Positions 1 to 64,000 of a stretch of 64,000 bases of DNA are shown one piece after another. The DNA lies in contig CAWAWO010000002.1 of the NCBI GenBank assembly GCA_963785835.1, forward strand, positions 140,464 to 204,463, given 5' to 3'. A program made the position numbers and the translations under genes. Numbering within the stretch: the stretch's first letter is position 1; each line of letters starts with the position of its first letter. The notes beneath the pieces were generated by a model. That model saw only the letters and a list, made by a program, of their open reading frames with translations, searched no databases and was not told the origin of the DNA. Origin of the DNA: an uncultured Actinomycetes bacterium. GTDB lineage: Bacteria; Actinomycetota; UBA4738; HRBIN12.

Positions 1-259
1 CCTGCAGCACGACGAGGAAGATCGACCCGCCGAACCCCGCGCGCTCGGGCTCCAGGTACCGCGAGAGCATCGTCCACACGTGGGGCATCGCCTGGTCGTT
101 CGCCCTCGGCAGGATCGTCCAGCCGAACACCGTCCCGCCGTCCTGCGGCCCGACCAGCTTGTAGAGCTCCCAGATCGCCGCGACGAGCACCAGCGCGAGC
201 AGGAACATCGCCGTTCGCCGGAAGCGCCGGATGGTGTCGGTCCGCGAACCGAGGCTCAC
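1..259 (-). CDS. ABC transporter permease, N-terminal part (gene runs off window start)
   Basis: Minus frame reads VSLGSRTDTIRRFRRTAMFLLALVLVAAIWELYKLVGPQDGG..FLVVLQ, with a TM helix typical of NitT/TauT-type permease N-termini. The GTG start at 259 overlaps the stop of the upstream LLM gene (GTGA). Confidence 0.5.
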   Translation of the reverse strand, partial: MSLGSRTDTIRRFRRTAMFLLALVLVAAIWELYKLVGPQDGGTVFGWTILPRANDQAMPHVWTMLSRYLEPERAGFGGSIFLVVLQ

Positions 260-1272
260 GTCTTCGCGCGCACCGTGTCGGCGATGGCCGGGATGACCTT
301 CTCGCCGTAGGCCTGGAGGGTTTCGTCCTTGGCGTCGTGCTGCAGGTAGACCGCGAACTGGTGCACGCCCATGCCCTTCAGCTCCTCGAGGCGGCGAACG
401 TGCTCCTCGACCGGCCCGAGGATGCAGAAGCGGTCGACGATCTCGTCGGGCACGAACTCCGTGTGGACGTTGCCGGCCTTGCCGTGCTGGTTGTAGTCGT
501 AGTCCTGGCGGCCCTTGATGTACGCGGTCAGCGCCTCGGGCACCTCGGAGTGCTCGCCGTAGCGGGCGACGATGTCGGCGACGTGGTTGCCGACCATGCC
601 GCCGAACCAACGGCACTGATCCCGCGCGTGCGCGACGTCGTCGGTCACGTAGGCGGGCGCGGCGACGCAGATCATCACGTCGTCGGGATCGCGCCCGGCT
701 TCCTCGGCGGCCTTGCGGACGGCGCCGATCGTCCACTCGGTGATGTGCGGGTCGGCGAGCTGGAGGATGAACCCGTCGCCCACCTCGCCGATCAGCTTGA
801 GCGCCTTGGGCCCGTAGCCCGCGACCCACACCTCCGCCCGGCTCCGAGACGCCCACGGGAAGCGGATCTTCGAGCCCCGGTACTCGGCCGTGCGGCCGTT
901 CACGAGCTCTCGGATCACGTCGACGCTCTCGCGCAGCGTGGCGAGCGTCGTCGGCTTGCCGTTGATGACCCGCACCGCGGAATCGCCCCGGCCGATGCCG
1001 ATCACCGTCCGGTTGCCGAACATCTCGTTCAGCGTCGCGAACACGCTCGCGGTCACGGTCCAGTCGCGGGTCGCGGGGTTGGTCACCATCGACCCCACGA
1101 TCACCTTGCGCGTGTTCGCGAGGATCTGCGTGTAGATCGGGAACGGCTCCTGCCACAGGATGTGGCTGTCGAACGTCCACACGTGCGTGAACCCGTAGGT
1201 CTCCGCCTTCGTGCCGAGGTCGATCACGCGAGCGCTCGGTGGAGTGGTCTGCAGCACCACGCCGACGTCCAT
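256..1272 (-). CDS. LLM-class (luciferase-like) flavin/F420-dependent oxidoreductase
   Basis: 338-aa ORF with typical LLM sequence (GFTHVWTFDSHILWQEP, GIGRGDSAVRV, WVAGYGPKALKLIGEVGDGFILQLADP). Co-directional and tightly packed with the ureidopropionase-like gene. Confidence 0.85.
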   Translation of the reverse strand: MDVGVVLQTTPPSARVIDLGTKAETYGFTHVWTFDSHILWQEPFPIYTQILANTRKVIVGSMVTNPATRDWTVTASVFATLNEMFGNRTVIGIGRGDSAVRVINGKPTTLATLRESVDVIRELVNGRTAEYRGSKIRFPWASRSRAEVWVAGYGPKALKLIGEVGDGFILQLADPHITEWTIGAVRKAAEEAGRDPDDVMICVAAPAYVTDDVAHARDQCRWFGGMVGNHVADIVARYGEHSEVPEALTAYIKGRQDYDYNQHGKAGNVHTEFVPDEIVDRFCILGPVEEHVRRLEELKGMGVHQFAVYLQHDAKDETLQAYGEKVIPAIADTVRAKT

Positions 1273-1291
1273 GACTGCCCTCCCTCGGGCC

Positions 1292-2131
1292 TCAGCGGGC
1301 GACGATCGGGTCGTACGCGTCGGGCCGGCGGTCCCGGTAGAACGCCCAGCGGTCCCGGACCGCGCGGATCTTGTCGAGATCGAGGTCGCGCACGATCAGC
1401 TCGGGCTTGTACGCGTCGCCGACCTCGCCGACGAACTGCCCCTCGGGATCGACGAAGTAGCTCTGGCCGTAGAAGTCGTTCTCGCCGAGCGGCTCGATGC
1501 CCACCCGGTTGATCGCGCCGACGTAGTACATGTTCGCGACCGCGGCGGCCGGCTGCTCGAGCCGCCAGATGTACTCGGAGAGGCCGCGGTGGGTGGCCGA
1601 GGGGTTGAACACGATCTCGGCGCCGCCGAGGCCGAGGATCCTCCAGCCCTCGGGGAAGTGCCGGTCGTAGCAGATGTACACGCCGACCTTGCCGACCGCG
1701 GTCTCGAAGATCGGGTACCCCTCGGTCCCGGGCGCGAAGTAGAACTTCTCCCAGAACCCCTTCACCTGCGGGATGTGCTGCTTGCGGTACTTGCCGAGGT
1801 AGGTGCCGTCGGCGTCGATCACCGCGGCGGTGTTGTGGTACAGGCCGGGCTGCACGACCTCGTACATCGGCAGCACCATCACCATGCCGAGCTCCTTGGC
1901 CACGCTCTGGAACCGCTTCGTGGTCGGGCCGTCGGGGATCGGCTCGGTGTAGCTGTAGTACTGGGCGTCCTGCACCTGGCAGAAGTACGGCCCGTAGAAC
2001 AGCTCCTGGAAGCAGATGACCTCGGCGCCCTGCGCCGAGGCCTCGCGGGCCGCCTCCTCGTGCTTGTCGGTCATCGACTCCTGGTCGCCGGACCAGTCGG
2101 TCTGCAGCAGCGCGGCCTTCACGGTGGTCAT
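1292..2131 (-). CDS. beta-ureidopropionase-like carbon-nitrogen (nitrilase superfamily) amidohydrolase
   Basis: Nitrilase-superfamily motifs (CFQELF, YRKQHIP, VYICYDRHFPE with catalytic Cys). ATG at 2131 is preceded by GGGAGGG; the ORF-track start at 2203 is probably too long. Confidence 0.85.
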   Translation of the reverse strand: MTTVKAALLQTDWSGDQESMTDKHEEAAREASAQGAEVICFQELFYGPYFCQVQDAQYYSYTEPIPDGPTTKRFQSVAKELGMVMVLPMYEVVQPGLYHNTAAVIDADGTYLGKYRKQHIPQVKGFWEKFYFAPGTEGYPIFETAVGKVGVYICYDRHFPEGWRILGLGGAEIVFNPSATHRGLSEYIWRLEQPAAAVANMYYVGAINRVGIEPLGENDFYGQSYFVDPEGQFVGEVGDAYKPELIVRDLDLDKIRAVRDRWAFYRDRRPDAYDPIVAR

Positions 2132-2276
2132 GGTCCCTCCCGCGTGTTCGTCGGGGTCCCCGAGTCGATGTCGTCGGGGCCTGTTCGGCACGATGGTAAC
2201 CACGCGCCGCCCGAGGCGCGAGGGGGGTTCAGCGAACCCGGCTCAGCGACGCCGCAGGTAGAACCAGGCCGCCCCT

Positions 2277-2852
2277 TCAGGCTCGGTGCCGGGCAGGACG
2301 CGTTCGAGCTCGAACGCGCGAATCGAACCGCCGCCGGATCTCCGGCTCGCGGGTTCGGCGCGGGGCGCCCGGAAGCCGGAACCACGGCCCGAACGCGAAG
2401 ATCATCATCCGCGCGCCCGTCCGGGCTACCCGCGCGACCTGTCGCACGTAGTCGTCCCGACGCCGAACGGCGACCGAGTGGAAGCAGCCGATGTCCAGCA
2501 CGAAGTCGAACGGGCCGTCGATCTCGAGCTCGAGCAGGCCCGTGACGTCGCCCTCGACGAACGTCGCGCCTGTCGTCCCTTCCGCCTTGCGCCGCGCGGC
2601 CTCGATCGCGAGCCCCGAGAAGTCCACGCCGGTCGCCGTCCACCCGCGCCGGACGAGCCACAGGACGTTGGTGCCGGTCCCGCATCCGAGATCGAGCGCC
2701 CGGCCGGGCTCCATCGGCGACACCTCGTCGACGACCTCGGGAGGCGTGATGCCCGTGTCCCACGGCGTCCGACCCCGGCGGTACGCGCGCTCGTAGAGGC
2801 GTTCGACGATCCCCACGGGGCGATCACTCACGAGACGTCGACCTTCCTCCAT
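2277..2852 (-). CDS. class I SAM-dependent methyltransferase
   Basis: SAM-binding motif I ALDLGCGTGTNVLWL and a post-I acidic residue (GVDFS). ATG at 2852 (MEEGRR) chosen over the upstream start at 2948. Confidence 0.75.
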   Translation of the reverse strand: MEEGRRLVSDRPVGIVERLYERAYRRGRTPWDTGITPPEVVDEVSPMEPGRALDLGCGTGTNVLWLVRRGWTATGVDFSGLAIEAARRKAEGTTGATFVEGDVTGLLELEIDGPFDFVLDIGCFHSVAVRRRDDYVRQVARVARTGARMMIFAFGPWFRLPGAPRRTREPEIRRRFDSRVRARTRPARHRA

Positions 2853-2983
2853 CCGTTCTACGGTCACCGCGGGCGCTCGGTCAACGTTCGGGGGTGTGGC
2901 GGGCCGCCGGGGCGGTGCGGTAGAACACGGCCAGGCATCGAGGTTCATGCAGCTGGGCAGCGCGAGAGAACGGAGCCGGAACC

Positions 2984-4357
2984 ATGAGGACGCTCATCAA
3001 GGGTGGAACGGTCGTCACCGCGACCGAAACGACGAAGGCCGACGTCGTGATCGAGGACGAGCAGGTCGCCGCGATCGGGGTCGGCATCCCGGTCCAGGCC
3101 GACGTCGAGATCGACGCGACGGACAGGTACGTGATGCCGGGCGGCGTCGACGTCCACACGCACATGGACCTGCCGTTCGGCGGCAGCTTCTGTTCGGACG
3201 ACTTCGAGACGGGAACGGTCGCGGCCGCGTTCGGCGGGACGACGACGATCGTGGACTTCGCGGTCCAGGACTACGGGGAGGGCCTGCGGCAGGGGCTCGA
3301 TCGCTGGCACGAGAAGGCGAAGCGGGCCACGACCGATTTCGGGTTCCACATGATCGTGCGGGAGGTCAACGACCAGGTCCTGAAGGAGATGGACGAGCTC
3401 GTGGGCGAGGGCGTGACCTCGTTCAAGCTGTTCATGGCGTACCCGGGCGTGTTCATGCTCGACGACGCCGCGATCTTCAGGGCGATGCGGCAGGCGGCCG
3501 ACTCGGGCGCGCTGATCATGATGCACGCGGAGAACGGCGGGCCGATCGACGTGCTCGTGCGGCAGTTCCTCGATGAGGGCAAGACCGACCCCGTCAACCA
3601 CGGCCTCACGCGCCCGGCCGTGATGGAGGGCGAGGCCGTGCATCGGGCGTTCAAGCTCGCGGAGCTCGCCGGCGCTCCCGCGTACATCGTGCACCTGTCC
3701 TCTCGCGATGCGCTCGAGGCCGTGCGTGAAGCTCGGGACCGCGGCCAGCCCGCGTACGCGGAGACGTGCCCCCAGTACCTCTACCTGTCGCTGGACGACC
3801 TCGCGCGTCCCGGGTTCGAGGGGGCGAAGTTCGTCTGCTCGCCGCCGCTGCGCTCGGCCGACCATCAAGAGGACCTGTGGAAGGGGCTTGCGGGCAACGA
3901 CCTGCAGATCGTCTCGACCGATCACGCGCCGTTCAACTACGTCGGGCAGAAGGACATGGGCAAGGACGACTTCTCGAAGATCCCGAACGGCCTCCCCTCG
4001 GTCGAGGACCGGTTCACACTGCTCTATGAGGGCGTCGAGACCGGCCATATCGGGCTCAACCGGTTCGTGGAGCTCGTGGCGACGGCTCCGGCCAAGATGT
4101 TCGGCCTGTACCCGCGCAAGGGCACGATCGCTCCGGGCTCCGACGCGGACATCGTGGTGTTCGACCCGTCGGTCGAACGAGAGATCTCGGCGACCACGCA
4201 CCACATGAACGTGGACTATTCGCCGTACGAGGGGCGGAAGGTGCGCGGGGTGCCCGAGGTCGTGATGCAGCGGGGCAACGTCCTGGTGAAGGACGGCCGG
4301 TTCCAGGGGAGGTCGGGCGACGGCCGGTTCCTGCCGAGGAGCCGTATCCCGGGCTGA
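2984..4357 (+). CDS. hydA: dihydropyrimidinase / D-hydantoinase
   Basis: 457 aa. Cyclic amidohydrolase hallmarks: N-terminal LIKGGTVV, metal ligands DVHTHMD, the carboxylated-Lys region FKLFMAY, and MMHAENG. Confidence 0.9.
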   Translation: MRTLIKGGTVVTATETTKADVVIEDEQVAAIGVGIPVQADVEIDATDRYVMPGGVDVHTHMDLPFGGSFCSDDFETGTVAAAFGGTTTIVDFAVQDYGEGLRQGLDRWHEKAKRATTDFGFHMIVREVNDQVLKEMDELVGEGVTSFKLFMAYPGVFMLDDAAIFRAMRQAADSGALIMMHAENGGPIDVLVRQFLDEGKTDPVNHGLTRPAVMEGEAVHRAFKLAELAGAPAYIVHLSSRDALEAVREARDRGQPAYAETCPQYLYLSLDDLARPGFEGAKFVCSPPLRSADHQEDLWKGLAGNDLQIVSTDHAPFNYVGQKDMGKDDFSKIPNGLPSVEDRFTLLYEGVETGHIGLNRFVELVATAPAKMFGLYPRKGTIAPGSDADIVVFDPSVEREISATTHHMNVDYSPYEGRKVRGVPEVVMQRGNVLVKDGRFQGRSGDGRFLPRSRIPG

Positions 4358-4384
4358 GTGCGTCGCGCGTCGACGAGGGTCGTG

Positions 4385-4957
4385 ATGGCGGCCGAGACGC
4401 ACATCCTGATGGAGGGCTACCTCGGGCCTGGCGATCTCACCGCGGCGACGGTCGGGTTCGTTCGGGACGGCGAGGTGTTGGTGGTCGTCGATCCGGGGCT
4501 CGTGCCCGGTCGGCAGGCGATCCTCGATCCGCTCGCCGACCTCGGCGTCGAGCCCGAAGCGATCACGGACGTGGTGCTCTCGCACCACCATCCCGACCAC
4601 ACGTTGAACGCGGCGTTGTTCCCGAACGCCCGGGTCCACGACCACTGGGCGTGGTACCGCGACGACCTGTGGGTCACCCGTCCCGCGGAGGGCTTCGAGC
4701 TGTCGCCTTCGATCCGACTGATCGAGACGCCCGGTCACTCCGCCCAGGACATCTCGACCGTAGTGGACACCGACGACGGGCTGGTGGTCTTCACCCACCT
4801 CTGGTGGACGTCGGAGCGCCCCGAGGAGGACCCGTACGCGCCCGACCCCGCGCTGCTCCACGAGAACCGCAGGCGAGTCCTTTCCTTGCCTGGGCTCCGG
4901 ACGGTCGTCCCCGGTCACGGTGCGCCGTTCGAGCCCGGGCCCGGGACGCCGCCCTGA
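4385..4957 (+). CDS. MBL-fold metallo-hydrolase
   Basis: HHHPDH zinc motif and later TPGHS. ATG at 4385 preferred; a GTG at 4358 directly abuts the hydA stop. Confidence 0.75.
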   Translation: MAAETHILMEGYLGPGDLTAATVGFVRDGEVLVVVDPGLVPGRQAILDPLADLGVEPEAITDVVLSHHHPDHTLNAALFPNARVHDHWAWYRDDLWVTRPAEGFELSPSIRLIETPGHSAQDISTVVDTDDGLVVFTHLWWTSERPEEDPYAPDPALLHENRRRVLSLPGLRTVVPGHGAPFEPGPGTPP

Positions 4958-5259
4958 GCCCGTCCCGGCGCGATGCGGTAGCCCACGCCGCGCTCCGTCT
5001 CGATCCAACCAGGGCCGAGCTTCCTGCGCAGGTACCGGACGTAGACGTCGACCCGGTTCGACCGGGGGTCGAAGTCGAGCGACCAGACCTCGGCGAGCAG
5101 CTCGCGTCGACCCACGGTCTCGCCTTCGTGACGCATCAGCGTCTCGAGCAACTCGAACTCTCGCGGCGTGAGCCTCACCACGCGTTCGCCGACGCGGGCC
5201 GTGCGGGAGAGCAGATCCAGCTCGAGGTCGCCGACCTTCAGCCGGACGACGTGGGCCAC
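4915..5259 (-). CDS. stand-alone OmpR/PhoB-type winged-helix DNA-binding domain protein (no receiver domain)
   Basis: The last 114 codons of the 4915..6405 ORF read VGDLELDLLSRTARVGERVVRLTPREFELLETLMRHEGETVGRRELLAEVW..VDVYVRYLRRKLG..IETERGVGYRI, a complete trans_reg_C domain. GTG at 5259. The upstream part of that ORF overlaps mmuM out of frame. Confidence 0.55.
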   Translation of the reverse strand: MAHVVRLKVGDLELDLLSRTARVGERVVRLTPREFELLETLMRHEGETVGRRELLAEVWSLDFDPRSNRVDVYVRYLRRKLGPGWIETERGVGYRIAPGRAQGGVPGPGSNGAP

Positions 5260-5402
5260 GTCGGTTCCGAGGCCGCTGGGAGCCAGCGATCGGTTCCCGC
5301 TCGATGTGGCTCGAGCACCCACGCCACATGTTCGCGGCACCCGGCCGATCGGATCACAAATCTCACGGCCGGATCTTCGGAGCTTCGGGGCCGTCCTCGG
5401 GA

Positions 5403-6311
5403 TCAGGCCCGGCCGAGCGCCTCGGCGACGGCGACGATGTCCTCCGGCGTCGTCCCGCAGCAGCCACCGATGAGCCGCGCCCCGGCCGCGTTCCACTCGC
5501 CGGGCCGCAGCGGCGGCCGGGCGTCCTGGCGGGGCGGGTCGGTCCACGACCTGCGAACCGGGTCCCAGAACGATCCGCGGTTCGGGTAGCAGACGACGGG
5601 CCGGTCGGTCAGCGCTGCCGCCGTTTCCACGAGCGACGAGATGTGGAGCGGTGGCGTGCAGTTGACGCCGACCGCGATCACGTTCGGCGATGACGTCGCG
5701 ACGGCCACGGCCTCCTCGAACGGCGTCCCGTCGCAGATGTGCGCGCCGTCGCGGCAGCTGAAGCTCACCCAGGCCGGAACGCGCTGTTCGTGCTCGAGCG
5801 CCCGGACGAGCGCGCGCGCCTCCACGATCGAGGGGATCGTCTCGATCGCGAACAGGTCGGGTTCGGCATCGGCGAGCGCCTCCATCCGTGGAACGTGGAA
5901 GGCCACGAGCTCGTCCTCGTCGCGGTCGTAGTCGCCGGTGTACTCGGCGCCGTTGCCGAGCATCGCGCCGTACGGACCGATCGACGCCGCGATCACGTGA
6001 CCGTCCGGGTCGGCTTCGCGGGCGAGCTCGACGCTCCGGCGCATGAGCGCGGCTGCCTCGGCCGTGCCGAACCCGCGACCCGCGAGCCCCTCGAAGGTCG
6101 CCTGATAGCTCGAGGAGATGGCGACGTCGGCGCCGGCCTCGAAGTAGGCGGCGTGGACCTCGCGGATCCGGTCGGGGTCCTCGACCAGCACGCGAGCGGA
6201 CCAGAGCGGGTCGCGCAGGTCCGCCCCCCGGCGTTCGAGCTCGGTCGCCAGACCGCCGTCGAGCACGACCGACCCGCGCTCCTCGAGGATCGGCTCGAAC
6301 GGGTTCCTCAT
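5403..6311 (-). CDS. mmuM: homocysteine S-methyltransferase
   Basis: 302 aa. VVLDGGLATELERRG at the N-terminus and GGCCGTTPEDI near the C-terminus (Zn-binding Cys pair) are typical of the family. Confidence 0.85.
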   Translation of the reverse strand: MRNPFEPILEERGSVVLDGGLATELERRGADLRDPLWSARVLVEDPDRIREVHAAYFEAGADVAISSSYQATFEGLAGRGFGTAEAAALMRRSVELAREADPDGHVIAASIGPYGAMLGNGAEYTGDYDRDEDELVAFHVPRMEALADAEPDLFAIETIPSIVEARALVRALEHEQRVPAWVSFSCRDGAHICDGTPFEEAVAVATSSPNVIAVGVNCTPPLHISSLVETAAALTDRPVVCYPNRGSFWDPVRRSWTDPPRQDARPPLRPGEWNAAGARLIGGCCGTTPEDIVAVAEALGRA

Positions 6312-6388
6312 CGTTCGGACAGCCTACGGCGTTGACCTCGCACGCTCTCCGGCGCAGGATGCATCGTCGCCGCTCGGGGGAGGAGCTC

Positions 6389-6919
6389 GTGGTCGCAGCC
6401 AGCACCTACATGATCGTGTTCCGCATCCTCCACATCCTCGGAGGGATCGCCTGGGGCGGTTCGATCTTCCTGATGGTGTTCTTCCTGCAGCCGACCGCGA
6501 AGGCGGTGGGGCCGGGCGCGGGGCCGTTCATGCGCGAGCTGCTCGGCACGCGCCGGTTGCTGGACGTGATCCTGTGGATCGCGGCGATCACGATCGTCGC
6601 CGGCGGGTTCCTCTACTGGAACAACCTGGACACCGCGGGCGGTTTGGGCGATCTCCTCGATACGAACTACGGCGTGGCGATCACGCTCGGAGCGGTCTCG
6701 GCGCTGATCGCGTTCGGGATCGGGCTGTTCGCGACGCGTCCCACCGTCAAGCGAACGCTGGCGCTCGGCGGGCAGATCGCGCAGGCCGGCGACCAGCCGC
6801 CGCCCGAGCTGATCCAGGAGCTCCAGGCGACGCAGGCGAAAGCTCGGACGCTCGCGAAGGTGAACGTCACGTTCGTCGCGCTCGCCGCGTTCTTCATGGC
6901 GACCGCGCGCTACTGGTAG
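6389..6919 (+). CDS. hypothetical 4-TM membrane protein
   Basis: Hydrophobic helices (IVFRILHILGGIAWGGSIFLMVFF, ILWIAAITIVAGGFLYW, AITLGAVSALIAFGIGLFA, VTFVALAAFFMATA). GTG at 6389 sits behind GGGGGAGGAG. Confidence 0.6.
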   Translation: MVAASTYMIVFRILHILGGIAWGGSIFLMVFFLQPTAKAVGPGAGPFMRELLGTRRLLDVILWIAAITIVAGGFLYWNNLDTAGGLGDLLDTNYGVAITLGAVSALIAFGIGLFATRPTVKRTLALGGQIAQAGDQPPPELIQELQATQAKARTLAKVNVTFVALAAFFMATARYW

Positions 6920-6956
6920 CTCGCTCGGACGGCGCGTCGTCCCGGGCGAAGCATGC

Positions 6957-6992
6957 GAACGGGCCGGGCCCGCACGCGGGCCCGGCCCGTTC
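6957..6992. terminator. perfect GC-rich hairpin (15-bp stem), candidate bidirectional terminator
   Basis: GAACGGGCCGGGCCC-gcacgc-GGGCCCGGCCCGTTC, read directly. Lies 38 nt after the 6919 stop and downstream of the minus-strand micro-ORF. No T-tract. Confidence 0.5.
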
Positions 6993-7140
6993 GGTCGCTC
7001 ATCGCCTCACCGGTACTTCGGGCCCTCGAGGGGCTTCGTCCGATAGACCGATCGGAACCGATGAGGTTGGTGATCTGGTTGGATTCTGCCGGTCGCCCGG
7101 CGCACGGGGCGGGGCGGTGGCCCCGGCCCGAGAGGGACGG

Positions 7141-7182
7141 CTAGCAGCCGATCACCTCGGGGGTCTCCTGCGGTTTATGCAA
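7141..7182 (-). CDS. candidate 13-codon micro-ORF (M/L-HKPQETPEVIGC) behind a near-perfect Shine-Dalgarno
   Basis: Minus strand reads GAAAGGAGGTGGTCCTAC-TTG CAT AAA CCG CAG GAG ACC CCC GAG GTG ATC GGC TGC TAG. GGAGG lies 9 nt before the TTG. It sits in the largest intergenic gap of the window, and I recognise no homology. Confidence 0.2.
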   Translation of the reverse strand: MHKPQETPEVIGC

Positions 7183-7318
7183 GTAGGACCACCTCCTTTC
7201 TCCCGTACGTGCATCGTGCGACAGATGCGGCCGGGTGGCAAGCAGCGTGGCCGACCCGACCAGCCGCGGGGGTACGCTCGCTCGGTGAACTCGGTCTACG
7301 ACCTCACGTTCGACCAGC

Positions 7319-8335
7319 TTGTCCGAGCGCCTCGGCGAGTGGGGGGAGCCGGCGTTCCGAGCCCGGCAGGTGCACCGCCAGCTCTGGGTGCGAGCCGCGA
7401 CCTACGACCGGATGCCGGAAGTCCCGAAGGCGCTTCGCGAACGTCTCGAGACGGAGCTTCCGATCGGCGTCGAGGTGCTCGAGGAGCGCCGAGCCGACGA
7501 CGGCGCCACCCGGAAGGCGCTGCTGCGACTCGGCGGCCGGCACGACATCGAGGTCGTCCTCATGGGCTATCGCGATCGGGTCACCGCGTGCGTCTCGACG
7601 CAATCCGGCTGTGCGATGGGATGCGGGTTCTGCGCGACCGGGCAGATGGGCCTTCGGAACAACCTGACCGCGGGCGAGATCGCGGCGCAGGTGCTCTGGG
7701 CGCGGCGCGAGGCGCCCGCCCTTCCGGGCTCCACGCCCGGCCGGCTCTCGAACGTGGTGTTCATGGGGATGGGCGAACCGCTCTCGAACGAGCGCCACAC
7801 GTTCGCGGCGCTCGGACTGATGACGGGACCGATGGGTGTCGGAGACCGCCACATCACGGTCTCCACCGTGGGCGTCGCCCCCGCGATCCGTCGCCTCGCC
7901 GAGGCGTTCCCGCAGGTGGGTCTCGCTGTCAGCCTGCACGCGGCCGACGACGACCTCCGGAGCGAGCTCGTGCCGGTGAACCGGCTCTGGCCGCTGGAGG
8001 AGCTGCAGGACGCGATCGACTTCTGGCGTGAGCGCACGCACCGGCGCCCATCGATCGAGTGGGCGATGATCGATCGCACCAACGACTCGGACGAGCAGGC
8101 CGAACGGCTCGCGCCGATCGCCCTCCGGCTCCGGGCGCACGTGAACCTCATCCCGCTGAACCCGACGCCGGGGTGGCCGTCACGGCCGAGTCCCGCCGCG
8201 CGCATCGACGCCTTCGCGGCGATCCTGACCGATGCCGGCGTGACCGTGACCGTTCGCGACACGCGCGGGCGCGAGATCGATGCCGCGTGCGGCCAGCTCT
8301 CGCTCGAGCACCAGGTCCGCGCGCAGACGGTCTGA
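7319..8335 (+). CDS. rlmN: 23S rRNA/tRNA (adenine-C2)-methyltransferase, radical SAM
   Basis: GEPAFRARQ N-terminal motif, radical-SAM CAMGCGFCATG, MGMGEPL, and C-terminal DAACGQL. TTG start at 7319, but see the finding on an upstream out-of-frame N-terminus. Confidence 0.9.
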   Translation: MSERLGEWGEPAFRARQVHRQLWVRAATYDRMPEVPKALRERLETELPIGVEVLEERRADDGATRKALLRLGGRHDIEVVLMGYRDRVTACVSTQSGCAMGCGFCATGQMGLRNNLTAGEIAAQVLWARREAPALPGSTPGRLSNVVFMGMGEPLSNERHTFAALGLMTGPMGVGDRHITVSTVGVAPAIRRLAEAFPQVGLAVSLHAADDDLRSELVPVNRLWPLEELQDAIDFWRERTHRRPSIEWAMIDRTNDSDEQAERLAPIALRLRAHVNLIPLNPTPGWPSRPSPAARIDAFAAILTDAGVTVTVRDTRGREIDAACGQLSLEHQVRAQTV

Positions 8336-8387
8336 CTCAGGGCCGCAGGCCGAGGACCCGAGGCTCGGCTGCTAGCGTGATGCGCCC

Positions 8388-9986
8388 ATGGGGTTCATCG
8401 AGCTCTCCGACGTGAGCTACGCCCTCCCCGGCGGCTGGACGTTGTTCGAGGGGGTGAGCTTCCGCGTGCCCGCGGGCGATCACGCGGCGCTCGTCGGCGC
8501 CAACGGGATCGGCAAGACGACGCTGCTGCGGCTGATCGTGGGGGAGGAGGCGCCGGTCGCCGGCGCGATCCGCGTCGACGGCCGGGTCGGCCTGATGCGG
8601 CAGTTCCTCGGGTCGGAGGCCCGGCCGACGACCGTGCGCGAGTTCCTGCTCGCCTACGCGCCGCCCGCCGTCGCGGAGGCCGCGGCGCGGCTGGACAAGG
8701 CCGAGCGCTGGATGCGCGACCACCCGGGCGAGGACGCGCAGATGCGGTACGCGGAGGCGCTCGCCCGGTGGGGCGAGGCGGGCGGCTACGAGGCCGAGGT
8801 GCTGTTCGACACGTGCACCAACGCGGCGTTCGGACAGGGCTATCCCGAGTGCGCATCGCGGAAGATCGAGACGCTCTCGGGCGGCGAACGCAAGCGGCTC
8901 GCGATCGAGGTGATCCTTCGGTCGCCGTTCGAGACCGTCCTGCTCGACGAGCCCGACAACGCGCTCGACATCGAGGGCAAGCGGTGGCTCGAGGACTCGA
9001 TCGCCGCGAGCCCGAAGACGATCCTGTTCGTGAGCCACGACCGGACCGTGCTCGAACGCGCGGCCGACCGGATCGTGACGCTCGAGGGACGCGCGGCGTG
9101 GACCCACCACGGACCGTTCTCGACCTACATGGAGGCCCGCGACGCGCGCGTCGAACGCCTCGACGAGGAGCACCGACGGTTCTCGCAGGAGCGAACGCGG
9201 CTCGCCGAGATGGTCAAGGAGATGAAGCGCAAGGCGGCGTACAACGACGGCTGGGCGGCGAAGGCGCGCTCGGCCGAGCACCGGCTGGAGCGGTTCGAGG
9301 AGCGGAACGCGCCGCCCGAGAAGGCCGCGGTGCAGAACGTTCGGATGCGGATCGAGGGCGGCCGGACCGGCAAGGTCGCGCTCCGTCTTCGCCACCTCGC
9401 GATCGCGGACATCGTGCGGCCGTTCGGCGCCGAGATCTGGTTCGGCGAGCGGATCGGCGTGATCGGGCCGAACGGCACCGGCAAGACGCACTTCATGCGC
9501 CTGCTGGCCGGCGAGGACGTCGCGCACGCGGGGGAGTGGAAGCTCGGCGCGCGGGTCGAGCCCGCGCTGTTCGCGCAGCTGCACGAACGCGCCGACGTTT
9601 CCGGGCTCCCGATCCTCGAGGTGCTCCGCAAGCGAGGCATGACGATGACCGAGGCGATGTCGGCGCTCCGCCGGTACGAGATCGACCACGTCGGCCAGAA
9701 CACGTTCGAGATCCTGTCCGGCGGCCAGCAGGCCCGGTTCCAGCTCCTGCTGATGGAGGTCGACTCGCCGACGATGCTGCTGCTCGACGAGCCGACCGAC
9801 AACCTCGACGTCGCCTCGGCCGACGCGCTGCAGGAGGCGGTGAACCGGTACGAGGGCACGGTGATCGCCGTGACGCACGACCGGTGGTTCATGCGGTCGA
9901 TGGACCGGTTCCTGTTCTTCGCCGAGGACGGCTCGGTCCGCGAGCTGCTCGAGGCGCCGTACGAGGACGCCGCCACGGTCGGATGA
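8388..9986 (+). CDS. ABC-F family ATPase (two ABC domains, no TMD)
   Basis: 532 aa with two Walker A motifs (GANGIGKTT, GPNGTGKTH), two signatures (LSGGERKR, LSGGQQAR) and an inter-domain charged linker. Confidence 0.9.
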   Translation: MGFIELSDVSYALPGGWTLFEGVSFRVPAGDHAALVGANGIGKTTLLRLIVGEEAPVAGAIRVDGRVGLMRQFLGSEARPTTVREFLLAYAPPAVAEAAARLDKAERWMRDHPGEDAQMRYAEALARWGEAGGYEAEVLFDTCTNAAFGQGYPECASRKIETLSGGERKRLAIEVILRSPFETVLLDEPDNALDIEGKRWLEDSIAASPKTILFVSHDRTVLERAADRIVTLEGRAAWTHHGPFSTYMEARDARVERLDEEHRRFSQERTRLAEMVKEMKRKAAYNDGWAAKARSAEHRLERFEERNAPPEKAAVQNVRMRIEGGRTGKVALRLRHLAIADIVRPFGAEIWFGERIGVIGPNGTGKTHFMRLLAGEDVAHAGEWKLGARVEPALFAQLHERADVSGLPILEVLRKRGMTMTEAMSALRRYEIDHVGQNTFEILSGGQQARFQLLLMEVDSPTMLLLDEPTDNLDVASADALQEAVNRYEGTVIAVTHDRWFMRSMDRFLFFAEDGSVRELLEAPYEDAATVG

Positions 9987-10159
9987 GGCGCGGTCTCGCG
10001 ATGCTGGTCGCGCTCGGCCTCGGGGTCGCGGCGTGCGGGGGGAACGATCCGAGCCCTCCGCGCTCGACCGCGGCCGAAGAGGCGCCGGCGGCGGCCACGG
10101 GAGGCGTGACGGACGCCGGGCTCGACCGGTGCCACGTCGTCCGAGGCACCTTCGCCTGA
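9983..10159 (+). CDS. lipoprotein signal-peptide fragment, probably the detached 5' end of the downstream transglycosylase gene
   Basis: ATG overlaps the ABC-F stop (ATGA). MRRGLAMLVALGLGVAAC has a lipobox followed by a Pro/Ala/Ser linker. The frame ends at 10159 while the downstream gene frame is open from 10110. Confidence 0.4.
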   Translation: MRRGLAMLVALGLGVAACGGNDPSPPRSTAAEEAPAAATGGVTDAGLDRCHVVRGTFA

Positions 10160-10247
10160 AGCGTCGCCGTCGCCGGAGGTCGTCGCCTCCGCGCTCCCGG
10201 AGCCCGACGCGCGTATCCCTCGCGACGTCGGGGCGCTGGTCGAAGCG

Positions 10248-10961
10248 TTGGAGGCCACGGCGCATGCACGACGGGACGCCGTTCGTGACTGGATCGGTTC
10301 GGGAGCGACCGGCGAGTGGCCGCCTCCCCCTGAGGTCGAGCTCCTGGTCCTGCACGAGCAACGGATCTACCGGGCTCTGGCCGCCGACGACCGGCTCGCG
10401 AGGCGGGTCCTCGAACGCGTCTCGCGCGGCCTCCGGTCGGAAGCCCGCGCGAACATCGGAGCCGGGGCCGTCCTCTACGACCACTTCCAACCGGTCGACG
10501 AGCTGCCCGACTTCCGAACGCGCGCGCCCGAACCGGCGGACCGGCTCTTCCGGTTCTTCCTCGCCGCCGAGGAACGGTTCGGCGTCGCGTGGGAGTACCT
10601 GGCCGCCGTGATGCTGATCGAGACGCGGATGGGGCGGATCGTCTCGAACAGCTCGGCCGGGGCGCAGGGCCCGATGCAGTTCCTGCCCTCGACGTGGGCG
10701 GCCTACGGGCTCGGCGGGGACATCCGGGAGGAGCGCGACGCGGTGATCGGGGCCGCGAACTATCTCGATGCGTCCGGCGCACCCGAGGACTACCGGGAGG
10801 CGCTGTACCACTACAACCCGGTCGACGCGTACGTGAGCGCGGTCACGCGGTACGCGAAGGCGATGCGGCGCGATGCGGAAGCGTTCTACGCGTACTACAA
10901 CTGGCAGGTCTTCGTCCGCACGACGTCCGGCGACGTCCGGTTGACGGGCCCCGGTCTCTAG
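10248..10961 (+). CDS. lytic transglycosylase domain protein (SLT-like)
   Basis: AVMLIETRMGR and AGAQGPMQFLPSTW motifs. The only start in the open frame is TTG at 10248, which leaves the enzyme without an export signal. Confidence 0.75.
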   Translation: MEATAHARRDAVRDWIGSGATGEWPPPPEVELLVLHEQRIYRALAADDRLARRVLERVSRGLRSEARANIGAGAVLYDHFQPVDELPDFRTRAPEPADRLFRFFLAAEERFGVAWEYLAAVMLIETRMGRIVSNSSAGAQGPMQFLPSTWAAYGLGGDIREERDAVIGAANYLDASGAPEDYREALYHYNPVDAYVSAVTRYAKAMRRDAEAFYAYYNWQVFVRTTSGDVRLTGPGL

Positions 10962-11112
10962 GCGCCGTTCCGGCGGCTTCGGCCTCTCGAGGCTTACGCT
11001 CGGGCGATGGAGCTCCGTCGTCCGAGACCCGGTCTGGCGATCGGCGCCTCGATCGTCTCGTTCGTCGGCGTCGCGCTCGTGGCGGCCACGCCCAGGGTCG
11101 CCGTTCTCGCCG

Positions 11113-12516
11113 GTGCTGCCGGCGCCTCCCGGCGGCCCGATCCGAGCGCTGGCGGAGCTCGTGGGGCTCGACGCGCTCCACGGCAGCGCGCTCGCGGCCG
11201 TCGGGGTCGTCGCGGTCGCGTTCGCCGCGGGCGCGTTCGTCCTGGTGCTCCTCGAGTGCTGGCGCGGATCGATCGCGCCGCGAACGGTGATCGGGCTCGC
11301 GATCGCGTACCACGTCGCGTTGCTGTTGCTGCCGCTCCTGTTCTCGCGCGACGTCTACTCGTACGCGTACTACGGCAAGATCGCCGCGACGTATCACGCG
11401 AACCCGTACGTCGCGACCCCGCTCGAGTACCCGCTCGATCCGCTCGCCGCCTTCGTCGGGCCGAAGTGGGTCGACACGCCCGCCGTCTACGGACCGCTCT
11501 GGACGCAGGTGTCGGCGCTCGTGGTTCGGTTCGTGGACTCGGTCGGAGCGCAGGTCGCGGTGTTCCGGGTCGTGGCGATCGCGGCGAGCCTCGGAACGCT
11601 CTTCGTCGTGGCGCGAACGGTGCGCGGCCCAGCGCCCTTCACGAGAGGCCTTCGCGGCGGCGCTCGTCGGGCTGAACCCGGTCGTGCTGTTCCAGAGCGC
11701 GGCGAGCGGCCACAACGACCTCCTCGTCGCGCTGTCGATCGCGTCGGCGATCGCGCTCGTGTTCGCCGGACGCGAGCTGTGGGCGACGATCGCGCTCGCG
11801 CTCGGGGCATTGATCAAGGTGACGGCGGCCGTGCCGCTGCTGCTGTGGTGGATCGCGGTGGCCGCCCGGGCCGAACGCGGACAGCGCGTGCGCTCGCTCG
11901 CCCCGCACGTCGGGTCGGCCGTCGTGCTCGGCCTGCTCGCGGCGCTGCCGTTCCTGAACGCGAGCGATCCCACGCTCGGCGGGCTCGAGCTCGCAGGCCA
12001 CGAAGGTTGGCTCGCGCCTTCGAGGCTGCTCCACCGCGTGTTCGACGCGGTATCGGGCGACACGCTCGGGTTCGTCCCGCGGATCGTGCTCCCGGTCCTG
12101 CTGCTCGGCGCGCTCTTCCTGATCGGCCGGACGCTCGTTCGCCGCGCGCCCGAGATCCGAGCGCCGCTCGTCGGCGCGTCCTGGGGATGGGGGTTGCTCT
12201 GTCTGATGCTGCTCGGTCCGGTCCTGCTGCCCTGGTACGTGACGTGGGCGCTCCCGCTCGCCTGGTTGCTGCCGCGCGTCCCTCGGATCGTGCTGATCGG
12301 TACGGGACTCGCCCTGACCGTGTCCCAGTGGACCTCCGAGCCCGCGCGGTTCGACGCCGCGTACGACGCGAACCTCCTGTTCGGGCACTGGGTGATCACG
12401 CCGGTGGTGATCGCGCTACTCGGCTGGTTGCTCCTCGACCTGTGGCGCCGAACGCGTTCGGGCGCGCCGCTCGAGGACGAACCCAGGCGAGGTACCCGCC
12501 GCCGCCGCCGAGCGCT
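11113..12516 (+). CDS. polytopic GT-C-like membrane glycosyltransferase (DUF2029 / MptB-like); frame-disrupted, 3' end unresolved
   Basis: Frame 1 gives SRDVYSYAYYGKIAATYHANPYV..VYGPLWTQ. After about 11625-11645 the family-like sequence continues in frame 2 (REAFAAALVGLNPVVLFQSAASGHNDLL, many TM helices up to LLGWLLLDLWRR). Frame 2 then stays open to 13825, antisense to the next gene, so the end given is a guess. Confidence 0.5.
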
Positions 12517-14226
12517 AGCACGGCGAACGCCCCCGCGGTCTCGCCGATCGCCACGCCCACCGCATCGAGGCCAACCGCGACCACGATCAGCAGTCCGGCT
12601 CCGACCGCCGGAGCCGCAGCCGCGGCAGAGAGGGCGTCGTCGATCCCGATCCTCGCCCACCCGAACCCGGCGACACCGAGCAGGGCGAAGGGTGAGGACC
12701 GAGCCGAATGCGATCCCTGCCGGCGACGACGGCTCCAATGGGTCGGCTCCGTCGGTATCGACCGCGGCGCGTTGCTCGTCACCGATCTCGACCTCCACGC
12801 CGTTCCCCTCGAGGGAGACATCGAACGGCGAGAGCCGGATCGTGGTGGCGACGCGGCCGGTTCGTCGCTCTGCTTCAGCCAGGTCCGCCACGGTGAGTCG
12901 CTGGAGCGCCAGCCGCTCCTCTCCTGCTCCTGCGAAAGGTGGCACGACGACGACCACGTCGCGGATGCGATCCGGTGGCACGCCAGCGCGGATCAGGTTG
13001 CCGGCGCGCGTGGCCTGGAAGGAGATCGTCGGCAGCGTCTCGTGCACGACGAACGCGAGCGGCACGCCAGGGTCGAGGTCGTTCAGCAGTGCACTCGCCC
13101 GCGACACGGCAGAGAGTTCCTCTACCGAAAGGAACGGCTCCTGGCGGACCCACGCGATCGCCGAGCCCGCGAGCATCGCGATCGTGAGCGCGGCCGTAAC
13201 CACGACCGCAAGCGCTTGGCGATCTCGCAGCCGGTGCCACACGCGGACGATCCCGAGCGCCGCGAGGATCGGGACCGCGAAACCGAACGTCACGAAACGA
13301 TCGGCGGGCAGCCATCCGGTGGCGAGCGCGAGTCCGATCCCGACGAACGTCACGACGAGCCACGACCGGAGGACCCGTCCCGCCGTCCCGTCTGGCGATC
13401 CGAACCCCACGATCGCGAGCGGCACCGAGATCCACTGCACGTACCTGGTCCAGCGGTCGACGAACCGGTCGAAATACGCCGAACGCAGCTCCGAGAGCAG
13501 TCCCGCGCGCCGGAGGAACGCGTCTCTCGACGTGTCGACGTCCAGCGGAGCCGGCCCGATCTGCGCGGCGAGCAGTCCGGCACCGAGCACCACCCCGGCG
13601 CCGACCGTTGCCCCGGCGATCCGGAGCGCCTCGCTTCGGTCGGCGCGCCACGCGACCGCCGCAGACACGAGGAGGATCACGGCGCCGACGAGGAAGAACT
13701 GGGGGTGCGCGAGCCCTCCTCCCGCGAACACGAGCGCAGCGATCACCGCCGATCGGGTCCGGCCTCGGTCCAGAAGCGCGATCGCAGCGACGAAGCTGAC
13801 GGCCATCGCCAGGTTCGCGATGTAGCCCGCCGCCAGATGCACGCCGAACGTCCCCGCCAGCAGTCCGGCCAGCGCCGCGCCGACGCTCCCGGCGCTGCGC
13901 CGCACGAGCGCGAACGCCGCAAGGCCGAGACCCACGCCGAGAGAGACCTCGAGCGCAGCGGTCACCTGCACGACCGAGAGCCCGAACGCGCCCGAGATCA
14001 CGAGCGCGAGCGCGGGGATGCCGGGCCGCGATCCGACCGCGGACAGGCCTTCGAGCCCGGCGAGCCGTGTCCACCACAGGTAGACGGGGGCATCCGGCCC
14101 GAGCGGGAACAGGTCGCCTTCGACGACGAACGGCCACAGGTACCAAAGGAGGAGCACGAGGGTGAGTCCGCCGACCACCGCCGCGTCGTTGCGGGTCGGC
14201 CGCCGGCTCCGGAGCTCTCCCGCCAC
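12396..14226 (-). CDS. large polytopic membrane protein (hypothetical); frame switch near 12685-12705
   Basis: About 500 N-terminal codons of the 10843..14226 ORF form at least 10 hydrophobic helices plus a soluble domain. After AGIAFGSVLT the hydrophobic sequence continues in the 12396..12821 frame (PFALLGVAGFGWARIG..LLIVVAVGL). The remainder of the 1127-aa ORF is Arg/Pro junk. Confidence 0.5.
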
Positions 14227-14251
14227 GGTGTCGCCGGGCGCGCTCGTCGTC

Positions 14252-14851
14252 CTACCCCCGGGCGTTGAAGGAGCCCGTGGCGTCGATCACTTGACCGTCG
14301 TCGCCCTGGAGGTCCGTACAGGAGAACGCGCCGGTGATCTGGTTCGCGTCGGCCACGCCGATCGTGATCGAGCATTCGCCGGCCGAGGACGTGAACGACG
14401 CGATCACGTCGTCGCTCTGCACCGTGATCGAGAGCGAGAGCGTCGGCGAGGTCCGCTGCGAGCCCGTGAAGCTCAGTCCGCCGAGCCCGATCGTGGTGGC
14501 GTCGGTGCCCCCCGCCGTCCACACGAGCGCCATGCCGCCGGGTGGGGGAGCGTAGACGGAGGAGACCAGGTTGTTGATCGCCTTGCTCGCGAGGATGTCG
14601 CCGCTCACGCTGAGCGCGGCCTCCCCGCCGCTCACGTTGCCGCCCGCCTCCCCGGTCGATCCCGTCGGTGGCCCCGGCAGCTCACCGGTCAGGCCGCTCG
14701 GCGCTCCGCCGGTCGCACCCGTCGAGCCGGTCGCTCCCGTCTCGCCGAACGCCGACGACGGCACGACCACCAACGGAGGGTCGTCCTCGCTGCACGCCGA
14801 CAGCATCGCGAGCGGAACGACGATCGCCGTGATCAGCACGGCCTGCTTCAC
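14252..14851 (-). CDS. hypothetical lipoprotein
   Basis: GTG at 14851 behind GGAGGTGAGG gives MKQAVLITAIVVPLAMLSAC (lipobox). A Gly/Thr/Ser-rich linker is followed by a beta-rich domain. It lies 25 nt upstream of the membrane protein gene. Confidence 0.7.
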   Translation of the reverse strand: MKQAVLITAIVVPLAMLSACSEDDPPLVVVPSSAFGETGATGSTGATGGAPSGLTGELPGPPTGSTGEAGGNVSGGEAALSVSGDILASKAINNLVSSVYAPPPGGMALVWTAGGTDATTIGLGGLSFTGSQRTSPTLSLSITVQSDDVIASFTSSAGECSITIGVADANQITGAFSCTDLQGDDGQVIDATGSFNARG

Positions 14852-14922
14852 GTTCCTCACCTCCGGTGGCGCGAACGTATCACGCGCACGTCGCCGGGCT
14901 CGCCGCTGCTAGCATCGCGTCA

Positions 14923-16308
14923 GTGCTCGACCGCGACCTCGCTGCGGACGTCCTGCGAGCCGCCCGCATGCGAGGCGGCGCGTTCGCCGAGTTGTACGTC
15001 GAGGAGCGGGTGGGGCTCTCCGTCCGACTCGACGACGGAACGGTCGAAGAGGTGACGCGGGGGCTCGACCGCGGCGCCGGCGTTCGCGTCGTGCACGGTT
15101 CGTCGTTCGGCTACGCGTACTCGAACCGTCTCGACCGCGACGCCCTGCTCGAGGCTGCTGCCGCGGCTTCGGCGGCCGTCTCGGAGGAGGGGCCCGGCGA
15201 CGTCGTCGACCTCCGAACGCTCGAACCGCCGGTCGTGCACGACTCGATCCGCGACGCGGCCGCCACCTCGGCCGCCGACAAGGTCGCCTGGGTCCGCGAG
15301 GCCGACGAGACCGCGCGGGCCCTCAGCCCCGAGATCCGGCAGGTCACGGCCGTGTACGCCGACTCGGTACAGCGCATCGCGATCGCGACGAGCGACGGAC
15401 GGTGGGTGCAGGAGGAGCGTCCGCGGATCCGCCTCGTCGTGACGGCGGTCGCCGGGCGCGACGGGAACATCCAGACCGGGTTCCACGGACCGGCTGGGCT
15501 CGCCGGAGCCGAGTTCATCGAGGCGAACCCGCCGGCCGCGACCGCCAAGGTCGCCGCTCGTCGCGCCGTGACGATGCTCGACGCGTCGCCGGCCCCGGCG
15601 GGCGAGATGACCGCCGTGCTCGCACCGGGGATGGGCGGCGTGCTGTTCCACGAGGCCGTGGGGCACCCGCTCGAGGCGGACATCGTCGACAAGGAGGCCA
15701 GCGTGTACCGCGGGCGCGTCGGCGAACGGCTCGCCTCCGAGCTCGTGAACGGCGTCGACGACGCCACCGTGCCGAACGCGTGGGGTTCGTTCTCGTTCGA
15801 CGACGAGGGAGCTCCGGCGGAGCGGACGACGCTCTTCGAGGACGGCGTGCTGCGCGGATGGCTGTTCGACCGGATCCGCGCCGAGAAGGAGGGCGTGGCC
15901 TCGAGCGGGAACGGACGGCGGCAGTCGTACGCTCACCCGCCGATCCCGCGGATGTCGAACACCTACATCGCGAACGGCACCTCGACGGCCGAGGAGATCC
16001 TGTCGGGGACCGAGCGCGGCGTCTACGTGACGGCGCTCGCCGGAGGGCAGACCAACCCGGCGACCGGCGACTTCGTGTTCGGATGCTCGGAGGCGTACCT
16101 GATCGAACAAGGTGAGGTACGGACGCCCGTTCGAGGCGCGAACCTCATCGGGCGAGCGATCCCGGTCATGTCGAACGTCGACGCGCTCGCCGACGACTTC
16201 GACATCTGGCCCGGCGTCTGTGGCAAGGACGGACAGGGCGTCCCGGTCGGGAGCGGCTCGCCGACGGTCCGTATCTCGCGCATCACGATCGGGGGCACGG
16301 GTGCCTGA
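14923..16308 (+). CDS. tldD: metalloprotease TldD
   Basis: HEAVGHPLEAD zinc motif, GNGRRQSYAHPPIPRMSNTY and C-terminal ITIGGTG. The start is uncertain (GTG 14923 versus GTG 14866). Confidence 0.88.
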   Translation: MLDRDLAADVLRAARMRGGAFAELYVEERVGLSVRLDDGTVEEVTRGLDRGAGVRVVHGSSFGYAYSNRLDRDALLEAAAAASAAVSEEGPGDVVDLRTLEPPVVHDSIRDAAATSAADKVAWVREADETARALSPEIRQVTAVYADSVQRIAIATSDGRWVQEERPRIRLVVTAVAGRDGNIQTGFHGPAGLAGAEFIEANPPAATAKVAARRAVTMLDASPAPAGEMTAVLAPGMGGVLFHEAVGHPLEADIVDKEASVYRGRVGERLASELVNGVDDATVPNAWGSFSFDDEGAPAERTTLFEDGVLRGWLFDRIRAEKEGVASSGNGRRQSYAHPPIPRMSNTYIANGTSTAEEILSGTERGVYVTALAGGQTNPATGDFVFGCSEAYLIEQGEVRTPVRGANLIGRAIPVMSNVDALADDFDIWPGVCGKDGQGVPVGSGSPTVRISRITIGGTGA

Positions 16309-17635
16309 GCTCCCCGACCTGTGTCGAGCAGCGATCGAAGCCGCGACCGGCGACGAGCAGGTCGAGGCGTTCGCCGAGGAGCGGACCACGACCGAGGTCG
16401 AGGCGCTCCGCGGCGAGGTCGAGGGGCTCACGTTCGCCGAGTCGCGCGGCGTCGGCGTCCGGGTGATCACGCAGGGACGCCTCGGGTTCGCGTACGCGGC
16501 CGATCCGTCGCCGGACGAGGTTCGCGAGACCGTGGCTCGCGCGCGGGAGAACGCCGCGCTCGCGTCGGAGGATCCATTCAACGCGCTGCCGGACGCCCGG
16601 CCGTTCGAGGAGCTCGACGGCTTGTTCTCGGATGCGCTCGCGGCGATGGCGACCGACGAGAAGGTCCCGATCGCGCTCGGGATGGAGCGTCTGGCGACCT
16701 CGACCGACCCGAGGGTGACGAAGACCGAGGCGGTCCGGTACGGCGACATCGTCGGTCGGGTCGCGCTCGCGTCGACGACCGGCGTGGACGCAGAGTTCCG
16801 AGGGACGGGGTGCTGGTGCGCCGTGGTCACGCTCGCCGAGCAGGACGGCGACACGCAGACCGGCTTCTCGTTCCGCGTCGGTCACCGGCTCGAAGAGCTG
16901 GAGCCGGACGGTGTCGCGCTCGAGGCGGTCGAGCGGGCCGCGCGGCTGCTCGGCGCCACGAAGCCCGAGACCGCGAAGGTGCCGGTGGTGCTCGACCCGG
17001 TCGCCGCGTCCGCGTTCCTTGCCGTGCTGTCGGGGGCGCTCTCGGCGGAGGCGGTGCAGAAACAGCGATCGCTGTTCGCCCCGCTCGTGGGGGAGCAGGT
17101 CGCTTCGGACAAGCTCACCCTCGTGGACGACGGGCGGCTCGTGGCTGGTCCGGCGGCGGCGCCGTTCGACGGCGAGGGCGTTCCGACCGGCCGGACGGAG
17201 CTGATCACGGGCGGCGTGCTGAACGGCTTCCTGCACAACACGTACACGGCGCGGCGCGGCGACGTGAGCTCCACCGGCAACGCCACGCGCGGGTACCGTT
17301 CGACGCCCGGCGTCGGGACCACGAATCTGTTCGTGGCAGCTGGAGGCTCGACGTTCGACGACCTGCTCCGGCGCGCCGAAGGCGGCGTCCTGATCCAGGA
17401 CGTTACGGGTGTGCATTCGGGCGCGAACCCGATCAGCGGCGAGTTCTCCGTCGGCGCGACCGGGCTCCGCATCGCGGACGGCGGGCTCGGCGAACCGATA
17501 CGCGAGATGACCGTCGCGAGCACGATCCCGGACATGCTGCGCGGGATCGAGGCGGTCGGCGACACGCTCCGGTGGTTCTCGACGGTCGGGACCCCGCCGA
17601 TCCTCGTCTCGGAGATGACGGTCGGAGGCGTCTAG
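16301..17635 (+). CDS. pmbA: TldD/PmbA family protein (PmbA/TldE)
   Basis: GTG at 16301 overlaps the tldD stop by 8 nt. PmbA-like sequence (GVGVRVITQGRLGFAY, GNATRGYRSTPGVGTTNLF, SGEFSVGATG). Confidence 0.85.
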   Translation: MPELPDLCRAAIEAATGDEQVEAFAEERTTTEVEALRGEVEGLTFAESRGVGVRVITQGRLGFAYAADPSPDEVRETVARARENAALASEDPFNALPDARPFEELDGLFSDALAAMATDEKVPIALGMERLATSTDPRVTKTEAVRYGDIVGRVALASTTGVDAEFRGTGCWCAVVTLAEQDGDTQTGFSFRVGHRLEELEPDGVALEAVERAARLLGATKPETAKVPVVLDPVAASAFLAVLSGALSAEAVQKQRSLFAPLVGEQVASDKLTLVDDGRLVAGPAAAPFDGEGVPTGRTELITGGVLNGFLHNTYTARRGDVSSTGNATRGYRSTPGVGTTNLFVAAGGSTFDDLLRRAEGGVLIQDVTGVHSGANPISGEFSVGATGLRIADGGLGEPIREMTVASTIPDMLRGIEAVGDTLRWFSTVGTPPILVSEMTVGGV

Positions 17636-17645
17636 CTCCGTTCGG

Positions 17646-18248
17646 CTACGCCGGCGGGTGCAGCACCTCGTCGATCACGTACACCGTCGCGTTGTCCGTG
17701 TGGATGTCGCCGCACACGACCGTCGCGCTCCCGTTCACGGTGAACGACTCGCCACTGCCCTCCACCGACAGTGTCGCGCCCTGCAGCGTCTCGTGCTCTC
17801 CAGCCACCTCGTCGGGCGCCAGCTGGCCTTCGACGACGTGGTACGAGAGGAGGTCGGCGAACTCACCCGTCGGGTCGGCCATCATCATCTCCATCCCCTC
17901 GGGGTCCGCTTCGCCGGCAGCCGCGAACGCGTCGTTGGTCGGAGCGAAGACGGTCAGGTCCTCAGCCGAGTTCAGCGTGTCCGTGAGCCCTGCCAGTTCG
18001 AGGTCCTCGGCGAGCGAGGTCAACAGCGGGTTCTCGGCCGCCGCCGTCACCACGGGCTGCGTCATCATGCCCTCGAAGCTGCCCATCCCTTCCCCGGGAA
18101 CGTCCGTGCACGCGGTTCCGAACGGTTCCGCCGCGGCTGCGCCCCCCGTCTCGCCACCGTCGGGCTCGTCGTCGCCGCACGCAGCGGCCACGAGCAGCAG
18201 GGCCAGCAGCGCCGGCGCGAGTGTCCATCCGTTCCATCGAAGCCTCAT
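17646..18248 (-). CDS. fasciclin (FAS1) domain lipoprotein
   Basis: ATG at 18248 behind GGAAGGAGGAG. Signal/lipobox LLLVAAAC. FAS1 motifs TVFAPTNDAF and YHVVEG, ending ATVYVIDEVL. Confidence 0.85.
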   Translation of the reverse strand: MRLRWNGWTLAPALLALLLVAAACGDDEPDGGETGGAAAAEPFGTACTDVPGEGMGSFEGMMTQPVVTAAAENPLLTSLAEDLELAGLTDTLNSAEDLTVFAPTNDAFAAAGEADPEGMEMMMADPTGEFADLLSYHVVEGQLAPDEVAGEHETLQGATLSVEGSGESFTVNGSATVVCGDIHTDNATVYVIDEVLHPPA

Positions 18249-18282
18249 GGGCTCCTCCTTCCGTGCTCCTCGCACCTGCCGT

Positions 18283-19920
18283 TCATCCGACGTGAACGAC
18301 GATCTCGTGGTGGCCGGTCGCGCCGTTGGGGAACGGCTCCGCGCGTTCGGCCGGCTGCGTGACACCGTCGCGATCGGTCGCCCGGACCCGCAGGCGATGG
18401 TCGCCGGGTGATGCGTCCCACCGGTAGACCCACTGCCGCCAGGTATCCACCGTGTCCTCGGCGGCGAGCTCGGCCGGCGCCCAGGGGGTGCCGTCGACGC
18501 CCACCTCGACCCGGTCGATGCCCACGTGCTGCGCCCACGCCACGCCGGCGATCGGGACCTCCCCCGCGACCAGGTCGAGGAAGGGCGATGGCGTGTCGAT
18601 CCGCGACATCGTCTTTACCGGCGCTTCCTCCGCCCACCCCCGCTGCACCCAGTACGGGTCGTACGCGTCGAACGTGGTCAGCTCGATGTCGACCAGCCAT
18701 TTCGTGGCCGAGACGTAGCCGTACAGGCCGGGCACGATCATCCGAACGGGGAACCCGTGCGCGAGCGGTAGCGGCTCGCCGTTCATCGCGACCGCCAGCA
18801 TCGCGTCGCGCCCGTCCGTCGCGATCGCCGTGGGCGTCCCGATCGTGAAGCCGTCGACCGAGCGGCTCACGATCTGGTCGGCGCCGGGGAGCGGGGCGGC
18901 CTCCTCCAGCAGGTCGCGCAGCGGCGCCCCGATCCATCGCGCGTTCCCCGCGTAGCGGCCTCCCACCGGGTTCGAGACGCAGGTCAGCGTGATGTCGCGT
19001 TCGATCAGCGGTCGTTCGAGGAGCTGCCGGTAGTCGAGGATGAGCTCGCGCTCGACCATGCCGTGGATGCGCAGCCGCCAGTCCTCGGCCATGAGCGCCG
19101 GAACGAGCAGCGCGGTGTCAACTCGGTAGAAGCGCTCGTTGGGTGTGATGAATGGCCCGAGGCCCGGCACCGATAGATCTGCGCCCCTCGCGGACGCGGC
19201 CGAACTCGAGGGGGCGGGGATGCGCACCGCGGCCCGGGACTCATCGGCCCGGAACCGACGGGCGAACACGTTCCCGACGCCTCCTGCCGCGACCGCGGCC
19301 GTGACGCCGGCCGCTCCCGTCAGGAGGAACCGCCGTCGATCGAGCGCCCACGAGCCGTCGGCGCGGCCCTGCGGCGACGTCCTCTGTCGTGCGTCCGTCG
19401 ACACCGCGCTCCGCAATGCCAGCAGAGCGATCGCTCCGGTGAGGGTCGCGGCGATGGCCGGAAGGACGTCGATCGCTTCGGCGACCGGCCTGGACAGCGC
19501 CGCGATCACGCCGATCGCTCCGAACGCGAGGAGCCCCGCGATGCCCACCCAGGTTCGGCGGAGGGACCCGATGCCCAGGAGGACGGCCGCGACCACGAGC
19601 AGCGCGGTGATCCCCGCAAGCAGGACCGTCTTGTCCTGCTCGCCGAAGGTTCGGATCGCGAAGGCCTTGAGCCATTCCGGCGTGGCGTCGATCGCGCTCT
19701 GGCCGACCGTCAGGATCGGGGAGGCCTGCGGGTCCACCATGCCGGCGACGAGTTGCGCCACGCCGAGCGCGACGGCGGCCGCGATCAGGCCGATCGCCGC
19801 TCCCACTGCGAACGTCCGAAGCTTGGTCGCCGACCACGGGACCGGATCGTGCTGGGAAGGATCCGTTCGGGCCGGCGCTCGAGAGCGATCCTCCGGAAGA
19901 GGGGCTGCTCGCTGCGTCAC
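18283..19920 (-). CDS. membrane-anchored molybdopterin-dependent oxidoreductase (sulfite-oxidase fold)
   Basis: 545 aa. An N-terminal region with about 5 TM helices and a TAT-like RRRFLL is followed by an Oxidored_molyb-type domain (TLTCVSNPVGG, GFPVRMIVPGLYGYVSATKW) and a C-terminal Ig-like domain. Confidence 0.85.
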   Translation of the reverse strand: MTQRAAPLPEDRSRAPARTDPSQHDPVPWSATKLRTFAVGAAIGLIAAAVALGVAQLVAGMVDPQASPILTVGQSAIDATPEWLKAFAIRTFGEQDKTVLLAGITALLVVAAVLLGIGSLRRTWVGIAGLLAFGAIGVIAALSRPVAEAIDVLPAIAATLTGAIALLALRSAVSTDARQRTSPQGRADGSWALDRRRFLLTGAAGVTAAVAAGGVGNVFARRFRADESRAAVRIPAPSSSAASARGADLSVPGLGPFITPNERFYRVDTALLVPALMAEDWRLRIHGMVERELILDYRQLLERPLIERDITLTCVSNPVGGRYAGNARWIGAPLRDLLEEAAPLPGADQIVSRSVDGFTIGTPTAIATDGRDAMLAVAMNGEPLPLAHGFPVRMIVPGLYGYVSATKWLVDIELTTFDAYDPYWVQRGWAEEAPVKTMSRIDTPSPFLDLVAGEVPIAGVAWAQHVGIDRVEVGVDGTPWAPAELAAEDTVDTWRQWVYRWDASPGDHRLRVRATDRDGVTQPAERAEPFPNGATGHHEIVVHVG

Positions 19921-20000
19921 CCCTCAAGCCTGGAGGCGCGGGTATTGCCACATCCTTACGAGCGGGTGGCGCCGGTCTTACGGTTCCGTCCGCGCGCCAG

Positions 20001-21227
20001 TCATCGCTCGTCCTGCGACGAGGGCATCGGTAGCGTCACGGCGAAGCGGGCGCCCTGCGCGGGACGGCTCTCGGCGGAGATCTCCCCGCCGAGCCCCTCG
20101 ACGATACGCTTGGCGAGGGCGAGACCCAGGCCGGCCCCAGCACCGTGACGCGCCGGGTCCGCGCGGAAGAACGGGTCGAAGACCCGCTCGAGGTCGTCGG
20201 GATCGATCCCCTCGCCGGTGTCGGCCACCGCCACCTCGAGGGCTCCGCGCGAGCGTCGCGCCTCGATCCGGACGCTCCCATCGAGCGGCGTGTGTCGCAC
20301 CGCGTTCGACAGGAGGGTCTGGATCACCCGTGTCAGCCGCGGCGAGCACGGGACGTCCCCCGCGCCGTCGAGATCGGCCACCAGCGACAGACCCTTCCCG
20401 TCCGCCTGCGGCTCGACCGCCGCCACCGCCGCGCTGACGACGTCGCTGAGTCGCGCCCGGCGGGTCTCGCGCTCGATCGAGCCGGCGTCGAGTTGGGCGA
20501 ACTCGAAGAGGTCGTCGACCATGTTCGAGAGCTGGCCCACCGACCGCCGCATCTCGCCCACGAACCTGCGCATGCTTTGCGGATCGTCGACGACACCCTC
20601 GTCGATCGCCTCGACCATCGCGCGCACGTTCGCGAGCGGCGTTCGCAGGTCGTGCGAGACAGCCGTCACCAGGTCGCGCCGGGTCGATTCGATCAGCCGT
20701 TCCCGCTCGTACGCGGCCTGCAGGCGTTCTGCCATCTCGTCCAGGGTGCGGGCGAGCGTGTCGAGCTCGGGCCCGGCGCCGAGGTCGCCGACGCGGGCGT
20801 CGAGATCGCCTCGGCCGAGCCGCCGCGCGTCCTCCACCAGCCGGTCGACGGCCCGGGACCGGGAGCGGGCGAGCGCCAGGGCCGCGCCGACCCCGGCTGC
20901 GGCCGAGTACAAGAACAGGATGGCGACCGTCGTCGCGTCGTGGCGATCGACGACCATCTGTCGCGTGAGGACGACGAGGTTGACGATCGCCGCCACCGCG
21001 CCGACGACCGCGACCGCGGTCATGCTCTGCGTCATCGACGCCTTCGTGAGCAGCGCGCGGGCGAGCGCGATCGCGACCACCGTGACCACGAGCGCCGGCG
21101 CGATCAGCGCGGCGAGGTGGGCGAGCTCGCCCGAGTCCATGCCGACGACGGCGCCGGCGACCAGCGTCCCGATCGCTCCGGCCGCCGCCACCGCCGCCGC
21201 GAGCGCGATCGCGCGCCAGGCCATCAT
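20001..21227 (-). CDS. sensor histidine kinase (TM-HAMP-HisKA-HATPase)
   Basis: H-box VSHDLRTPLA, N-box LLSNAVRHT, G-boxes DTGEGI and GAGLGLALA. ATG at 21227 overlaps the regulator stop (ATGA). Confidence 0.85.
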   Translation of the reverse strand: MMAWRAIALAAAVAAAGAIGTLVAGAVVGMDSGELAHLAALIAPALVVTVVAIALARALLTKASMTQSMTAVAVVGAVAAIVNLVVLTRQMVVDRHDATTVAILFLYSAAAGVGAALALARSRSRAVDRLVEDARRLGRGDLDARVGDLGAGPELDTLARTLDEMAERLQAAYERERLIESTRRDLVTAVSHDLRTPLANVRAMVEAIDEGVVDDPQSMRRFVGEMRRSVGQLSNMVDDLFEFAQLDAGSIERETRRARLSDVVSAAVAAVEPQADGKGLSLVADLDGAGDVPCSPRLTRVIQTLLSNAVRHTPLDGSVRIEARRSRGALEVAVADTGEGIDPDDLERVFDPFFRADPARHGAGAGLGLALAKRIVEGLGGEISAESRPAQGARFAVTLPMPSSQDER

Positions 21228-21907
21228 GGATCGAACCGGTACCCGACGCCCCACACCGTGACGAGGTGCTCGGGGTTCGACGGATCCTCTTCGATCTTCT
21301 CGCGCAACCGGCGAACGTGCACGGTCACCGTTGCGCTGTCACCGTCCCACGCGAAGTCCCAGACCTCGTCGAGGAGCTCGGCGCGCGTGAAGGTCCGCTC
21401 GGGGTGGGAGGCGAGCAGGAACAGGAGATCGAACTCCTTCCGCGTGAGGGGGACGAGATCGCCGTGGAGGCGCGCCTCCCGTCTCGGCCCGTCGAGCTCG
21501 AGGTCGCCGTGGGTCAGCACCTCGGCGAGCTGCTCCGCGCCGTTCGCGCGACGGAGGACCGCCCGCACGCGCGCGACGACCTCGCGCGGGCTGAACGGCT
21601 TCGTGACGTAATCGTCGGCGCCGAGCTCGAGCCCGACCACGCGGTCGGTCTCGTCTCCCTTGGCCGTGACCATGATCACCGCGGTCGGCGCCCGCTCGCG
21701 CATCCGGCGGAACACCTCGAGGCCGTCGATGCGTGGCAGCATGAGGTCGAGCAGCACGAGGTCGGGTGGCGATGCTTCGAACCTGATGAGCGCCTGCTCG
21801 CCGTCCTCGGCCTCCTCGACCTCGAACCCGTCCTTCTCCAGGTAGCGCGAGAGGACCTCGCGCACGATCGGCTCGTCGTCGACGACGAGCACGCGGGCGT
21901 CGCTCAT
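21224..21907 (-). CDS. OmpR-family response regulator
   Basis: Receiver domain (VLVVDDEP, DLVLLDLMLP, TAKG) plus winged helix (LTRKEFDLLFLLASHP..VWGVGYRF). ATG at 21907. Confidence 0.9.
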   Translation of the reverse strand: MSDARVLVVDDEPIVREVLSRYLEKDGFEVEEAEDGEQALIRFEASPPDLVLLDLMLPRIDGLEVFRRMRERAPTAVIMVTAKGDETDRVVGLELGADDYVTKPFSPREVVARVRAVLRRANGAEQLAEVLTHGDLELDGPRREARLHGDLVPLTRKEFDLLFLLASHPERTFTRAELLDEVWDFAWDGDSATVTVHVRRLREKIEEDPSNPEHLVTVWGVGYRFDP

Positions 21908-22151
21908 CCGCGGCCATCCGGTTCGTTCATGCGTGTCCATGATGAACCTTGGATGTTGCGGATTCCTTACGGGCTGGTCGAGCTCGGCGCGGGAGCTCGT
22001 CACACCCTGCTGCTCGCGGCGATGTTCGGCACCGTTCCGTCCCGAGAAAGCCCCTCGTAAGGTGTCTCCGTCTACGGTTCAGGTATCTCGAGTCACGAGG
22101 GACGACTTCGTCAGTCGAACCGACGGACGGGTCGACCGCAGGGGGAAGACG

Positions 22152-22742
22152 TTGAGCCTGGTCGCCGCGTTGAAGCGCCACCCAGCCCGGACGGCCGTGG
22201 TCGCCGCCGTCCTGCTCGCGCTGGGCGGGTTCGCATTGTGGTGGTTCGCGCCGTGGAACCTGTTCATCGACAAGCGCGTGGACGAGGCGTTGCCTGGGAC
22301 CACCGGCGCGGTCGCCGAAGCCGAGGAGGCCGCCGGCGACGCCACGGCTGAGGCCACGGGGACCGAGGCTACCGGCACCGATCCGAACGCGGAGCCGGCG
22401 ACCCTCGCGTCGGGAGAGTTCGCCGGCCTCGAGCACGCCACGAGCGGCGAGGCCCTGGTTGTCGAGCTCGAGGACGGCAGGCGGTTCCTCCGCTTGGACG
22501 ATCTCGAGACGTCGAACGGCCCGGACCTCCGCGTCTACCTCTCGTCGGTGCCGGCGAGCGACGACTGGTACGTGTACGACGACGAGGAGGTCGTCGACCT
22601 CGGTGGCTTGAAGGGGAACATCGGGAGCTCGAACTACGCGATCCCGGCCAACGTGGATCTCGCGGACTTCGAGACCGCGGTGATCTGGTGCCGGCGGTTC
22701 AGTGTCGGGTTCGGTGTGGCGCCGCTCGAACCCGCGACGTAG
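22152..22742 (+). CDS. DM13 domain protein with N-terminal membrane anchor
   Basis: TM anchor AVVAAVLLALGGFALWWF, an acidic linker, then DM13-like sequence (GEFAGLEHATSGEA, TSNGPDLRVYLS, VIWCRRFSVGFGVAPL). TTG at 22152 behind GGGGGAAG; the start is uncertain. Confidence 0.7.
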   Translation: MSLVAALKRHPARTAVVAAVLLALGGFALWWFAPWNLFIDKRVDEALPGTTGAVAEAEEAAGDATAEATGTEATGTDPNAEPATLASGEFAGLEHATSGEALVVELEDGRRFLRLDDLETSNGPDLRVYLSSVPASDDWYVYDDEEVVDLGGLKGNIGSSNYAIPANVDLADFETAVIWCRRFSVGFGVAPLEPAT

Positions 22743-22752
22743 TCGGGTCCGG

Positions 22753-23553
22753 TCAGATCGTTCCCGGGCGCACGTCCCCCGCGATCAGCGCGAACACCAG
22801 CGCGGCGACCGCGAGACGGAACCACAGGAAGATCGCGAAGTCGTGGCGGCGCAGGTACCGCAGCAGGAACGCGATCACGAGGAACCCGCTGACGGCCGAG
22901 GCGGCGATGCCGGCGATGAACGGCCCCCCCATGCCCGGGGGGATCCCCTCGCTCGCGAGGTCCACGCCCTTGTAGATCGCGGCACCGGCGATCACCGGGA
23001 GCGAGAGCAGGAACGAGAAGCGAGCGGCGGTCTCGCGATCGAAGGTCAGCGCGCGGGCCGCGGTCATCGTCACGCCCGAGCGAGACACGCCCGGTTGCAG
23101 CGCGGCCGCCTGGGCGATGCCGAGCACGAGGCCGTGGCGCACGGTGAGATCGTCCAGGTGCCGGCGGCTCGCCGCGATCCGATCGACCACGTACAGGACG
23201 ACGCCGAACACCACGAGCATGACGGCGATCAGCCACGGCTGGCCGAGCTCGTCCTGGATGAACCCTTCGAGCGCAGCCCCGACGATCACCGCCGGGATCG
23301 TCCCGACGACGAGCGCCCACGCCAGACGTTGGTCGGTCGACTCGATCGCCCGGGCCGACAGAGATCGGACCCAGGCGCCCGCGTAGCGAGCCACGTCGTG
23401 GCGGAAGTAGATCAGCGCCCCGGCCAGCGTCCCGACGTGCAACGCCACGTCGAACGACTTGTTGAGATCGGGGTCGTTCAGGATCGGCCAGTCGAAGAAC
23501 CAGGGCACAAGGATCAGGTGTCCGGAGCTGGAGATCGGCGCGAACTCGGTCAC
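22753..23553 (-). CDS. uppP: undecaprenyl-diphosphate phosphatase
   Basis: TEFAPISSSGHL motif and PGVSRSG motif. The GTG at 23553 cuts off the conserved first helix, which is encoded in frame upstream (LTILQAIVLGITQG) starting at a CTG at 23595. Confidence 0.85.
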   Translation of the reverse strand: MTEFAPISSSGHLILVPWFFDWPILNDPDLNKSFDVALHVGTLAGALIYFRHDVARYAGAWVRSLSARAIESTDQRLAWALVVGTIPAVIVGAALEGFIQDELGQPWLIAVMLVVFGVVLYVVDRIAASRRHLDDLTVRHGLVLGIAQAAALQPGVSRSGVTMTAARALTFDRETAARFSFLLSLPVIAGAAIYKGVDLASEGIPPGMGGPFIAGIAASAVSGFLVIAFLLRYLRRHDFAIFLWFRLAVAALVFALIAGDVRPGTI

Positions 23554-23638
23554 ACCCTGCGTGATGCCGAGGACGATCGCTTGCAGGATGGTCAGGTGGC
23601 GGCTCCCGGATGCAAAGAGGAGAAGATGCTATCTGTGC

Positions 23639-23899
23639 CTACGCCGGTTCCGTGGAACGGAATAGGCGTTCGAGGGCAGCGAGACCGGGCTCTCGCTCCT
23701 TGAGGTCGAACCGATCGGCGAGGTCGACCAAGCGTACGCCGCTCCTGGAGGCGTCCAGGATCTCGATCCCGATGAGTCGTCCGGCTACGTCGAGGTCGAC
23801 CACCCGACCGTCCTCGAGGATCTCCGAGCGTGCGACGTGTTCTCCCTCGCGAACGTACACGTAGATCGCATCGGCTTCTTCGTCGTACGTGAGCCTCAT
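23639..23899 (-). CDS. DUF2283 family small protein (putative antitoxin-like partner)
   Basis: 86 aa, MRLTYDEEADAIYVYV..GRLIGIEILDAS is the characteristic DUF2283 pattern. The ATG overlaps the stop of the DUF4258 gene (ATGA). Confidence 0.75.
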   Translation of the reverse strand: MRLTYDEEADAIYVYVREGEHVARSEILEDGRVVDLDVAGRLIGIEILDASRSGVRLVDLADRFDLKEREPGLAALERLFRSTEPA

Positions 23900-24123
23900 C
23901 GAGGTCCTTTCCTCGGTGCGAGGACGGTCACGACGTATGAACGCCTCTCTCGGTACGTCGTGATCCTCAGGATACGCCCAGTGTCCGTCCTGCCCCAGAC
24001 ATGAACGCGATCCCACGTTCGCGCCCTGGTCTCCGCGATGACGTTCCGCAGAGCCTGGGCGATCTCCCCTTCGCTTATCCGGCGCTCGACCATCCGTCGG
24101 CGCGCATGTTTGCTGAGGATCAC
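23896..24123 (-). CDS. DUF4258 family small protein (putative toxin-like)
   Basis: 75 aa, ILSKHARRRMVERRISEGEIAQAL is the typical DUF4258 N-terminus. The GTG start overlaps the cpaB-like stop (GTGA). Local GC is visibly lower than the flanks. Confidence 0.75.
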   Translation of the reverse strand: MILSKHARRRMVERRISEGEIAQALRNVIAETRARTWDRVHVWGRTDTGRILRITTYRERRSYVVTVLAPRKGPR

Positions 24124-24770
24124 GCAGTCTGGGTCGGCGCCACCGATACCGAGATCTGCCCGAACGCCGCGGCGTGGGCCAGCCGTTCGGCGACGTCGGG
24201 GCTGACCAGCAGCACGAGCGACGGACCGCTCGCGCCGCCGGCCTCGAAGGTCCCGCCGCCGTCCTCGACGATGGAGAGGATCTCGAGCCCGCTCCCGACG
24301 GTGTCGGTATACGGACGCGGGCCGCCGAACGTCGCGATGACGTCGACGAGATCACCGGGACGGAGCACGCCGGCGGGGACGCCGGCGGTCACGACGAAGG
24401 CGCGGAGGCCGCTCGTGACCTGCGAGGCCACCGGTCCGCCGGCGCCGCCGACCCGCGTCCTGGTGACCGCCTCCCCCTCGGCGAGGTCCGAAACCAACGT
24501 CCGGCCGACCGCGTCGTCGATCGCGGTGAGCGCTCCCGGCGGTGCGTAGGCGCTCGGCACTCGATCCAGCCGCAACGCGTCCTCGACCAGCACGGTGCCG
24601 CGCTCGAGCGGCTGGGCCGCGACCACGACCGCGGTCGGATCGCCCGTGGAGGGTCGCAGCGCCTCGAGCTCGGCGGCGTACCCCCGGACCAGCGTGAACG
24701 AGCCAGCCCCCGCCACGATCGCGAGCACCGCGAACACCTTCGACCTCGGCGACCACCGCCGAAGAAACAC
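24120..24770 (-). CDS. CpaB/RcpC-like SAF-domain membrane-anchored protein
   Basis: GTG behind GGGAGGTG. N-terminal anchor VFAVLAIVAGAGSF, then SAF-like (VVVAAQPLERGTVL) and RcpC-like (GDLVDVIAT) regions. No other tad/cpa genes in the window. Confidence 0.8.
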   Translation of the reverse strand: MFLRRWSPRSKVFAVLAIVAGAGSFTLVRGYAAELEALRPSTGDPTAVVVAAQPLERGTVLVEDALRLDRVPSAYAPPGALTAIDDAVGRTLVSDLAEGEAVTRTRVGGAGGPVASQVTSGLRAFVVTAGVPAGVLRPGDLVDVIATFGGPRPYTDTVGSGLEILSIVEDGGGTFEAGGASGPSLVLLVSPDVAERLAHAAAFGQISVSVAPTQTA

Positions 24771-24839
24771 CGCTCACCTCCCGCCGAGGGAAGGACGATG
24801 CACGCTACGCGAGGCGAACGCGCAACGCCGTGAGCCAGG

Positions 24840-25016
24840 TCACACTTCGCGAGGTTTCTTGGGGGGCGTCAGCGGCAGGACACGGAGCCGGAAGTCTTCG
24901 AGCGCCTCCCGCCCGACGACCATCGAGACCGCCTCGCGGACCCGGTCGCCGAGTTGCTGCGTGTCGTCCTCGGTCGTGAAGCGGATCTCGACCGTGACGA
25001 GGACCTTCTCGCCCAT
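24840..25016 (-). CDS. hypothetical 58-aa protein, immediately downstream of MTAP
   Basis: MGEKVLVTVEIRFTTEDDTQQLGDRVREAVSMVVGREALEDFRLRVLPLTPPKKPREV. The ATG directly follows the MTAP TGA and lies behind GAGGTGGAG. It is below the ORF-track length cutoff, and I recognise no homology. Confidence 0.45.
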   Translation of the reverse strand: MGEKVLVTVEIRFTTEDDTQQLGDRVREAVSMVVGREALEDFRLRVLPLTPPKKPREV

Positions 25017-25814
25017 TCACTCCACCTCGAACCGCGCGTTCTCCAGCGCGGTCGCGCACTCGCAGTCGCGCTCGGCGGGGAACGCAGGGATCGCGGCGAA
25101 CAACAGGTTCCGGAGCCGCGCGTTGTTCTGTTGGAACGCGCGGATCACCTCTTCGTGGGTGACGGGAGGAGCGCCGGGCACGGCGACGTCGTAATCGGTG
25201 ATCAGCGAGATGTTCGCGTAGCAGATCTCGAGCTCGCGGGCGAGTACGACCTCGGGGTACCCGGTCATGTTCAGCGTGTGCCAGCCGACCGAGTTGAACC
25301 ACTCGGATTCGGCGCGCGTCGAGAACCGCGGTCCCTCGATCACCACCATCGTCCCGCCCTCGTGCAGGCCGATGCCGAGCTCGCGCCCTTTCGCGACGAT
25401 CGTCGAGCGCATCGTGGCGCAGTAGGGGTCGGCGAACGAGATGTGGGTGGTCACCGGTCCGTCGTAGAACGTGTGCGGCCTCGACCGCGTGCGGTCGACG
25501 ATCTGGTCGCAGATCACGAACTCGCCGATCTGCACGCCGGTCTGGAGCGAGCCCGCCGCGCAGGGCCCGACGATCCGTTCGACGCCCAGCTCCTTCATCG
25601 CCCAAAGGTTCGCCCGATAGTTGATCGCGTGCGGCGGGTACTGGTGCTTGATCCCGTGACGCGGGATGAACGCCACGCGCGACGAACCGACCTGGCCGAC
25701 GACCGGCGAAGCCGACGGCTCGCCGTACGGCGTCTCCACGTGCACGGTCTCGGTGTCCTCGAGCAGGGAGTAGAAGCCGGAGCCGCCGAAGACGCCGATC
25801 TCGGCCCGACTCAC
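25017..25814 (-). CDS. mtnP: S-methyl-5'-thioadenosine phosphorylase
   Basis: IGVFGGSGFY, FIPRHG, INYRANLWA and NMTGYPE motifs. GTG at 25814 behind AAGGAGGG overlaps the FmdB stop (GTGA). Confidence 0.9.
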   Translation of the reverse strand: MSRAEIGVFGGSGFYSLLEDTETVHVETPYGEPSASPVVGQVGSSRVAFIPRHGIKHQYPPHAINYRANLWAMKELGVERIVGPCAAGSLQTGVQIGEFVICDQIVDRTRSRPHTFYDGPVTTHISFADPYCATMRSTIVAKGRELGIGLHEGGTMVVIEGPRFSTRAESEWFNSVGWHTLNMTGYPEVVLARELEICYANISLITDYDVAVPGAPPVTHEEVIRAFQQNNARLRNLLFAAIPAFPAERDCECATALENARFEVE

Positions 25815-26173
25815 GACGAGGAGCCCTCCTTCGACGAGCCGGAGCCGGACGTGGACGAGGACGAGCCCTCCGAGGTGGACGCGGTCCCCGAACCGCTCTC
25901 GGAGGAAGAGGAAGAGGTGGAGGAAGACGCGCCGTCGCCGGAGCCGGAGGTCGCCGCCGCGTCGGCCTTCGTCTTCTCGGGCGTGGGCTTGGAGGCCGAA
26001 CGGCTGTCCGTCGCGTAGAACCCGGACCCCTTGAACACGATCCCGGCCGGATGGAAGACCTTCCGGAGGGCGCCGCCGCACGCGCCGCACGTCGTCAGCG
26101 CGTCCTCGGAGATGCGCTGGAAGACCTCGATGTGCTGTCCGCACGACGTGCATTCGTACTCGTAGGTCGGCAT
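25811..26173 (-). CDS. FmdB-family zinc-ribbon protein with Ser/Gly-rich tail
   Basis: MPTYEYECTSCGQHIEVFQRISE..CGACGG is the canonical FmdB CxxC...CxxC ribbon, followed by a low-complexity S/G/T tail. Confidence 0.85.
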   Translation of the reverse strand: MPTYEYECTSCGQHIEVFQRISEDALTTCGACGGALRKVFHPAGIVFKGSGFYATDSRSASKPTPEKTKADAAATSGSGDGASSSTSSSSSESGSGTASTSEGSSSSTSGSGSSKEGSSS

Positions 26174-26288
26174 GGACGAAGTGTATCGGGGGTAGACAGC
26201 CGGGCCTACGCTCGAGCAGCCGGCCGCGGGAGCAGCGGGGTTGACCCGAGGGGTAGACTCCGTGCCCCCGGGGGAGCGGAGGCGCGCC

Positions 26289-27173
26289 ATGGCGAAGGTG
26301 AGGAAGGCCGTCATCCCGGCAGCCGGGCTCGGCACTCGGTTCCTTCCGGCCACCAAGGCGCAGCCCAAGGAGATGCTCCCGGTCGTGGACAAGCCGGCGA
26401 TCCAGTGGGTCGTCGAGGAGGCCGTTCGGGCCGGCCTCACCGACATCACGATCATCACGGGACGCGGCAAGCACGCGATCGTCGACCACTTCGATCGCTC
26501 GTTCGAGCTCGAGCACTTCCTCGAGGTGAAGGGGAAGTTCGACGAGCTGAAGCAGGTCCGCGAGATCTCGGACATGGCCACGATCCACTACATCCGCCAG
26601 CGCGATCCCCTCGGTCTCGGGCACGCGGTCGCGGCCGCCGAGGGCCACGTGGGGGGCGAGTCCTTCGCGGTGCTGCTCGGGGACGACCTCATGGCCGAGA
26701 ACAACCCGCTGCTCCAGGAGATGCTCCGGGTCCACGAGAAGTACGGGCGAAGCGTGCTGGCGGCGATGGAGGTCAGCCGGGACGAGATCTCCCTCTACGG
26801 CGCCATCGAGCCCGAATTCGTCGAGAACGAACACCTCGCGCAGGTGCGCTCGATCGTGGAGAAGCCGCCGCCCGACGAAGCGCCCTCCAACCTGGCGGCG
26901 ATCGGTCGGTACGTGCTCACCCCGGAGATCTTCGACTGCCTCCGCAGAACGCACCCGGGGGTCGGCGGTGAGTTGCAGCTCACCGACGCGATCAGCATGC
27001 TCGCCAGGGAGCAGGCGGTGTACGCGTACGTGTTCGACGGCGGGCGGTTCGACGTGGGCAACAAGCTGGACTACCTCAAGGCCACGATCGAACTCGCCAT
27101 CGACCGCGAGGACATCGGGAAGGACTTCCGAGCCTGGCTCGGCGACTTCGCCGAGCGCAAGAAGCTCATCTGA
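26289..27173 (+). CDS. galU: UTP--glucose-1-phosphate uridylyltransferase
   Basis: KAVIPAAGLGTRFLPATKAQPKEMLPVVDKP signature. ATG at 26289. Confidence 0.9.
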   Translation: MAKVRKAVIPAAGLGTRFLPATKAQPKEMLPVVDKPAIQWVVEEAVRAGLTDITIITGRGKHAIVDHFDRSFELEHFLEVKGKFDELKQVREISDMATIHYIRQRDPLGLGHAVAAAEGHVGGESFAVLLGDDLMAENNPLLQEMLRVHEKYGRSVLAAMEVSRDEISLYGAIEPEFVENEHLAQVRSIVEKPPPDEAPSNLAAIGRYVLTPEIFDCLRRTHPGVGGELQLTDAISMLAREQAVYAYVFDGGRFDVGNKLDYLKATIELAIDREDIGKDFRAWLGDFAERKKLI

Positions 27174-27205
27174 GCTCGAAGGACACCGTCGATACACTGG
27201 GTCGG

Positions 27206-28468
27206 ATGGCGACGCCCCAGCACGTCCACGACCACGACAGCGGCGACGGCCTGCTCTCCGTCGAGGACGCGCGCGAGCGGGTGCTCGCCGGGATCGGACC
27301 GCTCCAGCCGATCGACCTCCCGCTCACCGAGGCCTACGGATGCGTGCTGGCGAACAGCGTCACCGCCGAACGCGACATCCCGGACTTCGCGTCCTCGGCG
27401 ATGGACGGGTTCGCGGTGCGCTCGTCCGAGGTCGCGGAGGCCACGCCGTCGGCGCCCGTCGACCTCCGGGTGGTCGGCCGGGCGGCGATCGGCGAACGCC
27501 CGGAAGGAACGGTGGGCGGCGGCGAGGCGTTCCGGATCGCGACCGGCGCCCCGGTGCCCGCCGGAGCCGACACGGTCGTTCCCGTCGAGAACACGCAGGT
27601 CTCGGGCGACACGGTTCGGGTCCAGTCGGGGACGCCCGCAGGCAAGCACGTCCGGCCGAGCGGTGAGGACGTCCGCGCCGGGGAGACCCTCGTCCAGGGT
27701 GGCCGCCGGCTGCAGGCTCCCGAGCTCGGCCTGCTCTCGACGGCGGGGTTCTCCCATCCGCTCGTCCACCCGCGCCCGCGCGTCGTGGTGCTCTCCACCG
27801 GGGACGAGCTCGTCCCGCCGACGCAGCACCCCGAGTACGGGCAGGTCCGCGACTCGAACGCCTACACGCTGTTCGGCGCGCTCCGCGAGGCGGGGGCGGT
27901 GCCGATGCTCGCGGGCATCGTCCGCGACGACGTGGATTCGTTCCGCGAGACGGTGCTGTCGCACCTCCAGCAGGCCGACGCGTTCGTCTCGTCCGGCGGG
28001 GTCTCGGTGGGGGAGCGCGACGTGGTGAAGGCGGCTTTCTTCCGCCGCGGCGACGTCGAGTTCTACAAGGTGGCGATGCAGCCCGGCATGCCGCAAGGGT
28101 TCGGCGAGATCGAGGGAACCCCGTTCTTCGGCCTGCCGGGCAATCCCGTGAGCGTGTTCGTGAGCTTCGAGGTGTTCCTGCGTCCCGCGCTGATGAAGAT
28201 GATGGGCCGGCGCCAGCTGTTCCGCCCGGAGGTCCCCGCCCGTCTCGAGGAGGACGTCACCGGGCCGGGGGGGAAGACGCAGTTCGCGCGCGTCCGGGTT
28301 CGGCGGACCAAGGACGGATGGGCGGCCACGCCGACCGGCGGCCGGGGCTCGAACCTGATCGCCACCGTCGCGAGGGCGAACGGGCTCGCGATCGTTCCCC
28401 AGGGTGTGGAGACGGCGCGCGCGGGAAGCCAGGTGAACGTCATGCTCTTCCGCTCGATGGACGAGTGA
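27206..28468 (+). CDS. moeA: molybdopterin molybdotransferase
   Basis: 420 aa, MoeA pattern (SAMDGFAVR, STGDELV, SGGVSVGERD, LPGNPVS). Confidence 0.9.
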   Translation: MATPQHVHDHDSGDGLLSVEDARERVLAGIGPLQPIDLPLTEAYGCVLANSVTAERDIPDFASSAMDGFAVRSSEVAEATPSAPVDLRVVGRAAIGERPEGTVGGGEAFRIATGAPVPAGADTVVPVENTQVSGDTVRVQSGTPAGKHVRPSGEDVRAGETLVQGGRRLQAPELGLLSTAGFSHPLVHPRPRVVVLSTGDELVPPTQHPEYGQVRDSNAYTLFGALREAGAVPMLAGIVRDDVDSFRETVLSHLQQADAFVSSGGVSVGERDVVKAAFFRRGDVEFYKVAMQPGMPQGFGEIEGTPFFGLPGNPVSVFVSFEVFLRPALMKMMGRRQLFRPEVPARLEEDVTGPGGKTQFARVRVRRTKDGWAATPTGGRGSNLIATVARANGLAIVPQGVETARAGSQVNVMLFRSMDE

Positions 28469-28473
28469 GCGGG

Positions 28474-28935
28474 ATGGCCTCCGAACCCGAACCCATCGCA
28501 CGGATCGTCGAGGTCGGCGACAAGGAGGTCACCGAACGCGAGGCGGTCGCCGAGTGCGTCGTGACGATGACCCCCGACGCGTGTTCGCAGCTCGTGGCCG
28601 GCACGCCGAAGGGGAACCCGATCGAAGCCGCACGGATCGCCGGGGTCATGGGCGTGAAGCGGACCCCCGATCTCCTGCCGTTCTGCCACCCGATCGCGGT
28701 CACGGGCGCGGAGGTGTCGGTCGACCCCGACACGACGACCGGCCGCATCGTCGTCCGTTCGACGGTCCGCGCGCGCGACCGAACCGGCGTCGAGATGGAG
28801 GCCCTCACCGCCGCCGCCATCGCCGCGCTCAGCCTCTACGACACCGCGAAGGCGTTCGACCGAGCGGCCAGGATCGACGGGCTCCGGCTGCTCGAGAAAC
28901 GGGGCGGCAAGGGCGGCGACTACGTCGCCGACTGA
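28474..28935 (+). CDS. moaC: cyclic pyranopterin monophosphate synthase
   Basis: Typical MoaC motifs KRTPDLLPFCHPI and TGVEMEALTAA. ATG lies 6 nt after the moeA stop. Confidence 0.9.
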   Translation: MASEPEPIARIVEVGDKEVTEREAVAECVVTMTPDACSQLVAGTPKGNPIEAARIAGVMGVKRTPDLLPFCHPIAVTGAEVSVDPDTTTGRIVVRSTVRARDRTGVEMEALTAAAIAALSLYDTAKAFDRAARIDGLRLLEKRGGKGGDYVAD

Positions 28936-29082
28936 CGTTTCTCAAAGACGCATCGGCGGTTCGGCGCGCACTCGAGAATCTCAACGATGGTGTTTGTACC
29001 CCCATATCTCGGGTGCTACCGTGCGGACCCAGCCCAACATCTTGTGGCGGACCGGGATCCGAACGAGGAGGGGGCTGGGCGC

Positions 29083-29649
29083 GTGGGTTGGCTGTTGCTC
29101 GCGGTTCTGGTCATCATGTGGGCCGTCTTCCTCCTCCCCTCTTTGGGAAAGACGCCGAGGAACAGCGTGAAGGACTTCGAACGGAACATGGATCTGCTGG
29201 CCGGATCGAACGGGCATGGTCGCTGGATCGTCACCCCGCAGAAGGGGATGGCGTTCATCGGCCCGAAGGCTCGCGCCCACGCGAGGGCTCGCGCCCGCCG
29301 TCGCCGCGTGTTCATGGTGCTGATCGAGTGCATCGTGCTCACCGGGCTGATCGCGCTCGTGCCCCCGCTCCGACCGATGTGGTACGTGACGGCCGTGCTG
29401 GTCGCGTTGTTGGGCGTCTACGTCTGGCTGCTCGTGTCGATGCGATCGCACGGCGCCGCCTCGCGGGATCTCACCAGGACCCGTGAGGCCGCGGTGCCCG
29501 AGCGTCCGAGCCCGTCGCGCCAGCGCTACGCGTCGGACGCGGGCGGGCGAACGGCGCGGCCGGCGTACAACGGGCTCTCGGCCTTCGGCGACGATCTCGT
29601 GAACATCGTCGTGCGGCCGGCCGACGAGGCCGGCGTCGCCCGCGTCTAG
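29083..29649 (+). CDS. hypothetical membrane protein
   Basis: Two or three TM helices (WLLLAVLVIMWAVFLL, VFMVLIECIVLTGLIALV, VTAVLVALLGVYVWLLV) and an Arg-rich loop. The start is uncertain (GTG 29083 or 28987). Confidence 0.5.
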   Translation: MGWLLLAVLVIMWAVFLLPSLGKTPRNSVKDFERNMDLLAGSNGHGRWIVTPQKGMAFIGPKARAHARARARRRRVFMVLIECIVLTGLIALVPPLRPMWYVTAVLVALLGVYVWLLVSMRSHGAASRDLTRTREAAVPERPSPSRQRYASDAGGRTARPAYNGLSAFGDDLVNIVVRPADEAGVARV

Positions 29650-29660
29650 GCGCCGGGCTC

Positions 29661-30299
29661 GTGGATCTGGACGGCATCGCCGAGGATATCCACGGTCGTT
29701 TCGCCGAGCGGATGCAGGCTCGCGAGCGCGCGCTCCCCGCGTCCCGAACGGCGATCCGCTCCTGCGCGAACGCGATCCGCGCGATCCATCGCGGCGACTT
29801 CGAGCTCGCGCACCGGCTGATGGACGAGGCGAAGGCGGCGATCGACGAGGGGTTCGCGGCGGTTCGCGACCATCCGGACATCCGGTACGCCGGATACCTC
29901 CAGGACGCGCAGAAGGAGTACGCGGAGGCCCGCATCACCGAGGCCGTGGTGACCGGCTCGCCCGTCCCCCCACCGGCCGATCTCGGCGTCGAGGACTCGC
30001 CCTACCTGAACGGGATCGCCGAGGCGATCGGCGAGGCCAGGCGGCACGCCCTCGACCTGCTGCGCGAGGGGCGGGTGGCCGACGGCGAGGGCATGCTCTC
30101 GGCGATGGACGACCTGTACGCGATCCTCGTGACGATGGACTATCCGGACGCGATCACCGGCAACCTGCGCCGCTCGACCGACGTGGCGCGGAGCTTGATC
30201 GAGAAGACGCGCGGCGACCTCTCGGTTGCGCGCGTCTCGCAGGACCTCCACGATGCCCTCGACCGCCACGCGAAGCACGTGCTCGGCGAGGAGTCGTAG
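29661..30299 (+). CDS. translin-family protein (COG2178-like)
   Basis: 212-aa all-helical ORF with a pattern I associate with archaeal/bacterial translin-like proteins (AIRAIHRGDFELA, YLQDAQKEYAEA, YLNGIAEAIGEARRHALDLLR, LRRSTDVARSLIEKTRGDL). Assignment is from memory of the family, not a search. Confidence 0.6.
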   Translation: MDLDGIAEDIHGRFAERMQARERALPASRTAIRSCANAIRAIHRGDFELAHRLMDEAKAAIDEGFAAVRDHPDIRYAGYLQDAQKEYAEARITEAVVTGSPVPPPADLGVEDSPYLNGIAEAIGEARRHALDLLREGRVADGEGMLSAMDDLYAILVTMDYPDAITGNLRRSTDVARSLIEKTRGDLSVARVSQDLHDALDRHAKHVLGEES

Positions 30300-30394
30300 C
30301 CCCCAAGGCCCTACGAGAAGAACCGGTCCCAGGGTCGAGCGTCGTTCGGGACGCCAGGGTCGTGTCCGACCCCTGCTACCCTTGCCGGGTTCGG

Positions 30395-30468
30395 GGGGGT
30401 GTAGCTCAGTCCGGTAGAGCACTGCCTTCGCACGGCAGGGGTCAGGGGTTCAAATCCCCTCACCTCCA
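30395..30468 (+). tRNA. tRNA-Ala (anticodon CGC)
   Basis: Folded by hand. Acceptor GGGGGTG/CACCTCC with the G3:U70 Ala identity pair, D arm GCTC-AGTCCGGTA-GAGC, anticodon stem CTGCC/GGCAG with loop TTCGCAC, T arm AGGGG-TTCAAAT-CCCCT, discriminator A. CCA is not encoded. Confidence 0.92.
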
Positions 30469-30529
30469 CGGTCGAAATCCGAGAGTCAGCGGCCTCCTGA
30501 ACCATGGGCGGGAGGCAAACGAGGGGCAG

Positions 30530-31873
30530 ATGGACAAGATCGACACATCGACGTCTGAGAGCGAGCGATCCGGCTGGCGGCTTCGCCTTCGGCAGCTGCG
30601 GCTGCGCTTCCGCGATCCGGGCCTCGAGTCGGCGTATCGCGCCGACCGTTTCAGCCACGATCTCGGCAACATCCGCTTCGCCTTCCTGGCCGGGATCGCC
30701 ATCTGGGTCGCGTGGGGCCTGCTCCTGCGCCCCTACATGCTGGCCCTGTCCGACCAGCGACTCGACCTGCTCATGCGGTTCCTCGTGTTCATCCCTTTGT
30801 TGCTCGTCGGGCTCGCGCTCACGTACACCCGGTTCTTCGGGCGCGTCTGGGAATGGGTGTCGGTCGCCATCGCCGGGGCGACGCTCCTGCTCTGGGTCTA
30901 CTACGTCTCGCGCATCACGACGGTGCCCGCGGAGTACGGATACATCGGCGTCATCCTGATCACGTCGTTCACCTACGCGCTGCTGCGCCTCCGGTTCGTC
31001 TTGGTCGTGCTGGTCACGGTGATCGGTATCGGCGCCTACCTTCCGTATGCCATCACGGCGAAGTACATCCTGGACGTGAGCCTGGTGCTGGCGATGCTCT
31101 ACCTGGTCTCGTTCGGCCTGATGGGCGGTATCGCCGCCTATCGGATGGAACGGTTCACGCGAGACCTGTTCCTCCGCGAACGTCAGGTCGAGCAGGAACG
31201 GACGCGGTCCGACGGGCTGCTGCTCAACATGCTGCCCGCGGCGATCGTCGAACAGCTCAAGACCTCGTCCGGGGGACGGATCGCCCAGAACTTCGATCAG
31301 GTGAGCGTGTTCTTCGCCGACGCGGTCGGGTCCACGGAACAGGCCGCACGGTCGACCCCGGAGGCGTTCGCCGATGCCCTGGATGAGCTCTTCAGCCACT
31401 TCGACGAGATCGCCACGCGGCACGGCCTCGAGAAGATCAAGACGATCGGAGACGCGTACATGGCCGTCGCCGGCGCGCCGACGCCCATGGCCGATCACGC
31501 CGACGCGGCCGTCGGGATGGCGGTCGACATCCTTGCCGACGCCGGGAAGCTCAGGTGGCCGTCGGGCGACCCGATCGTGGTGCGGGGCGGGATCGCCACT
31601 GGGCCGGCCGTCGCCGGAGTGATCGGGGTCCAGAGGTTCGCGTACGACCTGTGGGGCGACACCGTGAACCTTGCGAGCAGGCTCGAGACGAACGCAGTTC
31701 CCGGCCGCTTCCTGGTCTCCGATTCGACGGCCGGGGAACTGGCCGATCGGTACGACTTCGGGCCCTCCGAGGTCCTCGAGGTCAAGGGCAAGGGGCCCAC
31801 GATCGTCCGCGTCCTCCTGGGCCCCCACGCGAACGTCCCCATCATGGCGCCGCTCGCCTCCGAGGCCGAATGA
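30530..31873 (+). CDS. membrane-bound class III adenylate/guanylate cyclase (6 TM + CHD)
   Basis: N-terminal hydrophobic domain, then a cyclase homology domain (VSVFFADAVGST, KIKTIGDAYMAVAG, YDLWGDTVNLASRLE). ATG at 30530. Confidence 0.85.
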   Translation: MDKIDTSTSESERSGWRLRLRQLRLRFRDPGLESAYRADRFSHDLGNIRFAFLAGIAIWVAWGLLLRPYMLALSDQRLDLLMRFLVFIPLLLVGLALTYTRFFGRVWEWVSVAIAGATLLLWVYYVSRITTVPAEYGYIGVILITSFTYALLRLRFVLVVLVTVIGIGAYLPYAITAKYILDVSLVLAMLYLVSFGLMGGIAAYRMERFTRDLFLRERQVEQERTRSDGLLLNMLPAAIVEQLKTSSGGRIAQNFDQVSVFFADAVGSTEQAARSTPEAFADALDELFSHFDEIATRHGLEKIKTIGDAYMAVAGAPTPMADHADAAVGMAVDILADAGKLRWPSGDPIVVRGGIATGPAVAGVIGVQRFAYDLWGDTVNLASRLETNAVPGRFLVSDSTAGELADRYDFGPSEVLEVKGKGPTIVRVLLGPHANVPIMAPLASEAE

Positions 31874-32800
31874 CCGCAACGAGGAGCCTCGTGCGCGCGG
31901 CAGCCGTCGTGGTGGTGGTGGGCACGCTGGTCGCCGGATGCACCGACGCCGATCCGGGCCTGACGCGGCGTCCGTCCAGCGGAGGCGGTGAGGTGATCGT
32001 CGTCGGCGTGTCCGGCGCCTTCGCCGAGAACCAGATCGTCGCGGAGATGTATGCGCAGGTGCTGGAGCACGCCGGCTACACGGTCGAGCGACAGCTGGAG
32101 ATGCGGTCTCGCGAGATCTCGCAGAACGCCCTGGAGGCGGGGTTCATCGACGTGAAGCCGGAGTACCTGTCGTCGTTGCTGCTGTTCCTCGACCCGGACG
32201 CGGAGGCGTCCGGAGAAGCCCCCGATGTGGCCCGGCTGGCCGACGAGCTGCTCCGGTCCGAAGGGATCGCGTTGCTCACACCATCGGCGGCCGAGGACAC
32301 GAATCAGTTCGTGGCGAACGCGGAGACGGCCGAGCGGTTCGACCTGACCACGGTGAGCTCCCTCGCCCCCGTCGCCGACCAGCTGACGTTCGGCGGGCCG
32401 GCGGAATGCCCCCAGCGGCCGTTCTGCCTGCCGGGATTGCACGAGGTCTACGGGGTCCTGTTCGACGACTTCGCGCCGCTGGACGCCGGAGGGCCGCTGA
32501 CCGTCGACGCGCTCAGGCGCGAACGCGGTGCAGGTCGGGCTGCTGTTCTCCACGGACCCGAGCATCGAACAGAACGGGTTCGTCCCGCTCGTGGACGACC
32601 GGCACCTCCAGAACGCGGAGAACATCACGCCCGTGATCCGTTCGGAGAAGCTGAACGACGAGGTTCGGAGCCTGCTCGATGCCGTGAGCGCCCGGCTCTC
32701 CTCGGAGGAGATGACCGAACTCGTGGGACAGGTCGTGATCGACGGGCAAGACGTGGCCACCGTAGCCACGGGATTCCTGACCTCGAACGACCTGCTGTAG
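31870..32800 (+). pseudogene. glycine-betaine/osmoprotectant-type substrate-binding lipoprotein (OpuAC-like), single frame disruption near 32512-32520
   Basis: ATG overlaps the cyclase stop (ATGA); lipobox LVAGC. OpuAC-like sequence runs to GGPLTVDAL, then continues in another frame as ANAVQVGLLFSTDPSIEQNGFVPL..ITPVIR. No ABC permease or ATPase is adjacent. Confidence 0.7.
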
Positions 32801-32874
32801 ACAAGCCTGTCGGCTCCGAAACAGCGCTGAGCTCCGCGCACCGATCTCCTCGCCCACGTTACGCTCACGCGCCG

Positions 32875-33795
32875 ATGGGCGTCGCGCGCAGTCTGGTCCT
32901 CTGGGCGGTCGACAACCGGTGGCTCCGCGAGCACCTGCCACGGTACCGGTGGGTCCGGCGCAGCGTTCGCAGGTTCATGCCGGGCGAGACGCTGGACGAC
33001 GCGCTCGGTGCCGCCGCCCGCCTCGGCGAACGCGACCTGCCCACGATGTTCACGTACCTGGGCGAGAACGTGACCGACCTCTCCGACGCCCGCGGCGTGG
33101 TCGATCACTACAGCGACGCCTACGAGCGTGTCGCTGCCGCCGACCTCCGTACCGAGATCTCCGTGAAGCCGTCCCACCTCGGCGTGGACCTCGACCCGGA
33201 GGCGACCTTCGCCAACCTGGACGAGCTCGCCACCGCGGCCGCCGGGCACGGCAACTGGCTCTGGCTCGACATGGAGTCGGATCGCTACGTCGACCCCACG
33301 CTCGAGCTCTACCGCAAGCTGCGGGCCGGCCATCCGAACGTCGGCGTGTGCCTCCAGGCGTACCTCAAGCGGACCGCCGACGACGTCGACTCGCTCATGC
33401 CGCTCGACCCGACGATCCGGCTGGTCAAAGGCGCATACCGAGAGCCGCGCGAGATCGTGTTCGGCTCGCGCGAGGTGATCGACGAGGCGTACCGGCGGCT
33501 CGCCTTACTGATCCTCGCCCGCAAGGGGCCCGTCGGCAGACTCGCGCTCGGCACCCACGACGTCGGGCTCGTCAAGCAGATCGAGGCCGACGCGCGGGGA
33601 CGGGACGGGTTCGAGGTCCACATGCTGTTCGGGATCCGGCAGGCCGAGCTGCTGCGGATGACGGCCGATGGCTACACGACGCGCTCGCTGATCTCGTACG
33701 GGACGCACTGGTACCCGTGGTTCATGCGACGGATCGCGGAGAAGCCGGTCGAGAACTCGCTGCTCGCGCTCCGCAACCTGTTCGCGCGCGGCTGA
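32875..33795 (+). CDS. proline dehydrogenase
   Basis: About 306 aa in the tail of ORF 31555..33795. PRODH-like motifs (ISVKPSHLG, VCLQAYLKRT, IRLVKGAY, THD, LFGI). Confidence 0.85.
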   Translation: MGVARSLVLWAVDNRWLREHLPRYRWVRRSVRRFMPGETLDDALGAAARLGERDLPTMFTYLGENVTDLSDARGVVDHYSDAYERVAAADLRTEISVKPSHLGVDLDPEATFANLDELATAAAGHGNWLWLDMESDRYVDPTLELYRKLRAGHPNVGVCLQAYLKRTADDVDSLMPLDPTIRLVKGAYREPREIVFGSREVIDEAYRRLALLILARKGPVGRLALGTHDVGLVKQIEADARGRDGFEVHMLFGIRQAELLRMTADGYTTRSLISYGTHWYPWFMRRIAEKPVENSLLALRNLFARG

Positions 33796-33821
33796 GGGCG
33801 CTCCGCCGGAGACGCGGAGTT

Positions 33822-34970
33822 TCAGCCGAGGATCCGCGCGTCCCCGTAGCCGGCGTCGAGCGCCGACGCCAGCTCGAACCGCCGGGGATGGAACTGCTCG
33901 AGCCCGGGGTCGACGTCGCCGCTCATGACGAGGTCCGCGACGTGCCGGCCGAGCGCGGGCGCGAGCTTGAACCCGTGGCCGCTCGTGCCGGCGTCGACGA
34001 ATACGCCGGGCGCGATCTCGCCGATCACCGGTTGCCAGTCCGGCGAGACGTCGTACAGGCTCGCCCAGCCGCCCCGCGACGTCGCGTGCTGGAGACCCGG
34101 AACCCGCTTGACCACGCGAGCGCCGAGCCGCGATGACTCTTCCGACCCCACGCGTTCGTCGAAGTCGTCGGGATCCACGTTCGGCTCGGGATGGAGCGGC
34201 CCGACGAGGAACAGCTCCTCGCCCTCGGGGCGGAAGTAGTAGCCGTTCGGAAGGTCGCCGTGCGCGGGAACCCGGACGTCGCCGCCCCAGGCGAACGTCG
34301 CGACGATGTGCCGCTCGACGGTGAGTGGCAGGTCGGCGCCGACCATCGCGGCGAGCGCTCGCGACCACGGGCCGGCGGCGATCAGGACGCGTTCCGCGGT
34401 GACCGACGCGTCGCCGGCCGTGAGTGTCCAGGCCTCGCCGGCGGGTTCGATCGCGGTCACCGCGGTGCCGAGGACCACCTGGGTGCCGAGCTCGCGGGCG
34501 CGATCGAGCAGGCCCTGCGTCGTCAGGACGGGGTCCGCGTACCCGGCGTCGCGCTCGAACGCCGCCACCGCGATCCCCTCGAGATCGAAGTCCGGCCACT
34601 CGGCGACGACCTGCTGCGGTTCGAGCAGCTCGGTCGGGATCCCCTGTTCGTTCAGACGCGGAACGACCTCACGGACGGTGGCTTCGTCCTCGGGCGGGTG
34701 GAGCACCAGGAGGCCAGACCCTCGGAAGCCCGACTCGCGCCCGGTGTGCTGCTCGAACTCGCGGAACATCGCGATCGAGTCACGCGCGACCGAGGCGAGG
34801 AACGGGTTCGTGTAGTACGCGCGACAGATCGCGCTCGAACGCCCGGTCGGGCCGCCCGCGGGGGAGGTCTTCTCGACGACCACGGTCCGAACGCCGCGTC
34901 CCGCGAGGTGGAAGGCGGCGCTGGCGCCATGCACCCCCGCGCCGATCACGACGACGTCGTAGGGGTCCAT
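33822..34970 (-). CDS. FAD-dependent oxidoreductase (DAO / sarcosine-oxidase-beta-like)
   Basis: YDVVVIGAGVHGASAAFHLA Rossmann motif at the N-terminus when started at ATG 34970, and C-terminal SGHGFKLAPALG. Confidence 0.8.
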   Translation of the reverse strand: MDPYDVVVIGAGVHGASAAFHLAGRGVRTVVVEKTSPAGGPTGRSSAICRAYYTNPFLASVARDSIAMFREFEQHTGRESGFRGSGLLVLHPPEDEATVREVVPRLNEQGIPTELLEPQQVVAEWPDFDLEGIAVAAFERDAGYADPVLTTQGLLDRARELGTQVVLGTAVTAIEPAGEAWTLTAGDASVTAERVLIAAGPWSRALAAMVGADLPLTVERHIVATFAWGGDVRVPAHGDLPNGYYFRPEGEELFLVGPLHPEPNVDPDDFDERVGSEESSRLGARVVKRVPGLQHATSRGGWASLYDVSPDWQPVIGEIAPGVFVDAGTSGHGFKLAPALGRHVADLVMSGDVDPGLEQFHPRRFELASALDAGYGDARILG

Positions 34971-35149
34971 CGCCGCGGAGTCTACGGCGGGCTCTGAGGA
35001 CGGCGGCCCGCGCATCGAGGGTGGCTCTCTCGCGTCGACGGAACGCTGGTGCCGAACGGAGGGCCTCTCGCGTCGGGGGCCGAGAAACATCGCGAAGTGT
35101 GAGGTGGATCACGGACAGGCGACACGCGAGTACAGGTACGCTCGAACAC

Positions 35150-36280
35150 ATGTTCGAAGCATCAAACCTCGTGCTTTCGCTGGATGCGGCCCACGCCAGT
35201 GTGGGGCGTGCCCATTCGGAGCTGCTTGCCCTCCTGGCTCGCCTCGACGAACGCGAGGGTTGGCGGGAGGAAGGCGCTCGGGATGCCGCGCACTGGTTGG
35301 GGATGCGATACGGGATCTCGGAGTGGAAGGCCCGTCGGTGGCTCGGCGCTGCCCATGCGCTTGCACGGTTGCCTCGTCTTCGCGAAGCCCTCGAGGGCGG
35401 CGAGCTCGGGATCGACAAGGTCGTCGAGCTCGCTCGCTTCGCCACGCCCGACAGCGAAGAGCGATCGATCTCATGGGCCAAGCGGGTTTCGTGCGGCGCG
35501 ATCCGTCGGCGAGGAGACCTCGCGGCGAAAGCGGCGATCGAGGATGTCGTCGACGCGCACCGGACTCGTTCGCTGGCGTGGTGGTACTTCGACGAAGGGC
35601 GCCGGTTCGGGCTCGAAGCCGAGCTGCCCGCTGCTGAGGGCGCCATCGTGGCTCGGGCCCTGGAACGCCTCGCGGAGACGATCCCGACGATGCCGGACGA
35701 TGATCCGGCCTTCGCCGATGCAAGGCGTGCCGACGCGCTCGTAGCGATGTGCTCGGCGCGGATCGCCGATGACGCGGATCCCGACCGCGCGACGGTCGTG
35801 ATCCACGCGCAAGAGCACAGGCTGGACGACGCCATCGGCGGCTCGGAGATCGAGGGTGGCCCGGTGATCCACCCGGAAACCGTCCGCCGCCGACTCTGCA
35901 ACGCGCGGGTGCAGACGGTGCTCGAGGGCGAGCGGGGAGATGTGCTCGCACTCGGCCGCACGACGCGAGAGCCGACCGCCGCGATGCTTCGTCAGATCCG
36001 CTACCGCGACCGCGAGTGCCGTTTCCCCGGTTGCGGTACGAGGCGGTTCACCGAGGCGCATCACATCGTGTGGTGGCGTCACGGCGGCCGAACCGATCTC
36101 GACAACCTCGCGCTGATCTGCTCGTTCCACCACCGGCTCGTCCACGAGCTCGGGTGGACGATCCGGCGAGAGACCGACGGAGAGATCGAGTGGTTCCATC
36201 CCGATGGGACTCGTTACCGAGCCGGTCCGTCACCTGGCGATCGTGTCGAATCCGCGCTGTATGCAGCCGTCGCAGGCTGA
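35150..36280 (+). CDS. DUF222-type HNH endonuclease
   Basis: DUF222-like N-terminal region (AHWLGMRYGISEWKARRWL) and C-terminal HNH (CRFPGCGTRRFTEAHHIVWWRHGGRTDLDNLALICSFHH). The 3' end overlaps tag by 67 nt. Confidence 0.85.
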   Translation: MFEASNLVLSLDAAHASVGRAHSELLALLARLDEREGWREEGARDAAHWLGMRYGISEWKARRWLGAAHALARLPRLREALEGGELGIDKVVELARFATPDSEERSISWAKRVSCGAIRRRGDLAAKAAIEDVVDAHRTRSLAWWYFDEGRRFGLEAELPAAEGAIVARALERLAETIPTMPDDDPAFADARRADALVAMCSARIADDADPDRATVVIHAQEHRLDDAIGGSEIEGGPVIHPETVRRRLCNARVQTVLEGERGDVLALGRTTREPTAAMLRQIRYRDRECRFPGCGTRRFTEAHHIVWWRHGGRTDLDNLALICSFHHRLVHELGWTIRRETDGEIEWFHPDGTRYRAGPSPGDRVESALYAAVAG

Positions 36281-36855
36281 TCGGTCAACTCTCGGTAGCG
36301 GAAGCATGTCGTCACGTGATCGTTGACGAGGCCGCAGGCCTGCATGAACGCGTAACAGACCGTCGGGCCGACGAAGCGGAACCCGCGCTTCTTCAGGTCC
36401 TTGCTCATCGCCTTGGATCCAGCGGTCTCCGCCGGGATGTCGCCGATCTTTCGGAACCGACCTACGAGCGGCTCGCCGTCCACGAACGACCACAGGTACG
36501 CGTCGAGCGACCCTTCGTCCCGCTGCACGTCGAGGACTCGCGCCGCGTTGTTCACGGTCGATTCCACCTTCAGGCGGTTCCGAACGATCCCGGGATCGCG
36601 CAGCAGGCGTTCGACCTTGGCCGGCGTGAAACGCGCGACCTTCGCAGGGTCGAACCCGGCGAACGCACCTCGATAGCCCTCCCGCTTGTTCAGGATCGTG
36701 GACCAGGACAGGCCCGCCTGGGCGCCCTCGAGCGTGATCATCTCGAACAGTCGAGGATCGTCGTGGACCGGAACGCCCCACTCCTCGTCGTGGTACCCGA
36801 GATACATGGGCTGGTCCAGCGGCACCCACTCGCAGCGGCGGAGGTTCCTGGCCAC
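36214..36855 (-). CDS. tag: DNA-3-methyladenine glycosylase I
   Basis: RCEWV..YHDEEWGVPVHDD, EGAQAGLSWSTIL and VGPTVCYAFMQACGLVNDH. GTG at 36855. Confidence 0.85.
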   Translation of the reverse strand: MARNLRRCEWVPLDQPMYLGYHDEEWGVPVHDDPRLFEMITLEGAQAGLSWSTILNKREGYRGAFAGFDPAKVARFTPAKVERLLRDPGIVRNRLKVESTVNNAARVLDVQRDEGSLDAYLWSFVDGEPLVGRFRKIGDIPAETAGSKAMSKDLKKRGFRFVGPTVCYAFMQACGLVNDHVTTCFRYRELTDQPATAAYSADSTRSPGDGPAR

Positions 36856-36888
36856 GTCGCGAAGCCTATCGGCCTCTAGGATGCCCGG

Positions 36889-38214
36889 ATGAGCACACGT
36901 GCGCGTGGTCGGGCACTCGGCGCCCTCGCCGCCGCTGTGGCTCTTTCGACGTTCTCGGGGGTGGCGATCCCGCACGCCCAGGAGCTCGAGAACGAGACGG
37001 TCCGGTCCGTCGCGAGTGAGGGGCTTCCGCGCACGTCTCCGTGGATGGAGCTGGCCGCGCCGGCGGGTTTCCGGGACATCGGTCCGCTGGTCGGGCTCCA
37101 TCGAGAGACGCTCAGCTTCTCCATCGTCGTGCGCGACATGAACGTCGACGGGTGGCCCGATCTGTTCATCGGTCGCCATAGCTGGGCGGCCGTCCTGTTC
37201 CTCAACGAGATCGAGGGAGGCGAGCCCGTGAGGTTCGTGCGCGCGGCGGCGCTCCGGGACGAGATCCATCGCCGCAACGACCGGCACGGGTGCACGGCCG
37301 CAGACGTGGACCTGGACGGCCTTGAAGACATCTACTGCGCGAAGGGAGCGCGGAAGGGCACCGCGAGGAAGTGGAACGAGCTCTGGATGCAGAACCCGGA
37401 CGGAACGTTCACCGATCGCGCCTTCGCCTACCGGGTGCAGGACGTCTGGGGTCGGGGCCGCTTCCCGGTCTTCTTGGACCTCAACCACGATCGGTGGCCC
37501 GATCTGTTCGTCGGCAATCAGATCCCACGCCGGGACCGTCATCCGACGCCCAACCGGACGTTCGTGAACCGGGGCGGGGAGCGGTTCGTCGAGGTCAGGA
37601 TCGGGGTCACGCGAGAGATCGGGAACACGTGCAGCGTCGTCGCGGACGACAACCGCAACGGATGGGAGGACCTGCTGGTCTGCGGCTCTGACCGGTTGTT
37701 CCTGTTCCGAGCTCGCCCGACAGGCTTCCGGAACGTGACCGAGGAGGTGGGACTGCCGGACGTTCGAGCGACCGCCGCCCGGTTCGCTCACCTCACCGGC
37801 GATCGGCGGCTCGACCTCGTGTTCACGACCGAACGAGGTCTGCAGGTGCGGCTCCAGCGCCCCGACCACACGTACGGGCCACCGATCTTCGAGCTGCGGC
37901 TCAGACACGGGCACGGCCTCGCCGTCGGGGATCCGGACGGCGACGGTGACACGGACGTCTACGTCGTCGAGGGATGCGTGGGCGGCCGGAACATGCCGGA
38001 CTGGCTCCTGCTCAACGGACCGGGTCCTTCCGCCTTCGAGCCACGACGCGTGGCTGCGGTGCGGGAGGGATGCGGTGACACGGCCGAGGCGATCGACTTC
38101 GACGGCGATGGGAAAGACGAGTTCGTCGTGCTGAACGGAGGCGGACCCGAACAGGCCCTTCCGCGAGGCCCCGAGCAGCTCCTGACGCTGGGGTCCTGGG
38201 GGATCGCGGAGTAG
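36889..38214 (+). CDS. secreted FG-GAP/VCBS-repeat beta-propeller protein
   Basis: Signal peptide (ALGALAAAVALSTFSGVAIPHA) and seven recurrences of a D-x-[DN]-x-D-G-x-x-D-type blade motif (DMNVDGWPD, DVDLDGLED, DLNHDRWPD, DDNRNGWED, GDRRLD, DPDGDGDTD, DFDGDGKDE). Confidence 0.8.
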   Translation: MSTRARGRALGALAAAVALSTFSGVAIPHAQELENETVRSVASEGLPRTSPWMELAAPAGFRDIGPLVGLHRETLSFSIVVRDMNVDGWPDLFIGRHSWAAVLFLNEIEGGEPVRFVRAAALRDEIHRRNDRHGCTAADVDLDGLEDIYCAKGARKGTARKWNELWMQNPDGTFTDRAFAYRVQDVWGRGRFPVFLDLNHDRWPDLFVGNQIPRRDRHPTPNRTFVNRGGERFVEVRIGVTREIGNTCSVVADDNRNGWEDLLVCGSDRLFLFRARPTGFRNVTEEVGLPDVRATAARFAHLTGDRRLDLVFTTERGLQVRLQRPDHTYGPPIFELRLRHGHGLAVGDPDGDGDTDVYVVEGCVGGRNMPDWLLLNGPGPSAFEPRRVAAVREGCGDTAEAIDFDGDGKDEFVVLNGGGPEQALPRGPEQLLTLGSWGIAE

Positions 38215-38265
38215 CCTCCAGGCACGCTCCCCTCGCGAAGTTGTCAGGGCCCATAGGATTCGCCG

Positions 38266-39580
38266 GATGAGCATCCTCGCCCGCGGTCGAGCGCTCGGCG
38301 CCCTTAGCGCGCGTGGCCCTGTCGGCGCTCTCGCAGGTGGCGCCTGCGCACGCCGAGGAGCCTGAGGAGGAGCGGGTCCGGCCCATCGTGATCCATGGAC
38401 GGGTGCGCACGTATCCATGGATGGAGCGGGCCGCGCCGGCGGGGCTCAGGGACCTCGGTCCGCTGGTCGGTCTCCATCGAGAGGTGCCCAGCTACACGAT
38501 CTTCGTGCGCGACATGAACGTCGACGGGTGGCCGGACGTGTTCGTCGGCCGCCACGGCTGGGCGGCCGTCCTGTACCTGAACAAGGTGGTGGGAGGCGAG
38601 TCGGTTGGGCTCGAGCGCGTGTTCCCGTTCAGCCGAGGGGGCGACCGGCACGGGTGCGCCGCCGCCGACGTGGACCTCGACGGCCTGGACGACATCTACT
38701 GCGCCAAGGGGGCGCACCTGGGAACCGCGAGGAAGCGGAACGAGCTGTGGATGCAGAACCCGGATGGAACGTTCACCGATCGCGCCTCCGAGTACGGTGT
38801 CTTGGACGTCTGGGGCCGGGGCCGCTTCCCGGTCTTCCTGGACCTCGACCACGATCCGTGGCCCGATCTGTTCGTCGGCAACGAGACTCCCCGCCAGGAC
38901 CGTCATCCGACGCCGAACCGGACGTACGTGAACCGGGACGGGGAGCGGTTCGTCGAGGCCAGGATCGGGGCCACCCGTGAGATCGGGAACCTCTGCAGCA
39001 TCGCCGCGGACGACAACCGCAACGGATGGGACGACCTGTTGATCTGCGGCCTGAACCGGATGTTCCTGTTCCGAGGTCAGCCGGACGGGGTTCCGGGACA
39101 TGACCGAGGAGGTCGGGCTGCCCGACGTTCGAGCGACCGCCGCCCGGTTCGCGCATCTCGACGGCGACGGGCGGCTCGACCTCGTGTTCACGACCGTGAA
39201 AGGTCTGCAGGTGCGGCTCCAGCGCCCCGACCACACCTACGGACCGCCGGTCCTGAGGCGGCCGCTCAGGCACGGGCACGGCCTGGCCGTCGGGGATCCC
39301 GACGGCGACGGCGACTCGGACGTCTACGTCGTCGAGGGATGCGTGGGCGGGAGGAACATGCCGGACTGGCTCCTGCTCAACGAACCGGGTCGTCGCGCCT
39401 TCGAGCCGCAGAGCGGTGGCTCCGGTGCCGAGCGGGTGTGGTGACACCGCGGAGGCGCTCGACTTCGACGGCGACGGCATGGACGAGTTCTTCGTGCTGA
39501 ACGGGAGCGGAACGTATCAGGGCCAGGTCCGAGGCCCCGAGCAGCTCTTGACACTGGGCTCCTGGGGGATCGCGGAGTAG
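38266..39580 (+). pseudogene. tandem paralog of the FG-GAP protein, three frame disruptions
   Basis: Colinear with 36889..38214 but spread over three frames. The signal peptide starts at ATG 38266, with switches near 38300-38312, at G-run 39087-39090, and within 39403-39444 (in-frame TGA at 39442). The final segment ends in the same GPEQLLTLGSWGIAE. Confidence 0.75.
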
Positions 39581-39598
39581 CTTCCCGGAGCCGTTGAA

Positions 39599-40864
39599 GT
39601 GTCGGAGCTCGGCCGAGCTCTCCGGGTAGCCTCCCGTGTGCTCATGGGGACGACATGGTGGTCGCGTTCCGGGCTCGAGGTCCGGCAGGGACGGCTGCAC
39701 ATCGCCGGACGCGATGCCGAGGCCCTCGCGCGGGAGCACGGCACGCCGGTGTTCGTGTACGACCTGGTCCGCATCGAAGAGCAGGCGCGATCGCTGGTGG
39801 AGGCGTTCGAGCGCGTCGAGGCTCCATTCCGGCTCCGGTTGGCGCTGAAGGCCCAGCGAGATCCCCGGGTGCTCTCGTTCGTCCGTGAGCTCGGGTTCGT
39901 CGGCCTGGACGTGTGCTCACCGGGTGAGCTGCGCCACGCGCTCGAGCACCGCTGGTCGCCGGAGGAGATCAGCTTCACGGGGACGAACCTGTCCGACCGC
40001 GATCTGGACGAGATCCTTCCCACCGGCGTGCACGTGAACGTGGACCTGTTGTCCCAGCTCGATCGGTACGGCCGGCGGGCGCCCGGAACGGCCGTGGGGA
40101 TCCGCGTGAACCCGCGAGCGGGAGCCGCTTCCCGGCCGGGACGAGCCGAGCTCTACACGGGAGGTGCCCGGCCATCGAAGTTCGGGATCCTCGATGAGCA
40201 GCTCGACGAAGCGCTCGAGATCGCCCGACGGCACGATCTCAGGCTGGACGTGGTCCACCTCCACGTCGGCCGAGGCTTCCTCACCGACGCGCTGCCCGAG
40301 CTCGAGCTCGCGGTCGAGCGCGCCGCCGGGATCGCCCGACGCCTCGTGGACGCTGGGCATCCGATCGTCGAGGTGAACACCGGAGGCGGTCTCGGCGTGC
40401 CATACGACGCCGACTCGCAGCCGCTGGACGTCGACGCCTTCGCCAAGGTCCTCGTCCGGCAGCTCGGACCGCTCGGTGTGACGATCGCCTGCGAGCCCGG
40501 CGATTTCCTCGTCAAGGAGATGGGCGTGTTGCTCGCCGAGGTGGTGAGCCTCGACGAGCGCGAAGGGCACGCGATCGTCGGGGTCGACGCCGGGTTCAAC
40601 GTCGCGCCCGAGCACTTCATCTACGACGAACCAACCCCGGTGGTTCTGTGCCGGGCCGCGGACGCGCCGAGCGAGCGTTCGGTCACGGTGGCCGGCAACA
40701 TCAACGAGGGCGACGACCTGTGGGTGCAGGACCAACCGCTCCCCGAATTCCGCGAGGGCGACGTCGTAGCGATCCTGCGGATGGGGGCCTACGACCAGGC
40801 GATGCACATCGATCACTGCCTGCGTCCGCCGGCGGGCGTGGTCGCGTTCGCCGAACGGGTTTGA
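39599..40864 (+). CDS. PLP-dependent Orn/DAP/Arg decarboxylase family 2 protein (diaminopimelate decarboxylase-like)
   Basis: GTPVFVYD, LALKAQ (PLP Lys), HLHVG, NTGGGLG and EPGDFLV motifs. The start is uncertain. Confidence 0.8.
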   Translation: MSELGRALRVASRVLMGTTWWSRSGLEVRQGRLHIAGRDAEALAREHGTPVFVYDLVRIEEQARSLVEAFERVEAPFRLRLALKAQRDPRVLSFVRELGFVGLDVCSPGELRHALEHRWSPEEISFTGTNLSDRDLDEILPTGVHVNVDLLSQLDRYGRRAPGTAVGIRVNPRAGAASRPGRAELYTGGARPSKFGILDEQLDEALEIARRHDLRLDVVHLHVGRGFLTDALPELELAVERAAGIARRLVDAGHPIVEVNTGGGLGVPYDADSQPLDVDAFAKVLVRQLGPLGVTIACEPGDFLVKEMGVLLAEVVSLDEREGHAIVGVDAGFNVAPEHFIYDEPTPVVLCRAADAPSERSVTVAGNINEGDDLWVQDQPLPEFREGDVVAILRMGAYDQAMHIDHCLRPPAGVVAFAERV

Positions 40865-40871
40865 GTCGGGC

Positions 40872-41300
40872 TCAGGACGGTTGCAGGAACATCCAGCGGT
40901 GGCCCTCGACGTCTTCCGCCACGTAGAGGCGCCCGAACGGCTCGTCCTCGATCTCGCGGAGGATCGTGGCGTCCGCATCTCGTGCGGACTCGAGGTGCCG
41001 GTCCACGTCATCCACGTATACGAGGACGCCGTCCACGACGAACGGGGTCTCCGCGACCGCGTGCTCGACCTCGCACGTCTCGGCGTGGCGCTTCGGTCCG
41101 CGGTACGCGGGCCCCGGCCAGCCGAGCATCACGAGCGCGCCGCCGAGCTCGAGCTCGGCGTGCGTCACGCGGCCCTCCTCGTCGGTGAAGCGCTCGCCCC
41201 GTTCGCGGAAGCCGAACGCGCGCACCAGCCACTCGGCAGCGGCGCCCACGTCCTCGTACGACAGCAACGGAACCGCACGCTGCGTGACGTCGACGCTCAT
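40872..41300 (-). CDS. VOC (glyoxalase/bleomycin-resistance fold) family protein
   Basis: 142 aa in the tail of ORF 40872..42314 (VPLLSYEDVGAAAEWL..HAELELGGALVML..YVAEDVEGHRWMF). The ATG overlaps the mmsA stop (ATGA). Confidence 0.8.
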   Translation of the reverse strand: MSVDVTQRAVPLLSYEDVGAAAEWLVRAFGFRERGERFTDEEGRVTHAELELGGALVMLGWPGPAYRGPKRHAETCEVEHAVAETPFVVDGVLVYVDDVDRHLESARDADATILREIEDEPFGRLYVAEDVEGHRWMFLQPS

Positions 41301-42790
41301 CGCGTGCGCGGGAAGCCGAGGTCGACGCGGCTGGTCGCCGGGTCCGGCCACCGTTGCGTGACGACCTTGCCGCGCGTGTAGAACCGGATGCCCTCCGGCC
41401 CGTACATGTGCGCGTCGCCGAACAGGGAGTGCTTCCATCCGCCGAACGAGTAGTACGAGACCGGCACCGGGATCGGGACGTTGATGCCGACCATCCCCGC
41501 CTCGACCTCGAAGATGAACTGCCGCGCCGCGCCTCCGTCGCGCGTGAACAGCGCCACGCCGTTGCCCCAGGGGTTGCGGTTGACCATGTCGACCGCCTGG
41601 TCGTAGGTCTCGACGCGCGTGACCGAGAGCACAGGCCCGAAGATCTCGTCCTTGTACGCGTCCATCTCGGGCGTGACGTCGTCGATCAGGGACGGGGCGA
41701 GGAAGAAGCCGTTGCTCTCCTTGTAGAGGGCGTGCTCGCGGCCGTCGGCGACGACGCGAGCGCCCTGTGCCGGGCCGCTGTCTAGGTACGAGGCCACCTT
41801 GTCCCGGTGCTCGCGCGTGATGAGCGGTCCCATCTCGGATTCGGGATCCATGCCCGGCCCGACCTTGATCTTCGGGATGCGGTCGGCGATCGCGTCGACC
41901 ACGGTGTCGGCGACCTTGCCGACGTTCGTGATCACCGAGACCGCCATGCACCGTTCGCCGGCCGAGCCGTAGCCCGCCGAGACCGAGGCGTCGGCCACCA
42001 TGTCCACGTCGGCGTCGGGCAGCACGATCATGTGGTTCTTCGCCCCGCCGAGCGCCTGCACGCGCTTCCCGTTCGCGGTGCCCGTCGTGTAGATGTAGCG
42101 CGCGATCGGGGTCGAGCCGACGAAGCTCACCGCGCGGATGTCGGGGTGCTCGAGGATGCCGTCGACAGCGACCTTGTCCCCCTGGATCACGTTGAACACG
42201 CCGTCGGGGAGCCCGGCCTCGGCGAACAGGTCGGCCAGGACGAGCGAGGCACCCGGGTCCTTCTCCGACGGTTTCAGGATGAACGTGTTCCCGCACGCCA
42301 TCGCGTTCGCGCACATCCAGATCGGGACCATCGCCGGGAAGTTGAACGGCGTGATGCCGGCGACGACGCCGAGAGGCTGTCGGATCTCGTACACGTCGAT
42401 GCCGGTCGAGGCCTGTTCGGAGAAGCCGCCCTTCAGCAGGTGCGGGATGGCGGTCGCGTACTCCACGTTCTCGAGCCCGCGCTGCACCTCACCGATCGCG
42501 TCCGAGAGCACCTTGCCGTGCTGCGCGGTGAGCACCTTCGCGACGTCGGTCTTGCGGGCCTCGAGCAGCTCGCGGATCGCGAACATGATCTCGGCGCGCT
42601 TGGACAGCGACGTCGCCCGCCACGACCCGAACGCCTCGCTCGCGGCTTCGACGGCCTTGTCGAGCTCGGCCCGATCGGCGAAGTCGACCTCATGCGTCTG
42701 TTCGCCGGTCGCGGGGTCGAACACGGGACCCCGGCGCCCCGACTCGCCCGGCACATGCTTGCCGCCGATGTAGTGACCGATGCGCTCCAT
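41297..42790 (-). CDS. mmsA: CoA-acylating methylmalonate-semialdehyde dehydrogenase
   Basis: 497 aa. IGHYIGGK N-terminus, FNFPAMVPIWM, catalytic GERCMA, and FGGWKHSLFGD, typical of MmsA rather than generic ALDH. Confidence 0.9.
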   Translation of the reverse strand: MERIGHYIGGKHVPGESGRRGPVFDPATGEQTHEVDFADRAELDKAVEAASEAFGSWRATSLSKRAEIMFAIRELLEARKTDVAKVLTAQHGKVLSDAIGEVQRGLENVEYATAIPHLLKGGFSEQASTGIDVYEIRQPLGVVAGITPFNFPAMVPIWMCANAMACGNTFILKPSEKDPGASLVLADLFAEAGLPDGVFNVIQGDKVAVDGILEHPDIRAVSFVGSTPIARYIYTTGTANGKRVQALGGAKNHMIVLPDADVDMVADASVSAGYGSAGERCMAVSVITNVGKVADTVVDAIADRIPKIKVGPGMDPESEMGPLITREHRDKVASYLDSGPAQGARVVADGREHALYKESNGFFLAPSLIDDVTPEMDAYKDEIFGPVLSVTRVETYDQAVDMVNRNPWGNGVALFTRDGGAARQFIFEVEAGMVGINVPIPVPVSYYSFGGWKHSLFGDAHMYGPEGIRFYTRGKVVTQRWPDPATSRVDLGFPRTR

Positions 42791-42887
42791 GAGGGGCTCC
42801 TTCCTGGGACCGCCGCGCCAAGTCGATGGTACTCGCCGGGGCTAGACTGCCGCTCTCGACCGAGCTCTCGACCGCGAGGGGGAACCG

Positions 42888-44204
42888 ATGAGCGAGCTTT
42901 CCGCCGAAGAGATCGTCGATCTGTGCCTGCGGCACACCCTCTACGACTGGCAGCAGCAGGGCTCGACCCGCCCGATCGCGGTCGCCTCCGCGAAGGGATG
43001 CGAGTTCTTCACGGTCGAGGGCAAGCGCTACCTCGACTTCAACAGCCAGCTGATGGGCGTGAACATCGGACACGGCGACGCACGAGTGGCCGACGCGATC
43101 GCCGAGCAGGCGCACACCCTCCCGTACATCAGCCCGTTCATGGCGACGGAGGTTCGAGCCTTGCTCGGACGCAAGCTCGCCGAACTCCTCCCCGGCGATC
43201 TCGACAAGGTCTTCTTCACGCTCGGTGGCGCCGAGGCGAACGAGAACGCGATCCGCATCGCGAAGGCCGTGACCAGCCGCCAGAAGATCCTCGCCCGCTA
43301 CCGCTCGTACCACGGCGCGACGTACGCGACGATCACGCTCACCGGCGACCCGCGGCGCTGGGCGAACGAACCCGGCATGCCCGGCGTCGTCCACGTGCTC
43401 GACCCGTACCACGGGACGCAGCGTGGGTTCGACGACGCGGAGACCGCGCTCGCATACCTCGAGGAAACGATCATGCTCGAGGGGCCCGAGACGATCGCCG
43501 CGTTCATCCTCGAGCCGGTCACGGGGACGAACGGCATCCTGATCCCGCCCGACGGCTACCTGCAGGGCGTCCGCGAACTGTGCGACCGCCACGGGATCTT
43601 GATGATCGCCGACGAGATCATGTCGGGGTTCGGGCGCACCGGCGAGTGGTTCGCGGTCAACCACTGGGGCGTCGTGCCGGACATCATCACGATGGCCAAG
43701 GGCCTGACGTCGTCGTACGTGCCGCTCGGCGCGGTCGGTCTGTCGCCGAAGGTCCACCGCTACTTCGACGACCACGTCTTCTACGGTGGGCTCACGTACA
43801 ACTCGCACCCGCTGACGCTCGCAGCAGCCCTCGCGACGATCCGGGTGTACGAGGAAGACGGTCTGATCGAGCACTCGCGCAAGATGGGCGACGTGATGGC
43901 CCGCCATCACCAGGAACTGTTGGACAAGCACCCATCGGTCGGGCTCGTCCGCAACATCGGACTGTTCGGCATCGTCGAGCTCGTCCGCAGCCGGAACACG
44001 ATGGAACCGCTGGCCCCGTACAACGGCGTGAGCGACGAGATGAAAGCGGTCGGAAAGCACCTGGACGAGCGCGGCCTGTTCACGATGGTCCGCTGGAACG
44101 GCATCATGACGAACCCGCCGCTCCCGATCACCGAGGAGCAGCTCGCCGAGGGCTTCGGGATCATCGACGAGGCGCTCGACGTCGCCGACCGCGCCGCCGG
44201 GTGA
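42888..44204 (+). CDS. class III (omega) aminotransferase, beta-alanine/taurine:pyruvate type
   Basis: 438 aa. GGAEANENA, ADEIMSGFGRTG and TMAKGLTS (PLP Lys). Divergent from mmsA. Confidence 0.88.
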   Translation: MSELSAEEIVDLCLRHTLYDWQQQGSTRPIAVASAKGCEFFTVEGKRYLDFNSQLMGVNIGHGDARVADAIAEQAHTLPYISPFMATEVRALLGRKLAELLPGDLDKVFFTLGGAEANENAIRIAKAVTSRQKILARYRSYHGATYATITLTGDPRRWANEPGMPGVVHVLDPYHGTQRGFDDAETALAYLEETIMLEGPETIAAFILEPVTGTNGILIPPDGYLQGVRELCDRHGILMIADEIMSGFGRTGEWFAVNHWGVVPDIITMAKGLTSSYVPLGAVGLSPKVHRYFDDHVFYGGLTYNSHPLTLAAALATIRVYEEDGLIEHSRKMGDVMARHHQELLDKHPSVGLVRNIGLFGIVELVRSRNTMEPLAPYNGVSDEMKAVGKHLDERGLFTMVRWNGIMTNPPLPITEEQLAEGFGIIDEALDVADRAAG

Positions 44205-44214
44205 CGCTGACCGT

Positions 44215-45129
44215 GTGAGCGAGCGCGTCGAGGTGAGGGTCGGGTTCATCGGGCTTGGCGTGATGGGCGCGCCGATGGCGCGGCATCTGCTCGGTGCGGG
44301 GTACCCGCTCACCGTGCACTCGCGTTCGGCGCCTCCGGTCGACGCGTTGGTGGAAGAGGGCGCGGCCCGCGCCTCGACCCCGTCCGAGGTAGCGGGAGCC
44401 TCGGACGTCGTGGTCACGATGGTTCCCGACACGCCCGACGTGGAGCTCGTGCTGTTCGGGGAGGGCGGGGTCGCAGAAGGAGCCACGTCCGGCTCCCTCG
44501 TGGTCGACATGAGCACGATCGACCCGCTCGCGACGCGCGAGTTCGCCGGACGGTTGGGAGAGCGCGGCGTCGCGATGCTCGACGCCCCGGTCTCCGGCGG
44601 GCAGGTCGGGGCGGAGGCCGGCACGCTCTCGATCATGGTCGGAGGTCCCGCGGACGCGTTCGAACGCGCGCGGCCGGTGTTCGAGGCGATGGGCTCGACG
44701 ATCGTGCACGTCGGTCCGTCCGGCGCGGGCCAGGTGGCCAAGGCCTGCAACCAGCTCGTGATCGCCTCGGCGGTCGAGGCGGTCGGGGAGGCGTTCGTCC
44801 TGGCCGCGAAGGCAGGTGTCGACCCCGCGAAGGTGCGCGAGGCGCTGCTCGGCGGGTTCGCCGGCTCGAAGGTGCTCGAGCTGCACGGGCAGCGGATGCT
44901 CGACGGTGCGTTCGAGCCCGGCTTCCGATCGGCGCTCATGGCCAAGGACGGGCGGATCGTGCTCGAGGCCGCGGAGCGGCTCGGGGCGCCGGTGCCGGGG
45001 TTCCGAGCGGTCGCCGAACACCTCGACGCGATGCTCCCCGCCGGCCGGGGCGAGCTCGACTACGCCGCGCTCGTCACGCTCCTCGAGGACGAGGCCGGCC
45101 TCTCGCTCCGCGAGCCGATCGAGACGTGA
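44215..45129 (+). CDS. NAD(P)-dependent beta-hydroxyacid dehydrogenase (MmsB/GarR family)
   Basis: VGFIGLGVMGAPMA Rossmann motif, DAPVSGG, and GAGQVAKACNQ. Confidence 0.85.
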   Translation: MSERVEVRVGFIGLGVMGAPMARHLLGAGYPLTVHSRSAPPVDALVEEGAARASTPSEVAGASDVVVTMVPDTPDVELVLFGEGGVAEGATSGSLVVDMSTIDPLATREFAGRLGERGVAMLDAPVSGGQVGAEAGTLSIMVGGPADAFERARPVFEAMGSTIVHVGPSGAGQVAKACNQLVIASAVEAVGEAFVLAAKAGVDPAKVREALLGGFAGSKVLELHGQRMLDGAFEPGFRSALMAKDGRIVLEAAERLGAPVPGFRAVAEHLDAMLPAGRGELDYAALVTLLEDEAGLSLREPIET

Positions 45130-45557
45130 AGCGCGAGCTGAACGTCGGCTTCGAGCTCGACGACGACCCGGCGCGGGTGGATCTCGACGCGGTCTGGGCG
45201 TTCCTGTCGACCGAGGCCTATTGGGGGCGCGATCGCACTCGCGACGACGTCGAACGCCAGGTGCGCGAAGCTGCTCGCGTCGTGGGCCTCTATCGCGATG
45301 GCCGTCAGGTCGGATTCGCGCGGGTGCATACCGACGGCCGGCTCGCGTACCTGGCCGACGTGTACGTGCTGCCGGAGCACCGCGGACACGGCCTCGGCGT
45401 CGAGCTCGTTCGGGCCACGGTCGAGGACGGTCCCCACCGGGACCTCCGATGGTTGCTGCACACGAACGACGCGCACGGTCTGTACGAGAAGTTCGGGTTC
45501 GGTCCGCCGAGCGACCTCGTGATGGAACGGCCGAACGACGCCCGGCGAAAGGAATAG
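45126..45557 (+). CDS. GNAT family N-acetyltransferase
   Basis: The GTG overlaps the upstream stop. Acetyl-CoA motif VLPEHRGHGLGVELV. Confidence 0.8.
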   Translation: MKRELNVGFELDDDPARVDLDAVWAFLSTEAYWGRDRTRDDVERQVREAARVVGLYRDGRQVGFARVHTDGRLAYLADVYVLPEHRGHGLGVELVRATVEDGPHRDLRWLLHTNDAHGLYEKFGFGPPSDLVMERPNDARRKE

Positions 45558-45585
45558 GACGTGCCGCCATCTCGTTGGTAGCCAC

Positions 45586-45609
45586 GTACGAGACGAAGCG
45601 GTCTCGTAC
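45586..45609. terminator. 9-bp stem hairpin between the GNAT and YceI genes
   Basis: GTACGAGAC-gaagcg-GTCTCGTAC, read directly. No T-tract, so its function is uncertain. Confidence 0.3.
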
Positions 45610-45631
45610 CCAGCCGGTTGAGGAGGAACGG

Positions 45632-46222
45632 ATGGACCAGCACACGACCGATGTACCCGCCGAGAGCACAACGCCCGCAGGATCCGGCTACCCGCCGGCC
45701 GGCACATGGACGTTCGATAAGGACCACACGAGGATCGGGTTCGTCGCCAGGCACATGCTCGCGAAGGTCCGGGGCCGGTTCTCGCAGTACGAGGGCAAGG
45801 TCGTGATCGCGGAGCGACCGGAGGACTCGTGGGTCGAGGTCCAGATCGAGGCGGCGAGCCTCTCGACCGACACCGACCGTCGGGACGACCACCTTCGCAG
45901 CGACGACTTCCTCGAGGTCGAGACCTACCCGCAGCTCACGTTCAAGAGCAAGGAGCTCCGGCCGACGGGTGAGACGACGTTCGACCTGGTCGGCGGCCTG
46001 ACGATCAAGGACATCACCCGCGAGGTCGTCCTGGCTTCGGAGTTCGGCGGGGTCGGTCCGACGATGGACGGGAGCGGGACCGTCGCGTTCTTCTCGGCCA
46101 CGACCGAGATCGACCGCGAGGCGTGGGACATGACCTGGAACGTGGCGGTGGAGACCGGTGGTTGGCTGGTCGGACGCAAGGTCCAGATCGAGATCGAGGC
46201 CGAGATCAACCTGCAGCAGTAG
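45632..46222 (+). CDS. YceI family protein
   Basis: ATG behind GAGGAGGAA. WTFDKDHTRIGFVARHM and DDHLRSDDFLEVETYPQLTF are typical YceI motifs. Confidence 0.85.
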   Translation: MDQHTTDVPAESTTPAGSGYPPAGTWTFDKDHTRIGFVARHMLAKVRGRFSQYEGKVVIAERPEDSWVEVQIEAASLSTDTDRRDDHLRSDDFLEVETYPQLTFKSKELRPTGETTFDLVGGLTIKDITREVVLASEFGGVGPTMDGSGTVAFFSATTEIDREAWDMTWNVAVETGGWLVGRKVQIEIEAEINLQQ

Positions 46223-46254
46223 AGCCCGGCTTCCGGCGCGCACGGTTCCCTAGG

Positions 46255-47076
46255 ATGACCCGCATGAGGGTCGCGCTGTGTCAGACCAACAGCGGCGAGG
46301 ATGTCTCGGCCAACGAGCGGCAGGTCTTCGAGCTGCTCGAGGAGGCTGCGGCAGGAGGCGCCGACCTCGCCGCCCTTCCCGAGGTCTGGCCGTGCCAGGG
46401 TTCGGCTGCGCAGGTCCGAGCGGCCGCCGAAGCGATCCCCGGCCCCCGGACCGACCGCCTGTCCGAGTTCGCCAAGCAGCACGAGATGTGGGTGCACGGC
46501 GGCAGCGTGCTCGAGCTCGACGATGACCGCGTCTTCAACACCAGCCTGCTGTTCGACCGCGACGGGGCGGCGGTCGCGTCCTACCGAAAGATCCACCTGT
46601 TCGACGCCGATCCGCCGGGCGGAGTCCCGAGTCGCGAATCCGCTGTGTTCGCGGCCGGAGATCAGGTGGTGACCGCCGAGACGGAGTTCGGACGGGCCGG
46701 CCTGTCGATCTGCTACGACCTTCGGTTCCCCGAGCTCTACCGGATGCTGGCCGCGAAGGGCGCGACGGTCCTGTTCGTCCCCTCGGCCTTCCGGTTCGAG
46801 ACCGGGGTCGACCACTGGGAGGTTCTGCTCCGCGCCCGCGCGATCGAGGATCAGGCCTTCGTGGTCGCGGCCGCCCAGTGGGGCACCTGGGGTCCTGAGG
46901 GGAAGCAACGACGCAACTTCGGCCACAGCCTCGTCGCCGACCCGTGGGGTCGGATCGTCGGGGAAGGTCGGGACGGGGTGGGTGTGACCTTCGCCGAGCT
47001 CGATCTGGCCGAGATCGCCAGGGTCCGCGAGATCCTGCCGTCGCTCCGCCATCGGCGTTTGAACCCGTCCTGCTGA
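46255..47076 (+). CDS. carbon-nitrogen hydrolase family protein (Nit-like)
   Basis: ALPEVW (Glu), YRKIHLF (Lys) and LSICYDLRFPE (Cys) form the catalytic triad pattern. Confidence 0.85.
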   Translation: MTRMRVALCQTNSGEDVSANERQVFELLEEAAAGGADLAALPEVWPCQGSAAQVRAAAEAIPGPRTDRLSEFAKQHEMWVHGGSVLELDDDRVFNTSLLFDRDGAAVASYRKIHLFDADPPGGVPSRESAVFAAGDQVVTAETEFGRAGLSICYDLRFPELYRMLAAKGATVLFVPSAFRFETGVDHWEVLLRARAIEDQAFVVAAAQWGTWGPEGKQRRNFGHSLVADPWGRIVGEGRDGVGVTFAELDLAEIARVREILPSLRHRRLNPSC

Positions 47077-47088
47077 ACCCGTCCTGCT
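47061..47088 (+). repeat. perfect 14-bp tandem duplication spanning the stop codon of the Nit-like gene
   Basis: GAACCCGTCCTGCT GAACCCGTCCTGCT, read directly. The stop TGA forms at the repeat junction, so the protein C-terminus is unchanged. Confidence 0.7.
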
Positions 47089-47233
47089 GAAGGCCTCCCC
47101 GGCCGACCCGGACTACCCAGATCTGGCTAGTCATCCGAGGCTACCGCAACCCGGTGATCCGTCCCCCGACCGCTAAGGTTCGCGACCCCCTCCGGCCGAT
47201 AACCCACCTAAGGGTCCACGACGGAGGTGTGGT

Positions 47234-47701
47234 GTGACGAGAACGGTCGGGCGGATGTGGCGCCGAACAGCGCTCGTGTTCCTTCTCGTCGTCGTGTTCC
47301 TCCTCCAGGGGGTCGTGACCGACCAGTCGCGAGCCGGCGCCGCATGGCACCGTCGCGCGGAGATGCTTCAACTCACCAACGAGGATCGAACGGACAGGGA
47401 CCGCGACGCCCTCGCGCTGAACGCGAAGCTGTCCCGGTACGCCAAGCAGCATTCGCGCGAGATGGCTGAAGCCGGGGAGCTGTTCCACACGCCGAACCTC
47501 GCGGACAAGTTGAACGGGCTCGATTGGTCGGTGGGGGGCGAGAACATCGGCATGGGTCCCTCCCTCGAAGGTTTGCAGGACGCGTTCATGGCGTCGAAGC
47601 CGCATCGCCAGAACATCTTGCGAGAGGCGTTCGACCACGCGGCGATCGGCGTCGTGGAGTCAGACGGGAGTCTCTGGGTGACGGTCATCTTCTACGGCTA
47701 G
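47234..47701 (+). CDS. secreted CAP (SCP/PR1-like) domain protein
   Basis: Signal/TM ALVFLLVVVFLL, then a CAP-like region (LQLTNEDR, YAKQHSREMA, GENIG, HRQNIL). Confidence 0.75.
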   Translation: MTRTVGRMWRRTALVFLLVVVFLLQGVVTDQSRAGAAWHRRAEMLQLTNEDRTDRDRDALALNAKLSRYAKQHSREMAEAGELFHTPNLADKLNGLDWSVGGENIGMGPSLEGLQDAFMASKPHRQNILREAFDHAAIGVVESDGSLWVTVIFYG

Positions 47702-47726
47702 CCCCTCCCGACCTAGCTGTAGAACG

Positions 47727-47754
47727 GGCGCCCCGGCCGAAGGGCCGGGGCGCC
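47727..47754. terminator. perfect 12-bp GC hairpin between convergent genes
   Basis: GGCGCCCCGGCC-gaag-GGCCGGGGCGCC, read directly, between the CAP (+) and mocA-like (-) stops. Confidence 0.5.
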
Positions 47755-47761
47755 ATCTCGT

Positions 47762-48355
47762 TCATGCCGGCGGCTCATGCCGCGCGCGCTCGAGATCGAC
47801 CGGGCGATCGACGTCCGGAGGGGCGTTCTCGTCGTGGGGCACCCAGCGAACGCGTTCGGGATCCGCGTCGAACAGCGCTCGGGCACCGGTGTCGCCGACG
47901 AGCGACATCGCCTCCTCCCACGTCGAACGCGCGAGCAGCGCCGGGCCCGGTCCGTCCTGGAACCGGATGCGCAGGATCTCGTGCCGGCGCGTCGGGACGT
48001 CGAACTCGGCGATCAGCGATCGAACGTGGCGCGCCTCGACACCCGGCTGGTCGGCGAGCAGGACGATCGCGGCGTCGCTCGAGGCGTCGAGCTCGCGGAT
48101 GCCGGCGGCGAGCGACGTCGACTGACCCTCGGCGTACCGCTCGTTCATCACGAACCGCGCACCCGGCGGGAGTACCAGCGCCTCGCGGACGCGGTCGGCG
48201 TCGTGGCCGACGACGATCACGATCTCGTGGACGCCGGCCTCGGCCGCCGCATCGACGGCGAACTGGACCAGCGGTTTCCCGCGGACCCGTTCGATCTGCT
48301 TGGTGCCGCCGAACCGTTTGCCCTCGCCGGCGGCGAGAACGATCGCGGAGATCAC
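47762..48355 (-). CDS. MobA/MocA-like nucleotidyltransferase (molybdenum cofactor cytidylyltransferase-like)
   Basis: IVLAAGEGKRFGG N-terminus and LLADQP motif. The start overlaps the coxG stop. Confidence 0.8.
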   Translation of the reverse strand: MISAIVLAAGEGKRFGGTKQIERVRGKPLVQFAVDAAAEAGVHEIVIVVGHDADRVREALVLPPGARFVMNERYAEGQSTSLAAGIRELDASSDAAIVLLADQPGVEARHVRSLIAEFDVPTRRHEILRIRFQDGPGPALLARSTWEEAMSLVGDTGARALFDADPERVRWVPHDENAPPDVDRPVDLERARHEPPA

Positions 48356-48951
48356 CGACCCACGCCGAAGATCCTGCCGAAGAACCGTTTGATCGCGGCC
48401 CAGAACGCCGAGAGACCGAGCCGGAACCCGCGGATCGCCTTCGTGCGCGCCGGCTCGGGCGTTTCGGCGGCGATGTCAGCCGAGGCGGTCATCGCGACCT
48501 CTTGGGCTTCCATGCTCTGGTGCAGGCACTCGGCGAACTGCGCGGTCAGTTTCCGGCTCACCTCGGGGAGGAGGCCGCGGCTGAGCTGGGCCACCGTGCC
48601 TGTCAGGTGGATGTCGGCCTTCATCTTCACGGTGGTTTCGCCATCGCTCCCGGGTTCGAGCCAGCTGGTCACGCTCGCGTTGGCGGCGCCCTTGCCCCTC
48701 TGCTCCATGCCCTTGGCGGCCAGGACCACCCGCCGAGCCTCCTCGTCGCGCTCCTGCATCGTGACGGTCCCGGCGAACGCCAGCGAGACCGGCCCGAGCT
48801 TCATGTGGACCTTGCCCTTCCACGTGGTGTCGTCGACGACCTCGGTGAGCTCGGCTCCCGGCATGCAGGGCGCCACGCGCTCGATGTCGAGCAGGAACGC
48901 CCACACGTGCTCGACGGGCGCCGGAACGCTGAACTCGTTCTCGATCTCCAT
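48352..48951 (-). CDS. coxG: SRPBCC-fold CoxG-like protein
   Basis: MEIENEFSVPAPVEHVWAFLLDIERVAPCMPGAEL is a typical CoxG/SRPBCC N-terminus. A C-terminal amphipathic/hydrophobic tail follows. Confidence 0.8.
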   Translation of the reverse strand: MEIENEFSVPAPVEHVWAFLLDIERVAPCMPGAELTEVVDDTTWKGKVHMKLGPVSLAFAGTVTMQERDEEARRVVLAAKGMEQRGKGAANASVTSWLEPGSDGETTVKMKADIHLTGTVAQLSRGLLPEVSRKLTAQFAECLHQSMEAQEVAMTASADIAAETPEPARTKAIRGFRLGLSAFWAAIKRFFGRIFGVGR

Positions 48952-49038
48952 CCCTGCTCCTTGCTCGGTGTGCGGCGAAGGCTATCGCGTGAGCACCTGC
49001 TCGTTCTCATCCGGGACCGCGGGCCCCGGAGGAGCCGA

Positions 49039-50094
49039 TCACGCCCAGATGTCGCCGAGCGTGAAGCCTTCGGGGAACGGGTCGGACGGATCGAGCACGT
49101 ACTCCGCGAAGCCGGTGATCCACGCGCTGCCGCCGAGCGTGGGCACCACGGCCGGCAGCTCACCGACCGCGGTCTCCTCGACGAGCCGGCCGACGAAGCG
49201 GGTGCCGAGGACACCTTCGTGCACGAAGTCCTCGTTCAGGGCGAGCTCGCCCTTCGCGTGTAGCACGGCCATCGCGGCGCAGGTCCCGGTCCCACATGGG
49301 GAGCGGTCGATCGCGCCGGTCCACGTCTCGGGCCGTTCCCAGTCGAGGGTCCCGGTCGAAACGACGACGGCGTTCCTTCGCGTCGCCGTCGGATCGTGGG
49401 GCGGGCCCCAGAGCTGCGAGATCGAGATGCCCTCGATCGCAGGGTTCTCCGGATGCGCGACCGGGAGCCGCTCGCGGGCCGCGGCCTTGATCATCTCTCC
49501 GATGCGGACGATCCGGCCTCCTTCGTCCGGCACGAGGTCGAGCCCGAACTGCGTCGCGTCGGCGATCACGTAGAACATCCCGCCCCACGCGACATCGACC
49601 TGAACCGCTCCGAGCTCCGGGACGTCCACGACGGCGCCCAGATGCACGGCGAACGCCGGGACGTTGCGGAACGTCACCAGCGTGACCTTCCCGTCCTCCA
49701 CCTGCGCGGTGACGTGCACGAGGCCCGCGGGGGTCTCGAGGACCAGCTCGGTCACCGGTTCGATCGCCTCCACGATCCCGGTCTCGATGAGCACGGTCGT
49801 CACGCAGATCGTGTTGGTGCCCGACATCGGCGGGTACTCGGTCTGCTCCATGATCACGAAGCCGGCATCGGCCGACGGATCGGTCGGTGGGAGGAGCAGG
49901 TTGCAGTTGGCGGCCGGGTACCCACGGGGCTCGCGCAGCATGAGCCTGCGCACGTCGTCGCCGTGCTCTCGGAGCTGCACCATCTTGTCGAACATCGTGG
50001 CGCCCGGGACGTCCGGAACGCCGTCGACGATCACCCGCCCGGGTTCGCCGCAGGCGTGGGCGTCGACGGCCGTGATCCGCTTGGCGAACGCCAT
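49039..50094 (-). CDS. proline racemase / hydroxyproline epimerase-dehydratase family protein
   Basis: 351 aa. VDAHACGEP N-terminus. The second catalytic motif DRSPCGTG is present, but the first catalytic position reads MSGTN (Ser where canonical racemases have Cys). Confidence 0.85.
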   Translation of the reverse strand: MAFAKRITAVDAHACGEPGRVIVDGVPDVPGATMFDKMVQLREHGDDVRRLMLREPRGYPAANCNLLLPPTDPSADAGFVIMEQTEYPPMSGTNTICVTTVLIETGIVEAIEPVTELVLETPAGLVHVTAQVEDGKVTLVTFRNVPAFAVHLGAVVDVPELGAVQVDVAWGGMFYVIADATQFGLDLVPDEGGRIVRIGEMIKAAARERLPVAHPENPAIEGISISQLWGPPHDPTATRRNAVVVSTGTLDWERPETWTGAIDRSPCGTGTCAAMAVLHAKGELALNEDFVHEGVLGTRFVGRLVEETAVGELPAVVPTLGGSAWITGFAEYVLDPSDPFPEGFTLGDIWA

Positions 50095-50107
50095 CTCGCC
50101 GTGAACG

Positions 50108-50940
50108 CTATCCCGTCGGGGTGGTCGCGCCGGGGACCGAGTTCATCAACCGTCGCGTGTACGCATGCGTCGGCCTGGAGAGGACCTCGTCGGCGGGGCC
50201 ACTCTCGACGACCGCTCCCTGGTACAGGACGTAGATCCGGTCGGCCACCTGACGGACGACCGCGAGGTCGTGCGTGATGAACAGGTACCCGATCTGCAGT
50301 TCCCGCTGCAGCGTTCGGAACAGGTTCAGGATCTGCGCCTGCACGGACACGTCGAGGGCGGACACCGGCTCGTCGCAGACGAGGAGCTCGGGCTCGCACG
50401 GCGAGGGCGCGGGCGATCGCGACGCGCTGACGTTCGCCGCCCGAGAGGGACGCGGGCTTGCGGCGAGCGTAGTCGTGGGGGAGACCGACCTGGTCCAGGA
50501 GCGCGGTCGACCGCCCCGCCCCGGACGCCGCGCTTGCCGGTGACGCCGGAACGTGCAGCGCCTCCGTCAGGCGTGCGTTCGACGGTGTGCGCGTGGGTTC
50601 GAGCGTCGAGTACGGATCCTGGAAGATCATCTGCACGGTGTGGCGCAGGCGCGTCCTCGCCGTCTTTCGACAAGCGCGCGCGAAGTCGGATCGCGTCGAC
50701 GCCATCGACGCGATGCGTCCCGACGATCGGCGTCTCGAGGCCGACGAGGCACCGGCCGAGCGTCGTCTTGCCCGGACCCGGACTCGCCGACGAGGCCGAC
50801 GCACTCACCGCGGCGCGATCGTCGAGCGACACGCCCTTCAGCGCCTGCGACCTCGCGACCGCGTCGCCAGATCGAACGTCTTGCGCAGATCCCGCGACCG
50901 CGACGCAGTCGATCGCCGTGCAGGGCCGGAGCGGTCTCCG
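50108..50940 (-). pseudogene. oligopeptide/dipeptide ABC ATPase (OppF/DppF-like), multiply frame-disrupted
   Basis: Motifs lie in different frames: GECVGLVGESGSG | KTTLGRCLVGLETP | [28 protein letters not shown] | [28 protein letters not shown]. The 5' boundary is approximate. Confidence 0.75.
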
Positions 50941-51974
50941 CCGCGAGCGCGAGGACGCGGTCGCGCAGCTCCTGCATCTCCGATCGGATCTCGCGCGACC
51001 GGACGCACGCGCGTGTGCCGGCGCGGTTCGATCTCCATGAGCGGCGGTCTGCCGGTCCGGCACACGTCGTGCGACCCAGCGGCAGCGCGGCGGAGAACGC
51101 GCATCGGTCCTGCGACGTCGTCGGGGGCCGGGACCGAGCCGGGGATCGCCGCGAGCTCGCCGAGCTTCTGCTCGACCGATGGCTCGGAGAGCAGGAGTCC
51201 GAGCGTGTACGGGTGCAGCGGCTCGCGCTCGAGCGCCTCGGCGCGTGCCGACCTCCAGCAACGAGCCGGCGTACAGGACGTAGACCCGGTCGCACGTGGT
51301 GAACGCCACGCGGAGATCGTGGGTGATCGAGGATCAGGCCCATCCCGCGCGCGCGCTGCACCGAACGGAGCAGCTCGAGGATCTCCGCCTGGGTCGTGAC
51401 GTCGAGCGCGGTCGAGGGCTCGTCGGCGATCAGCAGGTCGGGGTCGCGTGGCGAGCGCGGCGGCGAGCGCGACGCGCTGACGCATCCCACCGGAGAGCTG
51501 GAACGGGATAGCGCTTGGCGACCGATCGGGTCGTCGATGCCGACCTCGGCCAGGCGCCGGAGCGTCTCGTCCCGTACGCGCATCTCGAGAGGAGCGCTGG
51601 CCGTCGGCCGAGAGCATCTCGCTCGATGTGCTCCCCGCAGCGCAGGAGCGGGTTCAGCATCGTGAACGGGTCCTGGAACATGAGCGCGATCGCGCCGCCC
51701 GCGGAGCCTGCGCATCTCGCTTCTCGGGGAGCGTCCATCAGGTCGCGACCGCCGGTACCGAACGCTGCCGTCGGCGAAGACCCCCGGCGGGAGCAGACGA
51801 GCGACGGCTCGCGCGGTCAGCGACTTGCCCGATCCCGACTCGCCGACGATCCCCACCGTCTCGCCCGGCTGCGACGGTCAGGTCGGTGCCGGCGGTGATC
51901 GCTGTGCTCGTCCCGGAGCCGATCTCTGACCGAGATCGCGAAGGTCAGAGACGCTCGAGGAGCGCGCTCGTCAT
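50940..51974 (-). pseudogene. oligopeptide/dipeptide ABC ATPase (OppD/DppD-like), about 10 frame switches
   Basis: ATG at 51974, 3 nt after the oppC-like stop. Fragments alternate between three frames: VGIVGESGSGKS | [14 protein letters not shown] | [18 protein letters not shown] | [23 protein letters not shown] | [16 protein letters not shown] | HPYTLGLL. The 3' boundary is approximate. Confidence 0.75.
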
Positions 51975-51977
51975 CGC

Positions 51978-52855
51978 TCACCGCGCGGACATCCGTTCGT
52001 AGAGTCCAGTCCCCGATGATGTTGATGCTGGCCGCCGTGACGACGATCGCGGCCGCCGGGAGCAGCGCGGCCATCGGATTGGTGAGCAGGATCGTCGCGG
52101 TTCTCGAACAGCATCCGGCCCCAATCGGCGGTCCCCGGTGGCACGCCGAGCCCGAGGAACGACAGCCCCGCGAGGCTCACGAGCGCGAACGCGAAGTCCA
52201 GGACGACGTAGCGCAGCGATGAGCGGAAGGATGTTCGGGAAGATGTGTCGGAACATGATCCGGCGGCGCGAGATCCCGAGCGTCCTCGCGGCCTCGATGT
52301 AGGGGAGAGGGCGCTGCTCGAGCACGGCGCTTCGGACGATCCTCGTATCCGGGGCAGTGAACAGGACCACGAGCACGACGACCGCGGTCCAGAACCCTCC
52401 CCCCACGACCCCCACGATCACGATCGCGATCAGCGGGCCCGGCAAGGCGAACATGAAGTCGACCCACCGCATCACGACCGAGTCGGTCGCGCCGCCCACG
52501 TAGCCGGCCATCAGGCCGAGGATCGTCGCGATCGCGAACGCGCCGGCTGCCACCACGGCAGGGCCGACCAGCGCGGTCCGGGCGCCGACGATCGTGCGCG
52601 ACAGGACGTCCCGTCCGAGGAGATCGGTGCCCGCCCAGATGCTCCGCACTCGGCGGTGTATCGCCGAGGAGCAGGTCTTGCTGGTTCGCCGGATACGGGC
52701 GCGATCTGCGGCCCGAACGCGGCGCAGACGATCGCGACGGCGACGAAGGCCATGGCGATCCAGACCGTGACCGGAGGGCGTCGCCTGCGGCTGACCGCGG
52801 TCTCGGCGATGGACGAGGGGATCGCCGCGGAAGGCGCGACCTCCTCGAGCTTCAC
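51978..52855 (-). pseudogene. peptide ABC permease (OppC/DppC-like), frame-disrupted
   Basis: N-terminus (VKLEEV..VWIAMAFVAVAIVCAAFGPQIAP) in one frame, the core (GTDLLGRDVLSR..EAARTLGISRRRIMFRHIFPNILP) in a second, then LAGLSFLGLGVPPGTADWG and AAIVVTAASINIIGD in others. Confidence 0.75.
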
Positions 52856-53817
52856 GACCCCACCCTTCCGAACCGGATCCGCGGGTCGATGAGCGTGTAG
52901 AGCACGTCGATCCCGATGTGCATCAGCACGATGAAGATCGCCAGGATGAGCACGACCCCCTGGATCACGGGGAAGTCACGTTGGCCGACGGCGCTGACCA
53001 GCAGCGAGCCGAGCCCCGGGAGACGCGAACGTGACCTCCACGAGGACGGCGCCGGTCAGCAGTCCCACGACGATGAGGCCGGCGGCGGTCACCACCGGGA
53101 TCAAGGCGTTGCGCAGGACGTACGAAGTCGTGATCCGCCGGCTCGCGAGGCCGCGAGCCCGCGCGAACGCCACGTAGTCCTTCTGCGAGCTCCTCGATCA
53201 TCGAGGCGCGCGTGATCTTGATCACGAGCCCCATGACCGTGAGAACCGAGCGCGATGGCGGGCAACGTGAGATGCCAGAGCTGGTCGAGGAAGCCCTCTC
53301 CCTGTCCGAAGATCGGGAACCATCCGAGGTACACGCCGAACACGTAGAGGAGGAAGATCCCGGTCGCGAACGCCGGTGCGCTCACGCCGATGACGCCGAT
53401 CGTGACGACGCCCCGGTCGACGTCGGAACCGTGTCGGTAGGCGGCGAGGACCCCGAGGGGGATGCCGATCCCGAGCGCGATGAGGCTGCCGTACAGCCCG
53501 AGGAAGACCGTCAGCGGCAGGCGCTGCCAGATCATCGTCGTCACCAGCTGGCTCCCCTGGATCGAGCGGCCGAGGTCCCAGGTCAGGACCTGTCGCAGCC
53601 AGATCAGGTACTGGACGACGAACGGCTCATCGAGGTGGTACTGCTCACGGATGGCCGCGAGGGTCTCCGGGCTCGCCTGACGTGAGCCCAAGAGCGAGCG
53701 TGCCGGGTCTCCCGGAGCGATGTTCACCAGCGCGAACACCCCGAGCGAGATGACGAGCAGGAGCGGGATCGCGACGAGCAACCGCCGCAGGACGTAGGCG
53801 GGCAAACCCCCGGTCAA
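52852..53817 (-). pseudogene. peptide ABC permease (OppB/DppB-like), three frame switches
   Basis: TTG at 53817 overlaps the peptidase stop. YVLRRLLVAIPLL..LPAIALG, then shifts near 53235, 53180 and 53010. Each looks like a 1-nt insertion (ggTtctc, ctcGcag, cccggGg). It ends with DFPVIQGVVLILAIFIVLMHIGIDVLYTLIDPRIR. Confidence 0.75.
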
Positions 53818-55719
53818 GCGCGATCCTCGAGGTACCGCTCGAACCACGCGATCGTTCGACGTTCGGCGTCGGCCGCGTGCTCTCGTTCGCGGAACCCGTG
53901 TCCCTCTCGCGGATACACGACGAGCTCCGTCGGGGTGCCGTTCAGGACGAGGCCCTGATAGAGCTCCTCGGCCTGGCCGAGCGGTGTGCACTGATCCTCG
54001 GACCCGTGGAGGATCAGCGTGGGGGTCTTCGCGCCGGCGACGTGGGTGATCGGGGAGCGTTCCACGAACAGCTCCAGCGATCGCGGATCCCGGTGGTCCC
54101 CGCCGCAGATGAACTCCGCGAAGGCGTGGTTGCACGTGAGGTGGCAGCTCAGGTTGTCGACGATGCCCGAGACCATCACCCCGGCGGCGAATCGATCCGT
54201 CGTGCACACGGCCCACCCCGTGAGGTAGCCGCCGTAGCTCGCGCCGGTGACGCCGATCCGGCCCGGCGCGGCGATGCCGAGATCGACGCAGTGGTCGACG
54301 CCGAGCAGGATGTCGTCGAACTCGGCCCCGGCCGGATCCCCCACGTTCATCCGCGTGAACGCCTGTCCCCGACCCGTGCTGCCACGGTAGTTGGGAAGGA
54401 ACACCGCGAACCCCGCGGCGGCGAGCGGAAGCGCGTACCCGGGGTCGAACGCATGCTTCCACGCCCACGTCGGCCCGCCGTGGATCATGACGACGGTCGG
54501 GAAGGGGGGTTCGCCCGACGGGACGAGGAGCAACCCGCGGATCGGCAACCCACCGGCGCCCTCCCACTCGGTCTCCCGCACCTCCGGGTATCCGTCCAGC
54601 TCGTCGGCAAGGTCGTCGTTGAACGTCGTCAGGGCGCTCCACGTCCCGTCGACGCCGGTCGATCGGTGCATCACCTCGGGGGGTCGGCGGACGGACTCAC
54701 GGATCCCCACGAACCCGTTTCCCGGGATAGGCGCGATCCGAGCGTGGAAGCTGCTCGGTCCGACGATCGCGTCCTCGACGACCGCCCATCGGACGTCGCC
54801 GTCGAGACCGATCGCTCCGAACCGTGAGCCGAACCCATCCCAGCCCGCGAACCACACGACGTCGGGCTCCAGCCACCCGACCGACGTGACGTCGCTGATC
54901 CCGGGATCGAAGGCACCGAGCTCGCCCGAGGTCAGATCGACGATGCGGATGTCGCCGGCGACGAGTCCTCGGTCGCTCGACCACCCCTCGAGCAGGGCAA
55001 CCCTGGACCCGGACGGGTCGGCGACGGGCCCCTGCACCTGACGGTCGGGGATCCACAGGTCGCGTGCCGACCTCGCGTCCAGGTCGAGGAGCGCGAGGCG
55101 GGCCCGGTACCAGCCGCTCTCCGACGGGTCGTCGGACACGAGGGCGACCGCCGTCGACGGGTCGACGAGGTCGAACTCCCAGACGGCCATCCCCTCGGGC
55201 TCGACCTCCTCGGTCGCCCCGCTCTCGGCGTCGATCCGGAAGAGGCGCCGCCATCCCTGATCGGGCTGGAAGACCTGCGGATCGGGCCGCGGTTCGCTCC
55301 AGCTCAGCCGCACCGCGCCGTCGGTCGCGGCCCCGAAGCCTCCCTCGTCGACCGCGATCGCGACGACGCACGCCACCGTCGCTCGACCAGGCCGCATCCT
55401 GCACCGAACCCTCGATCCGACCGAACGGTGCGGGTTCGGCTCCCGGCCGCAGCTCGAACAGCGACATGCGGCCCACGACGGGAGCTTCGGAGGTGAAGAT
55501 GAGGCGGTCGTCGACCGGCGACCACCGGGGCATCGTGTCCGTTCGAGGTCCGAACGTGAGCTGCTCGGTACGACCATCCATGCCGAGGCGCCAGATGCGG
55601 CTCTCGAAGCTCGCCCCGGCGTCGTGGTGGGCAGGGAAGACCGCGACGGCGATCGATCGACCTCGGTGATCGAGCGACAGGTCGACGGGGTAGCGGACGC
55701 GGTCAAGGATGGCCAGCAT
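53814..55719 (-). pseudogene. S9 family serine peptidase (prolyl oligopeptidase/acylaminoacyl-peptidase-like), one frame switch near 55375-55385
   Basis: The C-terminal alpha/beta hydrolase domain is intact (VMIHGGPT, GASYGGYL nucleophile elbow, ILHGSEDQ, GHGF). The N-terminal beta-propeller begins in the 54697..55851 frame (MLAILDRV..WSSDGG). Confidence 0.8.
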
Positions 55720-55820
55720 CCGCTCGGCTCGGTCAGATCGGCCATCGATGCATGCCTCCGCGGCCCCGGACCCGGACGAGCGCCCGGCGGGGCCGAGTGG
55801 CCGAGAGCGCTCGGTCCGTT

Positions 55821-57450
55821 CTACGCCGGTCCGAACCCCCGGGTCGCCCACGGGATGTTGTACCAGAAGGCGTTGTAGCCATCGAGACGCAGGTCGGAGC
55901 TGATCGCCATCGCCGAGTCCGGCCAGTGGATCGGCACCGTTGCCACGTCGGCGTTCGCCTGCTCGATCACCTGCTGGAGCGCATCCGCGCGCTCCGCCGT
56001 GTCGGTCGACTGGAGCGCTTCGTCGATCAGGGCGTCCACGTCCTCATTGCGGTAGTTCGATCCGTTCAATCCGTTCGCGACCGCGTTCCCGCTGTAGTAG
56101 AAGAGGTACGGGTAGTTCGCCGGGTCGGCGTAGTCGGGGAAGTACGACATGAACTGCGCGCCCAGGTCCTCGTGAGCGAAGTAGACGTCGAGCCACTCGC
56201 CGGGATCCACCTGCTGGACGTTCATCGTGATCCCGATCTGGGCGAGCGTCTCCGAGATCGCGAGGAACGAGTTGATCGCCACCGGGTCGGTGTTGGGCAC
56301 CGGGACGGAGAACTCGAACCCGTCGGGGACGGACGATTGCGCGAGCTCTGCCCGGGCCGCATCGAGATCGAACGCGTACGTGGGGATCGTGTCGTAGAAG
56401 GAGTTGACGGAAGCCTCGTCCAGCACGCCGCCCCAGATCCCCGGTGGGTTGATCGCGGTCGCGGCTGCCCCCTTGCCATTCAGCACGGCCTGGACGATCC
56501 CCTCCCGGTCCACGGCGAGCGCGATGGCCTTGCGGACGTGGAGGTCGTCGAAGGGCGGGGTCTCCTGGTCGAGGATCAGCTGGTACACGCCGTTCGACGG
56601 CGCGGTGATCACCGTGACGCCGTCGAGACCCTCCCACTGGTCGACCTCGGAGATCGGCACGTCGAACGTGCCGTCGATCTCGCCGCTCTGCATCGCCAGC
56701 AGGCGGGTCTGCGAGTCCGGGATCTGGCGGATGACGATCCGCTGCGCGGCGCCGGGCTCGCCCCAGTAGTCCTCGTAGCGCTCGAGGGTGACGTGATCGT
56801 CCGGCACGAATTCGACGAGCTCGTACGGGCCGGTTCCGAGCGGCAGCACGTCCGGCGTGCCGAAGGTCTCGCCGGCGGACTCGAGCTGCGCCTGGTTCAT
56901 GATGAAGCCCGACATGTGGGCCATCGAGTACTGGAACTGCGCATCCGGTTGGCTGAGCGTTACGGTCACCTCGTTGTCGGCGGTCGCCTCCACGCTCTCG
57001 ACGGAGGCGAAGAAGGCCGCGAGCTGCGAGGCATTGGCCTCGTCCATGTTCCATTCGATCGTGAAGACCACGTCTTCGGCCGTCAGCGGGCTGCCGTCGT
57101 GGAACGTGACCCCATCTCGGAGGGTGAACACGTACGTGGTGGGGTCGACCGCCTCCCAGGTCTCCGCCACGGCCGGCTGGAGGCTGCAGGTCGTCGCCGA
57201 ACGCGAGCGCGCCCTCCTCCACGAGCGACATGACGGCGCCGGAATACGTCGTCCAGTCATGGGGCACGAGCAGCACGTCGGGAAGGTCGGGAAGTGCCCA
57301 GGTCACCTCCTCGACGGTGCCGGTGCCTGTCGTCGTGGCTCCGTCGCCCTCGCCGTCGCCCCCTTCGCCGCTATCGCATGCGGCTGCGATCAGCGACAAC
57401 GACAGGAGCGATGCTGCGAACAGCGTGCGAGCGTGCGTGCGCCGTTCCAT
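55821..57450 (-). pseudogene. ABC peptide substrate-binding lipoprotein (family 5), one frame switch near 57185-57192
   Basis: MERRTHARTLFAASLLSLSLIAAAC lipobox and N-terminal region in the 56044..57507 frame. From LQPAVAETWEAVDPTTYVFTLRDGVTFHDG onward it is in the 55821..57260 frame. Confidence 0.8.
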
Positions 57451-57512
57451 GCTCGTCCCCCTTGTTCCGAAGGCCGCCCGGCGTGGTCGGCGGGGTTGAG
57501 TATTCATCTGGT

Positions 57513-57532
57513 TGTCTTACGATGTCAAGACA
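57513..57532. promoter_or_regulatory. palindrome TGTCTT-N8-AAGACA in an AT-rich divergent intergenic region, candidate GntR/FadR-type operator
   Basis: Read directly: perfect 6-bp inverted arms overlapping the ATG at 57522. A related sequence lies upstream of the GntR gene (59324-59344), with 13 of 21 positions identical by my manual alignment. Confidence 0.3.
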
Positions 57533-58481
57533 GCCGCGGGGAGGGTGTGTCGTGGACGATCGGAGATCTCGTTCGCGTCCGGTGGGGACCTACTCGATCG
57601 TCGCGCGTGATGACTCCGAAGCGCTCGGGATCGCCGTGCAATCCCACTGGTTCAACGTCGGAGCCGTGGTCCCGTGGGTGGAGACGGAAGCGGGAGCGGT
57701 TGCGGTCCAGTCCATCACCAGCCCCGAGACGGGCAAGCGCGCGCTCGACCTCCTGCGCTCCGGCATGCAAGCGGATGCGACCCTCGCGACCCTCCTGGAG
57801 GGCGACGAGGACGCGGCGTACCGACAGATCGCGATCGTCGATGCGCACGGAGGTGTCGCGACGCACACCGGCTCGCTGTGCATCGACGAAGCGGGGCATC
57901 GCACGGGCGCCGGGTACTCGGTCCAGGCGAACATCATGGACCGGCCGAGCGTGTGGTCGGCCATGGGGGACGCGTTCGAGCGGTCGGGCGGGGACCTGAC
58001 CGACCGCCTCCTCGCCGCACTCGAGGCCGCCGAAGCCGAAGGGGGCGATCTGCGCGGGCGCCAGTCCGCCGCCATCGTCGTGGTGCCGGGGACCGCGGGA
58101 GATCCCGGCTTCGACCTGCGCGTGGAGGACTCGCCCGATCCTCTCGGTGAGCTGCGACGTCTCGTGTCGCTGCAGCGCACGTACCTCGAGCTCAACCGCG
58201 GTGACCTCGAGATGGCGAGCGGGGAGTTCGGAGAGGCGCTCGCGGCCTACGGACGTGCCGCCGAGATGGTTCCCGACCAGGCGACCGGCGGCGAGGCGGC
58301 GTTCTGGACCGGGGTCGCGTTCGCGAGCACCGGGCGTGTCGACGAGGCGGTGTCCTTCCTCCGGAGGGCCGCCGCCGAGGGCGACCGATGGTCGCGACTC
58401 CTCCCGCGGCTCGTCAGGTCGAAGATGTTCCCCGATGACCCCGCCCTGCTCGAGCGGTTGCTGCGGACGATGAAGCGCTAG
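57522..58481 (+). CDS. DUF1028 (Ntn-hydrolase-like) family protein with C-terminal helical repeat region
   Basis: GTYSIVARD (N-terminal nucleophile-type Thr), AVQSHWFNVGA, QANIM and GGDLRGRQSAAIVV. The start is ATG 57522 or GTG 57582. Confidence 0.8.
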   Translation: MSRQPRGGCVVDDRRSRSRPVGTYSIVARDDSEALGIAVQSHWFNVGAVVPWVETEAGAVAVQSITSPETGKRALDLLRSGMQADATLATLLEGDEDAAYRQIAIVDAHGGVATHTGSLCIDEAGHRTGAGYSVQANIMDRPSVWSAMGDAFERSGGDLTDRLLAALEAAEAEGGDLRGRQSAAIVVVPGTAGDPGFDLRVEDSPDPLGELRRLVSLQRTYLELNRGDLEMASGEFGEALAAYGRAAEMVPDQATGGEAAFWTGVAFASTGRVDEAVSFLRRAAAEGDRWSRLLPRLVRSKMFPDDPALLERLLRTMKR

Positions 58482-59289
58482 ACCGCGGGCGCGCGTCGCG
58501 TCCGTCGAACGACAGGTCGGCCGTCCACGACAGGTGCGACGACATCGCTCGTCGCGCGCCGGACGCCGAGCCCTCGCTGATGGCCTTGAAGATCGCCCGA
58601 TGTTCACGGGTCGAACGCTCGACGCCCGAGGGCCGGCTGGTCAGGCTCATGGTCCTGGCGGCCAGGAGTGCGGGCTCGATCGAACGCAGGAGGCTGCGGA
58701 GCGGTCGGTTGCCCGTCGCCGCGAGGATCGCGTCGTGGAAGCCGACGTCGATCGCCGCGAACGCGGCGGCGTCACCTCCCACGTCGGTCATCGCCGCGAT
58801 GAACGTCTCGATGAGGGCCACGTCCTCGGCGCTCGCGCGCTCGGCCGCGAGTGACGCGGCCTCGATCTCGATGATGCGCCGAACCTCGAGGAGATGGATC
58901 AGGAACTCGTCCACGCTCTGGAGCTCGCGTCGCGCCTCCAGGACCTCCGGCGCGAACTCGTTCCAGTTCTCGTACGGGAGGACCTCGGTGCCCCGGCCTT
59001 GCCTGCTTCGGAGCATGCCCAGCATCGTCACGGACTTCGTGGCCTCTCGGACGACCGGCCGGCTGACCCCCAGCTGTTGCGAGAGCACCTCTTCGGTGGG
59101 GAGCAGATCACCCGGGCGGTAGTGGCCCTCGATGATGCTGCCGATGATCTCCCTCGTGATCTTCCGTGAGAGCGTCTCCGTCGCGACCGACGTGAAGCGA
59201 TGCGGCGAGTCGTCCTCTCGGGACCGAGGAGGCGAGCCGCTCCGCTCGACGCCGGCGCCGGGCGCCGGCCGACCGCGCTTTCCGGACAC
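58414..59289 (-). CDS. GntR/FadR-family transcriptional regulator
   Basis: wHTH (LPTEEVLSQQLGVSRPVVREATKSVTMLGMLRSRQGRGT) plus an FCD-like helical domain. The real start may be downstream of 59289. The 3' end overlaps the DUF1028 gene by 68 nt. Confidence 0.85.
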   Translation of the reverse strand: MSGKRGRPAPGAGVERSGSPPRSREDDSPHRFTSVATETLSRKITREIIGSIIEGHYRPGDLLPTEEVLSQQLGVSRPVVREATKSVTMLGMLRSRQGRGTEVLPYENWNEFAPEVLEARRELQSVDEFLIHLLEVRRIIEIEAASLAAERASAEDVALIETFIAAMTDVGGDAAAFAAIDVGFHDAILAATGNRPLRSLLRSIEPALLAARTMSLTSRPSGVERSTREHRAIFKAISEGSASGARRAMSSHLSWTADLSFDGRDARPRSSASSSAATARAGRGHRGTSST

Positions 59290-59374
59290 CGGGATTCCTC
59301 TCTGTTGGCGCCCGCAGCGTACGATTCGTCAACTCGTCGGACAAGTGTTGGTGGAAACGAGGGACGGAACGGCG

Positions 59375-60520
59375 CTAGGAGCGGTCGCGGGCCGAGGCGG
59401 CGCGTTCGTGGATCGGGCCGGGCCGGTCCTTAAGGAAGCCCGCGCCACGGCCGCGCTTGACCGCCACGATCTCTGCCACGATCGCCGCCGCGATCTCCTC
59501 GGGACCCTCGGCGCCGAGGTCGAGGCCGGCCGGTCCTCGGATCCTGCGCCATCGTCCGCCTCGGAGAGCTCGACGCCCTCCTCTCGGAGCTCGGTCAGCA
59601 GCCGGTTCGTCCGGACCGAACGGACCCAGCATCGCGATGAACCGCACCGGCGAGCTCAGCAGCGACCGCAGGTAGTCCTTGTCGCGCAGGAAGTTGTGGC
59701 TCATCACGACGACGTGGGTTCGGGCGTCGATCGGCGCGACCTCGGCGACCTTGTCCGGGCGCTCCACCAGCACGAAGTCGGCGGCGTTCGGGAAGCGGTC
59801 GTGGTTCAGGAACTCCGGCCGGTCGTCGGCGACGATCGGGCTCCAGCCGAGCGCCGCCGCCGAGTCGACGAGCGGCACCGCGTCGTGGCCCGCCCCGCAC
59901 ACGATCAGTCGCAGCGGGGGTTCGAGGACCTCGACGAACGCGCGGACCTCGCCCTCGGCTCCCGGAAGCGTGCGGATCTCGCTGCGCTCGTCCACGAGGA
60001 GCTCGAGCGCGGCCTGCCGAGCGGAGTCCCCGACCCGCTCGTCGCCGAGCGCCCCCTCGGTCGAGCCGTCGGGTCTGACCAACAGGCGGTCGCCCTGTTC
60101 GACGTTCGGCACGCTCGAGTCGAGCACCGTGATCATCGCGATCGGGCGTTCTTCCTCGAGCGCCATCCGCAGGGCGCCGGCGACCTCGGCGGCCTTGGCC
60201 GCGGGCTCGACGAACAGCTCGAACGCGCCGTTGCAGCCGAGTCCCCATCCCCACACCTCGTCGTCGTCCGCGGTGAGGTCGAACGAGACGATCCGCGCCA
60301 TGCCCTCCCGCATCACGATCTTCGCGACGTCGGCCACGTCGTTCTCGAGGCACCCGCCCGAGATGTTGCCGACCATCTCGCCCTCCTCGGGGACCAGGAG
60401 CCGCGCCCCCGGGCGGCGGTACGTCGAGCCCCGAACCGCGACGATCGTCGCGAGCGCGAGCTTCTCCCCGCGGGCCGAGAGGGACTCGATCGCCGACAGG
60501 ACGTCGGTGAGCTCGCTCAT
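59375..60520 (-). CDS. XdhC/CoxI family molybdoenzyme maturation protein
   Basis: N-terminal XdhC_CoxI domain (LATIVAVRGSTYRRPGARL, GNISGGCLE) and Rossmann-like C domain (LIVCGAGHDAVPL). About 25 codons near 59555-59625 appear to be read out of the family frame. Confidence 0.8.
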   Translation of the reverse strand: MSELTDVLSAIESLSARGEKLALATIVAVRGSTYRRPGARLLVPEEGEMVGNISGGCLENDVADVAKIVMREGMARIVSFDLTADDDEVWGWGLGCNGAFELFVEPAAKAAEVAGALRMALEEERPIAMITVLDSSVPNVEQGDRLLVRPDGSTEGALGDERVGDSARQAALELLVDERSEIRTLPGAEGEVRAFVEVLEPPLRLIVCGAGHDAVPLVDSAAALGWSPIVADDRPEFLNHDRFPNAADFVLVERPDKVAEVAPIDARTHVVVMSHNFLRDKDYLRSLLSSPVRFIAMLGPFGPDEPAADRAPRGGRRALRGGRWRRIRGPAGLDLGAEGPEEIAAAIVAEIVAVKRGRGAGFLKDRPGPIHERAASARDRS

Positions 60521-60548
60521 GGGTCGAATGGTACGCGGGCCATGCGGT

Positions 60549-61526
60549 TCAGGCGGGGGCCGCGGCGAACCTCGCGGGCTCCTCCTCGAACCGCTGCAGG
60601 CACCCGGCCGAGCAGAAGTAGTACGTGGTCCCTTCGAACGCCGAGCTGTGCTTCGCGCCGGCGACGTCCACCGTCATCCCGCACACGGGATCGAGCGCCT
60701 CGTGCCGCGGGATCTCGGCGGGCGGCGCCGCGGCCAGCGCGCCGGCCGCACGCTCGCGGACCAGCTCGGCCAGGATCGCGACCGCGATCTCCTCGTGCGC
60801 CACCTTCCCGAGGTCCAGCCCGGCGGGAGCGTGGACGCGCGCGAGGTTCTCCTCGCCGACGCCGCGGTCCCGGAGGTAGCCGAGGACCGAGTCCGCGCGC
60901 TTGCGCGAGGCGACGAGTCCGACGTACGGCGCCGGTGTGGCGAGCGCGGCCTCGAGCGCCGCCTCGTCGTAGTGCCCCTGCGTCGCGACCACGACGATCG
61001 AGCGTTCGGTGACGCCGGCCGCCTCGAGGTCGAGCGTCGTGACGACGCTGCCGGCGCCCGGGTAGTCCTCGGCGTGTCCGCCGTCGTCCACGACCACGGT
61101 TCGCCAGCCGAGCACGCCGGCCATCGAGGCGAGCGTTCCCACGGCGGGCGAACGGCCGATCACGACCAGGTGTGGCTGTGGCAGGACGGGTTCCACGTAG
61201 ACCTCCAGCGCTCCCTCACTCTGACACGCGATCGGAACGGTGACGACGCCCTCGCGACCTCGCGCCGCGAGCAGCAGTTCCTCCTCCCCGCCCAGGAACA
61301 GCAGCCGCGGCGTGCCCTCGTCGAGCGCCTTGAGGGCCTCGCGGATCACCGTGGGCTCGGCGCATGCACCTCCGAGCCACCCCCGAACGCGCCGGTCGGG
61401 CGTGACGAGCGCCGTCGAGCCCTCCTTGCCGGACGACGGCGCGCGCCGCCACACGACCGTGGCGAGCACGAACGGCTCGCCGCGGCGCGACAGCTCGTTC
61501 GCGAGCTCCAGGACGTCCGGTTTCAT
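60549..61526 (-). CDS. XdhC/CoxI family protein fused to a C-terminal YHS (TRASH-type) metal-binding domain
   Basis: XdhC N domain (FVLATVVWRRAPSSGKEG, GWLGGACAE), Rossmann domain (LVVIGRSPAVGTL), then DPVCGMTVD..YYFCSAGCLQRF. Confidence 0.85.
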   Translation of the reverse strand: MKPDVLELANELSRRGEPFVLATVVWRRAPSSGKEGSTALVTPDRRVRGWLGGACAEPTVIREALKALDEGTPRLLFLGGEEELLLAARGREGVVTVPIACQSEGALEVYVEPVLPQPHLVVIGRSPAVGTLASMAGVLGWRTVVVDDGGHAEDYPGAGSVVTTLDLEAAGVTERSIVVVATQGHYDEAALEAALATPAPYVGLVASRKRADSVLGYLRDRGVGEENLARVHAPAGLDLGKVAHEEIAVAILAELVRERAAGALAAAPPAEIPRHEALDPVCGMTVDVAGAKHSSAFEGTTYYFCSAGCLQRFEEEPARFAAAPA

Positions 61527-61536
61527 GCTCGGAAGG

Positions 61537-63897
<2,361 letters not shown>

Positions 63898-63925
63898 GTC
63901 GCCTCCTCGCGCGCTCTCGAAAGAC

Positions 63926-64000
63926 TCAGCTACCGACGGGGGTCTCGGCGCCCTCGGCCATCGTCCGCCCCGCGGTCTGGATGGCCTTCACGATGTTCAT
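63926..64000 (-). CDS. coxS: CO dehydrogenase small (2Fe-2S) subunit, C-terminal end (partial)
   Basis: Minus frame reads ..NIVKAIQTAGRTMAEGAETPVGS*, matching the C-terminal (CTGY)xNIVKA motif region of CoxS-type subunits. The gene runs off the window end. Confidence 0.6.
   Translation of the reverse strand: MNIVKAIQTAGRTMAEGAETPVGS

Follow-up and report, generated by a model that had tools for sequence, protein, structure and literature searches.

In early FALCON assemblies, indels were computationally introduced where merged haplotypes differ; gene predictions were broken while the underlying genes were intact, and phasing was the remedy (Korlach et al. 2017, Gigascience, PMC5632298). Long-read assemblies that are unphased or contain mixed strains show frameshift errors more generally. 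Indel errors in metagenome-assembled genomes (MAGs) from Nanopore or PacBio reads are mainly errors in homopolymer length, and they are targeted by IDEEL and proovframe (Sereika et al. 2022, PMC9262707). The 64-kb stretch of DNA analysed here (the window) carries a peptide ABC-uptake operon in which every gene switches frame, and it has features of both cases. As in the FALCON assemblies, its extra bases are located where variants differ, mostly at wobble positions, and represent the alternative allele. However, that case concerned a diploid vertebrate genome, whereas the window would involve bacterial strains or copies, probably in a metagenome, over about 3 kb. As with the errors in Nanopore and PacBio MAGs, local frameshifts truncate the predicted proteins of an otherwise good contig. 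Unlike those homopolymer errors, only 4 of 42 insertions in the window repeat a neighbouring base, and 95% of the events are insertions. Multiple frameshifts in consecutive operon genes are also found in Mycobacterium leprae-type pseudogene arrays. The window differs from these in that it has no stops once corrected, bears a signature of purifying selection, shows an insertion-dominated, non-repeat indel spectrum and contains other genes that proved intact when checked.

The operon lies on the minus strand (50108-57450) and consists of five genes. They encode an SBP_bac_5 solute-binding protein (SBP) with a lipoprotein-like signal (55821-57450; delimited by Pfam, the frame of the relative L001 and event placement), an S9 (prolyl-oligopeptidase family) peptidase (53814-55719; Pfam), permease B with BPD_transp_1_N and BPD_transp_1 (52852-53817), permease C with OppC_N and BPD_transp_1 (51978-52855), and a fused, GsiA-like double-ABC ATPase with two ABC_tran domains and oligo_HPY (50108-51981). 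The domains of the last three were assigned by Pfam on the corrected proteins. By these Pfam matches the system is an importer of the Opp/Dpp (PepT-family) type, with a family-5 SBP, two BPD_transp_1 permeases and an ABC_tran plus oligo_HPY ATPase. The glutathione importer GsiABCD of E. coli has a similar composition, namely an SBP_bac_5 protein, two BPD_transp_1 permeases and an ATPase with two ABC_tran domains and oligo_HPY. What sets the operon in the window apart from GsiABCD is an S9 peptidase gene that separates the SBP gene from the permease genes; in addition, a gene of the proline-racemase family follows downstream, and genes for a DUF1028/TPR protein and a GntR regulator are located upstream.

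A preliminary description of the sequence had parsed six genes. The operon has five because the presumed OppD and OppF are one gene (50108-51981); its orthologue in L001 is a single 612 aa protein. All 120 homologues among the matches listed measure about 480-630 aa, mostly 600-620 aa. Homologues are annotated as "peptide/nickel transport system ATP-binding protein". Two gene junctions were found as previously given: the stop codon of the peptidase gene and the start codon of permease B overlap in TTGA (53817-53814), and the GTG start of permease C at 52855 sits within a GTGA overlap. The ATG at 51974 that had been proposed as a start in the ATPase region is out of frame; the ATPase starts with GTG at 51981, inside the GTGA shared with the permease stop.

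The reading frames were analysed using a GC3 frame plot, three-frame translation, Viterbi segmentation, tblastn with intact orthologues and frameshift-aware protein-to-DNA alignment. All five methods agreed that none of the operon genes can be read in one frame, as had been proposed. About 46 frame-changing events were placed: one in the SBP gene, one in the peptidase gene, three in permease B, five in permease C and 36 in the ATPase gene. Compared with the relatives, 44 are single-base insertions and two are single-base deletions in the window. The single switches counted before in the SBP and peptidase genes were located at 57186 (CTG[C]AGC, a Leu CTG/CTC pair) and at an extra base at about 55369, respectively. 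Permease B contains extra bases at about 53243, 53186 and 53024. Its three single-base insertions had been recognized before, one of them as the extension of a G run, but none extends a G run: CCCGGGG is identical in L002, and the base actually added is the C of TTCG[C]GT. In permease C, where at least three switches had been counted, we placed five extra bases (about 52697, 52639, 52211, 52097 and 52003). The earlier count of about 13 for the ATPase region was too low, since we found 34 insertions and two deletions within 1.84 kb. Events are as close as 13 nt to each other. The rise in density towards the 3′ end was also seen, with the last event at about 50395 and none in the gene at 49039-50094. 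In all, 42 of the 44 single-base insertions fall within a dense tract at 50395-53244, an inferred merger of two sequence variants.

The neighbouring genes and the rest of the window are clean, the latter forming gene-sized frame blocks. The proline-racemase-family gene (49039-50094, minus strand; 351 aa) begins 13 nt downstream of the ATPase gene and shows no indel compared with L001 or L002. On the other side, a span of 57522-59289 had been treated as one clean unit; it contains two genes, both intact. One is the divergent plus-strand DUF1028 and TPR gene, whose maximal ORF covers 57294-58481 and whose true start is probably near 57.6 kb, and the other is a minus-strand GntR/FCD-family regulator gene (58414-59289; Pfam). 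Further broken genes were suspected at 24.1-25.8, 3.0-4.9, 25.8-27.2, 28.3-29.6 and 4.36-5.3 kb. Those examined in detail turned out to be adjacent genes sharing a frame, and Pfam matches, where present, cover the whole domain.

In six syntenic relatives with 77-91% identity, each gene stays in a single frame throughout. Between these relatives the ATPase gene differs by 239-469 substitutions and has only 1-5 small gaps that are not multiples of three, roughly balanced in direction. For the other four genes no such gap was found among the relatives, except for one of 11 nt at the permease junction of L007. The window shows 38 such gaps, and in 36 of them it is the window that has the additional bases. 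Soil MAGs produced with Nanopore, Flye and Medaka are the closest relatives; this is only suggestive of a noisy-long-read origin for the window assembly. The best match was 91% identical at the amino acid level in a scan of GTDB genomes, 79% in a scan of JGI metagenomes and 86% in a search of 5.8 billion proteins. An independent assembly was sought by exact-protein look-up of four window proteins, and no record was found.

The insertion statistics were based on 42 insertions and 5000 simulations, with alleles judged by proxy, that is, by polymorphism among the six relatives. The inserted base is never identical to the preceding base (0 of 42 cases) and matches the following base in four cases. 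Random insertions would repeat a neighbour in 23.9 ± 3.3 cases, and a value as low as four occurred in 0 of 5000 simulations. The remaining 38 insertions repeat no neighbour, and no homopolymer is extended; the contexts are mostly G[C]G and C[G]C. Very recent slippage, one of three options raised in the preliminary description, was therefore rejected: no homopolymer or short tandem repeat has changed in length, and neighbour repeats are far below expectation. The other two options, collapsed strain heterogeneity and a local consensus error, are supported by our data.

In 34 of 42 cases, the inserted base and an adjacent base are a pair of alleles, each of which is seen at precisely this column in at least one of the six relatives. 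This number exceeds all null expectations: 12.5 ± 3.0 for random insertions, 15.4 when the base was required to differ from both neighbours, and 19.6 ± 3.1 (maximum 32) when the flanking dinucleotides were matched, 34 being reached in 0 of 5000 simulations. Synonymous third-position pairs account for 28 of 42 insertions (null 12-19, P about 0.001), and 35 of 42 flank codon position 3. We compared these values with the genuine substitutions between the window and L001 in the same genes. The allele was present in relatives for 83% of the insertions and 80% of the substitutions, and 67% and 63%, respectively, were synonymous at position 3. These results show that, statistically, the extra bases behave as real alternative alleles do. 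Eight of the 42 insertions are not accounted for as allele pairs seen in relatives.

Motif-driven insertion, for example base-modification-linked errors at GG/CC, was considered and rejected, as the dinucleotide-matched null predicts 19.6 pairs compared to the 34 observed; moreover, the same flanking dinucleotides remain unaffected in other parts of the window. We also rejected the idea that the second haplotype is close to any one of the relatives. The inserted alleles are shared with L004, L003, L006 and L007 (15-18 of 34 each) and with L002 (7), and therefore no single donor is indicated.

The same data bear on a generic local hotspot of consensus errors caused by few or poor long reads (e.g. 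a single bridging read), with no heterogeneity involved. The limitation of the errors to about 3 kb would fit such a hotspot, as would the private substitutions of the ATPase gene, among which non-synonymous ones are modestly in excess, and the origin of the relatives from Nanopore MAG projects, in which low-coverage indel errors are common. However, random errors are blind to the alleles of relatives, yet the extra bases form allele pairs far more often than any null predicts, and both their codon positions and their synonymy are those of real substitutions. Moreover, long-read indel errors are centred on homopolymers and do not consist of 95% insertions, whereas most insertions here repeat no neighbour. 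We consider this explanation improbable.

When the extra bases were removed, full-length proteins without a single stop codon and with near full-length Pfam matches were obtained. In the corrected ATPase (608-612 aa), the Walker A, signature, Walker B and H-loop motifs are all present in duplicate, so that no ABC motif is missing; some of them had already been described as intact between the switches. The corrected proteins are 86-95% identical to those of L001 and L002 at the amino acid level, and along the corrected path of the ATPase gene only 10 of 305 invariant residues are changed. Divergence is 0.03-0.08 at codon positions 1 and 2 and 0.18-0.25 at position 3, as it is between the intact relatives. 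This substitution pattern is of the purifying-selection type. The earlier argument that old pseudogenes should contain many more substitutions than indels was thus borne out by the constrained codon-position divergence and the lack of stops. Old pseudogene decay is ruled out, as is slippage.

One signal deviates from this pattern. Changes private to the window in the ATPase gene number 63 at positions 1 and 2 and 58 at position 3, a ratio of 1.09 compared to 0.41-0.46 in the relatives; in permease B the ratio is 1.0. The private changes at positions 1 and 2 of the ATPase gene are not clustered beside insertions, and for 46 of 63 the nearest event is more than 5 nt away, so that gap misplacement explains only part of them. 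Allele doubling alone does not predict this excess, which therefore also requires some consensus noise, misplaced gaps or a relaxed constraint.

These elevated ratios would be compatible with a real, very recent pseudogenisation by many independent +1 insertions in the DNA of the organism, and so would the fact that the whole transcription unit is affected while its neighbours are spared, as for a dead operon. On the other hand, 36 events in 1.84 kb of the ATPase gene came with no stop and few altered invariant residues, and a spectrum of 44 insertions to two deletions includes no homopolymer extension. Pseudogene decay in bacteria is reportedly deletion-biased, with indels of varied size that are enriched in repeats. 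The window shows no such deletion-biased, mixed-size, repeat-rich indels, and of the relaxed selection and stops expected for pseudogenes only the private ratio in the ATPase gene gives a partial signal. We know of no mutational process that inserts an alternative synonymous allele at wobble positions, which also speaks against real pseudogenisation. Taken together, such inactivation appears very unlikely.

Programmed recoding, in which ribosomal frameshifting, transcriptional slippage or editing restores the frame, would fit the perfect family sequence of the peptides encoded between switches. Yet each of the 46 events would need its own signal, no slippery motif or homopolymer is common to the sites, and neighbouring events can be separated by as little as 13 nt. 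None of the six relatives conserves any site; there the proteins are encoded in one frame, and these intact orthologues in effect refute recoding already. We regard the likelihood of recoding as negligible. Another reading, in which the extra bases are physically in the DNA, some mutational or recombination-repair process having inserted the alternative allele beside the resident one at mismatched wobble sites over about 3 kb of a recombination-prone island, is highly improbable. A candidate mechanism would be that heteroduplex DNA formed by homeologous recombination was processed aberrantly, and the whole operon would then have been killed in one episode.

In our view, the frame breaks are very probably an artefact of the assembly consensus, most likely the result of merging two close variants with both alleles kept. 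Most of the indels fall at polymorphic positions, as judged by proxy among the six relatives, the spurious base behaves as an alternative allele and rarely repeats a neighbour, and its removal restores intact, conserved genes. According to this merged-variant model, reads or contigs of two closely related variants would have been merged across about 50.4-53.2 kb, with two outlying sites at 55.4 and 57.2 kb. At substitution sites, both alleles would be written side by side (e.g. CTC/CTG becoming CTCG), and each site doubled in this way would add one base and shift the frame. From this pattern we infer that reads of two populations existed and that they were joined at some software step. The variants may be co-occurring strains of one soil Actinomycetota population; two near-identical collapsed copies seem less likely. 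The confinement to about 3 kb assumes a recombination tract or a collapsed copy. A chimeric join of an L001-like and an L002-like sequence across the operon was rejected by sliding identity, as the window is roughly as distant from one as from the other and no abrupt change was seen; the scan revealed instead a divergence between L001 and L002 within this island.

The locus is naturally variable: identity between L001 and L002 is about 95% in the flanks but 77-90% across 49.7-59.6 kb, which makes it plausible that divergent alleles exist side by side here. Since the extra bases look like second alleles of variant sites, the genes are probably intact in the cells, and the real molecules probably carry an intact five-gene operon.

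The main value of these results is a caution that the frame breaks are, in all likelihood, not a real biological feature. At face value, the locus would be annotated either as at least five pseudogenes or as some 20 fragmentary ORFs, and it could be misread as a recent loss of peptide uptake; the evidence favours an intact transporter. Extra bases that do not repeat their neighbours, lie at wobble positions and carry alleles of relatives provide a read-free diagnostic that distinguishes merged variants from homopolymer error or decay. This diagnostic could be used to flag and repair similar stretches in long-read MAGs.

A separate observation concerns the 10-kb island around the operon: within this Actinomycetota lineage, it seems to be a hotspot of allelic diversity.

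Since the window has a G+C content of about 70%, the GC content of the codon positions reveals the reading frame. Frames were read by a GC3 frame plot, three-frame translation and, over the full 64 kb, a Viterbi segmentation with seven states, and the three methods were concordant. About 16 minus-strand frame switches were found within 3.1 kb (50.1-53.25 kb), together with isolated single switches at ~55.37 and ~57.19 kb, and the rest of the window falls into frame blocks the size of genes. The few segments outside the operon that looked unusual are neighbouring genes in a common frame, and their Pfam matches, where found, cover the whole model. At 24117-25832 (minus strand), for example, the segmentation had fused an MTAP-like phosphorylase, a 59-aa ORF and a CpaB/RcpC-like protein into one block; these are three successive genes in one frame with only stop codons between them, and were rejected as broken genes. 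The sole RNA gene found in the window is a tRNA-Ala (30395-30469).

To obtain references, GTDB genomes were scanned with the peptidase as query. Seven syntenic loci were found (77-91% amino acid identity), all in Actinomycetota MAGs, and six of them (L001-L004, L006 and L007) were used. In all six relatives each operon gene lies in one steady frame, and their DNA aligns colinearly to that of the window (77-88% identity). The relatives closest to the window are soil MAGs made with Nanopore, Flye and Medaka. Exact-protein look-ups of four window proteins returned no record, and nothing closer to the window than 86-91% identity was found in the collections searched.

The preliminary description had listed six minus-strand genes, with OppD and OppF separate. 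In L001, this region is one 612-aa ORF (L001 13385-15220) whose GTG start codon overlaps the stop codon of the permease (GTGA), and 120/120 ATPase homologues among the matches listed in a large protein search are likewise unsplit, with lengths of ~480-630 aa, mostly 600-620. The operon therefore comprises five genes, and its ATPase is one GsiA-like fused gene with two ABC domains. Pfam identified a family-5 solute-binding protein (SBP, 55821-57450) and an S9 peptidase (53814-55719) and, after frame correction, two BPD_transp_1 permeases (B, 52852-53817; C, 51978-52855) and the ATPase with two ABC_tran domains and oligo_HPY (50108-51981), all on the minus strand. The TTGA and GTG junctions were described correctly; the ATG at 51974 lies outside the ATPase frame, and the gene starts with the GTG at 51981. 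Pfam also placed a proline-racemase-family gene downstream and a minus-strand GntR/FCD regulator upstream of the operon. The stretch 57522-59289, described as a clean neighbouring gene, is indeed clean, but holds two genes, this regulator and a plus-strand DUF1028+TPR gene.

The indels were placed by a seven-way MAFFT alignment of the window and the six relatives, which gave 54 window-specific indels in 49.0-59.3 kb. We found one extra base each in the SBP and peptidase genes, three in permease B (also a 3-nt gap at the junction), five in permease C, and in the ATPase thirty-two +1, one +2, one +7, two -1 and one -3 events; the proline-racemase-family gene has none. A separate protein-to-DNA alignment by frameshift-aware dynamic programming yielded 1, 1, 3, 5 and 34 +1 events for the five genes in the same order, two -1 events in the ATPase, and no stop codons on the corrected path of any of the five. 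tBLASTn fragmented the operon in the same way. The reported frame breaks are confirmed and sharpened. As a control, intact relatives 239-469 ATPase substitutions apart show 1-5 small non-3n gaps of roughly balanced direction, part of them in the variable N-terminal part, and their other four genes have none except one 11-nt gap at the L007 permease junction. The window ATPase has 38 such gaps, 36 of which are extra window bases. The N-terminal 25 residues (51860-51990) and inter-domain linker (50440-50560) of the ATPase are hypervariable in length and sequence among the relatives, and indel placement there, including the +7/-3 events, is uncertain; four events near the N-terminus sum to +6 and are in frame overall.

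Base identity was analyzed for the 42 genic single-base insertions, with nulls from 5000 simulations. The inserted bases are C (22), G (14), T (3) and A (3). They equal the preceding base in 0/42 and the following base in 4/42 cases, compared to 23.9 ± 3.3 expected for random insertion, and slippage-type inactivation, one of three interpretations offered previously, was thus rejected. The insertions flank a third codon position in 35/42 cases, and 28/42 form a synonymous third-position allele pair with a neighbour. In 34/42, insertion and neighbour are two alleles both present among the six relatives at the same column, as in CTC[G]CAG, where relatives carry CTC or CTG, or TTCG[C]GT, where L001 has GGT (Gly) and L004 GCC (Ala). 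The nulls for this count were 12.5 ± 3.0 unconditioned, 15.4 ± 3.0 for bases differing from both neighbours and 19.6 ± 3.1 when matched for flanking dinucleotides, and 34 was reached in 0/5000 simulations; random error was therefore rejected as well. Inserted bases resemble genuine window-L001 substitutions in the same genes, both in matching an allele present in relatives (83% vs 80%) and in being synonymous wobble changes (67% vs 63%). Allele-pair, synonymy and base-identity statistics thus support the two other interpretations, collapsed heterogeneity or consensus error.

Divergence by codon position was computed after removal of the extra columns. Between the window and L001 it is 0.03-0.08 at positions 1+2 and 0.18-0.25 at position 3, a pattern that matches L001 vs L002. 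The corrected ATPase retains both sets of Walker A, signature, Walker B and H-loop, has no stops, and departs from 10/305 residues invariant in five relatives. Pseudogene decay was rejected because of the low position 1+2 divergence, the whole motifs and the lack of stops after correction, and the corrected genes look functional. Window-private ATPase changes number 63 at positions 1+2 and 58 at position 3 (ratio 1.09 vs 0.41-0.46 in relatives), and 46/63 lie >5 nt away from any insertion. This excess points to a degree of additional noise or relaxation and has only a partial explanation, allele doubling alone being insufficient; part is gap misplacement, as an apparent L-to-S change in YSTLNPRH vanishes if the C of CT[C]G is dropped instead.

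From these internal statistics and the comparison with relatives, we consider it highly probable that the frame breaks are an assembly artefact from merged variants, lying over an Opp/Dpp-type peptide importer operon that is itself ordinary and intact. In the simplest reading, two variants ~2% apart over 50.4-53.2 kb would have been merged into one consensus, which wrote out both alleles at many variant sites. We infer that a caller with an indel-dominated error model can favour 'GC' over 'G' or 'C' when reads split half/half, which would explain the near-absence of deletions. Possibly, a second copy of the permease-ATPase segment was collapsed instead, which would give the same picture. Merging of variants is in line with the surroundings: L001 and L002 are ~93-99% (about 95%) identical in the flanks (43.9-49.0 and 59.6-64.0 kb), and their identity falls to 77-90% over 49.7-59.6 kb, within an island of about 49.0-59.6 kb, which makes local heterogeneity at the operon plausible. 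This island contains the peptide operon and the DUF1028/TPR, GntR and proline-racemase-family genes, flanked by CoxG/MobA-like and XdhC/Mo-hydroxylase genes. Of these two, L001 is nearer to the window for SBP and peptidase, and L002 for both permeases and the racemase-family gene. Given this shifting affinity and the drop in identity, the island appears recombination-prone, and resembles a hotspot of recombination or allelic diversity set into a molybdoenzyme cluster.

All six relatives share the gene order GntR/FCD regulator, divergent DUF1028+TPR gene, SBP, S9 prolyl-oligopeptidase-family peptidase, permeases, ATPase and proline-racemase/hydroxyproline-epimerase-family gene, and in them, as in the window, the peptidase gene is embedded inside the ABC operon. 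This conserved order suggests that 49039-59289 is a candidate locus by which peptides containing proline or hydroxyproline would be taken up and degraded.

Elsewhere, a three-way alignment with L001 and L002 revealed ~20 extra window bases at 63601-64000, close to where the gene for the Mo-hydroxylase large subunit begins. A short minus-strand ORF at ~4915-5250 codes for a C-terminal DNA-binding domain alone, a winged helix of the OmpR type (…REFELLETLMRHEGETVGRRELL…GYRI). No obvious receiver domain precedes it, and the product is possibly an orphan response regulator or a truncated one.
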